The position numbers and the translations under genes are program-made. Of a DNA stretch of 64,000 nt, positions 1 to 64,000 are shown piece by piece. The first letter of the stretch is position 1; each line of letters opens with the position of its first letter. Where the stretch lies: contig JAWLHB010000006.1 of the NCBI GenBank assembly GCA_041690595.1, positions 124,001 through 188,000 of the forward strand, in the 5' to 3' direction. The DNA comes from Lentisphaeria bacterium (GTDB lineage Bacteria > Verrucomicrobiota > Lentisphaeria > JABSQK01 > JAWLHB01). The notes under the pieces were generated by a model. It was not told where the DNA came from. It made no database searches and saw only the letters and a program-made list of their open reading frames with translations.

Positions 1-1410
1 GAGGATGTCCGCACAGACCTGAACAATGAAGGGCGACTTCTTCGGGATGCCGCCCAGAACGATCACCCGCTCGATCTCTATTCCCTCCTCGCGAAAGCGA
101 TCGACGATCCGCCGGGAACCGAAGGCCGTGGCCTCGACCAGCGCCCTGTAGATGCGCGGGGCATCGCTACCGAGGGTCAGCCCCATGATGGCGCCGCGCA
201 GTTCCTGATTTGCATAGGGGGTGCGGCGGCCATTCATCCAGTCGATGGCGACGATCCCGGATTCTCCAATGGGAATCTTCTCGGCCGCGGCATTCAGGGC
301 GGGGAGAATCCGGTCGCGTGCGGCTTCTCCTCCCTCGACCAGGTCGAGGCCGAAGCCAAGGAGAGCGCCGAACCAGGCAAAAAGGTCGCCAAAGGCGGAT
401 TGACCGGCCTCCATTCCCAGCATCCCAGGGACGATTGAACCATCGACCTGACCGCAGATGCCGCCGATCAGCTTGTCGCCGATATGGGCACAGGGCGCGA
501 TGAGCATGTCGCAGGTGGAGGTACCCATCACCTTGCTGAGCGTGTAGGGCTTGATCTCCACCCCCACGGCGCCCATGTGCGCATCGAAGGCGCCGACGGC
601 AACGGCAACATCCGTGGTGAGTCCGAGCTTGGCGGCCCATTCCGCCGTCAGGTTGCCCACCTTGACATCCGAGGTGAAGGTGTGGCGGTAGAGACGGTCG
701 CGAAGACCACCGAGAAGCGGATCGACGACGGTCAGGAACGCTTCGGGGGGAAGCCCTTCCCAAGACTCGTGCCACATGGCCTTGTGACCGGCGGCGCAGC
801 GGCTTCGCTTCAGGGTCAGGGGGTCGGTCTTGCCGGTAAGCAGGGCCGGCATCCAATCGCAATGCTCTACCCAAGACCAGGCAGCGTCTCGGACGGCGGC
901 ATCCTTGCGCAGAATGTGCAGGATCTTGGCAAAGAACCATTCGCTGGAATAGACGCCGCCCGAGTAGCGGGTATAGTCGTCGCCACCCCAAGTACGCGCG
1001 GTGCGGTTGATGTCCGCCGCTTCCTTCACTGCCGTATGGTCTTTCCACAAGACGAACATGGCATTGGGGTTGTCGGCAAATTCATCCTTGAGCGCCAGCG
1101 GGGTGCCTTGGCGATCGACCGCCACGGGTGTCGATCCGGTGGTATCGACCGCCAGCCCCTTCACCTGCGAGGCGACCTCCTCGCCGGCCTCTTCGAGGGC
1201 GCCGCGGACGGAGGCGATGAGCCCTTCGATGTAGTCGAGGGGATGCTGGCGGAACGCGTTCCTGGACGGATCGCAGTACAATCCGCGCTTCCATCTCGCG
1301 TAGGGATGTACGTGGGCGCCAAGTTCCTCGCCGGTGCGGGCGTTGACCACCACCGAGCGCACGGAATCCGTGCCGTAATCCACGCCAATGACATAGCTGT
1401 CCCGTGCCAT
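1..1410 (-). CDS. araB: Ribulokinase (FGGY family), C-terminus beyond window start
   Basis: Manual translation from ATG at 1410 gives MARDSYVIGVDYGTDSVR, then FRQHPLDY, LWKDHTA, YSSEWF, AAGHKAMW; typical AraB motifs. Not in the ORF track because it runs off the edge. Confidence 0.9.
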   Translation of the reverse strand, partial: MARDSYVIGVDYGTDSVRSVVVNARTGEELGAHVHPYARWKRGLYCDPSRNAFRQHPLDYIEGLIASVRGALEEAGEEVASQVKGLAVDTTGSTPVAVDRQGTPLALKDEFADNPNAMFVLWKDHTAVKEAADINRTARTWGGDDYTRYSGGVYSSEWFFAKILHILRKDAAVRDAAWSWVEHCDWMPALLTGKTDPLTLKRSRCAAGHKAMWHESWEGLPPEAFLTVVDPLLGGLRDRLYRHTFTSDVKVGNLTAEWAAKLGLTTDVAVAVGAFDAHMGAVGVEIKPYTLSKVMGTSTCDMLIAPCAHIGDKLIGGICGQVDGSIVPGMLGMEAGQSAFGDLFAWFGALLGFGLDLVEGGEAARDRILPALNAAAEKIPIGESGIVAIDWMNGRRTPYANQELRGAIMGLTLGSDAPRIYRALVEATAFGSRRIVDRFREEGIEIERVIVLGGIPKKSPFIVQVCADIL

Positions 1411-1520
1411 AGAAAGATCTCCTGTATCGTTGCCTTGCTGAAGGTATGCTTCAGGCTAAAGATAGCTGGCCATGCCCCGAAGGCAAAGCCTTGCGAAGAA
1501 GCTTTCCAGCAACTCCCGGT

Positions 1521-2003
1521 TCAGACGCGCTCCTGCATCAGCGTGAAAAGGCGTTGCTTGTCCAGGTATGGCAGATATTGCCTGAAATCCATGCCGGAAC
1601 GAACGACCCAGTCGGTCAGCAGGCGTTTGACGGCATCCTGCAGATTCTGCGTCGTCCACGGCTTCTGGATGTAATGATCGATGTGCGCCTGATTGATTGC
1701 CCGGATGGTATCCTCGTGGGTCGCCAGACCGGTGAGCAACAGCTTGAGGACCGCCTCGTATTCCGGCTCGTTGTTGAGTTCGATGAGGAAGTCGATGCCG
1801 GTGGTGCCGGGCATGATATGATCGCAGATGATGAGCGGGATGAGCTCGCCATGCTGCACCAGCTCGTTCATGACCTGCCGAGCCTCGTCGACAGATTCGC
1901 ATTCGACAAGGTTGAAGGCGTCGACAAAGTAATCGAGATCGCGCCGTAAGGTCGCCAGGACCTCCCGCTGATCGTCCACGCAAAGAATGTTAAGCTGAGC
2001 CAT
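1521..2003 (-). CDS. Stand-alone response regulator (receiver domain)
   Basis: ILCVDDQ, IICDHIMPG (phosphoacceptor Asp), LLTG, YIQKPW. Confidence 0.9.
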   Translation of the reverse strand: MAQLNILCVDDQREVLATLRRDLDYFVDAFNLVECESVDEARQVMNELVQHGELIPLIICDHIMPGTTGIDFLIELNNEPEYEAVLKLLLTGLATHEDTIRAINQAHIDHYIQKPWTTQNLQDAVKRLLTDWVVRSGMDFRQYLPYLDKQRLFTLMQERV

Positions 2004-3372
2004 GATGTTCCTTCACCGGAAGCTGCACTCTTAATGTAGCACCGTTCGGTGTCGATAGTATTTCCACAGTACCGTGATAGTCGGTCACCAACCGTTTGAC
2101 AATGGTAAGCCCGAGGCCAAGACCGAATGAAAGACCTCGTTTGCGCGTGGTTACATTGGGCTGGAAAATGTGCGGCAGCAGATCTTCCGGAATCCCCGGC
2201 CCGTTGTCAGCGACTTCGACCACGACCATGCCTTCTTCGCGCACGAAGGTGGAGGTGACGGTGATCACCGGCTGGGTGATATTCGCACCGGTCAGGGCTT
2301 CGCAGGCATTGCGGATCAGGTTGGTCCAGATCTGTACCAGTTCACCCAGATTGGCGACAAGCGGGGGCAATTCTCCAAACTCCAGATTGAGTTGGATCTC
2401 CTTGTGATTGGCGCGCGTGAGCGAGAGCGCGATCTGGATGGAGTTGTTGACGTCGACATCCGGCTCCCGTTCCGAATTGGTGGCGCCCAGCGTCTTCATG
2501 GACGAGATGACGTGCACGGCCTGGCTGGAGCCAAGACACATGTCGTGCAGCGTCGCGCCAAGTTCCCAGAGATTATGCAAGGCATCCGCCCGCTTCAAGG
2601 CGCTCTTGGGAAAGGCCTTCAGCGCGTCCGCCGCAATCCCCGTCCGTGCCAGCTTCCCGGCCGCGGTACCTGGCAGCTTCAGGTCGCGCGCAAAGATCTT
2701 CTCACGGTCACGGATCTCGCCGGTCGACAGCTTGCGTCCCCCTTCCAGCCCAGACTGGAAGAAGAGCACCTCCATCGACCCCCGATCGGCGATTTCGTGT
2801 TCAAGAAACTCGCTCACCCAACGACTGCCCAGGGAGAGCACCGTCAGTGCATTGTTCAGCTCGTGGGCAACCCCCGCCGCAAGCTGCCCAAGCGAGGCGA
2901 GCTTCTCCACTTCGCGCAGCTTGTTCATGACCTGCTTCTGCTTTTCCGCCATCTTGTGCAACTGCAGTTGGCGGCGCATGAGCCCCTCGACGACAATCGG
3001 CATGAACTGCTCGTCGATATTCGTGCTGCCGTTGATCTGCTTTGGCGGCTGCTCGCGATCGATATAGGCGAGGGTTGTCGTGACATCGGCAATGACCGTG
3101 AATGCCATCTGGAAGCCGCGCGAGAAGAAGCTGTGGATCCCGACAAAGTCGCCGCGGTCGAAGATGAAGGTCTCGTTGCGGGTGCCTTCGTCGTTGCTGA
3201 GCAAGCCGCGCATGCGCCCACTCTTCACCAGAAAGAGCCGGCGATTGTCGTCGCCCCGGCTGCCCAGCATCTCTCCCGGCTCCAGCGTCAGCATGCGTGT
3301 GGGATCACTGAAATAGGCCTCCGTCAGCCGTGCCGTCAGCGTTTCCGTGCGAATGGGGTCGATGAGGTTCAC
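1990..3372 (-). CDS. Cytoplasmic histidine kinase with N-terminal cNMP-binding-like domain
   Basis: LFLVKSG/GDFVG beta-roll; H-box LAAGVAHELNN; N-box QIWTNLIRNA; DNGPGIP; GLGLGL. GTG start overlaps the upstream stop (GTGA). Confidence 0.88.
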   Translation of the reverse strand: MNLIDPIRTETLTARLTEAYFSDPTRMLTLEPGEMLGSRGDDNRRLFLVKSGRMRGLLSNDEGTRNETFIFDRGDFVGIHSFFSRGFQMAFTVIADVTTTLAYIDREQPPKQINGSTNIDEQFMPIVVEGLMRRQLQLHKMAEKQKQVMNKLREVEKLASLGQLAAGVAHELNNALTVLSLGSRWVSEFLEHEIADRGSMEVLFFQSGLEGGRKLSTGEIRDREKIFARDLKLPGTAAGKLARTGIAADALKAFPKSALKRADALHNLWELGATLHDMCLGSSQAVHVISSMKTLGATNSEREPDVDVNNSIQIALSLTRANHKEIQLNLEFGELPPLVANLGELVQIWTNLIRNACEALTGANITQPVITVTSTFVREEGMVVVEVADNGPGIPEDLLPHIFQPNVTTRKRGLSFGLGLGLTIVKRLVTDYHGTVEILSTPNGATLRVQLPVKEHHGSA

Positions 3373-4790
3373 AGGAAGCCCACCAGCTTGAGGCATGCGA
3401 CGAGTACGAGAATGCCGAGGCAGCCGATTACGGCGACCAGCATACCGGAGCGAAACATGTCACGCACGGAGAAGAGGTTGGTGGCGTAGGCCATTGCATT
3501 CGGTGGCGTACTGATCGGCAGGGCCATCGCCAGCGAGCAGGTGAAGGTCACCGCGAGAATCATCATCATCTCACCTCCGTAGGGGCCGAGCGTCGTCAGG
3601 TTCGTCCCCAGTGCTACGGTGATCGGGAGCACAAGGTTTGCCGTGGCGGTATGGGACATGAAGGTTGCCATCAGCAGGATGACGGTCATGGCTACCGAGA
3701 TGATCAGCACCGGGTGAAACTGTTCGAAAGGAATGCTTGCTACAAACTTCTGGCTCAATCCGGATTTTTCAAGCGCCATGCCCAGGGCAATACCGCCCGC
3801 CACCAGCCACAGCACATCCCAGCTCAGCCGCTTGATATCCTCCGCCGAGACGATACCGGTGGTGCAGAAGACAGTCACTGGTATCATGGCGACGACATAG
3901 GAGTTGAGCTTGACCAGATCCCCGAACAACCAGAGCAGGATGGTAACCGCCGTCGTGACATAGACGATCATGGCTGGGCGGCTGGTCTGGAAGCGCCCTT
4001 TGATCCGCAACACCATCCGGCTGCTGGAGGTGGGGAAAAACCACATCAGGAGCAGCCAGGTGATCAGGAGCATGACGATCACATACGGCACCGCGAAGGC
4101 CATCCAGGTGCCGAACGAGATGTACATGTCGCCGGTAAGATACTTCATGGCGATGGCGTTTGGCGGCGTTCCGATGGGGGTCCCGATGCCGCCGATGTTG
4201 GCGGCGAAGGGAATGGCCAGGACGAAGGCGATCTTGCCGAGATCGTTCTCCTCCAGGCTGTCGAGTACGGGCATGAGGATAGCCAGCATCATGGCGGCAG
4301 TGGCGGTATTGCTCATGAACATGGAGAAGACTGCGGTGAGCATGATCAATCCCAGGAGGACGAACTTCGGCTTCGTGCCGAATGGCTTCAACAGGACGCG
4401 CGCGAGATTCTGATCGAGCTGATACTTCTTGGCGGCCATGGCCAGGAAGAAGCCCCCCAGGAAGAGCATGATCACGGGCGATGCGAAGCTGCCCAGAACA
4501 TCGCGATAGCCGATCAGGATGCCAAGCTGCGCCTCTGTATGCCCCTCGCGCAACCAGTATAGCGCCTGGTCCGAGACCAGCAGCAGTTCCAGCATGATCA
4601 CCAGGATGGAGGTGGCGAAAACCGGGATCGGCTCGAAGAGCCAGCAGAGCATCGCCAGCATGAAGATGGCGATCAGCCGCTGATCCACCAGCGCCACATT
4701 CTGGATCGGTATCCAATCCATGGGCATCATCAGCAACAGGGCGGGCACCCCGAAGCACAAAAGATATTTCGCCACCTTGCCTCCAGTCAT
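3369..4790 (-). CDS. SLC13/DASS family anion:sodium symporter
   Basis: Many TM helices; SMFMSNTAT, GTPIGTPPNAIA and ALPISTPPNA signatures. Confidence 0.92.
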   Translation of the reverse strand: MTGGKVAKYLLCFGVPALLLMMPMDWIPIQNVALVDQRLIAIFMLAMLCWLFEPIPVFATSILVIMLELLLVSDQALYWLREGHTEAQLGILIGYRDVLGSFASPVIMLFLGGFFLAMAAKKYQLDQNLARVLLKPFGTKPKFVLLGLIMLTAVFSMFMSNTATAAMMLAILMPVLDSLEENDLGKIAFVLAIPFAANIGGIGTPIGTPPNAIAMKYLTGDMYISFGTWMAFAVPYVIVMLLITWLLLMWFFPTSSSRMVLRIKGRFQTSRPAMIVYVTTAVTILLWLFGDLVKLNSYVVAMIPVTVFCTTGIVSAEDIKRLSWDVLWLVAGGIALGMALEKSGLSQKFVASIPFEQFHPVLIISVAMTVILLMATFMSHTATANLVLPITVALGTNLTTLGPYGGEMMMILAVTFTCSLAMALPISTPPNAMAYATNLFSVRDMFRSGMLVAVIGCLGILVLVACLKLVGFL

Positions 4791-4794
4791 CGTC

Positions 4795-6654
4795 TCACTC
4801 CTCGGCTACCAGATAATGTTCAAAAAACTGTCGGGCGATGGGGGCGGCCGTCTTGCCTCCAGATTCCCCATGCTCGATGAAGACCGCTACCGCATATCGC
4901 GGCTCCGTATACGGCCCGAAACAGATGAACCAGACGTTCTTGTAACGACCGTCGCCGCTCCCCACTTCCGCGGTACCCGTCTTGCCCGCCAGCTCGATCA
5001 CCTCCGTCTGGGCACTTTTGGCGGATGCATTCGGCCCGTGGATGACACTATGCATGGCCTCGCGTACCATTTGCAAATTTTCCGGGCTTGCCGCGAGTTG
5101 GCCCCGCACGTCCGGCCGCGTCACAATGACCGGGTTGGCGTCGACGGTCTGCACCGCCTTCACCAGGCGCGGCCGCAGCAGGAGCCCGCCATTGGCAATC
5201 GCGGCGGTGAAGACGGCAGCCTGCAACGGGCTGACGCCGATGAATCCCTGGCCGATGGAGATCAGAGCGGTGTCGCCCGTGTACCAGGGAATACCCTGTC
5301 GGCGCTTCTTCTCGTCGCGCCCCGGGAGAATTCCTTTGGCGTAGGGTGAATCCAACTCCAGCCCGGTTGGTTGGCCGATGCCCCCGCTGGCGAGCGTCTC
5401 TTCCAGATTGGCGATCCCCGTGCGCAGGCCGATGTCGATGAAATAGGTGTTGCAGGAGACCTCGATCGCCTTGTGGAGGTCGATCTCGCCATGTCCCCAG
5501 CGGGCCGAGCAACGAATGCGGCTTTCGCCGATCTGGTAATAGCCGGGGCAATCGATGATGGTGTCGGGGGTGATGACCTCGTGCTCCAGGGCGCTGAGTG
5601 CGATCAGCGGCTTGATGATCGATCCGCAGTTGTAGCCGGCCAGAATGGCCCGATTCTGCAGCGGTTTTTCCGGCGCCTCCTCGAGCGCTCTGAATTGGTC
5701 ACCCACGGTCTTCCTGTCGAAGCTGAAGTCACTGACCATGGCCAGCATTGTCGGGAGATCGTAGCTGGGTTCGCTGACCATGGCCAGCACGGCGCCAGAG
5801 CGCACATCGAGCAGCACCAGCGAGCCTTCGCGCCCCTTCAGCAGGCTCTGTCCGATTTTCTGAGCCCGGCTGTCGATGTTAAGCACCAGGTTGTCGCCCA
5901 TCCTCGGCCGGCGCACCTGATCGAGCTGGTCGTGATACATGCCCAGATTATCCACGCGCATCAGCCGCATGCCCCCTTCCCCGCTGAGATGGCTGTCATA
6001 CAGCCGCTCCAGCCCCTTGTAGCCGATCAGCTCGGGCAGGAAATAATCGTAGCGCTCTCCATCCGGACTCTGATCGCTGCTACGCAGACCGACATATCCC
6101 AGCCAATGCGCACCGACATCTCCCAGCGGATAAAGGCGCTTCATGCGGGTGTTAATTTCCAGCCCGGGAAAGCCCGGCATCAACGAATAGAGACGGGCCA
6201 TCTCGGCCTGGCTGAGGTTGTCGAAGGCCTTGAAGGGCAACGCGGGATAGACGCGCATGTGATGGCGCAGCCGCGCCTCGACCTGCACCATATCCAGCTC
6301 GTGCTCGCGCCCCAGCACCAGAGCGGTCTGTTCGATTGTGGCCAGAATGAACTCTCTGGTCGACGGCCCGCCGCGCCGGCGAGGCTGCTTCATTTCATGC
6401 AGATGAAAGAGCACTTCGTGCGTCGGGATGTTGTCAGCCAGCACAACGCCGTCACGACTGAAGATGCGGCCGCGCACCGGGGCAATGCGCTCTCGCCGGA
6501 TGCTCTGATGCATGATGCGCTGAACATGCTCCGGGCCGCGCTGAACCTGCTCGTACCATAGCCGTGCCACCAGCGCGCCCTGACTCGCCAGCACCAGCGC
6601 CAGCAGCAGCCAGATGCGCACCGAAAATCCTCTGAAAAACTGATCAATCGTCAT
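4795..6654 (-). CDS. mrdA: Penicillin-binding protein 2 (class B transpeptidase)
   Basis: N-terminal TM, APVRGRIFSRDG, RLYPLG, SxxK (SIIK), SxN (SCN), KTGTAE. Confidence 0.9.
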   Translation of the reverse strand: MTIDQFFRGFSVRIWLLLALVLASQGALVARLWYEQVQRGPEHVQRIMHQSIRRERIAPVRGRIFSRDGVVLADNIPTHEVLFHLHEMKQPRRRGGPSTREFILATIEQTALVLGREHELDMVQVEARLRHHMRVYPALPFKAFDNLSQAEMARLYSLMPGFPGLEINTRMKRLYPLGDVGAHWLGYVGLRSSDQSPDGERYDYFLPELIGYKGLERLYDSHLSGEGGMRLMRVDNLGMYHDQLDQVRRPRMGDNLVLNIDSRAQKIGQSLLKGREGSLVLLDVRSGAVLAMVSEPSYDLPTMLAMVSDFSFDRKTVGDQFRALEEAPEKPLQNRAILAGYNCGSIIKPLIALSALEHEVITPDTIIDCPGYYQIGESRIRCSARWGHGEIDLHKAIEVSCNTYFIDIGLRTGIANLEETLASGGIGQPTGLELDSPYAKGILPGRDEKKRRQGIPWYTGDTALISIGQGFIGVSPLQAAVFTAAIANGGLLLRPRLVKAVQTVDANPVIVTRPDVRGQLAASPENLQMVREAMHSVIHGPNASAKSAQTEVIELAGKTGTAEVGSGDGRYKNVWFICFGPYTEPRYAVAVFIEHGESGGKTAAPIARQFFEHYLVAEE

Positions 6655-7210
6655 GAGAGCCCGAGCGAATGTACGCTTTGCGATGGTATTGGTTGATCTC
6701 CAGGCGGGCAGCGACAAAATCGAGAAACGCCACCAGGATCGGCAGCGCGATCGCGCCTGCCAGGACTCCTTTCAGCAGGAAGAGCCCCATTTCGGTCAGC
6801 GACATGTAGACAGCCGGCGGCACCAGCCTCGTATTCTCCAGCGCCACCACCACGCCCGCATAGACTCCTCCCAGCAACGCACCGGGTAAGGTCTGGCTGA
6901 GGAGCATGACGCGGTCCCCGGAGTTGCGCCACGCATGTGCCGCCCAGACCACCAAGGGAAGGAGCGGCATCACCGTCATCCGCCGCGCCAGAAGTATCTC
7001 GATGCAGACGCATGCCGCACAGCCGCCCAGGAGCCCAAGGTGCCAGTTGTACGCCACGGTCAGCAGAAAAGCGAGCAGGAAGCCGCCCGGCAGGATAAGG
7101 TGCCATGAGGCACTCCCGATTTCCAGCGCGATCAGGAGAAAAGTCGCCACGACCATCCACGCGCCCTGAGTCAGCCGGCGCTGGATCGGGTAAGGCTCGA
7201 TCATGCTCAT
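6644..7210 (-). CDS. Membrane protein, MreD-like by size and position
   Basis: About 5 hydrophobic segments, 188 aa, overlaps the mrdA start. Confidence 0.5.
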   Translation of the reverse strand: MSMIEPYPIQRRLTQGAWMVVATFLLIALEIGSASWHLILPGGFLLAFLLTVAYNWHLGLLGGCAACVCIEILLARRMTVMPLLPLVVWAAHAWRNSGDRVMLLSQTLPGALLGGVYAGVVVALENTRLVPPAVYMSLTEMGLFLLKGVLAGAIALPILVAFLDFVAARLEINQYHRKAYIRSGSHDD

Positions 7211-7302
7211 CTTTTCCGCCTGCTCCTGCTTGCAATGAAACCAAGGACAAAGTTAAGTTCCCTTCCGCTCCTTTCAACCGGACAACCCGCGGAGTTCATA
7301 AT

Positions 7303-8106
7303 ATGAGCGAGCTTTGGCAGATCCGCACGCACAACAGGGGTCCAAAAGATGCCCCGGCCATTCTTCTGCTTCATGGTTTCCTTGGTAGTCATCGCGACTG
7401 GGATCCGCTGGCCGCGTCGTTGGCGCCGCATTATCGCGTTATCGTCCCCGATCTTCCCGGCCATGGAGATTCTCCTTTCCTTGCTCCCGCATCGGCGGGC
7501 CTGATCCCGCGCCTGGCCGATGATCTGGTTCGCCTCCTCCCCCGCCTTGGCCACCATGCCATTGTCGGTTATTCCATGGGCGGGCGGATTGCGCTCCATT
7601 GCCTTCTCCGCCACCCGAAACGTTTTGCCTTCGCCTTCCTGGAATCCGCCGGCCTTGGACTGCTGGACGATCCTGCCCGCATCCAGCGCCGCGAATGGGA
7701 GAGCAAACTGGCTGAACGGCTGGTGCAGCAAGCGCCGCGTGACTTCCTGAGCGACTGGTACCGCTTGCCGATTTTTGCCTCTCTGGCCGATCGACCGGCG
7801 TTGCTGGCCGAGCTGCTGGAGGCGCGTGCGCAGAACGATCCGGCTCAACTGGCTATGGCGCTGGTGGCCTTCAGTGTCGCCGACCAGGATGATCACCGCC
7901 CCTCGCTGCCGAGCCTCTCCATGCCCCTTCACTTCATCGCGGGCAAGCTCGATCCCAAGTACATGGCACTGGCTATCGAGGCCGCGGCACTCTGCCCCTT
8001 GGGCAATACGCACCTCCTGTGCGACTGCGGGCACACCCCGCATGTGGAATCGCCCGAACTTTTCAACCAACTCATCCTCGATACCATTGAATTCTACTCA
8101 CGTTAA
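7303..8106 (+). CDS. menH: SHCHC synthase (alpha/beta hydrolase)
   Basis: LLHGFLGS, DLPGHG, GYSMGGRIAL, DWYRLPIFASL, GHTPHVE; directly upstream of menB. Confidence 0.88.
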   Translation: MSELWQIRTHNRGPKDAPAILLLHGFLGSHRDWDPLAASLAPHYRVIVPDLPGHGDSPFLAPASAGLIPRLADDLVRLLPRLGHHAIVGYSMGGRIALHCLLRHPKRFAFAFLESAGLGLLDDPARIQRREWESKLAERLVQQAPRDFLSDWYRLPIFASLADRPALLAELLEARAQNDPAQLAMALVAFSVADQDDHRPSLPSLSMPLHFIAGKLDPKYMALAIEAAALCPLGNTHLLCDCGHTPHVESPELFNQLILDTIEFYSR

Positions 8107-8169
8107 CAGCATGGTCCCGACCCTCCATCATCCCGATATCCCCTCATTTCCAATGAAAGGCCGTACCCG

Positions 8170-8994
8170 ATGAAGAGCATCCAATGGCAATCCGCCGGTG
8201 ACTACACCGACATTCTGTACCACAAGGCCGAAGGTATCGCCAAGATCACCATCAACCGCCCGGAGGTTCGCAACGCCTTCCGCCCCCTCACCGTCCGCGA
8301 GATGCAGCAGGCGCTGGACAACGCCCGCGACGATGCGGAGATTGGTGTCGTCATCCTCACCGGCCAGGGCGAAAAGGCGTTCTGCAGCGGCGGCGATCAG
8401 AAGATCCGCGGCGATGCCGGTTATCAGGATGGGCAGACGGGGCACGAACGGCTCAACGTCCTCGACTTTCAGCGCCAGATCCGCACCTGCCCGAAACCGG
8501 TCATTGCCATGGTCGCCGGCTATGCCATCGGCGGTGGCCACGTGCTCCACGTCATGTGCGACCTCACGATTGCGGCTGACAATGCCATCTTCGGGCAGAC
8601 TGGCCCAAAGGTGGGTTCCTTCGACGGTGGCTATGGCGCCAGCTACCTGGCTCGCCTGGTCGGCCAGAAGAAAGCCCGCGAGATCTGGTTCCTCTGCCGC
8701 CAGTACACGGCTCAGCAAGCTCTCGACATGGGGCTGGTCAATGTCGTCGTCCCCTATGCGCGGCTGGAGGAAGAGACGGTCCAATGGTGCCGCGAGATCC
8801 TCTCCAAGTCGCCGCTCGCCATCCGCTGTCTCAAGTCCGCCCTCAACGCCGACTGCGATGGACAGGCGGGTCTGCAGGAGCTTGCCGGCAATGCCACGTT
8901 GCTCTACTACATGAGCGAGGAAGCCCAGGAAGGACGCAACGCCTTTGTCGAGAAGCGTCCCCCGGACTTCACCCGCTTTCCAAAGCGTCCGTGA
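8170..8994 (+). CDS. menB: 1,4-dihydroxy-2-naphthoyl-CoA synthase
   Basis: [48 protein letters not shown]. Confidence 0.98.
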
Positions 8995-9000
8995 GCTACC

Positions 9001-10917
9001 TCAGCGCAGCATGACCTGCCCACCGGTGACGGCGATCGCCTGTCCGGTCTCGTACTCCTGCTCCACGCAATAGAGGATCGCCCTGACGACGTCCACCGGG
9101 GTGCAGCCGCGCCCCATCGGCACCTTCGCTTCGTAGAAGGCCCGCACGTCGGCGATGCTTTTGGCTCCGGGGACCTTGCCGGTATTCAGATACTGGACAA
9201 AGAGCCCACGCTCTGGATCCGACCAGAGTGGTCCGTCGAAGAAGTTGCCGGGGCAGATGGCGTTGACCTTGACCCGGTCCTCCACCAGCTCCATGGCGAA
9301 GCTCTGCGTCAGGCCGATGCTGCCGAACTTGCTGCCGGCATACGCGGCGTTGCGGTTGCTCCCCTCGAGCCCGCTCTTGGAGTTGATCTGCACAATATCC
9401 GTCCAGCCCCCTTTGCCATTCACGATCTGCCGTGCCATCAGGACCGACAGATGCTTGACGCAGAGGAAGTAGCCGGTGTAGTTGACGTTGGTCACGAAGT
9501 CCCAATCCTTCTTGGCGAAGCTTTTCACGGAAGCTGCCCTGAGCACGCCCGCGTTGGCGACGAGGATGTCGAGCCCGCCACATTCCCGCGCGATCTCCTG
9601 GGCCAGCGCGGCCACGGAATCTTCATCGGCAATGTTGACCGCCGCCGAAAAGGCCCGGCTGGCACCAAACTCCGCCTGGAGCCGATCCGCGGCCTCGCGA
9701 GCCCCGTCGGCATTGATGTCGGCGATGATCAGGGTCGCGCCCTCGCTCGCCAGCCCCTGGGCGATACCGTAGCCAAAGCCTTGCGCACCACCCGTGACCA
9801 GCGCGATCTTGCCATCCAGGCGGCCGGCGGAGCTGCCCCCCACCGTCACCTGCTTCCGGTACTGCTCCACTTCCCAGTTCTCGATGAAGCGATAGTCACG
9901 CTCCGGCAAATGACGCGGACCGCCGAAGGCTTCCGTCAACTGCTGCACCAGCGCGGCATCGCGTGCGGCATCCATGGCCAAACGCGCCGTCTTCAGGGAG
10001 TCACCCACCGCCAGCACCGCCTCTCCCGGCAGGCCGATGATCACGGGATCGTAACCCCGTTCCTGGCGGAAGGACGCAAGCGCCTCGGCCGTGGGCTCGC
10101 CGGTCATGGCAAATGATTTCGCGTAGACGATGTGATCGGGGGAGAAGGGGCCGCGAGCGGGCTGGAACCATGCCGAGCTGTGCACCACCGCCCGCTTACC
10201 GCCGATCCCCAGGAGGGTCCGCACAGCCGGCGCACGCGCCGCAACCGCATCCGCGGCCAGATCGCCCATGGCAAGCTCCGTCGCCACTTCGGCTTGCGCA
10301 TAATGCGCCTTCAGGACGGAAAAGACCTCCGCGTGGATGGCTTCGATCTCCGCGATCGTCTCCGCCGCCGCCACCATTCCATGATTCTGCATGAAGGTCA
10401 GCCGCGGCGCCTTCCCATGGGACGCCGTGTAGGCCTCCAACAGCCGACGAATCTCCGTTGACAGGATGAAGCCTGGATCCACATACGGCACCCACATCGC
10501 CTCCGGAAAGAGTCGACGGCAGGCGGCTTCCGCATCTACCGAACAGGTCATCCCGTTGACCAGCGTCGGGTGCAGGTGAACCACAAAGCGCTGCGGGTAC
10601 AACTCATGCATCGGTGCCTCCACGGAGGGACGCCCCTTGCTGCCGGGCAGCACGGTTGCCATCATCAGGCTCTTCACCGCCGACTCGCGCGCATCCGCCG
10701 TGCTGGGGATCTCCGCCTCGAAAACGGCGCGGATGGCCGCTCTGTCCAGTTGCACAAAATCGTCTTCCTGAATCGTCGCCAGCAAGACACCGCTCGGCTT
10801 CACGCAGAGCACCTTCTCCGTCTTGCAGGAGGTGTTGCCTCCGCCGCCAAAGACATAGCTGAGATTCGCTCCGTAGATACGGGATATCGCGGCAATCTGC
10901 GTCAAGCTCTCATTCAT
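9001..10917 (-). CDS. Bifunctional class II aldolase / SrlD-like short-chain dehydrogenase
   Basis: N-term GGGGNTS, RPSVE, HLHP, MQNHG; C-term TGGAQGFG, QINSKSG, YAGSKFG. Confidence 0.85.
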   Translation of the reverse strand: MNESLTQIAAISRIYGANLSYVFGGGGNTSCKTEKVLCVKPSGVLLATIQEDDFVQLDRAAIRAVFEAEIPSTADARESAVKSLMMATVLPGSKGRPSVEAPMHELYPQRFVVHLHPTLVNGMTCSVDAEAACRRLFPEAMWVPYVDPGFILSTEIRRLLEAYTASHGKAPRLTFMQNHGMVAAAETIAEIEAIHAEVFSVLKAHYAQAEVATELAMGDLAADAVAARAPAVRTLLGIGGKRAVVHSSAWFQPARGPFSPDHIVYAKSFAMTGEPTAEALASFRQERGYDPVIIGLPGEAVLAVGDSLKTARLAMDAARDAALVQQLTEAFGGPRHLPERDYRFIENWEVEQYRKQVTVGGSSAGRLDGKIALVTGGAQGFGYGIAQGLASEGATLIIADINADGAREAADRLQAEFGASRAFSAAVNIADEDSVAALAQEIARECGGLDILVANAGVLRAASVKSFAKKDWDFVTNVNYTGYFLCVKHLSVLMARQIVNGKGGWTDIVQINSKSGLEGSNRNAAYAGSKFGSIGLTQSFAMELVEDRVKVNAICPGNFFDGPLWSDPERGLFVQYLNTGKVPGAKSIADVRAFYEAKVPMGRGCTPVDVVRAILYCVEQEYETGQAIAVTGGQVMLR

Positions 10918-11100
10918 CAGGAAATGGCCCTTCATGCGTGGTTGGACTTCATGGCAGCCCCTAACATCGCGCTGCCCGCCACATTTTCAACCCCCACTCT
11001 GGCCAAAGGTGCACGTCGCTTTCGGTTGAAAAGCTGCACTCGCCACCAATAGTAATTCCATACTTCATCAGCACCAGCATCCTACTCCCCGAGGTTCACC

Positions 11101-12663
11101 ATGGCCGAGACCATGATCGGTATTCAGCTCGACCTGAAAGGCGTTATCTTTCGCCCAGACTACATCCCCACCTTACTTGCCGACCTGGCCGAACAGCGGA
11201 TCAACACCCTCCTCGTCGAATACGAAGATATCTTTCCCTTTGCCGGTCTCGATATCGCCTTCGACCCGCAAACCCGGTGGACGCGGGAGGCGCTTGCCGA
11301 CTTCCTCGCCGCGGCGAAGGCCGCCAACATCACCGTCATCCCCCTGCAGCAGTCTCTCGGCCACCTCGAATATCTCTTTCGCTGGCTCCCCTATAAGGAT
11401 CTCGCCGAAGACAAGAGCTACCCGAGCACGCTCTCCCTCACCAATGACAAGGGGCGCCGGCTGGTGCTCGACATGGTGCGGCAGGTCATGGAGGCCCACC
11501 CGGACAGCGACTACATCCATCTCGGCATGGATGAGGCACATGGACTCTTGCAGGCCGCCCAGCGCTCCGGCAGATCGGTCCTCAGCCTCTTTGTCGATTG
11601 GCTTCTCGAGCTTGTCGAGCTTGCCGAAGCCCATGGCAAGACTCCGATCATCTGGTCCGACATGCTCGAAGATCATTTCGAGGCCGGTCTTCTCGACCAG
11701 CTGCGCGACCGCGTTGTCCTCTGCACCTGGGACTACGCCTCGCAGCCGGGGCTCAGCACGAAGGCCCGCATCCGCGGCTGGCGGGTCAGTCGGGACTGGC
11801 TGAACGAGCCGGCGAACCCGGAAGCCCCTCCCCTCTCGACCGGATCCCGCTTCCTTGAAGATCTCCCCGACGATGCCGCCGCGCAGGTTGCTCCTTATCG
11901 GCATGGCCGACTGACCGATTCCTTCTTTCAGGTCGACATGTGGTCCAAGCTCGGCTTCCGGGTCCTCGGGGCCACCGCCATACGCGCCTCGTCTCACCTT
12001 CACGTCATGCCGCACTACCTGCGCCTGCACGGCAACATCAGCGGCTTCGCGCAGGCCATCCGCGATAACCGGCAGATGGGCCTCATCGGCACGAGTTGGG
12101 CGCGCGGCAACACCTTCTGTCCGCCCAATTTCCCCATCGAGCTTACCTGGCCGACCATCCACCACCTGACCGACGCCATGGGCGCGCAGCCTCCTCCGTT
12201 CTTTCCGGGCATCGCCGAGGATGAGCTCAACCGAATCCTGGGCAGCATCAGCCGCTGCAAGGATGACTGGAACATCGAGCCACACCTGATCGAGGAGATG
12301 GAGCGGCTTACCTCCTCTCTCCAGGCTCACCACCACGACTGGCAGTGCATGATCCTCATGCTCCGCGTATTGGCCATCCACAAGAAGGTTGCCTTCGCCA
12401 AACTGGAAGTCGATGCCTTCCGTCCCAGCTATCGCCCCGTCTCGCCCGAATGGCAGCGCCGACTCGATGAGCAAGCCGCCTTACGCGCCGACCTCGCCGC
12501 ATTGCGCCGAGAGGTTGAGGACCATTTTGGCCGGGACAGCCATGGCGAGCACTTCGAGGAGTGGCTTCGCAGCCTCTTCGATATCCCTGCCGAAGACCTC
12601 GACCGCGCCTCGGAGATCTGCACCCGCAAGCAGCAGCAGGCCCGCGAGAGGTACGGCTGGTAG
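11101..12663 (+). CDS. GH20-like glycoside hydrolase (beta-N-acetylhexosaminidase family)
   Basis: LDLKG, LLVEYEDIFPF, IPLQQSLGHLEY, catalytic HLGMDEA, WSDM. Confidence 0.82.
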   Translation: MAETMIGIQLDLKGVIFRPDYIPTLLADLAEQRINTLLVEYEDIFPFAGLDIAFDPQTRWTREALADFLAAAKAANITVIPLQQSLGHLEYLFRWLPYKDLAEDKSYPSTLSLTNDKGRRLVLDMVRQVMEAHPDSDYIHLGMDEAHGLLQAAQRSGRSVLSLFVDWLLELVELAEAHGKTPIIWSDMLEDHFEAGLLDQLRDRVVLCTWDYASQPGLSTKARIRGWRVSRDWLNEPANPEAPPLSTGSRFLEDLPDDAAAQVAPYRHGRLTDSFFQVDMWSKLGFRVLGATAIRASSHLHVMPHYLRLHGNISGFAQAIRDNRQMGLIGTSWARGNTFCPPNFPIELTWPTIHHLTDAMGAQPPPFFPGIAEDELNRILGSISRCKDDWNIEPHLIEEMERLTSSLQAHHHDWQCMILMLRVLAIHKKVAFAKLEVDAFRPSYRPVSPEWQRRLDEQAALRADLAALRREVEDHFGRDSHGEHFEEWLRSLFDIPAEDLDRASEICTRKQQQARERYGW

Positions 12664-12947
12664 AGGGCGCTGATCGACGCGAGGTCGTGGCGAGGAACTG
12701 TGGAGTGAGTGAATCGCGAGGACATGTCGAGGGAATCGAGAGAATCGAGAGAGTCGATAGGACATGGAAGGCATCCGATCACGGGCTGAGGCTAAGCCTG
12801 GCACACACGGCCGGGACACGGACGGGACACGGACACACACGGACGGTACGTCTGGAGTGCGTTGCCGTGAGATGTGCGTTTTCTTGGGAATTTGTGGCGG
12901 TGGGTGGTGGGGGTGGCGCTAGTGCGGAAGGCGGCCATGCGCAAGAG

Positions 12948-13520
12948 GCCACTCAGGCGAGTGGCGTGCCCAGGGAGCGCGGGAGGGGTGAAGGGCATTG
13001 GGGAGGGGCAACGCGTGGGGCAAGGGCGGGAACGGGGGCGATGCGGTGGCGAGCTGATGTGAGGGAGCCAGGCGTTGGGAAGGGGCAACGTCGAACGCCG
13101 GTGCCACTCAGGCGAGTGGCGTGCCCAGGGGGCGCGGGAGCGATGAAGGGCATTGGGGAGGGGCAACGTGAAGGCGGGGCCACTCGGGCGAGTGGCGTGC
13201 CCAGGATGCGCGGGACGGGGTGAGCGTTGGGGAAGGGCGCGCGCAATGGGAAGAAGGGAAAAAGGGGAAGTATGCGGGGCTGGCGGGGGACGAGCGTTCT
13301 TGGGGGGGTGAGTGACCGTGCCCGGGGAGCGCGGGGACGGGGTGAGCGTTGGGGAAGGGGCGACGCGCAACGCCGGAGCCACTCAGGCGAGTGGCGTGCC
13401 CAGGGTGCGCGGGAGGGGGTGAGCGTTGGGGAAGGGGCGACGCGCAACGCCGGAGCCACTCAGGCGAGTGGCGTGCCCGGGGAGCGCGGGGGCGGGGCCG
13501 CTCGGGCGAGTGGCGTTCGC
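12948..13520. repeat. REP-like cluster, GCCACTC-RGGC-GAGTGGC hairpin in ~77-bp units
   Basis: Copies at 12948, 13103, 13179, 13378, 13455 and a variant at 13497. Confidence 0.85.
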
Positions 13521-13532
13521 GCGCGTCAAGGA

Positions 13533-13560
13533 CCCGTCCCGGCAGGGATGCCGGGACGGG
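13533..13560 (-). terminator. Perfect 12-bp hairpin after the adhesin gene, probable terminator
   Basis: cccgtcccggca-ggga-tgccgggacggg, about 20 nt past the stop at 13580; weak U-tract. Confidence 0.55.
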
Positions 13561-13579
13561 AGTGGACGATTCGACGTGG

Positions 13580-16500
13580 TTACCTGGTGGCTGTTTCCAT
13601 CGCGCCAGCCGGCAGGCGATTGGTGATCAGCCAGGAGATGGCTTGATCCATGCTGAGCTTTTCGGTGGCGAAGCGCACCGTGTCTGACGAGGCATTTGCG
13701 GTAAAGGTCTGCCTGCCATAGGTGCCATGGTCGCCGTGGTTTCCCAGATGCTGCCAGGCGGCGCCATTGAGCTGGAGCGGCAGGGAGACCTGCTCGCCAT
13801 TGAGCTTGACCTGCTTGACCACACCGTTGATGAGGCGGTACTGGAAGTGCCCGGCGGCGGCGGCGAGGTCATCTTTATCGGGCGCCTGGCGAGCGCCAAA
13901 GACGGCGAACGCCTGATTGCCCGAGTGGACCGTGCTGGAGAAGGTGAAGCTGTCGCACCACGTTTCGACCGTGTAGTGCCAGGTGTTGTTGGCAGTGCGC
14001 CAGGCGATGATGGCCTGCATTCGTGAGGTGAGTGGATCGATGAGGAGGAAACCATCGCTGCTGAAGCTGTCGAGCTGGCCATCGCCGACCATCATGCGCT
14101 GATGGTTCAGGCGATAGGCGATGACGCTGGTGGCGCCGAAGGGCGCAACGGCAGCGGCTTCGCCTGGCAGGGATGCAGTGGTCTGCGACGGCGCCACGGT
14201 GCTGAGGTCGACATGGAGCTGGAGGGCCATCTCGGCGACGCCTTCGGCATGGCTGAGCCCCTGGTTGTTGAGGTCAACAGTCAGCGACTGCATCAGGCGT
14301 GCGTCGATGGTGGTTTGCTCGAGGGTACCGGCCGTACCGGAGGTGCCGGCGCGACGAATGCCCTGCAGGGAGGTTGCCAGGCTGATAGACCTGTCACCGC
14401 CAATAGCGACCGGTGTCGGCAGCAGGGTGCCAATGACTTCCGCATAGTGATGTCGTGAATCGCGACTGGTGTCAGTGGTGGCACCGTTGGTCAGCATCCA
14501 GTAAGCGCGTGCGGGAGCATCGATGGTGTACCAGGAGCCGGGCTCCTGATCCCAGTTTTCGAGGGTGACGGTGCCATCGGCCGCGACGAAGAGCAGGGCT
14601 GCATTGCCACTGGCCACATCCATCACAAGTGCACCACGCCGGCTGATCGTCGTGCGATCGCCATTGTACTTGTAGCCACGCTCCTGTAGTGAATAGACCA
14701 GAAGAGGAGACGTCGGCGCGGCGACATAGTGCGCCTTCACCGCGACATCGGCATTGACCTGGAAGCTGATGATGCGGTTGGTGCTGGTGACATAGCCGCT
14801 CCAGCGCTCGAAAAGCAGCCGCGCCTGACCTTCACCGATGAACTCGGGTGCTTCGAGGATCACGTTGGCGCCATGGGCGACGGTCTTGGTATAGTTGGTA
14901 GTGCCCGACTGGCAGGTTGGCGATTCGATGCGCACACCAACGGGGTCGGATTCGATGGTCAGGATATGGATGGGCGAGGACTCATACCATGCCTTGACGG
15001 TGCCGTCGGCGTTGACCTGGAAGCCGATGATGCGGTTGGTGCTGGTGACGATACCGGTCCAGCGAACAAAGTGCATTCGCGAGGCGCCTTCGCCGATGAA
15101 CTCGGGCGCTTCGAGGATCACGTTGGCGCCATGGGCGACGGTCTTGGTATAGTTGGTAGTGCCCGATTGGCAGGTTGGCGATTCGATGCGCACGCCAACG
15201 GGGTTGGATTCGATGGTCAGGATATGGATGGGCGAGGACTCGTACCATGCCTTGACGGTGCCGTCGGCGTTGACCTGGAAGCCGATGATGCGGTTGGTGC
15301 TGGTGACGATACCGGTCCAGCGGACAAAGTGCATTCGCGAGGCGCCTTCACCGATGAACTCGGGTGCTTCGAGGATCACGTTGGCGCCATGGGCGACGGT
15401 CTTGGTATAGTTGGTGGTGCCCGATTGGCAGGTTGGCGATTCGATGCGCACGCCAACGGGGTTGGATTCGATGGTCAGGGTACGGATGGGCGAGGACTCG
15501 TACCATGCCTTGACGGTGCCGTCGGCGTTAACCTGGAAGCCGATGATGCGGTTGGTGCTGGTGACAATACCGGTCCAGCGGACAAAACGCATGCGCGAGG
15601 CACCTTCACCGATGAACTCGGGTGCTTCGAGGATCACGTTGGCGCCATGGGCGACGGTCTTGGTATAGTTGGTGGTGCCCGACTGGCAGGTGGGCGATTC
15701 GATGCGCACACCATCGGGGTTGGATTCGACGATCAGGTCATGGATGGGCCAGGCATCGTCGAGGACGTCGATCGTCACCGTGGTCACATTCGAGTCGAGT
15801 TCGCCGTCGTTGGCCTTGTAGGAGAAGCTGTCTTGACCAGTGAAGCCAACCGTCGGGGTATAGGTGAAGGAGCCATCCGGATTGAGCGAGAGGCTGCCGT
15901 TGGAGACGGGGGAGACGATTATGGCGGTCAGGGGGTCGCCCTGCGCGTCGGTATCGTTCACCAGCACGCCTGGGATCGCCACGACGAGGGTGGTATCCTG
16001 ATTCATAGTGTAGGTGTCGGCAACGGCCACCGGGGCGGTGTTGACTCCGCCCACGGCAATGGTGACGGCGACCACATTCGAGTCGAGTTGGCCGTCATTG
16101 GCCTTGTAGGTGAAGCTGTCTTGTCCGATGTAGCCAACGGTCGGCGTATAGGTGAAGGAGCCGTCCGCATCGAGCGAGAGGCTGCCATTGGAGACGGTGG
16201 AGACGAGTATGGCGGTCAGGGGGTCGCCCTGCGCATCAGTATCGTTCACCAGTACACCCGGGACGGCCACGACGAGGGTGGTATCCTGATCCATGTTGTA
16301 CGCGTCGGCAACGGCCACCGGGGCGGTGTTGACTCCGCCCACGGCAATGGTGACGGCGACCACATTCGAGTCAAGTTGGCCGTCATTGGCCTTGTAGGTG
16401 AAGCTGTCTTGTCCGATGTAGCCAACGGTCGGGGTATAGGTGAAGGAGCCGTCCGCATCGAGCGAGAGGGTGCCATTGGAGACGGTGGAGACGAGTATGG

Positions 16501-17734
16501 CGGTCAGGGGGTCGCCCTGCGCATCGAAGTCGTTCACCAGTACGCTCGGGGCGGCCACGACGAGGGTGGTATCCTGATCGACCGCGTAGGTGTCGGCAAC
16601 GGCTACCGGGGCCGTGTTGACGTCGAGGACGGTGATCGTCACCGTCGCCACATTCGAGTTCAGCTCGCCGTCGTTGGCCGTGTAGGTGAAGGAATCGTCA
16701 CCGGTGAAGCCAAGGGCCGGAGTGTAGGTGAAGGAGCCATCCGCATTGAGCGACATGGTGCCATTGGAGACGGTGGAGACGATTGTGGCGGTCAACGGGT
16801 CGCCTTGGGCGTCGGTATCATTGGCCAATACGCCTGGCAGGGCCACGACGAGGTTGGTATCCTGATTCACCGAGTAGGTGTCATCAACGGCGACCGGGGG
16901 GGTGTTGAGCTGAGGCAGTTGGATGCTGGTCCCGTTGAAGGTGATGCCGGCTTCGAACGCCAGGGCGCGGCCTTCCAGGATGCTGCCGGTATCCATCGTG
17001 ATGGACTGATCGGCGAGGATGGTGCCCTTGAATTCCGAGTAGGTGCCGAGAACGGCGGAGCTACCCACTTGCCAGAAGATATTGCGCGCCTGGGCGCCGC
17101 CGGCAAGAATGACCTTGATGCCGCTGCCAACCTGCAAGTCGTAAGCGAGCTGAAAGATCCAGACATCGTTCGGCCCACCAGTGAGAGTCACGTCGCCGCC
17201 GGTGATCAGAGCGGTGCTGGTGAACTTGTAGAGCCCGGGGACCAGGTTCGCGCCGCCGAGGTTGCCGCCGTTGGGATTCTCGAACGAGCCGCTCGGAACC
17301 GGCGTACGGTCTCTGGCTTCGTTATACGCGGTTTTCAGATCACTCTTGGCCGTGGTCAGGCGTCCAGGATCCTCCACCGATCCAGCGGGGCCGCTTGCGT
17401 CCACGCTGTAGATGGTGCCGTTAACCTGAGCAGCGGGAATACCGATGGCGGAACCGGATATCGGGCTCGCCCCGACATCGCCGGTGACCATGCCGCCGCC
17501 GGTGGTCGTGATGGCGGCACCTGATAGAATCGCGAAGTTGGAGGTGGTTCCGAGATTGATCGGCGCCAGGCTGAGTATGGAGGGGACCGAGCGGCCTTCG
17601 GTTGCGCCGGTAGCATTGTCCACCGGCGGGGGGGCTGCAAAGGTCAGTTGTGCGATCATCGCAGCCAAAGCGATGATGAAGCCGACGCAGGTGCGTTTCA
17701 TCTGGTTGATTTGTCGAGTGTTGGTTGCATTCAT
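13580..17734 (-). CDS. Secreted ice-binding (DUF3494) adhesin-like protein: signal peptide, DUF3494, 4 Big_9/VCBS Ig-like repeats, four 86-aa InlB-B-like repeats, duplicated unknown C-terminal module
   Basis: INLGTTSNFAILSG, LVPGLYKF, VWIFQ, AQARNIFWQVGSSA, FKGTILA, LEGRALA (DUF3494); NTAPVAVAD...GSFTYTP...DSFTYKANDG x4; F-x-RW[TS]G repeats x4. Confidence 0.9.
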   Translation of the reverse strand: MNATNTRQINQMKRTCVGFIIALAAMIAQLTFAAPPPVDNATGATEGRSVPSILSLAPINLGTTSNFAILSGAAITTTGGGMVTGDVGASPISGSAIGIPAAQVNGTIYSVDASGPAGSVEDPGRLTTAKSDLKTAYNEARDRTPVPSGSFENPNGGNLGGANLVPGLYKFTSTALITGGDVTLTGGPNDVWIFQLAYDLQVGSGIKVILAGGAQARNIFWQVGSSAVLGTYSEFKGTILADQSITMDTGSILEGRALAFEAGITFNGTSIQLPQLNTPPVAVDDTYSVNQDTNLVVALPGVLANDTDAQGDPLTATIVSTVSNGTMSLNADGSFTYTPALGFTGDDSFTYTANDGELNSNVATVTITVLDVNTAPVAVADTYAVDQDTTLVVAAPSVLVNDFDAQGDPLTAILVSTVSNGTLSLDADGSFTYTPTVGYIGQDSFTYKANDGQLDSNVVAVTIAVGGVNTAPVAVADAYNMDQDTTLVVAVPGVLVNDTDAQGDPLTAILVSTVSNGSLSLDADGSFTYTPTVGYIGQDSFTYKANDGQLDSNVVAVTIAVGGVNTAPVAVADTYTMNQDTTLVVAIPGVLVNDTDAQGDPLTAIIVSPVSNGSLSLNPDGSFTYTPTVGFTGQDSFSYKANDGELDSNVTTVTIDVLDDAWPIHDLIVESNPDGVRIESPTCQSGTTNYTKTVAHGANVILEAPEFIGEGASRMRFVRWTGIVTSTNRIIGFQVNADGTVKAWYESSPIRTLTIESNPVGVRIESPTCQSGTTNYTKTVAHGANVILEAPEFIGEGASRMHFVRWTGIVTSTNRIIGFQVNADGTVKAWYESSPIHILTIESNPVGVRIESPTCQSGTTNYTKTVAHGANVILEAPEFIGEGASRMHFVRWTGIVTSTNRIIGFQVNADGTVKAWYESSPIHILTIESDPVGVRIESPTCQSGTTNYTKTVAHGANVILEAPEFIGEGQARLLFERWSGYVTSTNRIISFQVNADVAVKAHYVAAPTSPLLVYSLQERGYKYNGDRTTISRRGALVMDVASGNAALLFVAADGTVTLENWDQEPGSWYTIDAPARAYWMLTNGATTDTSRDSRHHYAEVIGTLLPTPVAIGGDRSISLATSLQGIRRAGTSGTAGTLEQTTIDARLMQSLTVDLNNQGLSHAEGVAEMALQLHVDLSTVAPSQTTASLPGEAAAVAPFGATSVIAYRLNHQRMMVGDGQLDSFSSDGFLLIDPLTSRMQAIIAWRTANNTWHYTVETWCDSFTFSSTVHSGNQAFAVFGARQAPDKDDLAAAAGHFQYRLINGVVKQVKLNGEQVSLPLQLNGAAWQHLGNHGDHGTYGRQTFTANASSDTVRFATEKLSMDQAISWLITNRLPAGAMETATR
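14725..15745 (-). repeat. Intragenic 258-bp tandem repeat x4
   Basis: Near-identical LTIESNPVGVRIESPTCQSGTTNYTKTVAHGANVILEAPEF units; shadow ORFs recur at 14895, 15153, 15411. Confidence 0.92.
15760..16905 (-). repeat. Intragenic ~288-bp tandem repeat x4 (Big_9/VCBS)
   Basis: ggggcggtgttgactccgccc at 16032 and 16320; 96-aa units. Confidence 0.9.
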
Positions 17735-18185
17735 GAATCTGTTCCTTTATTTGTTTTGCCCTGTCTAACGCGCCCGGCTATCACAGTTCGGTACTTGTCG
17801 GTACGGGCTCGCGTTTTCGAAACGGATTCGCCGCGTGTTTTCTGGTTTGTCTTGGGAATGTGCGTCTTGACAAAGCAGTTGTGATGCTCATTACTACGCT
17901 ATCTTATCTTGGCAATAGGTTTCATCGATTGTGGGGGCGTGGTCTTTACTAATACCTATGCTTATATAAAGTCTTATTCTAAACTTACAGCTATTCCACG
18001 ATAGGCGACCGCGGGGCAATTTCGAGGCTGGAAGAAGCAGCCGATGGCTTCTACAGCGGCAGCAACGGGGGTGCGACAACCGGGCAATCCATGGGCAAGT
18101 GTGCCAGGGCGGGAGGGAAAAATGGTATGGAAAATACTTGCTCTTTTGAGTTGCAACTCTTTCGGGGCTGGGGGGTCCGAACGCC

Positions 18186-18446
18186 GCGCGCAATGGGAAT
18201 AAGGGGAAGAAAGGGAAGTATGCGGGGCTGGCGGGGGACGGGCGTTCCGCGGGGAGACGCGTGGCGTGCCCAGGGTGCGCGGGAGGGGGTTGAGCGTTGG
18301 GGAAGGGGCGACGCGCAACGCCGGTGCCACTCAGGCGAGTGGCGTGCCCAGGGAGCGCGGGGACGGGGTGAGCGGTGGGGAGGGGCAAGGTCCAACGCCG
18401 GTGCCACTCGGGCGAGTGGCGTGGCCGGGGTGCGCGGGGACGGGGT
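18186..18446. repeat. Second REP-like block, direct repeat of ~13239-13490
   Basis: gcgcgcaatgggaa...gggaagtatgcggggctggcgggggacg shared; hairpin copies at 18326 and 18403. Confidence 0.85.
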
Positions 18447-18470
18447 GAATGAGGGGGGATGGGCAACCTG

Positions 18471-21400
18471 CTATGGGGCGGGGATGAAGGCGGGAGGGAG
18501 CAGGTTGGTGAGGACATAATCGACGGCGGCGGGGAGATCGAGGTCGGCGTCGTTTATGGCGAGGGTCGCGGCGTGGATGCGGGCCGTGAAGCTGCTCTGA
18601 CGATAGATGCCGTCGTGGTTGTGGCTCCAGCGCGAGCCGCTGAGCGTGAGGAACACGGGGCGGGTATGGGCGCCGCCAAGGGCGACTGTCTGTTCGCGGC
18701 CGTAGGCGGACCAGAAGTCGAGGGTTGTATCGGCGACGTTCGCGCCGCCGATAAAGCGCCAGGTGCTGCCACCGATGTCCAGCAGGTGGTCGCGGGGCAA
18801 AGCGGCATCCCATGTTTCGACGCGGTAGAGGTTCTGGCCGTGCTGACGCCAAGCTCGCACCACGCGCACCTCGGCGGCCTCAAGGTCGAGGAGCAGAAAG
18901 CCGGCATAGCGCTGCGAGATCAGAGCGCCCTCCCCCGCCTGCAAGACGGTGTCCTGAAAGGTGTAGACGGCGATCGGGCCGGTGGTGGCAGGACGGAGTT
19001 CCGCCGGCTCGGCGGGCAGCACGTCGGGGTCGATCCCCAGTTCGCGCGCAAAATGGTCAACCACATCGGCATAGGGCCGGCTCTCGTCGTTGAGCCGGCG
19101 CGTGACGGCGATATCGATGCGGGCGGTGAAGCTGAGGCTATCAAAGCTGTCGGTATCACCGGCCTGACGCAGTCCGGTGAAGGCGGGGGCGACGTCGCCG
19201 TTGGCCCGGCCGCCGAGGTGCAAGGTTGCCGGGTGAAGCCGGCCGTAGAGCTGGCTGAACGTGTGGCTGTCGCCCGAGCCACTGCTGTGTGCGAGGGCTT
19301 CCAGACTATCGCCGTGGCCGAGATCCGCGGTATACCAGAGACCGCCGTCGTGCCAGGGGATGGCGGAGGTGGTGCCGTCGTGCCAGCGGAGCAGCGAGGT
19401 TGCGCGGCGGTGCTCCAAGTCGAGCAGCAGATAGCCGCGCGCCTGCAGCGGTCCGTCTCCCTCGCCGTAGCGCGCGCCACGGGCATCGAGGGAATAGACG
19501 ACGGTATAACTCTGAGGTGGCGGTTCGTAGACGATGGTGGCGGTTACCGGGGGCGACCAGTTGCCGGCTTCATCGGCGTACCGGGCGTAGACAGTGCGAC
19601 TGCCAGGTTGAGTCGAGCCGCCATAGGTGCTCAGGTCCCACGCGGCGCGGTTCGCCGCCAGCGGCTGCGCGGGGGACCAGATGGTGCCATTGTTGCTGAA
19701 GCGCATGCGGGCCACGCCGCTGTGGGCATCGCTGGCGCCAAGGTTGTCGAGCAGCACCGAGAGCGAGCTTGTGATTGCAGCGCCACCGGCAATGCGGAGG
19801 TTGCCGTCAACCGGAGCGGCAGTATCGATGCGGATTGCCCGATGTGCGGCCGCGCCCCAGTTGCCGGCGCCATCCACCGCCCGGACGTGGAGATACCAGA
19901 TGCCATCGGTGAGGCCCGTCCACGAGGCGCTGCCGGTTTGAGTGTCGCTACTTTCGTCTGGCAGGGATATGGCGTTCTGGTCGAGGAGGTAGCTGTAGCC
20001 GGCGATGCCGCTGGCATCGGCAGGGGGAGTCCAGGTGAAGGCGGGGTTGGCACTGGCGTACCAGCTGGTCCCAGATGGATGGGTGAGCGAGTGCAGCGCG
20101 GGTGGGGCCGGCGGGGTCCGATCGGGGGTCACCGTTACGTGGTGCGCGTCCCACCAGTAGTCGCTGGAGCGGGGCGGCGCATGCCCCTCGTTGGCGATGG
20201 TGATGTATACGGTGCGCTGACCGAGGTGTGCCGGAGCCGGTCGCCAGGCGATCGCGAAGCTGCTGCCGTTTGGTGTTGCCGAAGCGAGGAGCGCACCGTC
20301 GGGGCTGCCGAGCCGCAGTTCGGCGCGGATGCCGGCCCAGTGGACTGGCTGCACACCGGTGCCGGCGAAGAGCAACTCGCCCGTGACGCCAAGTGCGGAA
20401 CCCACTTCGACGGTGGTGCTGTTTGTCGCACTGGAACCGACGCGGAGGTCGTTGACAAAGGCGGCGTTGGTGGCGTCCCAGGCCCAGCCGACCATCTCGC
20501 CGGCGTCATCCTGAGCAGCGATGCCGAAATCGATGTCATTGGTCGCCTGCCACTGCCAGCGGAGGCGATAGGTCCAGCGCAGTTCATAGCCGTCGCCGCG
20601 GCGGATGGGGGTGACGCTGAGGAGCTCGGCCCACCAGGCGCCATCGCTGCCCGGCCAGACGCCGGAGGCGCCGGTCTCTTGATTCCAGTAGAAGGTGATG
20701 CTGCCGGTGTCGGAGTTGTCGCGACGCAGGCGCAGCCAGCAGTTGGCGAGATCTTCCGCTCCATCGGCGTCATGATAGATGGCGCGGACGCTGTAGGTGT
20801 GGGTTGGATAGAGGGTCTGATTGTCGGGTTCGTCGTAGATATCGGCGGCGGTGACATACGGCGGGGTGTTGTAGTGGGGTACGTACTTGCGCAGGACGAT
20901 CTCGTCGATGTAGGCGCCTTCGCCCTGAATCGAGCTGTCGCTTTCGAAGACAAAGGCGATCCAGACGTGGCTACGGCCAGTGACATCGCCGAGGACCGGC
21001 ACGCGGGTCAGGTCAATGCTTTCGGGCTGCCAGCCGTAGCTGTCGCCGCTGGTCTGGTAGCCATGGAAGTGGGTGCCGTCGATCGAGACCATCCACCGCA
21101 GGTAGTCGTAGCCGGGCTCGGAGGAGTTCCAGAGGTGAAAGCCGAGGAAGGCATTTTCGGCGTCGGCGAGGGAGAATGGGCCGAAGACCATCCACGCGTC
21201 CATATCGGGGGGATAGCCGCTGTGGGGCGAGCGGCCGTCGAAGCCACCAGAGGCGCACCAGGCGCTCCAGCCACCGTTCCACGAGCGATGGCTGTCGTCG
21301 TCCCAGTAGACGTCACCGGCGTAGCTGTGGTTGTCGAAGACCTGCCAGCCAGCGCTCGGGAAGTAGCCTTCGAAGTCCTCCCGCATGATGGTTTCCCATG

Positions 21401-21476
21401 CACTGTGCGCGCTGGGGAGGAGCGTGCAGCAGGCGAGGATCATGGCCGAAAAGAGGAGAGTCCGCGGGTTGTGCAT
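18471..21476 (-). CDS. Secreted multidomain protein: signal peptide, MAM/choice-of-anchor-J-like jelly-roll, FN3/Ig-like domains, same duplicated C-terminal module as the ice-binding protein
   Basis: MHNPRTLLFSAMILACCTLLPSAHSA signal; EDFEG..W, SEPGYDYL, EGAYIDEI; FTWTPPADASGIAGYSY, DGIWYLHVRAVDGAGNW. Confidence 0.8.
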   Translation of the reverse strand: MHNPRTLLFSAMILACCTLLPSAHSAWETIMREDFEGYFPSAGWQVFDNHSYAGDVYWDDDSHRSWNGGWSAWCASGGFDGRSPHSGYPPDMDAWMVFGPFSLADAENAFLGFHLWNSSEPGYDYLRWMVSIDGTHFHGYQTSGDSYGWQPESIDLTRVPVLGDVTGRSHVWIAFVFESDSSIQGEGAYIDEIVLRKYVPHYNTPPYVTAADIYDEPDNQTLYPTHTYSVRAIYHDADGAEDLANCWLRLRRDNSDTGSITFYWNQETGASGVWPGSDGAWWAELLSVTPIRRGDGYELRWTYRLRWQWQATNDIDFGIAAQDDAGEMVGWAWDATNAAFVNDLRVGSSATNSTTVEVGSALGVTGELLFAGTGVQPVHWAGIRAELRLGSPDGALLASATPNGSSFAIAWRPAPAHLGQRTVYITIANEGHAPPRSSDYWWDAHHVTVTPDRTPPAPPALHSLTHPSGTSWYASANPAFTWTPPADASGIAGYSYLLDQNAISLPDESSDTQTGSASWTGLTDGIWYLHVRAVDGAGNWGAAAHRAIRIDTAAPVDGNLRIAGGAAITSSLSVLLDNLGASDAHSGVARMRFSNNGTIWSPAQPLAANRAAWDLSTYGGSTQPGSRTVYARYADEAGNWSPPVTATIVYEPPPQSYTVVYSLDARGARYGEGDGPLQARGYLLLDLEHRRATSLLRWHDGTTSAIPWHDGGLWYTADLGHGDSLEALAHSSGSGDSHTFSQLYGRLHPATLHLGGRANGDVAPAFTGLRQAGDTDSFDSLSFTARIDIAVTRRLNDESRPYADVVDHFARELGIDPDVLPAEPAELRPATTGPIAVYTFQDTVLQAGEGALISQRYAGFLLLDLEAAEVRVVRAWRQHGQNLYRVETWDAALPRDHLLDIGGSTWRFIGGANVADTTLDFWSAYGREQTVALGGAHTRPVFLTLSGSRWSHNHDGIYRQSSFTARIHAATLAINDADLDLPAAVDYVLTNLLPPAFIPAP

Positions 21477-21540
21477 GGTCGTATTCCTTTTGTGCTTCAT
21501 CTGCACAGACGAGCGGGTTCGGTAGTTTATTCATATTGGG

Positions 21541-21824
21541 CGGGGACGCGGGGACGCGGGGATGGGCGGAGGTATGCAGGAGGATTAACCACAAAGAACG
21601 CAAAGATCGCAAAGAACGAGCGGGGGAGCACGGGGAAGCGGGGACGCGGGGATGGGCGGAGGTATGCAGGAGGATTAACCACAAAGAACGCAAAGATCGC
21701 AAAGAACGAGCGGGGAAGGGGGAGCGCGGGGATGGGCGGAGGTATGCGTGGTCGGACGGGTCGGACAAGTCTGACGGGTCGGACGAGGTCGGACGGCCGG
21801 GTGGGGACTCCCACGTTGAGCTCA
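21541..21824 (+). repeat. Composite intergenic repeat: two 90-bp units with TTAACCACAAAG-AACGCAAAG-ATCGCAAAG, then a GTCKGACRR 9-mer array
   Basis: Units at 21551 and 21641; 9-mers at 21751-21797. Confidence 0.9.
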
Positions 21825-22027
21825 GAGGTAACGGCCCGGGGCGGGGGAGTGACGATCCTTCATTGACGATTGACGAAAACTCGTCACTGGGGGATGAGGG
21901 GGAGAGGGGGCCAGATGCGTCCATGGCATGTGGCATATCACCTGCTGTAACTGTATCAGGGAGTACCTGAACCAAAGCCGTGATCCCGGGGAAGAGTGGG
22001 AGATCGGCATCTGTGGAGATCACTCAA

Positions 22028-22297
22028 ATGACTGAGAATCCGTCGCTGCGAAAGCCGGAAACTCCTGCTTCCCAGCTTCCGGAATGGCGCGTCACGATCT
22101 ACCGGGCCTGGTGCAAGGGATGCGGCATCTGTGTCGCCTTCTGCCCGAAGGACGTGTACGAACAGGATCTGCTGGATCATCCGCAGATCATCCGTCCCGA
22201 GGCATGTACCGGATGCCAGAAGTGCGTTCTGCATTGCCCGGACTTCGCCATCAGTGTCGACAAGAGACCGCCACCGCAGGAAAAGTCCAATGACTGA
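22028..22297 (+). CDS. korD: 2-oxoacid:ferredoxin oxidoreductase delta subunit (2x[4Fe-4S])
   Basis: CKGCGICVAFCP and CTGCQKCVLHCPDFAI. Confidence 0.88.
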   Translation: MTENPSLRKPETPASQLPEWRVTIYRAWCKGCGICVAFCPKDVYEQDLLDHPQIIRPEACTGCQKCVLHCPDFAISVDKRPPPQEKSND

Positions 22298-23447
22298 GAC
22301 AACCATCCCAACCCCTCAATTACTCTCCGGCAACGATGCCGCGGCACTGGGCGCCCTGGCCGGTGGCGCACGATTCTACGCCGGCTATCCGATTACGCCA
22401 TCCACCGAAATCGCCGAGCTGATGGCGGTCGAGCTGCCTAGAATCGGCGGCAAGTTCATCCAGATGGAAGATGAGATCGCCTCTCTGGGAGCGGTCATCG
22501 GGGCCTCTCTGGCGGGGCTGAAGTCGTTTACGGCCACGAGCGGCCCCGGCTTCTCGCTGATGCAGGAACACATCGGGTTCGCGGCCATGGCGGAGGTCCC
22601 CTGCGTCATCATCAATGTGATGCGTGGCGGTCCCAGCACTGGTCTGCCGACTATGGCCTCGCAAGGGGATATCATGCAGGCCAAGTATGGCTCGCATGGC
22701 GATTACCCCACCATCGCCCTCATGCCGAATTCGGTCATGGAGTGCTTTACCCTCACAGTGAAGGCCTTCAACCTTTCGGAGAAGTTCCGTGTGCCGGTGA
22801 TCGTGCTGTCTGACGAGATGATCGGACACATGAGTGAAAAGGTGACGCTGCCCGCGGCCAAGGACATCGACGTGATCAGCCGGATGCGGCCGAGCGTTCC
22901 GCCGGAGTGGTACCGCCACTACGAGCCGACCACGACGGGCATCGCGCCCATGGCCAGCTTCGGTGAAGGCTATCGTTACCATGTGACGGGTCTGACTCAC
23001 GATGCGTCGGGTTTCCCCACCGATCAGCCGGAGGAAGTGAGGGCGCTGATGGAGAAGTTCAAGAACAAGGAGATCCGCAATACGCGCGATCTGACGATGA
23101 TCGAAGAGTACCGCATGGACGATGCGGAACTGTGTATCTTTGCTGCTGGTTCCGTTGCCCGCTCCGCCCGGAAAGCCGTGCAGATACTCCGTCACCAGGG
23201 AATCAAGGTAGGACTGTTGCGTCCGCAGATCGTCTGGCCATTCCCGAAGACGGCGGTAGAACGCATGATTTCGCAGATGGGCTATATCCTCGTGCCTGAG
23301 ATGAATGTCGGTCAGCTCCGCAAGGAAGTGGAGCGACTCTCATTCAAGGGCCGAAGCATGATCCGTGGACTGAACGTCCTGGACTCACGCCTCATTACCG
23401 CTGAACAGATCGTCGAGAAGGTGCATAAAGATGTTGCAACAGCTTGA
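22290..23447 (+). CDS. korA: 2-oxoacid:ferredoxin oxidoreductase alpha subunit
   Basis: AGYPITPSTEIAE, QMEDEIAS, TSGPGFSLMQE, RGGPSTGLPT. Confidence 0.95.
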   Translation: MTETTIPTPQLLSGNDAAALGALAGGARFYAGYPITPSTEIAELMAVELPRIGGKFIQMEDEIASLGAVIGASLAGLKSFTATSGPGFSLMQEHIGFAAMAEVPCVIINVMRGGPSTGLPTMASQGDIMQAKYGSHGDYPTIALMPNSVMECFTLTVKAFNLSEKFRVPVIVLSDEMIGHMSEKVTLPAAKDIDVISRMRPSVPPEWYRHYEPTTTGIAPMASFGEGYRYHVTGLTHDASGFPTDQPEEVRALMEKFKNKEIRNTRDLTMIEEYRMDDAELCIFAAGSVARSARKAVQILRHQGIKVGLLRPQIVWPFPKTAVERMISQMGYILVPEMNVGQLRKEVERLSFKGRSMIRGLNVLDSRLITAEQIVEKVHKDVATA

Positions 23448-24309
23448 AGTCCCCCCTGATCCGGAACCCGAGATGCACCCCACGGCGCACGAACCATCCT
23501 TCCGCAGTTGGCTGCGCCAGAAGAAGAAATTCCCGCACATGTGGTGTCCGGGCTGCGGGCTGGGCATCGTGCTCGGCTCGATTCTGCGGGCCTATGACGA
23601 CCTTCACTACGACAAGAACGACGTGGTGATGGTGTCGGGCATCGGGTGCACCGGTCGCATTCCGGTCTATGTCGACTGCAATACGCTGCATACGACGCAC
23701 GGACGCGCCCTCACCTTTGCTACCGGCATCAAGCTTGCGAATCCGCGCCTGAAGGTGATCACCTTCATGGGTGACGGCGACGCCCTGGCGATCGGCGGCA
23801 ATCACTTCATCCATGCCTGTCGGCGCAACATCGACATCACGGCGATTGTGGTGAACAACCACATTTATGGTATGACCGGCGGCCAGGCATCGCCGACGAC
23901 GCCACACGGGAAGAAGTCCACGACGACGCCGTATGGGCAGTTCGCGAACCCGTTCGACCCGTGTGCGCTGGCCAAGAGCGCCGGCGCCACCTTTGTTGCT
24001 CGGGCGACGACGGCGAACGCGGTCCAGATGCAGAAGATGTTTCGGCAGGGGCTCGAGCATTGCGGCTTCTCCATGATCGAAGTCATTTCGAACTGCCCCA
24101 CCTGCTACGGCAGGCTGAATCAGCTCGGCAGCGCCGTCGACATGCTCAACCAGTTCAGCGAAAAGACGATTCGCTACAAGGAAGGGATGGACCAGGAAGC
24201 GCTGGTCCGCGAGGGCAAGTTCGTCGTTGGCGTACTCCATCAGGACCTGGAGTTGCCGGAATTCATCACGCAGAAGAACAGCATCGGCCCGAAGGAAGAA
24301 CAATCATGA
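23431..24309 (+). CDS. korB: 2-oxoacid:ferredoxin oxidoreductase beta subunit (TPP-binding)
   Basis: WCPGCG, SGIGC, HTTHGRA, GDGD, YGMTGGQASPTTP. Confidence 0.95.
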   Translation: MLQQLEVPPDPEPEMHPTAHEPSFRSWLRQKKKFPHMWCPGCGLGIVLGSILRAYDDLHYDKNDVVMVSGIGCTGRIPVYVDCNTLHTTHGRALTFATGIKLANPRLKVITFMGDGDALAIGGNHFIHACRRNIDITAIVVNNHIYGMTGGQASPTTPHGKKSTTTPYGQFANPFDPCALAKSAGATFVARATTANAVQMQKMFRQGLEHCGFSMIEVISNCPTCYGRLNQLGSAVDMLNQFSEKTIRYKEGMDQEALVREGKFVVGVLHQDLELPEFITQKNSIGPKEEQS

Positions 24310-24986
24310 AGAAAGCAGTGCATAAGGCGATCCCGCCGACGGTATCGATCCGCCTCAGCGGCACGGGCGGTCAGGGACTTGTGCTCATGGGCCACCTGCT
24401 TGCCGAAGCCCTCGGCATTCATGGCAACCTCAACGTCGTCCTCACCAAGGCGTATGGCCCGGAAGCTCGCGGCGGCGCCAGCCGTACGGACATCATTGTG
24501 GGCCCTGGCGAGATCAACGATCTTGGTGCCTCTCATGTGGACATACTCGTCTGCCTCAGTCAGCAGGCGTGCGACAAGTTCTATCCGAATCTGGTACCGC
24601 GGGGGCTCTTCATTGTCGATTCCACCAATGTACCGGTGGTTCCGACGACCCGCGCGATCGAGCATCCGCTCACGCAGACTGCGATCGAATCGGCCAAGAA
24701 CAAGATGGTGACCAACGTCATCGCGTTGGGCCTGCTTGCCAGCCTTACCCGGTTTGCGCCCAAGTCGGCCTTCAGTCAGGCGCTCGAAGACGGCATCAAG
24801 GAGCGCTTCCTGGAACTGAACCAGAAAGCCTTCGACATCGGCTGGCAGATGGGGCGGAAGTCGTTGGAAGCGATGCCGGCTACGCAGCGCGATCAACTGG
24901 AATCGTACCGCCAGCTGCTTCTTCCCGAGGAGGCAGTCAAGCCGAAGGCGCCGAAGAAACCCAAGGCGCCGGCCAAGACGGAGTGA
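24306..24986 (+). CDS. korG: 2-oxoacid:ferredoxin oxidoreductase gamma subunit
   Basis: IRLSGTGGQG, YGPEARGGAS, NVIALG, LNQKAF. Confidence 0.92.
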   Translation: MKKAVHKAIPPTVSIRLSGTGGQGLVLMGHLLAEALGIHGNLNVVLTKAYGPEARGGASRTDIIVGPGEINDLGASHVDILVCLSQQACDKFYPNLVPRGLFIVDSTNVPVVPTTRAIEHPLTQTAIESAKNKMVTNVIALGLLASLTRFAPKSAFSQALEDGIKERFLELNQKAFDIGWQMGRKSLEAMPATQRDQLESYRQLLLPEEAVKPKAPKKPKAPAKTE

Positions 24987-24992
24987 CATTGG

Positions 24993-25064
24993 CGAGGCGA
25001 TAACGACACGCATCGCCTCGGCGTCTCGATTCGTCCCGGCGAACCAGCGTCGCCGGGACGGATC
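24993..25064. terminator. Two hairpins between convergent genes
   Basis: cgaggcgat/atcgcctcg (24993-25020) and gattcgtcccggcga/tcgccgggacggatc (25028-25064). Confidence 0.55.
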
Positions 25065-25071
25065 GCTTGCG

Positions 25072-26064
25072 TTATTGGTTTGTCGGCATGGGCTTCCAGC
25101 GCCCCCCGAGGCTGTGACGGTGGCCCGCATAGCGCTGCATGTAGTCGAGGCGGCGCTGTTTCAGGATCCGCCAGTCGCTCACCACGCGCTCGGGGTGGGC
25201 CTCGCTGCGCAAGACGAAATCCGCTTCGGGGGGATAGCAGGCAATCTCGATCTCAGGCCCCGAATAGTCGATCTCTTCGGGCATCTTGTCGACATTGTTC
25301 GGCACCTCCGGCCCCTGGTAGCGCAAGTCGACGCTCCAGCGCATGTGGTCGCTCGTGTTCAGTTTGGAGGCATGGGGGGTGAGGTTGTGGAGGAAGAGTA
25401 CGCCGCCCTTCGGCACTGGAACGCACAGAGGCTCCGCGCCGGCAGGGAAATCGCGCTCCAGGATCTCCAGATAGTTGGCCCAACCACCGGTGTAGTGCGG
25501 CAGGATACCTTTCTTGAAGAGATCAGGGATCACATAGAGACAACCGTTTTCTTCGGTTGCATCCACCAGCGGAATCCAGCAGGTGATCACCGTGGCGCGA
25601 TCGCAGTGCGGCAGGAGATAGCCGCTGTCCTGATGCCACGGCACCGCTCCGCGATCCAGCCCCGGCGCCTTGGGTCGAATGCGGTAGACGCTCGACCCGA
25701 CGATCTCCGGCCCAACGATGCCCGCGATGCTGTCCAGCAGCACGGGATGGCGCATCAGGTTGAAGATCGCCGGCCCGATGTGACCGCCTTCTCCGCCCTG
25801 CTGGACCCGCCTGATCACCTCGCCCGCCTTCGCCAGGTCGTCGCGCGCCATACTCGCCAACTGATGGTCGAAATCCTGGTCGTCATAGCTCTCCGTGACC
25901 AGGCCCTCCGCCTTCATGGCGGCAATTCGGTCGCGCACGACCTCATCGAATTCCTGGCGGAGTGCCTCGATCGTCTCGAGATCGATGATGTTTTCGGCCA
26001 TCACGTAGCCGTGTTCGTTGAAGAAGTCGATCTGTTGGGTGGTCAGCGCCTGAGTGGGGGCCAT
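25072..26064 (-). CDS. Phytanoyl-CoA dioxygenase (PhyH) family Fe(II)/2OG enzyme
   Basis: FFNEHGY, PWHQDSGY (HxD), CWIPLVDATEENGCL, TPHAS, RWSVDLRY. Confidence 0.9.
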   Translation of the reverse strand: MAPTQALTTQQIDFFNEHGYVMAENIIDLETIEALRQEFDEVVRDRIAAMKAEGLVTESYDDQDFDHQLASMARDDLAKAGEVIRRVQQGGEGGHIGPAIFNLMRHPVLLDSIAGIVGPEIVGSSVYRIRPKAPGLDRGAVPWHQDSGYLLPHCDRATVITCWIPLVDATEENGCLYVIPDLFKKGILPHYTGGWANYLEILERDFPAGAEPLCVPVPKGGVLFLHNLTPHASKLNTSDHMRWSVDLRYQGPEVPNNVDKMPEEIDYSGPEIEIACYPPEADFVLRSEAHPERVVSDWRILKQRRLDYMQRYAGHRHSLGGRWKPMPTNQ

Positions 26065-26176
26065 GGTAGAATCTCCAGAGAGTAAGGGTTGTTCTCCTTT
26101 ACGTTATGCATATGCGGCTCGTTTCGCAATTTGTTGGCTTCGTCATTCGTGGTGAAATTTCAGCAGCATAAGGGGG

Positions 26177-26586
26177 GTGGACGCAGTGGACGCAGTGGAC
26201 GCAGTGGACGAAGTGGACGAAGTGGACGAAGTGGACGAAGTGGACGAAGTGGACGAAGTGGACGCAGTGGACGCAGTGGACGAAGTGGACGAAGTGGACG
26301 AAGTGGACGAAGTGGACGAAGTGGACGAAGTGGACGAAGTGGACGAAGTGGACGAAGTGGACGAAGTGGACGAAGTGGACGANNNNNNNNNNNNNNNNNN
26401 NNNNNNNNNNNNNNNNNNNNNNNNNNNNNNNNNNNNNNNNNNNNNNNNNNNNNNNNNNNNNNNNNNNNNNNNNNNNNNNNNNAGTGGACGAAGTGGACGA
26501 AGTGGACGAAGTGGACGAAGTGGACGAAGTGGACGAAGTGGACGAAGTGGACGAAGTGGACGAAGTGGACGAAGTGGACGAAGTGG
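26177..26586 (+). repeat. 9-bp minisatellite (GTGGACGMA)n spanning an assembly gap
   Basis: About 23 units before and 11 after the N run. Confidence 0.97.
26383..26482. other. Assembly gap (100 N)
   Basis: Run of N; true length unknown. Confidence 1.
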
Positions 26587-26612
26587 CAGGGCTGTTGGGG
26601 GCAACAGCCCAA

Positions 26613-26873
26613 TCGCGGCTCGGAGAGCCCCTCCCACATTGCCGGACTTGTGGAGGCTGAGGCCAGTGGAATTATGGACACGCGGGGAGGAGACAGCGGT
26701 CTAGTCGCGGCTCGGAGAGCCCCTCCCACATTGCCGGACTTGTGGAGGCTGAGGCCAGTGGAATTATGGACACGCGGGGAGGAGACAGCGGTCTAGTCGC
26801 GGCTCGGAGAGCCTCTCCCACATTGCCGGACTTGTGGAGGCTGAGGCCAGTGGAATTGAGCTGACGCGGGGAG
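26613..26873. repeat. 92-bp tandem repeat x3 with REP-like core TCGCGGCTCGGAGAGCCCCTCCCACA
   Basis: Cores at 26613, 26705, 26797; homologous to the reverse complement of the 58-kb array. Confidence 0.92.
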
Positions 26874-26886
26874 AGGCCGACGCCGT

Positions 26887-26983
26887 GGACGTAACCCCGA
26901 TTGGGGTTGATGCATGAGCGGGCAGTATACCCAGGGTAGCCCCAAGGGCAACCCTGGGCTAAGGGACGTAGCCCCGTTGGGGC
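26887..26983. repeat. Palindromic REP/REPIN-like element
   Basis: aacccc-gatt-ggggtt, cccagggtagc...gcaaccctggg, gcccc-gtt-ggggc. Confidence 0.65.
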
Positions 26984-27124
26984 AAGGGGCGAAAGAGACG
27001 CCGGTTTCTGTAAAACTGAGCTCAAACGGGAGGATTGCGTTGGGCATGGACTAATGAAGAAAAATGTCCGGGCAACGGCCGGGTGGAGACTCCTGCATTG
27101 AGCTCACACAGGGTGCGGCACGGG

Positions 27125-27859
27125 TCAGGCGAAGGGGGTGCCGGTGGCGCGCCGCAGGTCGATCTGATCGGTCACGACGGTATCCGGCTCGCTGGCCAGG
27201 TACCAGACGGCGCGAGCCACATCCAGCGGTTGAATGAGCCCCTCCGGATCGAGGTCGGGACGCGCCTGCCGGACCATCTCGGTGGCGACACCGCCTGGAC
27301 AGATGGCGCTGCAGCGAATATTGAACGGCTGCCCTTCGCGCGCCATGACCTTGGTGATGCCGAGCATGGCATGCTTTGACGCGGCGTAGCCTATCTGGCG
27401 CTCATACCCCTTGTGCGCAACCACGCTGGCAATGTTGATGATGCGCCCGCCACCGCTCTGCTTCATCCAGGCAAAGGCTCGTTGCGAACAGATGAAAGCG
27501 CCCCGCGCATTGATATCCATCATGCGATCCCACTCCTCGACAGTCAGCTCGTCGCAGGGGCCATAGTAGCCGACGCCAGCATTGTTCACCAGCAGGTCGA
27601 GTCGCGAAAAGTGGACGTGTGCCTTTCCGTAGAGGGCGTCGATGCTCTCCGGCACCGCCAGATCACAGCGTGCCGTTTCGAGGCTCCCCGCCCATTCGCC
27701 GGCCTCCGTTTCCAGTTGACCCAGCGCCTCCTCGTCGCGCCCCACGGCCAGCACACGCAGGCCGCGGCTGAGCAGCAGCAGGACGATGGCTCGACCGATC
27801 CCGCGGTTTCCTCCCGTCACCAGCGCCGTCGCCCCTTGCAGATCTTTTTCGAAGATCAT
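27125..27859 (-). CDS. Short-chain dehydrogenase/reductase
   Basis: TGGNRGIG, NNAG, YAASK. Confidence 0.92.
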   Translation of the reverse strand: MIFEKDLQGATALVTGGNRGIGRAIVLLLLSRGLRVLAVGRDEEALGQLETEAGEWAGSLETARCDLAVPESIDALYGKAHVHFSRLDLLVNNAGVGYYGPCDELTVEEWDRMMDINARGAFICSQRAFAWMKQSGGGRIINIASVVAHKGYERQIGYAASKHAMLGITKVMAREGQPFNIRCSAICPGGVATEMVRQARPDLDPEGLIQPLDVARAVWYLASEPDTVVTDQIDLRRATGTPFA

Positions 27860-27995
27860 TCATCAACCTCCACTTGTTCAGGACATTTGCATCTCGCCAC
27901 TTTTGCGGCACATTATCTAGCTCCACTTTCTACCATACGATATATGCGGTACAGCCGTTCGATTCACAGCCTCATTCAAGGGATAGGAATCTACC

Positions 27996-29195
27996 ATGAG
28001 CAAGATCAAAGCCAAGCACGTCTTCACGTCAGAGTCGGTCTCCGAAGGGCATCCCGACAAAGTATGCGATCAGATCTCTGACGCGATAGTGGATGCGTGT
28101 ATCGATAGCGACCCCAACAGCCGCGTCGCCTGCGAATGCTTGGCCACCACCGGTTTTCTGTGCATTGCCGGTGAGATTACCACCAACAGCAATGTCGATT
28201 TCGAGTCGATCGCCCGCGGGGTCGTCCGCCAGATCGGTTATAATGACAAGAGCGTCGGCTTCGATGCCGACAGCTGCGAGGTCATGGTCCGGGTTCACGA
28301 GCAGTCGCAGAACATCGCCCAGGGCGTCAACGAAGGTGAGGGGCTCTTCAAGGAACAGGGCGCCGGCGATCAAGGGATGATGTTTGGCTATGCCAGCGAT
28401 GAGACCCCGCAACTGATGCCAGCGCCGATTCTTTACGCGCATCGTCTGGTCGAGCGGCTAGCGGAACTGCGCCACAACGAGCCGGAAACGTACGCGTATC
28501 TGCGCCCCGACTCCAAGAGCCAGGTCTCCGTAGCTTATGACGACGGCCATCCTCTCGCGGTGAAGACCATTGTGGTCTCGCACCAGCATACTCCCGATGC
28601 CCAGATCGCGGTTCTTGAGAAGCTGGTTCGCGACGTCACGCATGAGGTGATTCCAGCGGAGTTGCTGCACAACGAGATCGAGTACTACGTCAACCCGACG
28701 GGTCGTTTCGAGATTGGCGGACCGCACGGGGACTGCGGTCTGACCGGACGCAAGATCATCGTGGATACGTACGGCGGAGTGGGCTGCCATGGCGGTGGTG
28801 CTTTCAGCGGCAAGGATCCGAGCAAGGTGGATCGTTCCGCGGCCTACATGTGCCGTTATATCGCCAAGAATGTGGTGGCGGCGGGTCTTGCGTCGAAGTG
28901 CGAAGTGCAGGTTGCCTACGCGATCGGGGTCTCCCATCCGTTGAGCATCAATGTGGAAACCTTCGGCACGGGCAAGGTCAGCGATCAGAAGCTGCAGAGC
29001 ATCCTCGAAGCGCATGAAATCTTCGACTTGCGTCCGGCCATGATCATCCACCACCTCGGGCTCAAGCAGCCTCGCGTCAACGGCTGGAGTTACCAGAAGT
29101 CGGCGAGCTATGGCCACTTCGGGCGCGACCTCTTCCCCTGGGAGAAGACCGACAAGGTTGATGCGCTGAAAGCCGCGGCGAACCGGGCGGACTAA
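27996..29195 (+). CDS. metK: S-adenosylmethionine synthetase
   Basis: [49 protein letters not shown]. Confidence 0.99.
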
Positions 29196-30181
29196 TGATC
29201 CAGCAGAACGGCTATGACATTATCGGAATCGGCTCACCGCTGATCGATCGGCTCGCCAATGTGGATGAGGGTTGGCTTGCCACGGTTCCTGGCGCCAAAG
29301 GCGGGATGGAGCTGATTGACGGCGAAGCGATCCAGGCGTTGCTGGGCCGTCTGGTGGCCGAGCCCGTCTCGGTTGCCGGCGGTTCTGCCGCGAATACGAC
29401 ATTCGGGCTAGCGACGCTGGGCATGCGCTGCACCTTCCTGGGCAAACTCGGGCAGGACGCGGATGGTGAACTGTATGCGCGGCTTTTTGCCGAAGCCGGA
29501 GTCGATCCCAGCCGCTTCAAGTATACGCCAGCCGTAGCCACGGGCCAGTGTCTGTGCCTGATCACGCCGGATTCGGAGCGGACGATGCGCACGTGTCTGG
29601 GAGCCGCCATGACGCTGGATCCCGCGGAAATCACGCCGGAGGATTTTGCCGGTTGCCGCCATGCTCATCTTGAGGGCTATGTCCTCTTCAACCCGTTGTT
29701 GACGGAGCGCGTGCTGGAATGTGCGAAGGCGGCGAACTGCACGATCAGCCTGGATCTGGCGTCGTTTGAAGTGGTCAAAGCGAACGAAGCTATTCTCGAC
29801 AAGCTGCTTTCGAACTATATTGACATCGTTTTTGCTAACGAGGACGAAGCGAAGGCCTATTGCGGCTCGGATGATCCCGAAGACGGCTTGAAGGCCCTAG
29901 CTGCCCGTTGCCATACGGCGGCGGTGAAGCTTGGAGCGAAAGGAGCATTACTGCAGCGTGGTGACGAGATCGTGCGGGTGGATGCCGAGCGGGTAGACGC
30001 CATCGACACAACAGGAGCGGGCGACCTGTGGGCTGCCGGCTTTCTTTACGCTTATTTCAACAACCGCGATCTGGCCACGTGCGGCCGTCATGGCGCGGTT
30101 ACCGGCGCCGAAGTGGTCCAGATACTGGGCGCGGCAATTCCCAGCGAGCGCTGGAACATTATCAAGGAGAAACTCAGATGA
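29195..30181 (+). CDS. PfkB family kinase, probable adenosine kinase
   Basis: [37 protein letters not shown]; lies between metK and ahcY. Confidence 0.85.
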
Positions 30182-31596
30182 GCACATCGATCACGGAAGC
30201 GCTGGACTACAAGGTCCGGGATATCTCTCTCGCCGCCTACGGCCGCAAGGAAATCGAGATTGCGGAGCACGAGATGCCGGGGCTGATGGCCTGCCGCGAG
30301 AAATACGGCAAGGAGAAGCCCCTGAAGGGCGCCCGCATCATGGGCAGCCTTCACATGACGATACAAACCGCCGTCCTCATCGAGACGCTTGTCGAGCTCG
30401 GCGCGGATGTGCGCTGGTGCTCCTGCAACATCTTCTCGACGCAGGACCACGCCGCGGCCGCCATCGCCGAAGCGGGCATTCCGGTCTTTGCATGGAAAGG
30501 GGAGACGCTGGAGGAGTACTGGTGGTGCACCCAGCAGGCCATCACCTTCCCTGGCGGCAAGGGCCCCAATCTGATTGTTGACGATGGTGGCGATGCCACG
30601 CTCCTCATCCATCGGGGCTATGCCGCCGAAGATGACAGCGCCTTCCTGGACGAGCCCACCGACAACCACGAACTGGCCGTCATCAACCAGCTCGTCAAGG
30701 ATATTCTCGCCGAAGATCCTCGGCGGTGGCACAATGTGGTGAAGGAGTGGAAGGGAGTCTCGGAGGAGACGACCACCGGGGTCCATCGCCTCTACCACAT
30801 GCAGAGAAAGGGGACGCTGCTGACGCCGGCCATCAACGTCAACGATTCGGTGACCAAGTCGAAGTTCGACAACCTGTATGGTTGCCGCCATTCGCTGGTG
30901 GACGGGCTGAATCGGGCCATGGACGTCATGCTCAGCGGCAAGGTCGCGGTAGTGTGTGGGTATGGCGATGTGGGCAAGGGCTGCTGCCAATCGCTTCGCG
31001 GCCAGGGATGCCGTGTTCTGGTCACCGAGATCGACCCCATCTGCGCGCTTCAGGCCACGATGGAAGGTTACCAGGTGCTGACCTTGGAGGATGCGCTGCC
31101 CTATGCCGATGTCTATGTGACCACCACCGGGAACAAGGACATCATCACGGTGGAGCACATGGCGGCGATGAAGGACCAGGCCATCGTCTGCAATATCGGC
31201 CATTTCGACAATGAGATCCAGATGAACAAGCTGAGCCGTGTGCCCGGCATCAGCACCACCAACATCAAGCCGCAGGTCGATCGCTGGACCTTCCCGGATG
31301 GCAAGAGCATCTACATTCTGGCCGAAGGACGGCTTGTCAATCTCGGTTGTGCCACCGGTCATCCGAGTTTCGTGATGAGCAACTCGTTCACGAATCAGGT
31401 GCTTGCGCAGATCGATCTGTGGACGAATCCACGCCCGATCGGGGTCTATGTCCTGCCCAAGGAGCTTGACGAAGAGGTGGCGCGACTGCACCTTTCGAAA
31501 CTGGGCGTGAAGCTGACGAGGCTGACCGCGGATCAGGCAGATTATATCGGCGTTCCGCTGGATGGACCGTACAAATCGGATCAATACCGTTACTGA
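30178..31596 (+). CDS. ahcY: Adenosylhomocysteinase
   Basis: [48 protein letters not shown]. Confidence 0.99.
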
Positions 31597-31710
31597 TCGA
31601 CGCGAGTTCCAGCCAGGCCAGTGAGCGCCACATCGACGCCCCCTGGCCTGTTTCATTTCCGCAGCCGTGCGAATGGTCCCGAATGACGCCCCCCGCATAG
31701 AGGAATCGAG

Positions 31711-33873
31711 ATGAAGGAAACAACCCTTGCCGCCTACACCTTCGGCGAACTTGTCGTCCAGTACGTCAAGAACGAGACAGGTGTCGTTGGCCTGCGCATG
31801 CTGCCCGCTTCGCGCCTCCGGGACGTGCTGCAGCATCGTGAGACGCTGCTGGGCGATGTTGCGGTGGCCGGGCTTCCAACTGGCGATCAGCTTCCGGCTG
31901 CCACACTCGACCCGCTGGTGCACGTCAAGATCGTGGGGGATGCGAGCAAAGGCGGCTTCACGCAGGGCATCACGATGCGTGGCAGCGCCTCGACATCAGC
32001 CCTGCGGTTGCGCGATCATCTCCGGCAGGACGACGGCGATCACTGCCGGGTCGTCACGACCTTGGGTCACCCCGCGGGTTGGCAGGTTCAGCATATCCTT
32101 CAGCATACCGGCAACGATCCCTTTGTGCGGGTTCATTGCGAACTGACCAACAGCTCGCCGACGACGATTGGGGTCGAGCTTCTGACCAGCTTCAACCTGA
32201 CGGGGATCAGCCCTTTCAGCGTCGACTATGCCGCGGAAGCGTTGCGCCTCCATCGCTTCCGCAGTCACTGGAGTGCCGAGGGGCGTCATGAGGCCCGCCT
32301 GCTTGAAGATCTACACCTGGAACGGAGCTGGGCGGGCTTTGCCACCGTCTGCGAACGCTTCGGGCAGGTAGGTTCCATGCCGGTGCGCGGCTGGTTTCCC
32401 TTCATCGCCGTCGAAGATGTACCGCGTGGCGTCTTCTGGGGCGCCCAACTCGCGTGGAGCGGTTCCTGGCAGATGGAGATATCCCGCGATGACGATTTTG
32501 TTTCGATTTCCGGTGGACTTGCCGACCGGGAGTTCGGCCATTGGCTCAAGCACCTGGCGCCCGGCGAAAGTCTCGTGTCGCCGGGGGCGACGCTCGCCGC
32601 GGTCAATGGCGATCTGGACGACCTCTGCCACGCGCTGCTCGCGGCGCAGGAGCCTGCGGAGGGGGCCATCGTCAAGGCGGAAGAGGAGCTTCCAGTCATC
32701 TTCAACGAATGGTGCACGACTTGGGGGAACCCCACTCACGATAAGGTGATCGCGATTGCCGATGCCATCGCGGAACTGGGTGTCCGTTACCTTGTGCTCG
32801 ATGCCGGGTGGTATGCGCCGAAGGCGAGCGACTGGGGAAAAGCGGCGGGGGACTGGATCCCCAACTCGGGCATGTATCCCGATGGTCTGGCGGCCACCGC
32901 GGCGGCCATCCGCGAGCGCGGGCTGGTCCCTGGGCTCTGGTTTGAGTTTGAATGCATCGGTCCCGATTCAGAGGCTTGGAGCGCGCATCAGGATCATCAA
33001 CTCACCCGCGATAGACTGCCCCTTGCCAGCGGCAACCGTCGTTTCTGGGACATGCGAGATCCATGGTGCCATGACTACCTTGAAGCACGCGTCATCGACC
33101 GGCTGCGCGAGTGCGGGTTCGGTTATCTGAAGGTGGATTACAACGACACCATCGGCATTGGCGCCGATGGCGCCGACTCTCACGGTGAAGCTCTGCGTCA
33201 GCACGTGGAGGGCGTTCTTGGTTTCTTCCGTCATATCCGCCGCGAGTTGCCGGAGCTGACGATCGAATCGTGCTCCAGCGGCGGTCATCGGCTGGAGCCC
33301 CTGATGATGAGCCATGTCGACATGGGCTCGTTCAGCGACGCGCACGAGGGGCTCGAGATCCCGATCATTGCCGCGAGCCTGCAGCGGCTCATTCTGCCCC
33401 GGCAATCTCAGATCTGGGCGGTTCTGCGCGGTACCGACGGTGGAAACCGCCTCCTCTATTCGCTGGCCGCCACCTTCCTCGGGCGCATGTGCCTCTCGGG
33501 TGACATCGGGAAGCTCTCGGCCAGTCAGCTCGATGTCGTTCGCCAGGCCATCGGGCTCTACGGCCATGCTGCCCCCATCATTCGCCGGGGGAAGAGCCGG
33601 CATTATGGCCCGACTCTGACCAGCTGGCGCGCCCCACAGCACTGGCAGGCTGTTCTTCGCACGAGTTCCGACGAAAGGTCGGCACTGGTCGTGCTCCACA
33701 CCTTCTCGCTGGAAGATCCGCAGACCGTCACGGTCCCCCTGCCCAAGGGCGATTGGGAGATTGCGGAATACCTGGCCAATCCGGAACACGCGCTATCCAT
33801 CGTGGATGACGAGCTGCTCTGGCATGAACCCGTTCCCTTCACGGCGGCGGTGGTTCTCCTGCGACAGCGTTGA
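31711..33873 (+). CDS. Alpha-galactosidase (GH36)
   Basis: FNEWCTTW, LVLDAGW, GLWFEFE, YLKVDYN, ESCSSGGHR. Confidence 0.88.
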   Translation: MKETTLAAYTFGELVVQYVKNETGVVGLRMLPASRLRDVLQHRETLLGDVAVAGLPTGDQLPAATLDPLVHVKIVGDASKGGFTQGITMRGSASTSALRLRDHLRQDDGDHCRVVTTLGHPAGWQVQHILQHTGNDPFVRVHCELTNSSPTTIGVELLTSFNLTGISPFSVDYAAEALRLHRFRSHWSAEGRHEARLLEDLHLERSWAGFATVCERFGQVGSMPVRGWFPFIAVEDVPRGVFWGAQLAWSGSWQMEISRDDDFVSISGGLADREFGHWLKHLAPGESLVSPGATLAAVNGDLDDLCHALLAAQEPAEGAIVKAEEELPVIFNEWCTTWGNPTHDKVIAIADAIAELGVRYLVLDAGWYAPKASDWGKAAGDWIPNSGMYPDGLAATAAAIRERGLVPGLWFEFECIGPDSEAWSAHQDHQLTRDRLPLASGNRRFWDMRDPWCHDYLEARVIDRLRECGFGYLKVDYNDTIGIGADGADSHGEALRQHVEGVLGFFRHIRRELPELTIESCSSGGHRLEPLMMSHVDMGSFSDAHEGLEIPIIAASLQRLILPRQSQIWAVLRGTDGGNRLLYSLAATFLGRMCLSGDIGKLSASQLDVVRQAIGLYGHAAPIIRRGKSRHYGPTLTSWRAPQHWQAVLRTSSDERSALVVLHTFSLEDPQTVTVPLPKGDWEIAEYLANPEHALSIVDDELLWHEPVPFTAAVVLLRQR

Positions 33874-33877
33874 CCGC

Positions 33878-34210
33878 GACGCGGGGACGCGGGGACGCGG
33901 GGATGGGCGGAGGTATGCAGGAGGATTAACCACAGAGAACGCAAAGATCGCAAAGAACGAGCTGGGGACGCGCGGGGCGCGGGGGACGCGGGGATGGGCG
34001 GAGATATGCAGGAGGATTAACCACAAAGAACGCAAAGATCGCAAAGAACGAGTTGGGGAGCGCGGGGACGCGCGGGGACGCGGGGATGCTGCGTTGGGGC
34101 AAGGAGAGAAAGGAGACGAAGAAGACGGGTCGGACAATGGTCTGACGAGTCTGACAAGTCTGACGGGTCGGACGTGGTGGACCGGGCGAGGTCGGACGTA
34201 GTCTGACGGG
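33878..34210 (+). repeat. Composite intergenic repeat, same family as 21541-21824
   Basis: Units at 33892 and 33983, then GTCTGACRR 9-mers at ~34125-34210. Confidence 0.9.
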
Positions 34211-34335
34211 TTGGGGCGAGGGGGTGAAAGGAGACAGATCCAGGCATTTTTGCAGATATTGCAAAAGCGCGTTTGAAATGCTATCCTATTTCATATACCT
34301 ATTGTAGAAATATGGATTCACCTTGGGAGGTTACC

Positions 34336-35103
34336 ATGAAGGTGCAGCGCCGCCCCCGATTTACCCTCGTCGAGTTATTGGTTGTGATTACCATAATCGC
34401 GATTCTGGCAAGTCTGCTTTTGCCTGCGCTCGCCTCCGCGAAGGCGAAGGCTCGAAAGGCTGCATGCCTCTCGAATGTGCGTCAGCAACTGATTGGCATC
34501 GCGTTGTATGCAGATATTGCGGATGGCTTCTGCCCACCCACCTATTATTCGCAGCATAGTGGAACGGTTGCCGCCTACCAATATCTGGCCACCGAAGACT
34601 ACGGGCGGGACTGGGGCGCCAACGACGGCTTCTACGTCGGCCTTGGTCTGCTGGCTTCGGAAGGTCTCATGGAAGCGCCCAAGAGTCCGAATGGTAATGC
34701 GGCGCCGGATGGGGCGCCGGCCTTGCGTTGCGAGAGCGCTCGCTGGTTTCAGCCGGCAGCGCTTTCGCGCTGGAATCTTGCCTACAGCGGCAATGCCGCC
34801 TCATGCGTCTACCTGCGCGGTTCCTACATGTATCGCGGCATGGGTTCTCTCGACTGGCCATACGGCAATCGCCCGCGCATCGGCCCGCGCCTGAGTTCAG
34901 TTGCGGAGTATACGGCGGTGTGGGACCAGGGATATGGGCGCTGGAGCGGCTGGTCGTGGACGAACAGCCATGAGGATGGCTATTACAACATTGGCTTCTT
35001 CGACGGCGCGGGCAAGGGCGTAGGCGATCCCGGTTGGGGCAAGACACGCGCCACCACCTACTATGCCGTGGCACTGGCCACCTGGTTCGACAAGAAGCGT
35101 TAG
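34336..35103 (+). CDS. Prepilin-type N-terminal cleavage/methylation domain protein (PVC type)
   Basis: [25 protein letters not shown]...CLSNVRQ; C-terminal [21 protein letters not shown]. Confidence 0.9.
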
Positions 35104-35130
35104 CCGGCAGGAATAATATTGTTTTCGCGC

Positions 35131-35158
35131 TTGCATGTCGATCAAGGCCATGTATTGT
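35131..35158 (+). promoter_or_regulatory. Putative sigma70 promoter of rhlE
   Basis: TTGCAT-N16-TATTGT with TG just upstream of the -10. Confidence 0.4.
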
Positions 35159-35312
35159 ACTGCCCTTCCGGTGAGTCCGCCTTCATGGACTTGCCATTAT
35201 TTCAGGGCAGTTTGACAGTAGTCATGCTTGCCAATCGCCGCGATGATTGCGGCCCTTTCTTTTCCACGTGTCCGGCGGGCAGAGAGTTGTAGAACGCCGG
35301 ATCAGGAATAGT

Positions 35313-36668
35313 ATGAAAGATATCGCAGAAGCGCCCCAGGCGCAGTTGGAGTCGTTTGCCCCGCAATCAACCACCACGGCACCCGAGGGCGTATTCAGCC
35401 TGTTGCTGCCGGAACTGCAGAAAGCCGTCGCGGCATCAGGTTATGTGACCCCCACGCCCATCCAAGAGCAGTGCATTCAGCATCTGCTGGACGGACGCGA
35501 TCTGATGGGCACCGCGCAAACCGGCACCGGCAAGACGGCGGCCTTCGTCCTGCCACTGCTGCAGCGCCTCTGGCTGAGCAATCAACACCCCCGGAAGAAT
35601 TGTCCAGCGGCCCTTATTCTGGCGCCCACTCGGGAACTCGCCGCCCAGATTGGCGACAGCATCGAGACTTACGGCCGTTACCTGCGCCTGAGCCACACTA
35701 CCGTTTTCGGCGGTGTCAGCCAGTTCAATCAGGTCAAGGCCTTGAAGAAAGGCGTTGACATTCTGGTGGCAACACCTGGGCGGCTGCTCGACCTCATGGA
35801 GCAGGGATTCATCCACTTGGACGACGTCGACACCTTTATTCTCGACGAAGTGGATCGCATGCTCGACATGGGTTTTCTGCCCGACATCAAGCGGGTCCTG
35901 GCCAAGATCCCGGCGGAACGGCAGACGCTCTTCTTCTCGGCCACGATGGCGCCCAAGATGGCCGAGCTTGCGTCGACGATCGTTCGCAATCCGGTGCGGG
36001 TGAGCGTAACTCCGGACAAGCCGGCAGTGGAGCGGATCTCGCAGAAGGTGCTCTTCGTGAACAAGAAGAACAAGGACGCGCTGCTGGTAAACCTGTTGAG
36101 CGATTCGAAGGTGAAGGCGATCGTCTTTACGCAGATGAAGCATGCGGCCAATCGCGTGGTGGACAAGCTTTATGCGGCGGGAATCCACGGTACCGCCATT
36201 CATGGCAACAAGAGCCAGGCGGCGCGGACCAAGGCCTTGGACGGCTTCAAGCGCAGCCGCTACCGGGTCCTGGTGGCTACGGACGTGGCGGCGCGCGGAC
36301 TGGATGTCGATGACATCACGCACGTTATCAATTACGATCTGCCCATGGAGGCGGAGACCTACGTGCACCGTATCGGGCGAACCGGCCGGGCAGGCGCGGA
36401 AGGCGACGCCATCTCCTTCTGCAGTGCCGAAGACCGGGCCTATCTTCGTGATATCGAACGCCTCCTCGGCAAGGCGGTAGACGCCGATATGAATCATGAG
36501 TACCATTGCGACGAAGCTTTCCGTTCCACCGCATCGGCGCCGAAGAATTTTGGACGCGGCGGCGGTGGCGGCGGCGGGCGTCGTCAATCCGGTGGCGGAG
36601 GTGGACGTGGCGGCAGCACCCGCGGCAAGTCAACCCGCACCCGCGGTCGCACCTACAGCGGCCGATAG
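35313..36668 (+). CDS. rhlE: DEAD-box RNA helicase, RhlE-like
   Basis: PTPIQ, AQTGTGKT, PTRELA, TPGRL, DEVD, SAT, ARGLD, HRIGRTGRAG; G/R-rich tail. Confidence 0.9.
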   Translation: MKDIAEAPQAQLESFAPQSTTTAPEGVFSLLLPELQKAVAASGYVTPTPIQEQCIQHLLDGRDLMGTAQTGTGKTAAFVLPLLQRLWLSNQHPRKNCPAALILAPTRELAAQIGDSIETYGRYLRLSHTTVFGGVSQFNQVKALKKGVDILVATPGRLLDLMEQGFIHLDDVDTFILDEVDRMLDMGFLPDIKRVLAKIPAERQTLFFSATMAPKMAELASTIVRNPVRVSVTPDKPAVERISQKVLFVNKKNKDALLVNLLSDSKVKAIVFTQMKHAANRVVDKLYAAGIHGTAIHGNKSQAARTKALDGFKRSRYRVLVATDVAARGLDVDDITHVINYDLPMEAETYVHRIGRTGRAGAEGDAISFCSAEDRAYLRDIERLLGKAVDADMNHEYHCDEAFRSTASAPKNFGRGGGGGGGRRQSGGGGGRGGSTRGKSTRTRGRTYSGR

Positions 36669-36714
36669 CAGTCTGTTCGCGCCTCGCTGTTTAATGGCAG
36701 GCGCTTTGATATAC

Positions 36715-36761
36715 AGGAAGGCAGGTCGATCCCTTTAACGGGCGACCTGCCTTTCCTCTTT
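36715..36761 (+). terminator. Rho-independent terminator
   Basis: aaggcaggtcg...cgacctgcctt followed by tcctcttt. Confidence 0.7.
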
Positions 36762-36798
36762 ATGCGTCGGACGGGGCAAGGGGCGAACGGGGCTGGGG

Positions 36799-36845
36799 GG
36801 ATCTGGCGGATCGGACGGATCTGGCGGATCTGGCGGATCGGATGG
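36799..36845 (+). repeat. 9-bp tandem repeat (GGATCTGGC/GGATCGGAC) x5
   Basis: Read directly; reverse-strand relative at 59730-59768. Confidence 0.85.
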
Positions 36846-36911
36846 GCAAGTAGCAGGGCCGTTGGGGGAGAACGGCCTAAGTCGCCGCTCGAAGACGCGG
36901 GGGGCAGCTCT

Positions 36912-37733
36912 TCAAGGGGTGGTCTTGATGAACTGTCGTCCAGAGTAGTCGAGGTGCTTGAGTCGAGGTGCAATGGACCGCTTCTCGAAGAACTCGTCGA
37001 CAGCCTTGCGGGCACCTTTCCAGAAGCCATAGTCGTCGATCTGAATAATGCCACCCTCGACGACCTTGTCGTAGAGGAGATCCAGGCAGCTCTTGACGCT
37101 TTCGTACCAGTCGCCGTCGAGATGGAGTACGGCGATACGATCCACGGCAGCACCGGGCAAGGTCTCCTGGAAAAGCCCTTTGATGAAGAGCGCCTGATCC
37201 TGAATGCCCAGTTCAGTAAACGAAGCAGTCACATCTTCCAGGGAACCTCGACACCTGCCGGTATAGAGGTTGGCGATCTCGAAATCGGGATCATCACTGG
37301 TAGGTGGCGGCAATCCTTCAAAGGTATCGAAGACCCAGAGCTTCCGTTGGTCATCCTCGAGGAGCTTGAGGGTAAGCCCCATCAGAGCGGCGCTTCCCCC
37401 ACGTGCGGTCCCACACTCGACGATGTCTCCCGAAATATCCTGCGCGACAACATGCCTGACCGCGTTGTGCAGCCCCCGCAGGCGGGCGTTGCTGCACATG
37501 GTAATGTCCTTGACCTGGCGGTAAAGCCTGGAGAACTCCGACGGGGAAACCAAGTCGTAGGCGTGTGTGGCCTTGCGCAGCGCATGTGAGGCAACCAGTC
37601 GTGGATCCTTGAGCCTGTACAGAATGTCCCTGAAGGCGTAACGATGGTACTTCACGTGAGCTCGATCCTCTGTTTCTGCATGGTAAGCCGGGGGAGCGAG
37701 AAGATGGGCCAAGCTGAAGTGTTGCCCCCCCAT
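36912..37733 (-). CDS. TylF/MycF family O-methyltransferase
   Basis: GDIVECGTARGGS, FDTFEGLP, KGLFQETLP, LHLDGDWYES, IDDYG. Confidence 0.92.
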   Translation of the reverse strand: MGGQHFSLAHLLAPPAYHAETEDRAHVKYHRYAFRDILYRLKDPRLVASHALRKATHAYDLVSPSEFSRLYRQVKDITMCSNARLRGLHNAVRHVVAQDISGDIVECGTARGGSAALMGLTLKLLEDDQRKLWVFDTFEGLPPPTSDDPDFEIANLYTGRCRGSLEDVTASFTELGIQDQALFIKGLFQETLPGAAVDRIAVLHLDGDWYESVKSCLDLLYDKVVEGGIIQIDDYGFWKGARKAVDEFFEKRSIAPRLKHLDYSGRQFIKTTP

Positions 37734-37948
37734 GGTGGGCTCCTTCCCGGTAACAAAACGACCTGCGTAATCTTCCCCTTGGCACCGTGTAATACAAGCA
37801 GCGGAGAAGGAATAATGCGGAAGTCATCAGAAGTAGCTGGAAGTCGTTTTCCGCAAGTTGCAAAAGGGATGTATGGCAGTATAGTAAGTGAGCACTTCTT
37901 GCCATTCGCAGTTACCACTATTCCTGGCCGTGCGCAGGTGGCCACCTC

Positions 37949-39523
37949 ATGAAACGCATCATATGCGCAGATGACGAACCCAGCATCCAGAGGATCCTGA
38001 AGCGCATTCTGGAGAGCCGCGGCTACGAAGTACATACCTGTGCCAACGGCCAGGAAGTACTGCAAAGCTTCCGCGACCAGCCGGCCGATCTGGTGCTGCT
38101 GGATGTGAGCATGCCGATCATGTCGGGGATCGAAGCCTGCAAGGAATTGCGCAAACGCCCCGATTCCTATGATGTCCCGATCATTATGGTGTCGGGGATC
38201 GGCAATGAGGATACCATCACCGAAGGGCTATCCAGCGGCGCCGACGATTACATTCTCAAGCCCTTTCAGCCGGAGGAAATCCTCGCCAAGGTATCGGTGG
38301 CGCTCAAACGACGTGAGGCGCAGACGGCGACGGATCTCGGGATGGCTATCGGTTCACGCTTTGTCGGCCGCTATGACATCACCCGCAAGCTGGGCTCTGG
38401 CGGGTTCAGTTCGATCTTCCACGCCATGGATGTCTCCCAGGATCCCGCGTTGGAGGTTGCCCTCAAGATCTTCGATCTCCCCGTTTCTAAGCGCAGCGAC
38501 AGCCGCTTCATCTCGCTCTTTCTGCGCGAAGCTTACGAGCTTGCCAAGCTCGATCACCCGAACATCGTCAAACTGCATGAGTTCGGCCAGACGGGTCACT
38601 TCTATTTTCTGGCACTGGAATTCCTGAAAGGGGAAGCCGTCGACCAGCGGGTGACGCGCAAAGGACCGATGGAGTCGGCCGATGTCATCCACATCGGCTA
38701 TGACATTGCGCGGGCGCTGGAGTATCTGCATGAGCAGAAGATTGTCCACCGGGACGTGAAACCCGCGAACCTCTTCATTCTGGAAGACGGATCGGCGAAG
38801 CTGGTGGACTTCGGGCTGGCGAAGCAGCAGGACGAGTCGACACTTTCGCTGAGCGACGAGTTCCGCGGCACTCCTGCCTTTGTCTCCCCCGAGTACATCC
38901 TTGGGAACAAGGTTGTGGATATCCGTTCGGACATCTACTCGCTGGGTGCGACGCTCTACTATGCCATGAGCAGCGTGATCCTCTTTGCCGGCAAGAATGC
39001 CATGGAGATCCTGAACAAGCACTTCCAGGTAATCCCGCCGCCCCTTCAGCAGTTCGATCCTATGGTCAATGAGCGTTTTTCGTCGCTCATAGACCAGATG
39101 CTCGCCAAGGAACGTGAGGCGCGGCCGACGATTACCGAAGTCGTAGATGAGTTCGAGCGCATCATAGACGAACAGAACCGGCAGCCAAGCGGCAAACAGC
39201 TGATCTTCAAGCTGAAGCGCAAAGGTGCCGACGGCAACGGGCAAGGAGCGGAATCCGAATCCGGCGAGACCGCACGTCAGAGCTTGTCCAAGAGCGGCAT
39301 GTTCCGCCTCAAGATGCGTGATCGCGAACATACGGAGGTGACGCAGGTCGCTCCGGAGGACCCAGTCCCCCCTGGGACAGGTGAGTTTCGGCTCAAGCAG
39401 AAGCGGCAGGAGGAGAGCACGGAACCAGTGCTGGATCCAGCCGATGAGCCGCCCGTTGGTTCCACCAGTTTCCGCCTCAAGATCAAGGGCCGCGTCGAGG
39501 CACCGGAAGAAGCAGGACGATAA
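37949..39523 (+). CDS. Receiver domain-Ser/Thr protein kinase fusion
   Basis: REC (CADDE, LLDVSMP, GADDYILKPF); kinase LGSGGFS, VALK, HRDVKPAN, DFGLAK, GTPAFVSPE, SDIYSLG. Confidence 0.93.
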   Translation: MKRIICADDEPSIQRILKRILESRGYEVHTCANGQEVLQSFRDQPADLVLLDVSMPIMSGIEACKELRKRPDSYDVPIIMVSGIGNEDTITEGLSSGADDYILKPFQPEEILAKVSVALKRREAQTATDLGMAIGSRFVGRYDITRKLGSGGFSSIFHAMDVSQDPALEVALKIFDLPVSKRSDSRFISLFLREAYELAKLDHPNIVKLHEFGQTGHFYFLALEFLKGEAVDQRVTRKGPMESADVIHIGYDIARALEYLHEQKIVHRDVKPANLFILEDGSAKLVDFGLAKQQDESTLSLSDEFRGTPAFVSPEYILGNKVVDIRSDIYSLGATLYYAMSSVILFAGKNAMEILNKHFQVIPPPLQQFDPMVNERFSSLIDQMLAKEREARPTITEVVDEFERIIDEQNRQPSGKQLIFKLKRKGADGNGQGAESESGETARQSLSKSGMFRLKMRDREHTEVTQVAPEDPVPPGTGEFRLKQKRQEESTEPVLDPADEPPVGSTSFRLKIKGRVEAPEEAGR

Positions 39524-39530
39524 GGCGCCG

Positions 39531-40019
39531 TCACCCCACCCGGGCAAGAGCCTCGGCAACCGTTTCGCCGTGTGGAGGGATGCGCCATTCCGGCGCCAGC
39601 TCGGCCAGCGGTGCGAGGACAAAGCGGCGCTCCCGCAGGTGAGGATGCGGCAGGATCAGACGCTTGTCCGCCAGGCTCAGTCCGCCATAGAGCAGGATAT
39701 CGATGTCGATGACACGATCGCCGTAGAGCTCGACGTCCCGTGCGCGGTTGCCTGGCCGCCCCATCTTCATTTCGATTGCCTGACAGGCATCGAGCAGCGC
39801 GTGGGGTGGCAGGGAGGTGCGGCCCACGGCAGCGGCGTTGAGGAAGGAGGGCGCGCCGCTTCGGCATTGGATGGGAGCGGTCACGATGAAGGAGGAGAGT
39901 CGAAGCTCGTGGACCACCGATTCGAGAAAGCTGGCGGCGAGTTGCAGGTTGCGCCGGCTCTCTCCCAGATTGGAGCCAAGGCCGAGCGCAACCGGTATAC
40001 TCTCACCCTCAGGGTTCAT
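39531..40019 (-). CDS. folK: 2-amino-4-hydroxy-6-hydroxymethyldihydropteridine diphosphokinase
   Basis: LGLGSNLG, FLNAA, RVIDIDIL, LPHPHLRERRFVLAPLAEL. Confidence 0.95.
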   Translation of the reverse strand: MNPEGESIPVALGLGSNLGESRRNLQLAASFLESVVHELRLSSFIVTAPIQCRSGAPSFLNAAAVGRTSLPPHALLDACQAIEMKMGRPGNRARDVELYGDRVIDIDILLYGGLSLADKRLILPHPHLRERRFVLAPLAELAPEWRIPPHGETVAEALARVG

Positions 40020-41418
40020 GCTTCTCAACCAGGACCTGGTGCAAGGCACGGATCGCGTTGTTCGTGTCGTCTTCCGCGACGACGAACTGCATGTTGACCT
40101 GACGCATGCACTGGCCGATAGCGAGAATGTTGATCTGGGCCTTGGCTAACGCGTCGGCTGCCTTGCTCAGGAAGCCGGGGACCTTCATATTGCTGCCGAT
40201 CGCCGAGACGAGGGTGACACGGTACGTGCTGACCTGCGCGGTCGGAAAGGCAGCCTCGATCTCCTTGAGCATCTGCGGAATCTCGCGGATATCGGCGGGG
40301 ATATAATGGGTGATGGTATTGGCGTTGGTGTTCTTGCCGATGTAGCTGATGCCATACTTGGCGAAGAAGGCGAGCAGGCGATAATCATAGCCGCTCTGGC
40401 CCACCATGTCGGGATCCCATACCTCGATCGCCATGATGTTGCGCCGGCCGGTGACCATCTCCACGCGGGGCGTATCGCTACGGTAGTCCTTGGTAATGAT
40501 GGTGCCGGGATGATCCGGTTCGAAGGCGTTCTTGACGCGCAGGGGAATGCCGCTGAATTCCAGCCCCTTGGAAGCACGGGGATGAATGGCCTCCATGCCC
40601 AGGTCGGCAAGCTGATCTGCCACATCGTAGTTGGTCCAACCTATGGTCCTGACCTTGTCCTCGCCGATCTGCTTGGGATCGCCACTGGAGAGATGAAACT
40701 CCTTGTGGATGATGGCTTCGCCGGCGCCGGTCAGTACCGCAATCTTGCTGAAGGTGATCTCGCTGTAACCACGATCAAAGGTCGACATGATGCCTTCGAT
40801 GCACTTGGTATAGCCGGTCACGATGGGCATGCATTGGGAAAGATCCAGATCACGGAAAGCGGAGTGGATCTTTTCGTCAAACGGCAGCTGTTCTTCTTCC
40901 ATCCATCCGGTAAGGTCGGAGAAAACCGCGTTGATGCCGCGCGCCTTGAGGATCAGCACGGAGTTGAAGGCGCTGTGGGCCTCGCCGACGGCGCTCAGCA
41001 TTTCGCGCACGGCGGGCAGATGCTCATGCATGTGAAAGTGGCCGTAGGAGCAGAGGCGGCGAAGATCGCGGAGGCAATTGCGGATCCCCGAGATGCGCTC
41101 GTGCACGAACTGATCGGCGGCGGCAACATCCAGACCGAGGTCGGCAAAGCCAGCGTTCAATTCGCACATCCTGGTGTCGACGGCATCCAGCGCCTCGCAC
41201 CATTCGGCATCGCCCTGGGCAAAAAACTGATAAACGCCCGCCTGGCCCGATTTCTTGTGTTCGAGCAGCATATTGGTGATGCCGCCATACGCCGAGACGA
41301 CAAAGATGCGGTTGTACATGGTATCCTGATCGCGATCGCCAACGATGACGTTCTTCAGGATCATCCCGAACTGCGACATGGAGGTGCCGCCGATCTTCTC
41401 TACTGTATGCCTACCCAT
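40009..41418 (-). CDS. ask: Aspartate kinase, ectoine-associated (Ask_Ect) type
   Basis: HTVEKIGGTSMS, FVVSAYGGITNMLLEHKK, FDRGYSEITFS, TNYDVADQLADLGMEAIHP. Confidence 0.9.
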   Translation of the reverse strand: MGRHTVEKIGGTSMSQFGMILKNVIVGDRDQDTMYNRIFVVSAYGGITNMLLEHKKSGQAGVYQFFAQGDAEWCEALDAVDTRMCELNAGFADLGLDVAAADQFVHERISGIRNCLRDLRRLCSYGHFHMHEHLPAVREMLSAVGEAHSAFNSVLILKARGINAVFSDLTGWMEEEQLPFDEKIHSAFRDLDLSQCMPIVTGYTKCIEGIMSTFDRGYSEITFSKIAVLTGAGEAIIHKEFHLSSGDPKQIGEDKVRTIGWTNYDVADQLADLGMEAIHPRASKGLEFSGIPLRVKNAFEPDHPGTIITKDYRSDTPRVEMVTGRRNIMAIEVWDPDMVGQSGYDYRLLAFFAKYGISYIGKNTNANTITHYIPADIREIPQMLKEIEAAFPTAQVSTYRVTLVSAIGSNMKVPGFLSKAADALAKAQINILAIGQCMRQVNMQFVVAEDDTNNAIRALHQVLVEKHEP

Positions 41419-41643
41419 GGGACAATGCTCATGCTGGATGGTGAGGTCGCGGGGTGAGTGACAGGCGCAGCGGCTACCTCCCGGATGGCCAATGCGCTAT
41501 CATTCGATTGGAATAGAAAAAGTTTCTGTTCCGCCACAAAAGCGATTACGTTATAAGCTCTCACGTCAATGTCAAGTGAGAGAAGCAAGCACAAGGCAGC
41601 GCTCGTCAGGGAAGAGAGCTGCGCCACATCAGCGGAGGTGAGT

Positions 41644-42774
41644 GTGAAACTGGCAGTCCCCCGAGAGAGTCTGGCTGGAGAAACACGCGTGGCGATGATA
41701 CCGGCCAGTATCGCCAAGCTGGTCAAACTGGGTCTGGAGGTACAGGTCGAGGCGGGACTTGGCCGCCACATCCACGTCACCGACGACGCCTACCGCGACG
41801 CAGGCGCCGGCATCACGCTCGACCGGCGCCAGCTGATCGGGGAAGCGGATATCGTTCTGCGCGTCCGCCGACCGCCTGATGACGAGATTGCCTGGTTTCG
41901 ACAGGGAGCCATCCATATCAGCTATCTCGACCCCTTCAATGAGAAAGAACTGGTGCAGCGGCTGGCGGCGGCACATGTATCGGCCATCAGCATGGAAATG
42001 ATCCCGCGGACGACGCTGGCGCAGAAGATGGACGCACTCAGTTCCCAGGCGAGTCTGGCCGGCTATGTGAGCGTGATCCTGGCGGCGGAACGGCTCAACC
42101 GGGTCCTGCCCATGATGATGACGCCGGCAGGCACGATCACCCCCTCGAATGTTTTTGTCCTGGGAGCCGGGGTCGCCGGCCTGCAGGCGATCGCCACGGC
42201 CAAACGGCTGGGCGCCCGCGTCACGGCCTTTGACATCCGTCCTTCCTCGGCCATGGAGGTGGAATCCCTGGGCGCCAAGTTCCTGAAGATCGATCTGGGG
42301 GAAACAGGCCAGACGAAGGAGGGATACGCGGTGGAGCTGTCGCCGGAGCAGCTGGCCAAACAGCGGGAAGGACAGGCCCGGCAGTGCGCGCAATCGGACA
42401 TCGTCATCACGACGGCACAGTTGTTCGGGCGCAAGGCGCCGGTCCTGATCACGCGCGATGTGGTGGAGCGGATGAAGCCGGGCAGCGTCATCGTCGACAT
42501 GGCGGTGGAGAGCGGCGGCAATGTGGAGGGATCCCGGCTGGACGAAGAGGTCGAGATCAACGGTGTCCGCATTCTTGGGCATGGCAATCTGCCTGGGCGC
42601 GTACCGGACCATGCCAGCCAAGTCTATGCCAGCAACCTTACCAACCTCATCACACACTTCTGGGACAGTGAAGCCGGGCGGCTAAGCCTGGACACGAGTG
42701 ATGAGATCATGCGCGGCTGCCTTGTGACGCACGCCGGCAGCATCGTTAATGAACGTCTCAACATGCGCAAGTGA
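41644..42774 (+). CDS. pntAA: NAD(P) transhydrogenase subunit alpha part 1
   Basis: PRE..GETRVA, AQKMDALSSQ, GAGVAGLQAIATAKRLGA, GGNVEG. Confidence 0.95.
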   Translation: MKLAVPRESLAGETRVAMIPASIAKLVKLGLEVQVEAGLGRHIHVTDDAYRDAGAGITLDRRQLIGEADIVLRVRRPPDDEIAWFRQGAIHISYLDPFNEKELVQRLAAAHVSAISMEMIPRTTLAQKMDALSSQASLAGYVSVILAAERLNRVLPMMMTPAGTITPSNVFVLGAGVAGLQAIATAKRLGARVTAFDIRPSSAMEVESLGAKFLKIDLGETGQTKEGYAVELSPEQLAKQREGQARQCAQSDIVITTAQLFGRKAPVLITRDVVERMKPGSVIVDMAVESGGNVEGSRLDEEVEINGVRILGHGNLPGRVPDHASQVYASNLTNLITHFWDSEAGRLSLDTSDEIMRGCLVTHAGSIVNERLNMRK

Positions 42775-42792
42775 TTTCAAGGAAGCTCCGTA

Positions 42793-43089
42793 ATGGATAC
42801 CATCAATTTACTGTTTATTCTGATACTGTCGGTTTTTATCGGTTTCGAGTTGATCAGCAAGGTGCCGTCGACGCTGCATACGCCGCTGATGTCGGGCTCC
42901 AATGCGATTTCGGGGATCACGATAGTCGGGGCGCTGCTGGCGCTGCATGCTGGGGATGCCCATGATCCCTGGATGATCGGGCTGGGCGTTGCCGCCGTCA
43001 TCTTCGCTTCCATCAACGTCGTTGGCGGCTACCTGGTAACCGATCGCATGCTCGGCATGTTCATACAGAAGCGGAGTGACGACAAGTGA
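42793..43089 (+). CDS. pntAB: NAD(P) transhydrogenase subunit alpha part 2
   Basis: LHTPLMSGSNAISG, INVVGGYLVTDRML. Confidence 0.95.
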   Translation: MDTINLLFILILSVFIGFELISKVPSTLHTPLMSGSNAISGITIVGALLALHAGDAHDPWMIGLGVAAVIFASINVVGGYLVTDRMLGMFIQKRSDDK

Positions 43090-44474
43090 GCACGACACAA
43101 CTGATCATCGAACTCTGCTACATTGTGGCGGCGGGCCTCTTCATCTTCGGCATCAAGATGCTGGGTTCGGCGAAGACGGCGAAACGGGGCAACCTTGTCT
43201 CGTCACTGGGAATGCTGCTGGCGGTGGTGGCGACGCTGGCCAAAGGCGGTCTTGACTACCGCTGGATTGCCGGGGGCATCATCGTTGGCGGGTTGATTGG
43301 CGCGGTGGCCGCGAAGCGGGTGGCCATGACCGCGATGCCGGAGATGGTGGCGCTCTTCAACGGCTTCGGCGGTATCGCGAGTCTGCTGGTTGGTTGGGCC
43401 GAGTATCATCGTTCATGGAGTTCCGGCTTTCCGCTGCACTGGGGCAGTCTCCTGCCGATCTTCCTGGCCGTTCTCATCGGCGGCATCACCTTCACGGGCA
43501 GCATGGTCGCCTATGGCAAGCTCAGCGAGAAGCTGTCTTCAAAGCCGCTCCTCTTCCCGGGGCAGGGGCTCTTCAACGCCCTGCTGCTGGTCATCGTTAT
43601 CGGCATCGGGATAGCATACTGCATGCCGACGATAGAGGCGAAGTATGCGCTCCTGCTGGCAATCGTCGGCATCTCGCTGGTGCTGGGAGTGCTGGCGGTT
43701 ATCCCCATCGGCGGAGGAGACATGCCGGTGGTCATCTCACTGCTCAACAGCTACTCGGGCATTGCCGCCTGCGCGGCGGGCTTCGTCATCAGCAACAAGG
43801 TGCTCATCGTGGCCGGAGCGCTGGTGGGCGCCAGTGGACTGATCCTGACGGCGATCATGTGCAAGGCAATGAATCGATCCCTCACCAATGTGCTTTTCAG
43901 CGGCTTTGGCTCCGCGGGCGGCAGCCAGGGCGCCGCGGTGGAGGGTGAAGTCAACCCCATCTCGGCTGACGATGCCTACTACATACTGGAAGCCGCCTCC
44001 TCCGTCCTCTTCGTCCCCGGCTACGGCATGGCCGTCGCGCAGGCGCAGCATGCGGTACGGGAGTTGGGAAGTATCCTGACCGCCCGCGGCACCGATGTGC
44101 GCTACGCCGTGCATCCGGTGGCCGGCCGAATGCCTGGCCACATGAACGTGCTGCTTGCGGAAGCCAACGTCGACTACGATCAGCTGGTGGAGCCTGACGA
44201 TGTGAATCCCACCATGGGAAGCGTGGATGTCTGCCTGGTGATTGGCGCCAATGATGTGGTCAATCCGGCTGCCCGTGAGGATACGACCAGCCCCATCTAT
44301 GGCATGCCTATCATCGAAGTGGACCGCGCCCGCACGGTCTTCGTGCTCAAGCGGTCAATGCGCTCGGGCTTTGCCGGAATCGAGAATCCGCTTTTCTTCA
44401 AGGAGAACAGTCGTATGTTGTTCGGTGATGCCAAGACCAGCATCACACACCTGATCGAGCAATTCAAAGATTAG
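43086..44474 (+). CDS. pntB: NAD(P) transhydrogenase subunit beta
   Basis: IGGGDMPVVISLLNSYSG, PGYGMAVAQAQH, HPVAGRMPGHMNVLLAEA. Confidence 0.97.
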   Translation: MSTTQLIIELCYIVAAGLFIFGIKMLGSAKTAKRGNLVSSLGMLLAVVATLAKGGLDYRWIAGGIIVGGLIGAVAAKRVAMTAMPEMVALFNGFGGIASLLVGWAEYHRSWSSGFPLHWGSLLPIFLAVLIGGITFTGSMVAYGKLSEKLSSKPLLFPGQGLFNALLLVIVIGIGIAYCMPTIEAKYALLLAIVGISLVLGVLAVIPIGGGDMPVVISLLNSYSGIAACAAGFVISNKVLIVAGALVGASGLILTAIMCKAMNRSLTNVLFSGFGSAGGSQGAAVEGEVNPISADDAYYILEAASSVLFVPGYGMAVAQAQHAVRELGSILTARGTDVRYAVHPVAGRMPGHMNVLLAEANVDYDQLVEPDDVNPTMGSVDVCLVIGANDVVNPAAREDTTSPIYGMPIIEVDRARTVFVLKRSMRSGFAGIENPLFFKENSRMLFGDAKTSITHLIEQFKD

Positions 44475-44496
44475 CGAGAGGGATGGTAGAACGACC

Positions 44497-45441
44497 ATGA
44501 GAATCGGACTCGTCGACCTCGATACGTCGCACCCACCCAGCTGGATCCCCATCCTCACGGAAATGGGGCACACCATCGCCGGGGTCTATGACCATGGCGA
44601 TATTCATCCTCATGGTTACGCGGAGCAGTTCGTGAGCCAGAACAATGCAGGCCGCGTCTATCCATCGCTGGCCGCCATGGCGAACGAGGTGGATCTGGCC
44701 ATTCTGCACGGCTGCGACTGGGATCAGCACGTGGAGCGGACGAAGCCGTTCATTGCCACCGGCACGGCCATCCTGGTCGACAAGCCCATCGCCGGCCGGC
44801 TGGCGGATCTGCGCCAGTTCGTGGCATGGTCGAAGGCAGGCCACCGGATCGTGGGCGGCTCCGCGCTGCGCTTTGCCCAGGAGGCGCGGGAGCTGCTGCG
44901 GAAGCCGATCGAGGAGCGCGGCAAGCTCCACACAGCCTTTGCCGGCTGTGCCGTGGACACCTTCAACTATGGCATACATGGCTACAGCCTGCTGGCCGCA
45001 CTGCTGGGAACAGGCGCGCGGAGTGTTCGCTTTCTGGGCGGCGGTCCTCAGGAGAGAATCCAGGTGCAGTGGGAAGATGGCCGCATGGGCATCCTCAGTA
45101 TTGGCGCGAGTCGCGCCTGGCTGCCCTTCCACGCGAGCGTGGTGGGAGAGCTTGCCGTGCACTCGTTCGTCGTCGACAACAGCCGGATCTACCGCGCCAT
45201 TCTTGAGGCAACTCTGCCCTACCTGAGCAAGGAGGCGGACTCCCCACCGTATCCCATCGAGGAGCTGATCGAGCCGGAGCTTTGGGCATTGGCCGCCCTC
45301 CAGTCGAAGAACGGCGGGGGCGTGGACGTGCGCCTGGACGAGATCGCCGAAGTAACCGCTTACGACGGCAGCGCCTTTGCCAGGGAGTACCAGAAAGCCA
45401 AGTATCCACCGATGGCCGTGGATCCGCCCACTTCCAGATGA
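44497..45441 (+). CDS. Gfo/Idh/MocA family oxidoreductase
   Basis: MRIGLVDLDTSH, VDKPIA, GGSALRFA, YGIHG. Confidence 0.8.
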   Translation: MRIGLVDLDTSHPPSWIPILTEMGHTIAGVYDHGDIHPHGYAEQFVSQNNAGRVYPSLAAMANEVDLAILHGCDWDQHVERTKPFIATGTAILVDKPIAGRLADLRQFVAWSKAGHRIVGGSALRFAQEARELLRKPIEERGKLHTAFAGCAVDTFNYGIHGYSLLAALLGTGARSVRFLGGGPQERIQVQWEDGRMGILSIGASRAWLPFHASVVGELAVHSFVVDNSRIYRAILEATLPYLSKEADSPPYPIEELIEPELWALAALQSKNGGGVDVRLDEIAEVTAYDGSAFAREYQKAKYPPMAVDPPTSR

Positions 45442-46688
45442 CCTCGCGCGTAAAATCCGCCTGCGTAACCTTCGCGGAACAGCCGTTTGCCAAGCCGCTG
45501 ACGCTCAGCAGCGGCACCATCACCACGGTCACGGAAGCACGCGTGTCGGTGACCGTCGAGGCGGGGGCGCGCCAGGGCACGGGGCATGGCTCCATTTACC
45601 TGAGCGATCTGTGGGCATGGCCGGACCCGGCTTTGCCGCATTCGGAGCGGGATGCGAGGATGCGCGCGCATTGTGAGAAGCTCGCCCACGGCCTTGCGGA
45701 TTTGCTTCCTGAAGCCGCGCATCCTCTCGAACTCGGGCTGCGCCTGCATGAAGCGACCTCCCGCGACACAGCCATGCCTCGTCTGGCTGCGCTGGTCTGC
45801 GGCAGCCCCTTCGATGCAGCCATCCAGGATGCAACCGGACAGGCACTCGGCAGGTCAGTCTTCCAGGTGTACCGGGAGCCCTTTGTCTCACCATCCGGCG
45901 ACCCGCACTTTCCCGCCGGCGGCTGGCATGCTGCCCTGGAAGCCGTCTGGCGCACACCGCCCGCCCGTCTCCCCGGCTGGCTGGTCGTTGGCAAGGATGA
46001 CTCGCGGGAAGCCGTGGCTCAAGCAGTGCGAAGACATGGTTTTCGCTGCTTCAAGCTCAAGCTGGGTGGAAATCCCGAGGCCGATGCCGCCTCCACCTCA
46101 CGGCTGATGAGCTGGCTGCGCGACATGGGCGTCAGGCCGCTGGCTATCGCCGGTGACAGCAATGAAGCCAGCGGTTCGACCGCTGCCGTACTCGACTACC
46201 TCGACCGGCTCCAGTCCAACGATAACGGCGCTTACGACGCCTTGTTGGGCCTGGAACAACCCACCTCCCGCGACCTCGCGGCCCATCCCATGCAGTGGCA
46301 GCCGGTAACCCGGCGCAAGCACATTCTTCTGGACGAAGGGCTCGACTCCTGCGCCAGTCTCCATCTTGCCCATGAGCAGGGCTACAGTGGTCTCGCCCTG
46401 AAAAGCTGCAAAGGTCATTCCTTCATGCTGTTGGCGGCTGCCTGGGCGCGGCAACGCAACATGCTGATCACCCTGCAGGATCTCACCAATCCCGGCCTCG
46501 GCGCCATCCACAACGCCCTGCTGGCAGCACACCTGCGGATCGATCATGGCGTGGAGATCAACTCGCCGCAGTTCACGCCTGCCGCCAATGCGCCCTGGCT
46601 ACCCCGGCTATCCGCCCTCTTCGATGTGCGAGATGGCTGTCACGGCATCCCCCACCCTATCCCCGTCGGCCTGGGCAGCAGCCTCTGA
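45438..46688 (+). CDS. Enolase superfamily (mandelate racemase/MLE-like) protein
   Basis: FKLKL, DSNE, LEQP, LDEG, ALKSCKG; ATGA overlap with the upstream gene. Confidence 0.8.
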   Translation: MTSRVKSACVTFAEQPFAKPLTLSSGTITTVTEARVSVTVEAGARQGTGHGSIYLSDLWAWPDPALPHSERDARMRAHCEKLAHGLADLLPEAAHPLELGLRLHEATSRDTAMPRLAALVCGSPFDAAIQDATGQALGRSVFQVYREPFVSPSGDPHFPAGGWHAALEAVWRTPPARLPGWLVVGKDDSREAVAQAVRRHGFRCFKLKLGGNPEADAASTSRLMSWLRDMGVRPLAIAGDSNEASGSTAAVLDYLDRLQSNDNGAYDALLGLEQPTSRDLAAHPMQWQPVTRRKHILLDEGLDSCASLHLAHEQGYSGLALKSCKGHSFMLLAAAWARQRNMLITLQDLTNPGLGAIHNALLAAHLRIDHGVEINSPQFTPAANAPWLPRLSALFDVRDGCHGIPHPIPVGLGSSL

Positions 46689-46690
46689 CG

Positions 46691-47674
46691 TTAACCGCGG
46701 ATGGCGCGATAGATGTTGAGGGCATAGTGAAGGAAGCCCGCTTCATTGGGATGCGTGCCGTCCGGCATATACCATGGCTGGTGAGGCAACAGGCTGAAGC
46801 CGTCGATGAAGGTGACTCCCTTGACATCCGCCGCGGCCTGCCCGATGATGCGACTGACATCCCGCAACGTGCCGCAGGCACGCTGCTCTTCGCCAGCAAC
46901 CCGGTAGATGGGCGACATCAAGACCAGATGCGCAGCTGGCCAGATGGTGCGTAACCGCTGAAGATAGCCAAGCACCTTCTCCGCCAGCACCGCGGGCGTA
47001 ATGCCACTGCTCCAGTCGTTGGTGCCGTAGGCGATGGTGACGATGTCCGGTGCAAATGCCAGGTCGGGATCAAGGGTGTGCGGAGCGAAAACGTGGCCGC
47101 CCACGCCCTGATTGAGCAGCTCGGCGTTGAGCAGGCGGGCCAGTTGCACCGGATACGTACAGAAGGTCGAGACGGCATTCATGCCCTGGGTGATGGAATC
47201 GCCAAGGGTGAGCAGTCGACAACCGGCGGGCGGCAGGGGCTCGACGCTGGCGTCATCGTCGACGAGCAGCTCCGTCAGTCCAAGGGGGAGCGAATGCGGC
47301 AACCAGATGCGCACCTGGCGCGGCCTCCTCGGCAGGTGGGTGAGATCGAGCAGCAGGTCGTCGAGCTGCTCAGTCTGGGTCTCGCGCCGCAGGCCACCAA
47401 GGACCATGCCATCCACTTCGACGTCGATGCCCAGATACTGCCTGGCACCGGCATAAACCTGCGCCTTGAGATGAAGCCTCTGGGTGTCGGTGCGCATGGC
47501 GATAGCCGATCCGGCATGGCAGCGACAGCGTATCAGCCAACCTTCCCGTTCCGAAAACGCGTCGATCTGACGTTGCGTGAAGCGGTGCAAGCGAACCCTG
47601 TCACCCTCTGTTTCATGCCTCACCACGCCTTGCAGAAGCGGCGCGAGGTCGCACTCGGCCAACAGGTTCTTCAC
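46691..47674 (-). CDS. SGNH/GDSL hydrolase
   Basis: GDSITQG, NQGVGG, YGTND, DGTHPN. Confidence 0.9.
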   Translation of the reverse strand: MKNLLAECDLAPLLQGVVRHETEGDRVRLHRFTQRQIDAFSEREGWLIRCRCHAGSAIAMRTDTQRLHLKAQVYAGARQYLGIDVEVDGMVLGGLRRETQTEQLDDLLLDLTHLPRRPRQVRIWLPHSLPLGLTELLVDDDASVEPLPPAGCRLLTLGDSITQGMNAVSTFCTYPVQLARLLNAELLNQGVGGHVFAPHTLDPDLAFAPDIVTIAYGTNDWSSGITPAVLAEKVLGYLQRLRTIWPAAHLVLMSPIYRVAGEEQRACGTLRDVSRIIGQAAADVKGVTFIDGFSLLPHQPWYMPDGTHPNEAGFLHYALNIYRAIRG

Positions 47675-48456
47675 TCTTCCTCCTTCAGTATCCATTCGAG
47701 ACTTGCGGTGGCGTCCGCGTAATCGGTGACATGACCTGCGTTTTCCCGATAGATCACCAGAACGCGACGATCGAGGCGCTTCAAAGCTTCTCCCAGGCGG
47801 AGCACACTCTCCGGCGGCACGGATGTATCGCGACCGGAAGCGGTGATACCCACAGGCATGGTGAAGGCTTCCGGACGCAGCTCCGGACTGCGCCGGCGAT
47901 ACTCATCGGGTACATCATCCCTGCTTCCGCCATAGGAGGCGCTGATCGCATCCTGGAAATTCCCGTAGGCAAGCATGTTGGCGGTGCCGTTCATGGCCGT
48001 CACGCCGGCAACAAGCTCCGGATGCAGTGCCGCAAAAATCAGGGCCGACGTGCCGCCCATGGAACCGCCGCAAAGAAAGACGCGGCCCACTTTGTAGCGG
48101 CTCCTTACCTCTTCGATGATCTGCACCATGTCCGCTTCCGCGGCCGGTCCCATCCAGGAGGTGGCGGCGCGATAATCGGGGGAGACATAGATCAGTCCAT
48201 GCCTGGCAGCGACATCCCGCGCGGCGCGGCATTCGTCCCGCTTGTCCCGCACGAACTGCCAGCGGTCGGAACCGTGCCCATGAAGCGCCACCAGCACATC
48301 ATGCTCGATCGCTGCATCGAACTCCACCGGCAGCATCACCACATAACGTTGCTCGCTCCCATCCAGTCTCGCCGTGAAGGCCACATCTTCGATCACCGGT
48401 TCAGCCGCGGTCATCATCGCCATCCCCCACATGATACAAGTCAGCAGTGTACGCAT
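47671..48456 (-). CDS. Secreted alpha/beta hydrolase (esterase/peptidase S9-like)
   Basis: Signal-like N-terminus, LHGHG, GGSMGG, D..VP, AGH. Confidence 0.82.
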   Translation of the reverse strand: MRTLLTCIMWGMAMMTAAEPVIEDVAFTARLDGSEQRYVVMLPVEFDAAIEHDVLVALHGHGSDRWQFVRDKRDECRAARDVAARHGLIYVSPDYRAATSWMGPAAEADMVQIIEEVRSRYKVGRVFLCGGSMGGTSALIFAALHPELVAGVTAMNGTANMLAYGNFQDAISASYGGSRDDVPDEYRRRSPELRPEAFTMPVGITASGRDTSVPPESVLRLGEALKRLDRRVLVIYRENAGHVTDYADATASLEWILKEEE

Positions 48457-48492
48457 GTCAGAACAATAATCCCGCGCCATGGCATGTCAACG

Positions 48493-49230
48493 CTACGGCA
48501 GATTGATGGCGGCAATACGGTGACCGACAAAGAAGGGGCCGAGGCTTTCCAGCCACTCGGAGGTCTGCTTCGTCTGTCGCATATCTTCGACAAGGCGCGA
48601 GAGTGGGTGCAGGTCGGGACCAACCAGACCGATGAGGAACTCGTTATCGTCGCGATCGAGTCCAAAGCATTTGAGGCGGATATCCTGGGCAAGACCGGCT
48701 TCACCATAGGTGCGGCCAAGCAGGCCGTGTTCGGCCAGAATCCGCCCGCTGTCACGACGTTCGAGCTGGTAGAAGGCGGGTTTGCGGCGCAGGGGATACC
48801 AGATCGCCCACGGCATCCGGGGATCGGCAAGACGTTGCGGCACCTGGCGCAGCAGCCACTCCTCGAGATTCTGCTCCCGCCCGGAACCATAGGTCCGCCC
48901 GACCATCGTGAACTCCGGAACCGGAGTCAGGTCGGCAAAGGCGCTCTCCCGCACAAGCCTGCGCAGGTCACCGGAAAGCAGCGCCGGATCTTCTGCCACA
49001 CTGACGACGCCGATCCCCAGAGGATCGTTGAAATCCCCATAGATAACCATGCCCGACGAGCAGTGTTCGCGCGCCGCGGCAACCAGCTCGTCGGTATCTT
49101 CGACATCGGTGAAGAGCTGCAACTGCACATACATGCGGCGATCGAGCTGCTGGGGCTTGCCGTCAATCGGCGCACCATGCTCCATCATGTCGGGGGCTTC
49201 GGGCCGGGGCATCGGGTGGTCGGGCGGCAT
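48493..49230 (-). CDS. Chlorite dismutase family protein, ChdC/HemQ-like
   Basis: WYPLRRK, ILAEHGLLGRTY (proximal His), FGLDRDDNEF, LVEDMR..KQTS, GPFFVG. Confidence 0.8.
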   Translation of the reverse strand: MPPDHPMPRPEAPDMMEHGAPIDGKPQQLDRRMYVQLQLFTDVEDTDELVAAAREHCSSGMVIYGDFNDPLGIGVVSVAEDPALLSGDLRRLVRESAFADLTPVPEFTMVGRTYGSGREQNLEEWLLRQVPQRLADPRMPWAIWYPLRRKPAFYQLERRDSGRILAEHGLLGRTYGEAGLAQDIRLKCFGLDRDDNEFLIGLVGPDLHPLSRLVEDMRQTKQTSEWLESLGPFFVGHRIAAINLP

Positions 49231-49312
49231 CCACTATCTCCTGGTGTAAGGCTGGTTTCTGGTTCATTGCCAGCAAGAAGGTAGAGTCAGCCGCCCGCCA
49301 TGTCAACCTGGC

Positions 49313-50203
49313 TCATGCCTGCGTCTCGAACGGGCGCACACCGCGCACCATGAAACCGTGCTGATTCTCCTTGGTCGCCTGCTCCTTGACCTTGTCCGCT
49401 TTCTCGCGATCAGCGACATTGGTGGCGCTCACCGTGATGAAGTCATTGGCGGCCCGGTAGCGATGGATGAAGACGGGGCGCGGCTGATCGGTGTAGTTGG
49501 GCTTGCTCCCATGGATTGTCTTGACATGGAAGAAGATGGAATCGCCGGCTTCTCCCTCGATGGGAAGCGCCTTCTCCCACGGCCATTCACGGTCGTCGAG
49601 TCCCAGGTGCGAAAGCGTATCCACATGTTTGAGGATGCCCAGCTTGTGAGAACCGGGAACGACGTAAAGAGCCCCCCGCTCGATGGAGGTATCGACGGCA
49701 TAGTTCAGCATGGCAAAGGGCCCCTCGAAGCGATGTTCGAAGTAGGCGCCGTCCTGATGCAGGTTCTTGGGATGGCCGCCAACCGGTTCCTTGACCAGGC
49801 ACTGCCCATTCATGAAGAGCTCGATGTTCGGACCAAGAACGGCTTCCGCCAAGTCGAGCGTGGGCGTGTGGAAGGTGGACCGCAGGAACGCGCTGCTGAT
49901 CATGTAGCTGCACGAGACTACCATGATCTGCTTGTCGCGTGTGAAGCTTTTCGGTGCCGGAATCCAGAGGGTCCCGTCAGGAGTCCCCCAGCCATTGGGG
50001 TTCTTCGTTGCCTTGTCATAGAGACTCATGGCCAGATCGAAGCGACGCATGATATCGGCGCGGATCTCGTCCACGTACGGTTTCATCAGGCCACGCACAA
50101 CCAGGCAGCCATGCTCCTGATAAGCGGCGGCGGCTTCATGGACATCCAGGGTATCGGCCTGGAATTCAATGTCAGACACGTTGATGGAAGGGGAATCGAT
50201 CAT
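49313..50203 (-). CDS. PhyH family Fe(II)/2OG dioxygenase
   Basis: YQEHGC, LHQDGAYF, GALYVVPGSHK, TIHGSKPN. Confidence 0.88.
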   Translation of the reverse strand: MIDSPSINVSDIEFQADTLDVHEAAAAYQEHGCLVVRGLMKPYVDEIRADIMRRFDLAMSLYDKATKNPNGWGTPDGTLWIPAPKSFTRDKQIMVVSCSYMISSAFLRSTFHTPTLDLAEAVLGPNIELFMNGQCLVKEPVGGHPKNLHQDGAYFEHRFEGPFAMLNYAVDTSIERGALYVVPGSHKLGILKHVDTLSHLGLDDREWPWEKALPIEGEAGDSIFFHVKTIHGSKPNYTDQPRPVFIHRYRAANDFITVSATNVADREKADKVKEQATKENQHGFMVRGVRPFETQA

Positions 50204-50321
50204 GGTAAGACTCGTGTTCAGTGATTTGTGACTATCAGGGGTGCTGTATCTAAGTTAAGAGCTGTACGACTCGACAGGCATGCCGGAAAGCGATATAGTT
50301 GTATCCGAAAGCGAGACCGCC

Positions 50322-51146
50322 ATGCCACCTGCCCCATACGACATCGTCAAGCCGGACCGACTGAACCTGCGCGTCCTCACGTGGGGAAGTCTCCGCATCG
50401 GCACGGAGTGGAATGCGGCCGATGTCCGCAGCAGCTACTGGCGTCTCTACCGCAACAGCTCCCACGGCGCCTCCTTGAGCCTGCCCGTTGGCAGCTACAC
50501 GCTCACCCCCGGCCAGTTCCATTTCGTCCCCCCATGGGTCCACTTCAGTTGTCGTTGCCGGACCGAGCTGGATCATTGGTATGTACACTTCGACACCATC
50601 GGACTTCCCGGGGGTGTCATCCGCGACATCTTCTCGGCTCCCTGCGCGTTGCCCCAGGATGAGGCGCTGAACGCCGCCCTCGCCGCGCTGCTCGACGGCC
50701 AGACTTACGGGCATCCTCTCGCCTTCCAACTGGCGCTCAAAGGACTCGTCCACACGGCTCTCGCCAAGCTGATGGCGCAACTGCCTCCGCCAGAAGCCGA
50801 CCGCTGCGCCATGCTCGCCCAGGGCGATCATCCGGTCCAGGCGGCTCTCAGCCATATCGAATCGCACCTCCGCGAGACGCTGAGCAACGACCTGCTGGCC
50901 CAGCTCTGCCATTACAGCGAAGATCATTTCATCCGGGTATTCCGCCAGATCACCGGCCAGTCACCGGCACAGTACATCATCGAACGGCGGGTGGCCAAAG
51001 CGGCCAACCTCCTGCTCTTCAGCGATGCATCCATCGAACAGGTGGCGGAACGCTCCGGCTTTCCCAACCGCTTCTACTTCTCGCGCGTCTTCAGCAAGCG
51101 GCTGGGCGTTTCGCCGGCGGCCTATCGCGAAGCCACGCGAGTGTGA
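50322..51146 (+). CDS. AraC family transcriptional regulator
   Basis: C-terminal HTH: LAQLCHYSEDHFIRVFR...GFPNRFYFSRVFSK..GVSPAAYR. Confidence 0.93.
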   Translation: MPPAPYDIVKPDRLNLRVLTWGSLRIGTEWNAADVRSSYWRLYRNSSHGASLSLPVGSYTLTPGQFHFVPPWVHFSCRCRTELDHWYVHFDTIGLPGGVIRDIFSAPCALPQDEALNAALAALLDGQTYGHPLAFQLALKGLVHTALAKLMAQLPPPEADRCAMLAQGDHPVQAALSHIESHLRETLSNDLLAQLCHYSEDHFIRVFRQITGQSPAQYIIERRVAKAANLLLFSDASIEQVAERSGFPNRFYFSRVFSKRLGVSPAAYREATRV

Positions 51147-53009
51147 TCATGCTCCGGGCACACGGCGTTCTTCCTCGCCCCCATTGTCCGGCGGCCGCAG
51201 ATCTTCCGGGTCGGCGGCTGCAATCCGCGATGCCCAGCTGGGGCCCTCAGGCGCGGTGGGGACATTGCCGGTGAAGCGCTCCAAGACATCCATGGCCAGC
51301 ACTCGCGGACTCTCCGCGCCCCATGAACCTTCCGGAATCAGCCGAATACCCTCGCATTCAGCCTGCGCCTTCACATACACCAGGCGCTGATAGTTTTCCT
51401 CCGTCCGGTGAATAGTCTCCCAGGTACCATGGCGGAGCGCCTCGACACGGAATGCCTTGAGCAGCCGCTTCGGCACGGCACAACGGTTGCCCTTGAGCGG
51501 GAAGCTGCATGGCATGCGCTTGACGTCGCGCAAGTCGCTGTCCAGCACCAGGCGCAAGCCTTCAACCGTCACGGGAGCACTCCAGCGGAACGTCAGCGGC
51601 GTACCTTGATCGGCTTGCCAGCTGTGTGGCTCCTTCTCGAAATCGCGGTCGATCCCATCACGCACCAGCTCCGCCTTCTCGCCACCGTCCACGCTGGCAG
51701 TACGGGTAAGGTCGGAGACCTGGCGCCGCAGGCCGGGCAGCCAGACATCGTCATGCATGAGCTGCTGCTGCAGACGCGGCACCAGACTCGGATAGAGGGC
51801 CGCCGGCGCACAGCCAAGCTCGACACAGAGCGCCGCCGCCGTTCCCACCGCCTGCCCCAGCAGACAGCAGGTCGCCATCACCCGAGTGGAAGACAAGGCC
51901 GCATGCGTCACGGAGATGTTCCGACCCGCAAAGAAGAGGTTGCTGATGTTCCGCGAGAAGAGGCTGCGGTAGGGTATGCCATAGGGACACGGAGCCGGAT
52001 GGAAGATGGTCGGCGCCCCTGGATAAAGGAGGCCAGCCGGGTGATGATCGTCCATGGACCAGCCGCCATAGGCGACCATGTCGTCAAACTTGCCGCCCGA
52101 GCGGATGTCGTTCTGCGTGAGGATGTGGGGGCCCATGAACCGCCGGTTTTCGCGCTTGCCGGGCAGACTGCCAAGCCACTCCAGCGCCCAGTTCCTGGCT
52201 TTCTCCCGCTCTGGCGCACGATTCTTGATATAGTCCCACACACCGTATGCCGCCTTCATCAACTCGTCGCGGATGCGCTCGGCATCGTGAATCGTGTCAT
52301 TCAAACCGCCCAACTCGATCCACCAGAAGTTGTGCCCGTTGATCCCATGCATCCGACGAGGAAAGTCCTCCGGGCTGGTGAATTTGTAGGCCCAGCGGGG
52401 AGGTATGAAATCCTGCGGTTCATCCGTCTTGCGCAGCTGGATGAGGAGCGAATTGCCCATGGTCTTGTCGTCGCCGACAAACGGCTGAATATCCTCGTCA
52501 AACTCCTCCCGTGCTTCACGGCCAGTGCGGAAGTCGGCGCCGGCAGCCGGAGCGAGAATGCTGTCGCCGGAACAATCGATGAAGTGGCGCGCATGGACGG
52601 TGAAACGGGTCTGGCTGGTCAGTTGCCATGCATCGACCGATTCGATGGCGCCATTGCTGACGGTTGCCCCATGGCACGAGCAGTTGAGCAACATCCGCAA
52701 ATTGGGCTGAAACGCGATCTTCTCATAAAGCACGCTGTCCCAGATGGAGTAAACGCCCGCGTTGTTCCGGTAGCAGTTCTCCAGCTGAATCTCCTCGAGG
52801 ATGCCGGTCTCCTTGTTCTCCGCGCCTCCGGCCCCGCAGATCCACATCCGGACCTCCGACGACGCATTCCCGCCAAAGACCGGCCGATCATGGATCAGAA
52901 CGGTTCTCGCCCCATTTCGTGCCGCGGCTATCGCTGCGCACATGCCTGACATGCCGCCGCCGACGACGCAGACATCCGCTTCCAGTATCTCGCGCGGAAA
53001 AGCTTTCAT
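51147..53009 (-). CDS. FAD-dependent oxidoreductase (FAD_oxidored family)
   Basis: VVGGGMSG, RPVFGGNASSE, DCSGD, GKRENRR, FFAGRNIS, STRVMATC. Confidence 0.9.
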   Translation of the reverse strand: MKAFPREILEADVCVVGGGMSGMCAAIAAARNGARTVLIHDRPVFGGNASSEVRMWICGAGGAENKETGILEEIQLENCYRNNAGVYSIWDSVLYEKIAFQPNLRMLLNCSCHGATVSNGAIESVDAWQLTSQTRFTVHARHFIDCSGDSILAPAAGADFRTGREAREEFDEDIQPFVGDDKTMGNSLLIQLRKTDEPQDFIPPRWAYKFTSPEDFPRRMHGINGHNFWWIELGGLNDTIHDAERIRDELMKAAYGVWDYIKNRAPEREKARNWALEWLGSLPGKRENRRFMGPHILTQNDIRSGGKFDDMVAYGGWSMDDHHPAGLLYPGAPTIFHPAPCPYGIPYRSLFSRNISNLFFAGRNISVTHAALSSTRVMATCCLLGQAVGTAAALCVELGCAPAALYPSLVPRLQQQLMHDDVWLPGLRRQVSDLTRTASVDGGEKAELVRDGIDRDFEKEPHSWQADQGTPLTFRWSAPVTVEGLRLVLDSDLRDVKRMPCSFPLKGNRCAVPKRLLKAFRVEALRHGTWETIHRTEENYQRLVYVKAQAECEGIRLIPEGSWGAESPRVLAMDVLERFTGNVPTAPEGPSWASRIAAADPEDLRPPDNGGEEERRVPGA

Positions 53010-53172
53010 GAAAACTGCCTTCTGCTGGTGTTGTGCCTGGTGACCTCCATATCATGGCTGGAGATGGACGTTCTCGCCACCCAACGCGGAAGATTCTCCG
53101 GCCTTTCCGCGCCGGCGGCCCTCTCCCCGGAGGAGAGAAGACCACCTCGCAGGATTCCAGACAACGCCTTGC

Positions 53173-55470
53173 CTAGCCGGCGGTCACCCGCAGAAGCTGC
53201 TCCAGATTGGTATCACCTTTGAAGATCTTGTAGACGCCGTCCTGCAGGATCGTGCGCATGCCGTCCTTCATTGCCTGTACCCGGATCTCCTCCACCGTCG
53301 ACCGTTTGGCAACGAGCTTCTTCAGGGCATCGGTAGCTTCCATCAGCTCATGGACACCGGTACGTCCCCGGTACCCGGTCTGCCCACACTTCGGACAGCC
53401 CACCGGACGGCAGATCTGCGCTGTGCGCGGGTCGATGTTCAGCTCCGGGAAGTAATTCTCGCCGTAGTAGTGACTGAGTCTTGCCATCTCTTCCGCGCTG
53501 GGCGTATACGGCTCCTTGCAGTCCTTGCAGAGCGTCCGGACCAGCCGCTGCGCGAGCACACCGACAAAGGCATCCGAGAAGTTCATCGGGTCGAGCCCCA
53601 TGTCGAGCAGACGGACGACGGTTTCAGGTGCCGAGTTCGTATGCAGGGTGGAGAAGACCAGATGTCCGGTGAGGGAGGCCTCGATTCCGCTGTGGGCGGT
53701 CTCATGGTCGCGCATTTCACCAATCAAAATGACATCCGGGTCGCAGCGCAGGAAGGCTCGCAACGCCGTGGCAAAGGTCAAACCGATGCGGCTGTGCACC
53801 TGGACCTGCTGCAGTCCCGGTTGGGTGATTTCCACTGGATCTTCGGCCGTCAGGATCTTGCGGTCAGGCTTGTTGATGAAGCCCAGCCAGGCATGCAGCG
53901 TCGTCGTCTTACCCGAGCCCGTCGGCCCCACCACCAGGATGATCCCATGGGGATGCGCCAGCATCCGCTGCGCCGATTCCTCGTTCCGTGCCGTCAGGTT
54001 GAGCTTCTCGAAGGGGAGCGGCTCACCGGCGGCAAGCACACGCATGACCGCGCTTTCCCCATTCACCGTCGGCAGCGTGGCAACACGCAACTCCAGCGGT
54101 CTGCCGGACATCTTCACCGAGATCTTACCATCCTGAGGTTTGCGCCGCTCCGCAATATCCAGCTTGGACAGGATCTTGATACGTGCCACGACAGCCCGCA
54201 TGTTCTGCGCCGGGATGCTCAGCACTTCTCGGCATACACCGTCCACACGCATCCGGACCACACCCGCCGACTCGTCCCGCCGAGGCTCCACGTGAATATC
54301 CGAAGCATTCATCTCGACCGCATCCACGATCAGACGATTGACCAGGTTCACGATGGCGGACGAATTCTCGTCCAGCAGCTCATCGCTGTCGCGCTCGAAT
54401 TCGCTCGTTACCTCGATCAGGGATTCTTCCTGCAGCTGTTCGACGATCTGTTCGAGGTCAACTTCCTCCTCCTCATCCTCCAGCGCGGCAAGTTCATAAC
54501 CCAGATACCGCAGAATGTCCTCCTGCAGGCCGACGCGTATTTCGAAGGTCTGGGCGCCGAGAAGATGCTGGATCTCCATCAGCTTGTCGGAATCGTTGGG
54601 ATTGTCGATGAGGATGAGCGTCTCCCCATCCGGTGTCTGCAGCGGCACCCAGTAGTTCTTGGCCAGGTAGGTGACGTTCAGGGCCTGCAGCAGCTCCTGA
54701 TCGACCAGCATCTGCTCGTCGAAGTTCAGAAATGGGACCTGGTAGAACTGCGCCAGCGAATGCCCCAGCTCTTCGCGCGGCACCTCGAACATCTTGCCCA
54801 GCATCACCGAAATCGGATATCCGTGCGTCCGTGCTTTTTCCTCTGCCTGATCCAGCTCATCCAGGCTGATACGCTTGGTCTGAATCAGGTAATCGTAGGG
54901 GCCCGACGTGCTCTTCAGCTCGTAGCGGAACTTGCTGGCTATCACCTTGGCGATGGCCAACGCATGAATCACGTCCTGCTCCGAGAAGTCGCCGCCGCCT
55001 TGCCGATTGATCACCTGCAGCACGCCCAGCAGCGTCTCCTTGTGGCGGATCGGCACCACGACCATGCTCTCCGTCAGGTACCCCGTATCATGATCGTAGC
55101 TGCTGTCGAAGGTCAGTTGCGGATGGATCGCCGAGAGCGCTTCCGCATCGTAGACATCCTGGATGAGAATCGGCCGATGGCTCATGGCCACATAGCCGGC
55201 AATCGAGGTGGGGCTGATCGGCAGCCGGATCTCCTCCATGTCGTCGCCGCTGGTGCGGTACCACGAGATGATCTCGCCGGTCTGCCCATCCTTGCGGTAA
55301 ATCGTCAGCCGCTCCGCCTGCATCAGGTCGAGCACATCCTGCTCGAGTTCCCAAATGATGTCTTCGAAGTGATCGGCTTCGTGAATGCGCTGGTAGATCA
55401 GGTTCAGCTTGGTCTGGTACTCGATCGAACCGTGACCGAGCGACATCGTCCCATCTTCCATGGTGGCCAT
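53173..55470 (-). CDS. GAF domain + GspE/PilB family secretion ATPase
   Basis: GAF (SIAGYVA, FDSSYD..TGY, GVLQVIN); ASDIHVEP, GPTGSGKTTTL, EDPVE, DPDVILIGEMRD, STLHTN, CKDC...CPKC. Confidence 0.92.
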   Translation of the reverse strand: MATMEDGTMSLGHGSIEYQTKLNLIYQRIHEADHFEDIIWELEQDVLDLMQAERLTIYRKDGQTGEIISWYRTSGDDMEEIRLPISPTSIAGYVAMSHRPILIQDVYDAEALSAIHPQLTFDSSYDHDTGYLTESMVVVPIRHKETLLGVLQVINRQGGGDFSEQDVIHALAIAKVIASKFRYELKSTSGPYDYLIQTKRISLDELDQAEEKARTHGYPISVMLGKMFEVPREELGHSLAQFYQVPFLNFDEQMLVDQELLQALNVTYLAKNYWVPLQTPDGETLILIDNPNDSDKLMEIQHLLGAQTFEIRVGLQEDILRYLGYELAALEDEEEEVDLEQIVEQLQEESLIEVTSEFERDSDELLDENSSAIVNLVNRLIVDAVEMNASDIHVEPRRDESAGVVRMRVDGVCREVLSIPAQNMRAVVARIKILSKLDIAERRKPQDGKISVKMSGRPLELRVATLPTVNGESAVMRVLAAGEPLPFEKLNLTARNEESAQRMLAHPHGIILVVGPTGSGKTTTLHAWLGFINKPDRKILTAEDPVEITQPGLQQVQVHSRIGLTFATALRAFLRCDPDVILIGEMRDHETAHSGIEASLTGHLVFSTLHTNSAPETVVRLLDMGLDPMNFSDAFVGVLAQRLVRTLCKDCKEPYTPSAEEMARLSHYYGENYFPELNIDPRTAQICRPVGCPKCGQTGYRGRTGVHELMEATDALKKLVAKRSTVEEIRVQAMKDGMRTILQDGVYKIFKGDTNLEQLLRVTAG

Positions 55471-55671
55471 GAATTAGTCCCTCTAATGCAGCGGTGATGG
55501 CTGTGGCACCACCTATTTCCGAATCTCCCGCCCATGGTTGGAAAAACTGCCCCGACCGCCCCAAAACGGTCAGCACAATCTGAGGAATGACCGACGCTGC
55601 CCTTGCACCAGCCCAAACCACCTTGACACTGTACCCATGAATGCCGGATAGTCAAGCCGCCTCATGCAGCT

Positions 55672-57759
55672 TCACCACCCCGCCCCCTGCCACTCCACCG
55701 TGAAACGGAACCTGGCGTCTTCCTCATACCACATCGGAAAATTCGTGCCCCACACATTGTTGTAGAGATTGACGTGCCAGCCGCGAGCAAGATTCGGCGG
55801 CGTGTTCGAATGGTGCAGGAGCATCGGTTCACCCGGTGCGACGAGGGCGGCATCGTAGCTGCGCAGCCGCAGGCTCTCCCCTTCAGCCTCGTACAACATG
55901 CCACCGTCCCCCACCGCGTGCAGATGGCGATTCCCGTCCGGCAGCACCTCCAGCGGTGAGATCGCTACCCCCAGCTTGTCCATGACCCACACATCCGGCT
56001 GGGGAACCGGCGGCGCAAGCACCATCCACAACGCCTCCGGCAAACGTGTCGCCGGCTTGTCGAACCAGCTCGCCGTCACCGCAAAATGGCGACCGCTGCC
56101 GGGAAAGTCGTACTCCACAAAGATCGAACCAGGTGCCCCGGCCTTCTCATGCACCTCTTCAGGCATCGTCAGTTCCGCGACAACCCGTACGCCCGCCGCC
56201 TCTTCCCTCAGCCCGAGCCGCAGCAACTCCGGTTGCCACACGGCCCGCACCGCCCCCGCATGCTCGAGCCCGGGCTTGCTGAAGTCCGGACATGCCCACC
56301 TGTACGTCTGCGCACGCTCCATGTTGATAGTGTACTCCTCCAGCCACCGCGCATAATCCTCCGCCCCAAACGTCTGATAGAGCACCCGCCCAACCGGATT
56401 GGCAAAGCCGGCGAAGTCACGGCCGGATTCCCGATGACGACACTCGATGAGCGCGCCGGTGTGATCGACGATCAGGCGAAAGGGGCCGGCGGCGAACGGC
56501 TCGCCCGCTGCCAGCACCTGCAGGTCGCTCATCCGCGGCTGCTCTGCTCTCAGGATCTTCGGCACCTCGTCACGCGCCTCTTTCCCAACCGGCGTATCCC
56601 TCAGCGCATCGACCGCCGAATCGAGATAGGCGCGCTGCTCGGCCCAGGAATGCTCCAGCTTGCTATAGCTCTGGCTATCCGAATCCAGGCGAAAGCGCGA
56701 GGCATATTCAAATTCTTCCGGCACCGCTTCCGTGACCGCATCCTTGAGGCGAGCCCGGCGAAAGCTCTCGCGGCTGTAGTTGACATAGTCCGAGAGGTGC
56801 GTCTTCACGTCCAGACCCCAGGTATGCTCGGGCACCATCAACAAGCGTCGGCTGAACTTCCGGACGGCAGGCGACGCGGCATCCAGAAGCCCCTCGCGCA
56901 GCCACCCGCGGCGACGGCGGCAGAGCTCCCGAAAGCGGGCGACTTTCGCCGGATCGGTCCCAACCCCATGTATCCAGGTATCACCGATCTCACCCTGGAT
57001 AAGCGGCAGGCCATGGCGGATGCGCCCCAACTCCCCGGCAAACCGATCCATGGTCGAGGCCATCACCACATCGCCCGCGAAGGCGTTCCTCAGCGTTACA
57101 AACTGCTCCCGCACCACATCCGCGCCCTGCGGCCCGCAGTTATCCCCCGTATGCGCGAACGCAATGACATGATCCAGCCCCGCCACGCTCATCGCCTTTC
57201 CATAGTTGCACTTGTGGTACATAGTCAGCAGCTCCGTGTCGCTGCTCAGGTCATGCCAGCGAAAGACATCGGGCACGGCCGGCGCGCGGGAAGCGGGGTT
57301 TACACCGATGTGCAGAAAGGTCACCCCCGCCCCGGCAAGACAGGGAACAATGCCGCGCGTATGCCCCGGCACATCCGTCATCTTCGCCGCTATCGTATGG
57401 CGGCCAAAGCGCTGATCCAGTTCCCGGGAAAGGCTTAGCCCAAAGCGGAACAGATCCTCGTCCATCAGCTCGCTGTGCGTCGTGAAGGGTAACGCGTGCC
57501 AGCAGATATCCCCTTCCGCGATCGCCTCCTCCATCAGCCGCCGCTCCTCCCCATCCTTACGCTCCAGATATTCGTAGATGAGCCAGGAACCCGTCGTCCA
57601 GATGAAGCGCGCATCCCCACCTTCCTCCCGGAGCTGGCGGGCCAACCCGATCGCCCGCGGGATGTAGTTGTCCATGTACCGACTGACCACGCTGGCGGCA
57701 AAGTCGGTAAAGCCCACATCCAGATGGGTCTTGAAGATCACGTGAACTGTCTTAGCCAT
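55672..57759 (-). CDS. DUF5054 / GH38-like glycoside hydrolase
   Basis: VIFKTHLDVGFTD, TDVPGHT, EIGDTWIHG, PEHTWG, LYNNVWGTNFPMW. Confidence 0.82.
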   Translation of the reverse strand: MAKTVHVIFKTHLDVGFTDFAASVVSRYMDNYIPRAIGLARQLREEGGDARFIWTTGSWLIYEYLERKDGEERRLMEEAIAEGDICWHALPFTTHSELMDEDLFRFGLSLSRELDQRFGRHTIAAKMTDVPGHTRGIVPCLAGAGVTFLHIGVNPASRAPAVPDVFRWHDLSSDTELLTMYHKCNYGKAMSVAGLDHVIAFAHTGDNCGPQGADVVREQFVTLRNAFAGDVVMASTMDRFAGELGRIRHGLPLIQGEIGDTWIHGVGTDPAKVARFRELCRRRRGWLREGLLDAASPAVRKFSRRLLMVPEHTWGLDVKTHLSDYVNYSRESFRRARLKDAVTEAVPEEFEYASRFRLDSDSQSYSKLEHSWAEQRAYLDSAVDALRDTPVGKEARDEVPKILRAEQPRMSDLQVLAAGEPFAAGPFRLIVDHTGALIECRHRESGRDFAGFANPVGRVLYQTFGAEDYARWLEEYTINMERAQTYRWACPDFSKPGLEHAGAVRAVWQPELLRLGLREEAAGVRVVAELTMPEEVHEKAGAPGSIFVEYDFPGSGRHFAVTASWFDKPATRLPEALWMVLAPPVPQPDVWVMDKLGVAISPLEVLPDGNRHLHAVGDGGMLYEAEGESLRLRSYDAALVAPGEPMLLHHSNTPPNLARGWHVNLYNNVWGTNFPMWYEEDARFRFTVEWQGAGW

Positions 57760-57886
57760 CGCAGCCCCCAAAGTCATGCATCGAAAAGAACGGTTTTGCC
57801 AGAGTTACAATGCCCGCATTCTACCGCGAATGCCAGGCCGCCCCAAACCTTCACTCCGTCGCCCAAGAGCAAAGGCGCATGAAACA

Positions 57887-59518
57887 CTACCGCCCACCCT
57901 TCCACGGCCCAAACCGCAGAATGATCGAGCCATCCGATGCAATCGCCCCGTACGAATCCTCGGATACTATCTCGAACGAATCCTCCGCCGATTTTCCAGC
58001 CAAAACCTCGGCCAAAACCTCGGTCGGCTTGTCCTCAACGTGAGGATGGTTCTCCGAACCGCGACTGCCCTCAACGTCGGAGGGGTTCTCCGAACCGCGA
58101 CTAGCGCCGTCGCCATCCCCCCGCGTGCTTTCATTACCACTGCCGTTAGCCTCGACAGGCCCGACAACGTGAGAGGGGTTCTCCGAACCGCGACTAGAGC
58201 CATCGCCATCCCCCCGCGTGCTTTCATTACCACTGCTGTTAGCCTCGACAGGCCCGACAACGTGAGAGGGGTTCTCCGAACCGCGACTAGCGCCTTCGCC
58301 ATCCCCCCGCGTGCTTTCATCACCACTGCCGTTAGCCTCGACAGGCCCGACAATGTGGGAGGGGTTCTCCGAACCGCGACTAGCGCCTTCGCCATCCCCC
58401 CGCGTGCTTTCATTACCACTGCCGTTAGCCTCGACAGGCCCGGCAATGTGGGAGGGGTTCTCCGAACCGCGACTAGAGCCATCGCCATCCCCCCGCGTGC
58501 TTTCATTACCACTGCTGTTAGCCTCGACAGGCCCAACAACGTGAGAGAGGTTCTCCGAACCGCGACTAGAGCCATCGCCATCTCCGCCCACGCTCAAAAC
58601 CTCGGCCAAAACCTCGGTCGTATCGAGGGGTCTGGGGAGGTGCGCCTCCCCAGCGGGGGCCGGGGCAGCGCCCCGCCGCTCCTCTCCGGCGCCCCGCGTC
58701 TCCGCCTCTTCGCCTCCCCATAGCTTGTCGGGATCTGGAGATCCGATCTCCGGAACCCGACAAGACGTATCGAGGGGTCTGGGGAGGTGCGCCTCCCCAG
58801 CGGGGTCCGGGGCAGCGCCCCGCCGCTCCTCTCCAGCGCCCCGCCGCTCCTCTCCGCGTCCCGTCCCGCCCTTCTTCGCCACATGCCGATACCCCTGCGA
58901 CGTCGCGCCGCTTGTCACCGTCACCTCCGCATCCTCCAACTCCACCACCACCCGCACCGACTCATCCTCCGCCGTCCGCGACACCTGTCGTTCCTTCACC
59001 CGCGCCTTCTCCTCCCAGCCGAACCCCAGCACATGCACCAGCCAGCTCTCCGAATCCATCATCGTCTCCAAGGAACCGCGCTGCGCCACCTCCGCCAGCA
59101 CCTTCATGTACTCCTTCGCCGCCCGCACCCGGTCATACAGCACCGGCTCCTGCATCAAGCCCCCCTCGCCGTCCTTCACCCAGCGCACCCCCCGCACCGC
59201 CGCCGACGACCGATCCACCTCCCCATTTGCCGACATCACGTCCGCCATCGACGTCATCGCCATCGCCCCCAGCATCCCCGCGAGCTCCATCATCGACGGA
59301 AACCGCATCCCCTCCCGATCTTCCAGCGCCACCTTCTCCTCACCTGCCAACTCCCGAACCAGCAACTGCACTCGCCCATCCTGCAGCAACTCCGACGCTC
59401 GCGCCTTCGCGAACGACTCCGCATAACCTGCCCGCAGCGCCGCCTTTGCCGCACAGTAATCCTTCACATACTCCCCCGCAAACCGCCGCATCCGCTTGCT
59501 CAGTCCCCTCATCTCCAC
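57887..59518 (-). CDS. Orphan terminase small subunit-like protein with repeat-derived C-terminal extension
   Basis: LSKRMRRFAGEYVKDYCAAKAALRAGYA...ASELL matches the Terminase_2 pattern; ELAGM..AMTSMADV and LYDRVRAA follow; RBS GGAGG. Real 3' extent uncertain. Confidence 0.72.
   Translation of the reverse strand: MEMRGLSKRMRRFAGEYVKDYCAAKAALRAGYAESFAKARASELLQDGRVQLLVRELAGEEKVALEDREGMRFPSMMELAGMLGAMAMTSMADVMSANGEVDRSSAAVRGVRWVKDGEGGLMQEPVLYDRVRAAKEYMKVLAEVAQRGSLETMMDSESWLVHVLGFGWEEKARVKERQVSRTAEDESVRVVVELEDAEVTVTSGATSQGYRHVAKKGGTGRGEERRGAGEERRGAAPDPAGEAHLPRPLDTSCRVPEIGSPDPDKLWGGEEAETRGAGEERRGAAPAPAGEAHLPRPLDTTEVLAEVLSVGGDGDGSSRGSENLSHVVGPVEANSSGNESTRGDGDGSSRGSENPSHIAGPVEANGSGNESTRGDGEGASRGSENPSHIVGPVEANGSGDESTRGDGEGASRGSENPSHVVGPVEANSSGNESTRGDGDGSSRGSENPSHVVGPVEANGSGNESTRGDGDGASRGSENPSDVEGSRGSENHPHVEDKPTEVLAEVLAGKSAEDSFEIVSEDSYGAIASDGSIILRFGPWKGGR
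58001..58620. repeat. 93-bp tandem array with REP-like core GGTTCTCCGAACCGCGACT, bounded by 26-bp direct repeats
   Basis: Cores at 58050, 58086, 58179, 58272, 58365, 58458, 58551; caaaacctcggccaaaacctcggtcg at 58001 and 58595. Confidence 0.93.
58621..58858. repeat. 147-bp-period duplication of a double-hairpin element
   Basis: tatcgaggggtctggggaggtgcgcctccccagcgggg..cggggcagcgccccg at 58621 and 58768. Confidence 0.88.
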
Positions 59519-59570
59519 ATCCTCCCTCAGTCAATTCAACTTCCACCATTACCCAGTTAAACAACAACAA

Positions 59571-59598
59571 ACCATAGCATATATAACTTAAAAGTCAA
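59571..59598 (-). promoter_or_regulatory. Putative sigma70 promoter of the terS-like gene
   Basis: Minus strand TTGACT-N16-TATGGT with extended -10 TGn, in an AT-rich patch. Confidence 0.55.
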
Positions 59599-59726
59599 GT
59601 CGCTTCGAAAGAAAAACCACCCAGCCACCAAGGCCTCTCCGTATCGGGTCTGGGTTGCCGAAGCCGCGGGCCACGCACAGAAGAGCCGCCAACTCATGGA
59701 GAGTACCGGCATGGTCAAGGGCGCGC

Positions 59727-60162
59727 CCGATCACCGCCTGATCCGCCTGATCCGCCCGATCCGTCCTGCTCCCTCCCCCGCTCGTTCTTTGCGATCTTTG
59801 TGGTTAATTCCTGCCGTGTCCTCATTTCCCCCCATCTCCGCCCTCCCAATCTTCATGTTCTTCATGTTCTTCATGTCCTTCATGGTGCCATTCCCCTCCT
59901 CCCCATCCTCCCAGCGTCTCCGCGTCCCCTTTTCCCCCCTCGAAACCAAGCTTCATTCTGTACTATCCTCGTGCTCTTCGTGTCCTTAGTGGTAATACTC
60001 TGTTACTATTAACACCTTCTTGGTAGCCTATAGCATTCTCCTTCCTGAACTGAGCCAAAATCCTCTTCCTCAGTGGCCTCTGAGACCTCTGTGGCAAACA
60101 GCCCCCCCGCTCGATCTTTGCGATCTTTGCGTTCTTTGTGGTTAATCCTCATGCATACCTCC
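59727..60162 (-). repeat. Cluster of five different 9-bp-period short repeat families
   Basis: 59730-59768, 59779-59813, 59851-59887, 59967-59995, 60069-60096, 60109-60162. Confidence 0.85.
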
Positions 60163-60175
60163 CCACGCCCCACCT

Positions 60176-61960
60176 TCAGCCCGCTTCCTTGAGTTCGGCA
60201 TGAAGCCGAAGAAGAAGCGCACTCGTCCACCCCTGATGATAGGCGCCCTTGCCCTCGCCGCTCTCCGAATCGAAGTACTCGCGCATGTGGCAGTCCTTAA
60301 CGATCAACCGGTAGATGCGTTCAGCGCGTTCCCGCCATTCGCTCTGGAAGCTGTGCTGGCGCAGAACCTCCAGCATGAGGTACATCACCGGGGGCCACGA
60401 CGGTCCTCGCCACCAGCCTCCGGACTGATAGCAGTACGCGTTGTAAGCCACACTGGGGAAAGGGACTTCCCCGTGGAAACGGTCAGGATCCAGAAGATGA
60501 TCCCGAATCATCCCCCGGCGCTTCTCACTATCGAGCGGCAGATCCGTCAGAAGAGGAAGAAAGCAGGCAGGCGTCTCGACCGGCACAAAGTGACCCGTGC
60601 GCATGAGCACATCCCGAAAGATGTTGCTCCCCTCGTCATAAAGCACCTCCATCATCCGCTGACCATAGGCAGCGGCCTGCTCCCGACAGTCGGCGGCCAC
60701 ATCTTCCCGACCGGCCATCTCCGCAAAGTACACGCAGGCCTGTATCTGCAGCAGCAGGTAAGCATTCATGCAGCAGGGAATGATCGGGCCGGCATCCAGA
60801 CGCGGAGTATCGTCCCACCCAGTCTCGAGCGGATCGCTGGTGTAGATCAAGCCGTAGCTGCTCATGCGCTGATGCAGCCACCAGCGATTGTTGGCGAGCA
60901 GTGGGTCCAGCAGCTCTTCAGCAAGCTTCCGATCCTTCCGCTGGCGGCAGATGCGTTCACCAAACCAACCGACCAGCGGCGGCTGGGATGCCGTCGGGCG
61001 CATCCACGTCGAACAGAGGAAGTGCGCCATCTTCCCGTCCGTGCGCAGGTTCTCCGTAAGCAGCAGAAGGGTATCCGGCGAAAGCCGCCGATCCATCATG
61101 TCCAGCGCGAGTGTATGAAAGCAGCCGTCCCAGAGGAAGTGGCACGGATACTTCCCTCGCGACGGAAACGACGCCACCCGACCGCGAAGATACCCCGGCG
61201 CTTCACTCGCGTTCAGAATCATCGAAGCCGCCGAACGTGCCAACGCCACCTCTTCCCGCTCATCATCCGCATCAAAATCCAGACCACCGATGGCCGTGTT
61301 GATCCAGTCACGACTGCTCTGCAGGCTGCTCGCAAAGGTATGATCCACCCCATCCAGACGTTGCACAATCGCCGCCTCGTCCACATCCAGCACGCGCACC
61401 ACGAAGGCCACCAGCAGGCTCCCATCCTCATCGGGAAGCAGATCCAGGCGTAGCGCATCGTCATCGTGCAACCGTGCTTTTCCGTGGAGAAAACGCAGCC
61501 GAATGGCGACGGGCACCGTTCGATCCGGATCACGATGCGTCTGGCGATTCGGAATCTGCAGCAGATAGTGAATATCGTCATCCTCGCACGAGCGCGTCAG
61601 CTCAAACACTTGGTCGTCCTCCCCGATCAGAAAGCGGGCCACGATGTTGCCCGTCGTCTCCATCATCCACATGTCATGGCCGCAAAACGTGAAACGCGCT
61701 TCGCCTTCCTCAAACGCCTGCGTCACCAGATTGAGCCGCATCTCCGAGCTCCTGAAAGTCCCCTCCAACTCCAGAAAGGGACTCCCCAAGTCGATGGTCT
61801 CCCGGTTGTAGTGCAGATAGAGACGGCGAATGCCCCCATGATCGAAACCTAACCCGATGTCCGAATAAAAGAGACTGAACGAACGATCCGCATCCACGTA
61901 GTGCACGTGATCTTCCAGTATGCGACACAGCTTATCGACAGCGTCTTCCTCGGGCGGCAT
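60176..61960 (-). CDS. GH63/MGH1-like (trehalase/glucosidase-like) glycoside hydrolase
   Basis: FLWDGCFH, SQPPL, ETGWDDTPR, WWRGPSW, REYFDSESGEG, GWTS. Confidence 0.85.
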   Translation of the reverse strand: MPPEEDAVDKLCRILEDHVHYVDADRSFSLFYSDIGLGFDHGGIRRLYLHYNRETIDLGSPFLELEGTFRSSEMRLNLVTQAFEEGEARFTFCGHDMWMMETTGNIVARFLIGEDDQVFELTRSCEDDDIHYLLQIPNRQTHRDPDRTVPVAIRLRFLHGKARLHDDDALRLDLLPDEDGSLLVAFVVRVLDVDEAAIVQRLDGVDHTFASSLQSSRDWINTAIGGLDFDADDEREEVALARSAASMILNASEAPGYLRGRVASFPSRGKYPCHFLWDGCFHTLALDMMDRRLSPDTLLLLTENLRTDGKMAHFLCSTWMRPTASQPPLVGWFGERICRQRKDRKLAEELLDPLLANNRWWLHQRMSSYGLIYTSDPLETGWDDTPRLDAGPIIPCCMNAYLLLQIQACVYFAEMAGREDVAADCREQAAAYGQRMMEVLYDEGSNIFRDVLMRTGHFVPVETPACFLPLLTDLPLDSEKRRGMIRDHLLDPDRFHGEVPFPSVAYNAYCYQSGGWWRGPSWPPVMYLMLEVLRQHSFQSEWRERAERIYRLIVKDCHMREYFDSESGEGKGAYHQGWTSALLLRLHAELKEAG

Positions 61961-62169
61961 CAGCTCTCCTCCTTAGGTAGTCCTCTGCCAAAACGCCTCG
62001 CAGATTCGTTGCCAAAAGCGCCGTCGCTGGCATGGCACCTGCTTTCGACGAAAACAACCGCCGATGTCCATGCGGCTCACCCGGGCATCCTCTCAGAAAG
62101 TGTAAAGCAATCAAGCCGACACCGTCAACAATTCTGTCATGAGTGTAACAACTGACCATAGTGCCTACC

Positions 62170-63696
62170 ATGAGCAAGCAAGAGGATGAAAAAGATACGA
62201 GCAAGGATGGCAATAAGATGATGGGCAGCCGCGGTGTTTCCCGTCCCATGGCCATGAAGCAGATGAAACAGCATCACGACAAGCAGCAGAAGGACGACGG
62301 CGGCATGGATCGCGACATGATGCTGCACATGCACCACAAGCAGACTCTCTGGATCTACTGGGTGTTGATCCTGCTGGGGCTCTGGACCATGGCCGCACCC
62401 TTTGCATTCGGCTACTGGAACAATCCCGTGCAGCCGGCGGGAGGCCGCGACGTCTGGCTCGCGCAGGAAACGCGAATCCAATGCATGATCTGGAGCGATC
62501 TCATCAGCGGTCTGCTGCTGGTCATCTTCGGCTGGCGAGGACTGCTGCCAAACCGTCCCATCAGCCTCTGGCTGGCATGTGGAGTCGGCGTCTGGATGAG
62601 TTTTGCCCCCATTCTCTTCTGGTCGCCAAGTGCCGCGGCTTACTATAATGACACCTTCGTCGGAGCCCTGATTATCGCCCTCACCATCCTGATTCCCGGT
62701 ATGCCCAACATGATCAACTACATGAAGATGGGCCCGGAACAGCCACCCGGCTGGAGCTACAATCCATCGAGTTGGCCGCAGCGATCGATCATGATCGCCG
62801 CCGGTTTCGCCGGATGGCTCGTCTCCCGCTATGTCGCCATGTTCCAACTCGGCTACATCGACCAGGTCTGGGATCCCTTCTTCGCCGAAGGAAGTCGCCT
62901 CGTCCTGACCAGCAAGATGAGCGAAGCGCTGCCGATCTCGGACGGTGCACTCGGCACCTTCGCCTATACCCTTGAATTCCTCATGGGGTGGATGGGCTCA
63001 CCCTCGCGGTGGCGAACCATGCCATGGATGGTGGCCCTCTTCGGCATTCTGGTGATCCCACTGGGGCTGGTGCATATCTTCCTGGTAGCCTCCCAGCCGG
63101 TGATTATCGGCGAATGGTGCACCATGTGTCTGCTGGCAGCCGCCATCATGTTGCCGATGATTCCTCTCGAGATCGACGAAGTCATTGCCATGATGCAGTT
63201 CATGAAGAAAAAGAAACGCGAAGGAATGTCCCTCTGGATGACCTTCTGGAAAGGCGGTACCGTCGACGGCGGCGGCAGCGACAAGCGCACCCCCGAGATG
63301 ATCGCATTCCCCCGGCAACCCATGAAGGTAACGGCCTCCATGTTCTGGGGCATGACCTTTCCCGTCACCCTCGTCATCACCACCCTCATCGGCGTCTGGT
63401 TGATGGGCGCGCCGGCCGTTCTCGAAACCCAGAAACCCATGATGGACGTCACCCGCATCTGCGGGGCCCTTGCCATCACCATCTCCGTTGTCTGCATGGG
63501 AGAGCCTCTCCGCCTGGGCCGTTACCTCAACCTTCTGGTCGGCGCGACCCTCATCATGGCACCATTCCTCGCCGGCGGCGGCACCACCCTCAGCCTCATG
63601 AACTCGCTCGCGGCAGGCATCCTCCTGATCGTCCTCAGCATTCCCCGCGGCCCGATCAATGAAAGCTTCAGTACATGGGACAAGCTGGTCCGCTGA
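62170..63696 (+). CDS. Vitamin K epoxide reductase family membrane protein with SPW-like repeats
   Basis: PPGWSYNPSSWPQR, WDPFF, PISDGALG, WCTMC (CxxC); repeated G-x-W...AP helices. Confidence 0.85.
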   Translation: MSKQEDEKDTSKDGNKMMGSRGVSRPMAMKQMKQHHDKQQKDDGGMDRDMMLHMHHKQTLWIYWVLILLGLWTMAAPFAFGYWNNPVQPAGGRDVWLAQETRIQCMIWSDLISGLLLVIFGWRGLLPNRPISLWLACGVGVWMSFAPILFWSPSAAAYYNDTFVGALIIALTILIPGMPNMINYMKMGPEQPPGWSYNPSSWPQRSIMIAAGFAGWLVSRYVAMFQLGYIDQVWDPFFAEGSRLVLTSKMSEALPISDGALGTFAYTLEFLMGWMGSPSRWRTMPWMVALFGILVIPLGLVHIFLVASQPVIIGEWCTMCLLAAAIMLPMIPLEIDEVIAMMQFMKKKKREGMSLWMTFWKGGTVDGGGSDKRTPEMIAFPRQPMKVTASMFWGMTFPVTLVITTLIGVWLMGAPAVLETQKPMMDVTRICGALAITISVVCMGEPLRLGRYLNLLVGATLIMAPFLAGGGTTLSLMNSLAAGILLIVLSIPRGPINESFSTWDKLVR

Positions 63697-63723
63697 AGCA
63701 CTCTCTCCACAAGGATAAGAAAG

Positions 63724-64000
63724 ATGAAGCAAGCACAGGTAGCTCTGGCCAGACTGGAAGACGACTCCGAGGATGCCATCCGTGCCAGCGTTCGACGCGC
63801 GCTGGATCATATCGGCGGTATCACCAGCTATGTAGCCGCGGGGCACAAGGTCCTGCTCAAACCCAATCAGACTCTCTTCATGCCCGAGCGCAGCGGCTCC
63901 ACGACATCGCCGCGCCTCATCCGCGTGCTCGTCCAACTCTGTCGCGAAGCGGGTGCCAAAGAGGTCTGGGTGGCCGAAGCCGCGGGCCACGCACAGAAGA
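63724..64000 (+). CDS. DUF362 domain protein (partial, runs off window)
   Basis: Manual translation MKQAQVAL...RRALDHIGG...KVLLKPN...TTSPRLI...GAKEVWVAE. Confidence 0.8.
   Translation, partial: MKQAQVALARLEDDSEDAIRASVRRALDHIGGITSYVAAGHKVLLKPNQTLFMPERSGSTTSPRLIRVLVQLCREAGAKEVWVAEAAGHAQK

Follow-up and report, generated by a model that had tools for sequence, protein, structure and literature searches.

The window analysed here, a stretch of 64,000 nucleotides from a Lentisphaeria bacterium (assembly GCA_041690595.1, contig JAWLHB010000006.1, positions 124,001 to 188,000), carries two neighbouring genes on the minus strand whose products end in a related tail. The features of this locus, with positions counted from the first letter of the window, are:

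13580..17734, minus strand: gene P0001, 1384 aa with the stop included
16922..17530, minus strand: Ice_binding-like domain of P0001, residues 69-271 (PF11999, E 1.4e-55)
15755..16906, minus strand: four Big_9/cadherin-like repeats of P0001, residues ~277-660 (PF17963, 3.6e-81, four stretches)
14726..15742, minus strand: four 86-aa repeats of P0001, residues ~665-1003, abutting the tail (258-nt DNA repeat D1)
14216..14713, minus strand: tail unit A of P0001, residues 1008-1173 (unit HMM 1e-39; AlphaFold beta-barrel, about ten strands and two helices)
13592..14152, minus strand: tail unit B of P0001, residues 1195-1381 (unit HMM 4e-40; AlphaFold)
18471..21506, minus strand: gene P0002, 1011 aa from a GTG start
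19038..19526, minus strand: tail unit A of P0002, residues 661-823 (unit HMM 8e-37)
18495..18989, minus strand: tail unit B of P0002, residues 840-1004 (unit HMM 2e-42; AlphaFold single-unit model, pLDDT 94.8)

From its N-terminus, P0001 consists of a signal peptide, an ice-binding-like domain, four Big_9/cadherin-like repeats, which correspond to a 288-nt repeat (D2) at the DNA level, four 86-aa repeats, and a double-barrel tail. The NCBIfam model IBP_CFB gave 208.9 bits on this protein, under that model's cut-off of 400 bits. P0002, if read from the ATG at residue 11, takes the 1001-aa form of database entry P0021, and its N-terminal part returned only weak Pfam and NCBIfam matches of the Y_Y_Y, Big_13 and OmpL47 types. 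Both proteins begin with a basic stretch followed by a hydrophobic one, in agreement with the Sec-type signal peptides assigned to them in a preliminary description of this DNA. The coordinates and motifs given there for the two tails were also correct. Residues 1003-1375 of P0001 and 660-1004 of P0002 align in BLASTP with an E-value of 4e-27 and 27% identity over 380 columns. Outside the tails the two proteins did not align, all other HSPs having E-values of ~1 or more, and the N-terminal parts are indeed different, with the PF11999 domain and repeats on one side and the weak matches on the other. The internal duplication of each tail into two copies of ~170 aa, likewise part of the preliminary description, was marginal in pairwise BLAST, where units A and B of P0002 matched each other at 6e-5, unit B of P0001 matched unit A of P0002 at 7e-4, unit A of P0001 matched unit B of P0002 at 2e-3, and the two units of P0001 did not match significantly; it was settled by an HMM of the single unit (~170 residues), which found both halves of both tails at 1e-36 to 1e-42. 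The tail of ~360 residues is a tandem of two homologous units, and represents a real protein domain family without a Pfam or NCBIfam model. Nothing in these two libraries matched the tails of P0001 and P0002 (E<=0.1) or 67 single units (E<=1), and searches with profiles A1 and A2 (E<=1) returned no PDB sequence.

AlphaFold modelled the whole tail with a pLDDT of 89.5 and a pTM of 0.87, and the single unit with a pLDDT of 94.8, each unit having about ten strands and a two-helix hairpin at its C-terminal side. The unit is accordingly predicted to be a soluble up-and-down beta-barrel closed by this hairpin, with both units packing into one compact body in the model. Its fold neighbours are generic small meander barrels, the best with a Z of 9.6 and 102 chains with Z>=5. 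Gly and Tyr make up most of the invariant alignment positions, alongside a single Arg, and the tail alignment shows no conserved cleavage motif, either where passenger and tail meet or at the very C-terminus.

In the genome from which the window was taken, the two-unit tail stands at the end of 27 ORFs, which range from 529 to 4264 aa and have no more than 18 residues after it, and there are in addition two fragments at contig edges, an 18,216-aa ORF with two units at its end, and a few weak single-unit ORFs (E 1e-5 to 1e-8). A heuristic search found a signal-peptide-like N-terminus in 25 of 28 tail proteins; of the three without one, one ORF is truncated by its contig, one is masked and one is over-extended. 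A Pfam scan of 21 tail proteins of this genome plus P0001 gave no match on the tail itself, and the passengers that it identified include Peptidase_M6, Peptidase_S8 (twice), FGE-sulfatase, DUF4838 and Ice_binding (twice, counting P0001), as well as Chlam_PMP, PKD, Kelch, Flg_new_2 and Calx-beta domains; proteases with VesB-like Ig domains (PF22544) also occur among the passengers of the tail. While the median tail identity is 28%, an FGE-sulfatase protein, a giant Chlam_PMP protein and an S8 protease carry tails with identities of 85% and 77%, which shows recent shuffling of the tail between passengers. In the tree, the A units and the B units each group in a clade of their own (SH-aLRT 94 and 99, respectively), which indicates that a single ancestral tandem spread over the various passengers. 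In P0025, P0031, P0034 and P0036 the A and B units cluster together (SH-aLRT 90), and the tandem duplication may have had more than one origin.

The domain was found in none of the 40 nearest relatives at E<=1e-5. The single unit is present in 55 of 81 genomes, and in all 15 genera, of another family of the same phylum (f52). Among the 106 proteins examined, the 46 with two units all have the tail at the C-terminus, with 17 or fewer residues after it, so that the C-terminal position on signal-peptide proteins with varied passengers, which the preliminary description had proposed to check, was borne out. Three of the 106 proteins (P0047, P0058 and P0067) have more than 100 residues beyond the unit, and a 726-aa protein of a same-class relative, G283, has the unit at an N-terminal position. 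Outside the genome under study, passengers include S8, trypsin and reprolysin proteases and proteins with Ig, fn3, LamG and Calx-beta domains. The commonest form there, however, is a stand-alone secreted single unit of ~200 aa, with a signal peptide and no passenger, and in the f52 genomes such free barrels coexist with single-unit cargo. That most homologues there lack a passenger suggests an independent role for the barrel, for instance in binding.

The one functional link found for the unit is to the T2SS (type II secretion system). We examined 58 loci outside the genome under study, mostly from f52, and in 21 of them a T2SSE gene, often with T2SSF next, has a stand-alone unit gene directly upstream on the same strand; these linked loci represent 13 of the 15 f52 genera, and the remaining 37 loci have no T2SS linkage. 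The linked unit gene sits within clusters that also hold genes for the secretin GspD, T2SSK, T2SSM_b, and T2SSJ-like and PilN-like proteins, and in G283, too, unit genes adjoin a T2SS K/J/F/E cluster. Such conserved linkage with gspE, gspF and gspD holds for the stand-alone homologues only: the tail genes of the genome under study lack it, save for a T2SSF gene that lies, together with an ECF sigma gene, directly upstream of two tail genes on one contig (C27). The best gspE-gspF cluster of this genome (contig C53) has no unit gene upstream, and the neighbours of the 27 tail genes include no dedicated or recurrent machinery, those that do recur belonging to abundant PVC families (sulfatase, GntR/LacI, DUF1559/N_methyl, GH123-like and DUF4838). 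Furthermore, the T2SS-linked proteins group apart, in a clade of their own (SH-aLRT 100) whose position relative to the tail units is not settled by the tree, and transferring function from the former to the latter is therefore a long step.

Several known C-terminal elements invite comparison with the tail. The CTDs of the type IX secretion system (T9SS; types A and B) each consist of one Ig-like beta-sandwich (~70-100 residues) at the very end of the protein, and serve outer-membrane translocation and surface attachment of many unrelated Sec-exported proteins per genome. The tail resembles them in being folded, C-terminal and shared within a single genome by many Sec-exported proteins that are otherwise unrelated, but it is ~360 residues long and made of two barrels, each with about ten strands and two helices behind it, and none of the CTD models (Por_Secre_tail/TIGR04183 and TIGR04131) matched P0001 and P0002 (E<=0.1) or the 67 single units (E<=1). 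A T9SS CTD was therefore rejected, as was an autotransporter (type V) beta-domain, there being no PF03797 match, charged residues lying on both strand faces, and the proteins ending in helices (...ETATR or ...FIPAP), and so was PEP-CTERM, with no PF07589 match and C-termini that lack the PEP motif, hydrophobic helix and basic tail. Two packed lipocalin-like barrels per chain also occur in DUF3598 (PDB 2o62) and BFA1 (PDB 5yvf), which are the best whole-tail Foldseek matches (E 2e-5 to 6e-5, probability 1.00), with a TM of only 0.25-0.33 and an rmsd of 13-14. For the single barrel, Z ranges from 7.8 to 8.8 against the two, BFA1 giving 8.8 over 115 residues with an rmsd of 3.7. Membership of DUF3598 by sequence was rejected, given the lack of Pfam and PDB sequence matches (the latter with profiles A1/A2 at E<=1), and these two proteins are stand-alone by their PDB titles, whereas the tail rides on secreted passengers. 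LolA, LolB and LprG are, like the unit, beta-barrels with helices, in their case periplasmic, ~180 residues long and binding hydrophobic ligands (Foldseek probability 0.96-0.99, TM 0.24-0.36, VIA Z 6.4). LolA and LolB, however, are open half-barrels of 11 strands with lid helices, while the helices of the tail unit follow the barrel as a C-terminal hairpin, and the units had no Pfam match to LolA or LolB.

There is an analogy in architecture with cargo of the type XI secretion system (T11SS, Slam), which one report describes as Sec-dependent, with a small soluble C-terminal beta-barrel and variable N-terminal effector domains, the barrel being duplicated in some cargo such as bilobed TbpB (PMC12282271). 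The tail, predicted to be two soluble barrels at the C-terminus of signal-peptide proteins with variable N-termini, is analogous in layout, and its unit has the TbpB C-lobe (Z 7.8, 107 residues, rmsd 3.1), NHBA, HpuA, fHbp and haemophilin among its fold neighbours, although these barrels score Z 6-7.8 and many unrelated ones score equally. It differs in having about ten strands and a C-terminal helical hairpin without handle or pedestal, and in its host, a PVC-group bacterium rather than a proteobacterium; no TbpB-barrel or lipoprotein-C family of Pfam matched tails or units, and the T11SS outer-membrane protein family PF04575 (DUF560) had no match in the genome under study, nor in any of 14 control genomes. 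Two further reports describe VesB as a T2SS substrate retained on the surface through GlyGly-CTERM and rhombosortase (PMC13393428), and surface lipoproteins delivered by the T2SS (PMC12802150). According to these reports, T2SS cargo can remain on the cell surface via a C-terminal element, as proposed here for the tail, but GlyGly-CTERM consists of a short motif and a transmembrane helix and is cleaved by rhombosortase, while the tail is large, folded and soluble and does not end in a hydrophobic helix.

Sorting or anchoring is the leading reading of these results. We give about even weight to the tail being a shared soluble module for export or surface localisation, with the T2SS as best candidate for the outer-membrane step. 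Homology, duplication, C-terminal position, passenger diversity, signal peptides, recent shuffling and the T2SS linkage of stand-alone homologues in other genomes are shown by the data, whereas a role of the tail in directing export or retention, and the T2SS as the machine, are inferred. Passenger and tail would cross the inner membrane by Sec, the tail would then fold in the periplasm, and an outer-membrane step, for which the T2SS is the best candidate, would recognise the tail, and/or the tail would hold the passenger on the cell surface. The preliminary description had suggested that the tail may mark an undescribed export or cell-surface display system, an idea that is partly supported. 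The C-terminal position, signal peptides, varied passengers and lack of a library model favour this idea, and none of the findings that it had named as counting against it (no alignment, a known family, homologues mostly internal or cytoplasmic) was seen. Against it, no dedicated machinery lies beside the 27 genes, a unit found outside this genome mostly as a ~200-aa secreted protein without passenger is odd for a pure sorting tag, and the sole functional link is to a known system, the T2SS, through distant stand-alone homologues in f52. In a more specific, and rather unlikely, form of the favoured reading, the barrel would be a portable T2SS recognition domain, the free barrel linked to gspE-gspF would be a new periplasmic accessory or model cargo, and a protein with one or two such barrels at its end would reach the secretin by means of them and afterwards be retained at the cell surface.

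It is somewhat doubtful, instead, that the tail is a ligand-binding or targeting module with no export role, namely a pair of calycin- or LolA-like barrels for a lipid, glycan or other common target, bringing diverse enzymes and adhesins to one substrate or matrix like tandem CBMs. That a single barrel with a signal peptide is the commonest form elsewhere, and so works without passenger, would fit such a role, as would the resemblance to LolA/LolB, LprG, nitrobindin, YceI-like, DynF, TbpB and haemophilin barrels and the plentiful sulfatase and glycoside-hydrolase-like genes near the tail genes. Binding modules, however, are usually placed more freely than a domain that is strictly C-terminal in 46 of 46 two-unit proteins, the passengers span proteases and adhesin-like repeats rather than a single enzyme class, one paralogue is a conserved operon partner of gspE-gspF across 13 of 15 genera, and the mostly Gly/Tyr invariant residues, with their one Arg, include no evident conserved polar pocket. 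A scaffold, in which tails would associate with each other and join passengers or free barrels into a surface layer or multi-enzyme assembly in the manner of cohesin and dockerin, appears quite improbable: the two barrels do pack confidently in cis (pTM 0.87), free single barrels do occur beside single-unit cargo in f52, and duplication may have happened more than once (P0025, P0031, P0034 and P0036), but contacts in trans are without direct evidence, and 27 tandem tails stand against a few weak single-unit ORFs in this genome. Very improbable is an integral outer-membrane anchor or translocator made of two small transmembrane barrels inserted by BAM, in the style of an autotransporter beta-domain. 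OmpW, NspA, PagL, OprF/OmpA and designed transmembrane barrels are among the top structural neighbours (Z 7.8-9.0), and one family member has Chlam_PMP repeats, which in Chlamydiae ride on autotransporter barrels. Yet soluble barrels score equally (Cap15 Z 9.6, BFA1 8.8, DUF3598 7.8), several strands are charged on both faces (e.g. tail positions 54-58, 92-102, 250-256 and 304-314), hydrophobic residues occur in runs of three, an amphipathic helical hairpin closes each unit, the protein has no terminal aromatic residue, and PF03797 is not matched.

Little is known of how PVC-group bacteria deliver their many large adhesins and degradative enzymes to the outer membrane or past it, and the choice of folded substrates by the T2SS is a long-standing question, recruitment being still elusive and probably structural according to one report (PMC7949064). 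Here, a confidently modelled domain without a model in the libraries searched marks ~27 exported proteins of one genome, and stand-alone homologues of it are a conserved part of T2SS gene clusters throughout one bacterial family, which offers a testable handle on both questions. If the barrel does act as a portable T2SS recognition domain, it would give this system its first folded and portable address tag; even if the tail were a mere binding module, it would still represent a new domain family, useful for annotation.

The two neighbouring genes whose products share a C-terminal tail, made of two units of ~170 residues (A and B) in tandem, occupy the following positions:

window 13580-17734, minus strand: ORF of 1384 aa, encoding P0001
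window 18471-21506, minus strand: ORF of 1011 aa, encoding P0002

BLASTP aligned the C-terminal parts of these proteins at an E-value of 4e-27 (27% identity over 380 columns) and found no similarity outside the tails, and the coordinates and motifs that the preliminary description had assigned to the tails were correct, as was its view that the N-terminal parts are unrelated. The passenger of P0001, in fact, carries an Ice_binding-like domain (PF11999, 1.4e-55) with four Big_9/cadherin-like repeats and four 86-aa repeats, and that of P0002 has Y_Y_Y, Big_13 and OmpL47-type matches, all of them weak; neither tail had a Pfam or NCBIfam match at E<=0.1. That each tail consists of two copies of one unit had also been proposed. 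Pairwise BLAST of the four tail halves gave marginal values (6e-5, 7e-4 and 2e-3) with one comparison not significant, and a single-unit HMM, built from 98 units and stand-alone homologues, bore the proposal out by matching both halves in P0001 (residues 1008-1173 at 1e-39 and 1195-1381 at 4e-40) and in P0002 (661-823 at 8e-37 and 840-1004 at 2e-42), as it did in all further two-unit proteins. Window 21541-21718, a short way upstream of the P0002 start, holds two direct 88-nt copies, 98% identical and 90 nt apart.

In the genome to which the window belongs (8.1 Mb in 99 contigs, 97% complete), phmmer, hmmsearch and a genome search agreed in finding the two-unit tail on 27 ORFs, which are 529-4264 aa long and continue for no more than 18 residues after it. 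Two fragments at contig edges hold part of it, an uninterrupted ORF of 18,216 aa on contig C17 (23773-78420, minus strand) ends in two unit copies, its 1064-aa neighbour (20579-23770, minus strand) has one weak unit match, and a few small ORFs show weak single-unit matches. Passengers were surveyed with Pfam on 21 of these tail proteins plus P0001, and include Peptidase_M6, Peptidase_S8 (twice), FGE-sulfatase, DUF4838, Ice_binding (twice, counting P0001), Chlam_PMP, PKD, Kelch, Flg_new_2 and Big_9/cadherin domains, very often with Calx-beta immediately N-terminal of the tail; two tail proteins of 575 aa have no Pfam domain at all. By a simple hydrophobicity test, 25 of 28 tail proteins have a signal-peptide-like N-terminus; of the other three, one is truncated at a contig end, one contains masked bases and one is over-extended. 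The earlier claim of a common tail on unrelated passengers with signal peptides thus holds well beyond the two proteins on which it was made.

Both tail genes of the window are followed by tandem arrays of a GC-rich ~77-nt repeat (window 12948-13520 and 18248-18468), each copy of which has a hairpin with a 7-bp stem, GCCACTC-N4-GAGTGGC. The core motif occurs in 187 copies, grouped into 83 clusters that are spread over 40 of the 99 contigs and often lie at the end of a contig, and it looks like a genome-wide, REP-like intergenic element. A link to the tail family was rejected because just 4 ORFs of the family, out of 30 checked, have such an element within 1.5 kb. Elsewhere in the window, a 543-aa ORF (57887-59518, minus strand) matches a terminase small subunit in its residues 1-140 (Terminase_2, 1.7e-11) and is possibly left over from a prophage.

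When 1.84 billion representative proteins were searched with a profile, only 105 matched at E<=1e-3. Of these, ~23 are proteins of the window's genome and ~22 are metagenome tails, likewise two-unit and C-terminal; most of the others are stand-alone proteins of ~190-215 aa in which a signal peptide is directly followed by one unit, and the organism of one of these is recorded as a Verrucomicrobiota bacterium. Among 106 proteins examined, all 46 with two units have at most 17 residues beyond the tail, and three single-unit proteins (P0047, P0058 and P0067) have more than 100 beyond the unit. Among the passengers from outside the genome are proteases (S8, trypsin and reprolysin) as well as LamG, Ig, fn3, PKD and Calx-beta proteins. 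The genome is the sole member of its family among those compared, and its 40 nearest genomes, from the same order or class, gave no unit match at E<=1e-5; the unit was found in at least 7 of 400 further sampled genomes of the phylum, with only 8 candidates scored per genome. In another family of the phylum, f52, it occurs in 55 of 81 genomes and 15 of 15 genera, at 1-5 copies each, either as stand-alone genes or as a single C-terminal unit on proteins of ~800-1360 aa. A related-locus search of genome contigs with one tail as query found nothing. There is no model of the unit in Pfam (2025 copy) or NCBIfam 20.0, no family of either was matched by more than two members when 67 units were scanned one by one, and a full-text literature search turned up no account of the tail domain, nor of a barrel gene preceding gspE.

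Trees were inferred with FastTree from 176 units, and with a quick IQ-TREE run on 71 rows, which were drawn at random from each group of the 176 after 18 named long-branch rows had been excluded. The A units group in a clade of their own (SH-aLRT 94), as do the B units (SH-aLRT 99) and the stand-alone proteins linked to type II secretion (T2SS) genes (SH-aLRT 100). The tails carried by an FGE-sulfatase protein, a Chlam_PMP giant and an S8 protease share 77-85% identity, against a median pairwise identity of 28%. Taken with the A and B clades, such tails on unlike passengers show that one ancestral tandem has moved repeatedly onto different passengers, in part recently. In four metagenome tails (P0025, P0031, P0034 and P0036) the A and B units cluster together (SH-aLRT 90) outside the A and B clades of the genome, which hints that the tandem may have arisen more than once. 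A sister relation between the B clade and the T2SS-linked clade was discarded, as its FastTree support was only 44 and the join was absent from the quick IQ-TREE run.

The link to T2SS genes comes from the stand-alone proteins. In 21 of 58 loci outside the genome, mostly from f52, a stand-alone unit gene is directly followed on the same strand by a T2SSE gene, which encodes a GspE-type, MshEN-bearing ATPase, and often by T2SSF, the gap to T2SSE ranging from a one-base overlap to ~200 bases. These loci span 13 of the 15 f52 genera; g200 and g203 had no T2SS-linked copy among the loci fetched. In three 20-kb stretches of complete genomes, the unit gene lies inside full T2SS clusters with a secretin GspD bearing an N0 domain, T2SSK, T2SSJ-like pseudopilins, T2SSM_b and a PilN-like protein, and in a relative of the same class (G283) two unit-bearing genes adjoin a T2SS K/J/F/E cluster. 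The signal peptides of the T2SS-linked proteins look cleavable, with neither a lipobox nor a prepilin motif. In their alignment (A3, loci L080-L142), acidic or Thr/Gly-rich low-complexity ends follow the barrel, and a subset shares a conserved DASLFP motif. The best gspE-gspF-J-K cluster of the window's genome, on contig C53, is not preceded by a unit gene, and the only local T2SS link of the genome's tail genes is on contig C27 (27852-36001), where two of them are immediately preceded, on the same strand, by genes for T2SSF (372 aa) and an ECF sigma factor; a YdbH/AsmA-like gene (1167 aa) is found just beyond. Apart from this pair, the recurrent neighbours of tail genes belong to abundant PVC families only, and because of this an ABC/MacAB-TolC set guessed from gene sizes was dropped, Pfam having identified the genes as sulfatase, GntR/LacI, DUF1559/N_methyl, GH123-like and DUF4838. 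T2SSK matches of 2 of the 67 units were weak (best E 0.01) and were taken as chance. The window itself holds an orphan GAF-MshEN-T2SSE ATPase of 765 aa (53173-55470, minus strand), with no other T2SS genes beside it. A complex prediction for a T2SS-linked barrel and a cargo C-terminal unit, both from genome G360 (alignments A3 and A4), gave no verdict (score 0.00) and speaks neither for nor against binding.

AlphaFold2 modelled the whole tail (A1, 27 rows of tails from the genome) at pLDDT 89.5 and pTM 0.87, with ~ten beta-strands followed by two helices per unit and low confidence confined to the inter-unit linker, and the single unit (unit B of P0002; A2, 67 rows) at pLDDT 94.8. Structural neighbours of the single unit, 102 chains at Z>=5, are small meander barrels of every kind (Cap15, Z 9.6; OmpW, 9.0; BFA1, 8.8; NspA, 8.6; DUF3598, 7.8; TbpB C-lobe, 7.8), to which Foldseek added LolA/LolB, LprG, YwiB, NHBA and HpuA at TM 0.24-0.39. 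With the whole tail, Foldseek matched DUF3598 and BFA1, both double-barrel proteins, at E ~2e-5, yet at TM 0.25-0.33. All these matches identify the class of fold but assign no family. Searched with sequence profiles, the PDB gave no match for A1 and chance-level ones for A2 (E>=0.098), and the ESM Atlas no usable match for the tail or the stand-alone barrel. In the A1 columns several strands are charged on both faces, with hydrophobic runs of three residues, and each unit closes with an amphipathic helical hairpin, not a terminal aromatic strand; because of these patterns the barrels read as soluble, and we regard a membrane-embedded translocator as highly improbable. A self-association scaffold is only slightly less improbable. 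A common ligand-binding module, a reading favoured by the many barrels that exist without a passenger, is a more serious contender, even if an unlikely one.

We give roughly even chances to the tail being an export or surface-localisation module, because it has the features expected of one: it is a folded, soluble domain, it is confined to the C-terminus of many proteins exported by Sec, and it has lately been shuffled between passengers that have nothing else in common. Among known systems, T11SS cargo comes closest, through its C-terminal barrel (PMC12282271). A narrower form of the localisation reading, in which the tail serves as a specific T2SS address or dock, takes up roughly half of its probability; the T2SS would be the likely machine, judging by the gene linkage of the stand-alone homologues.
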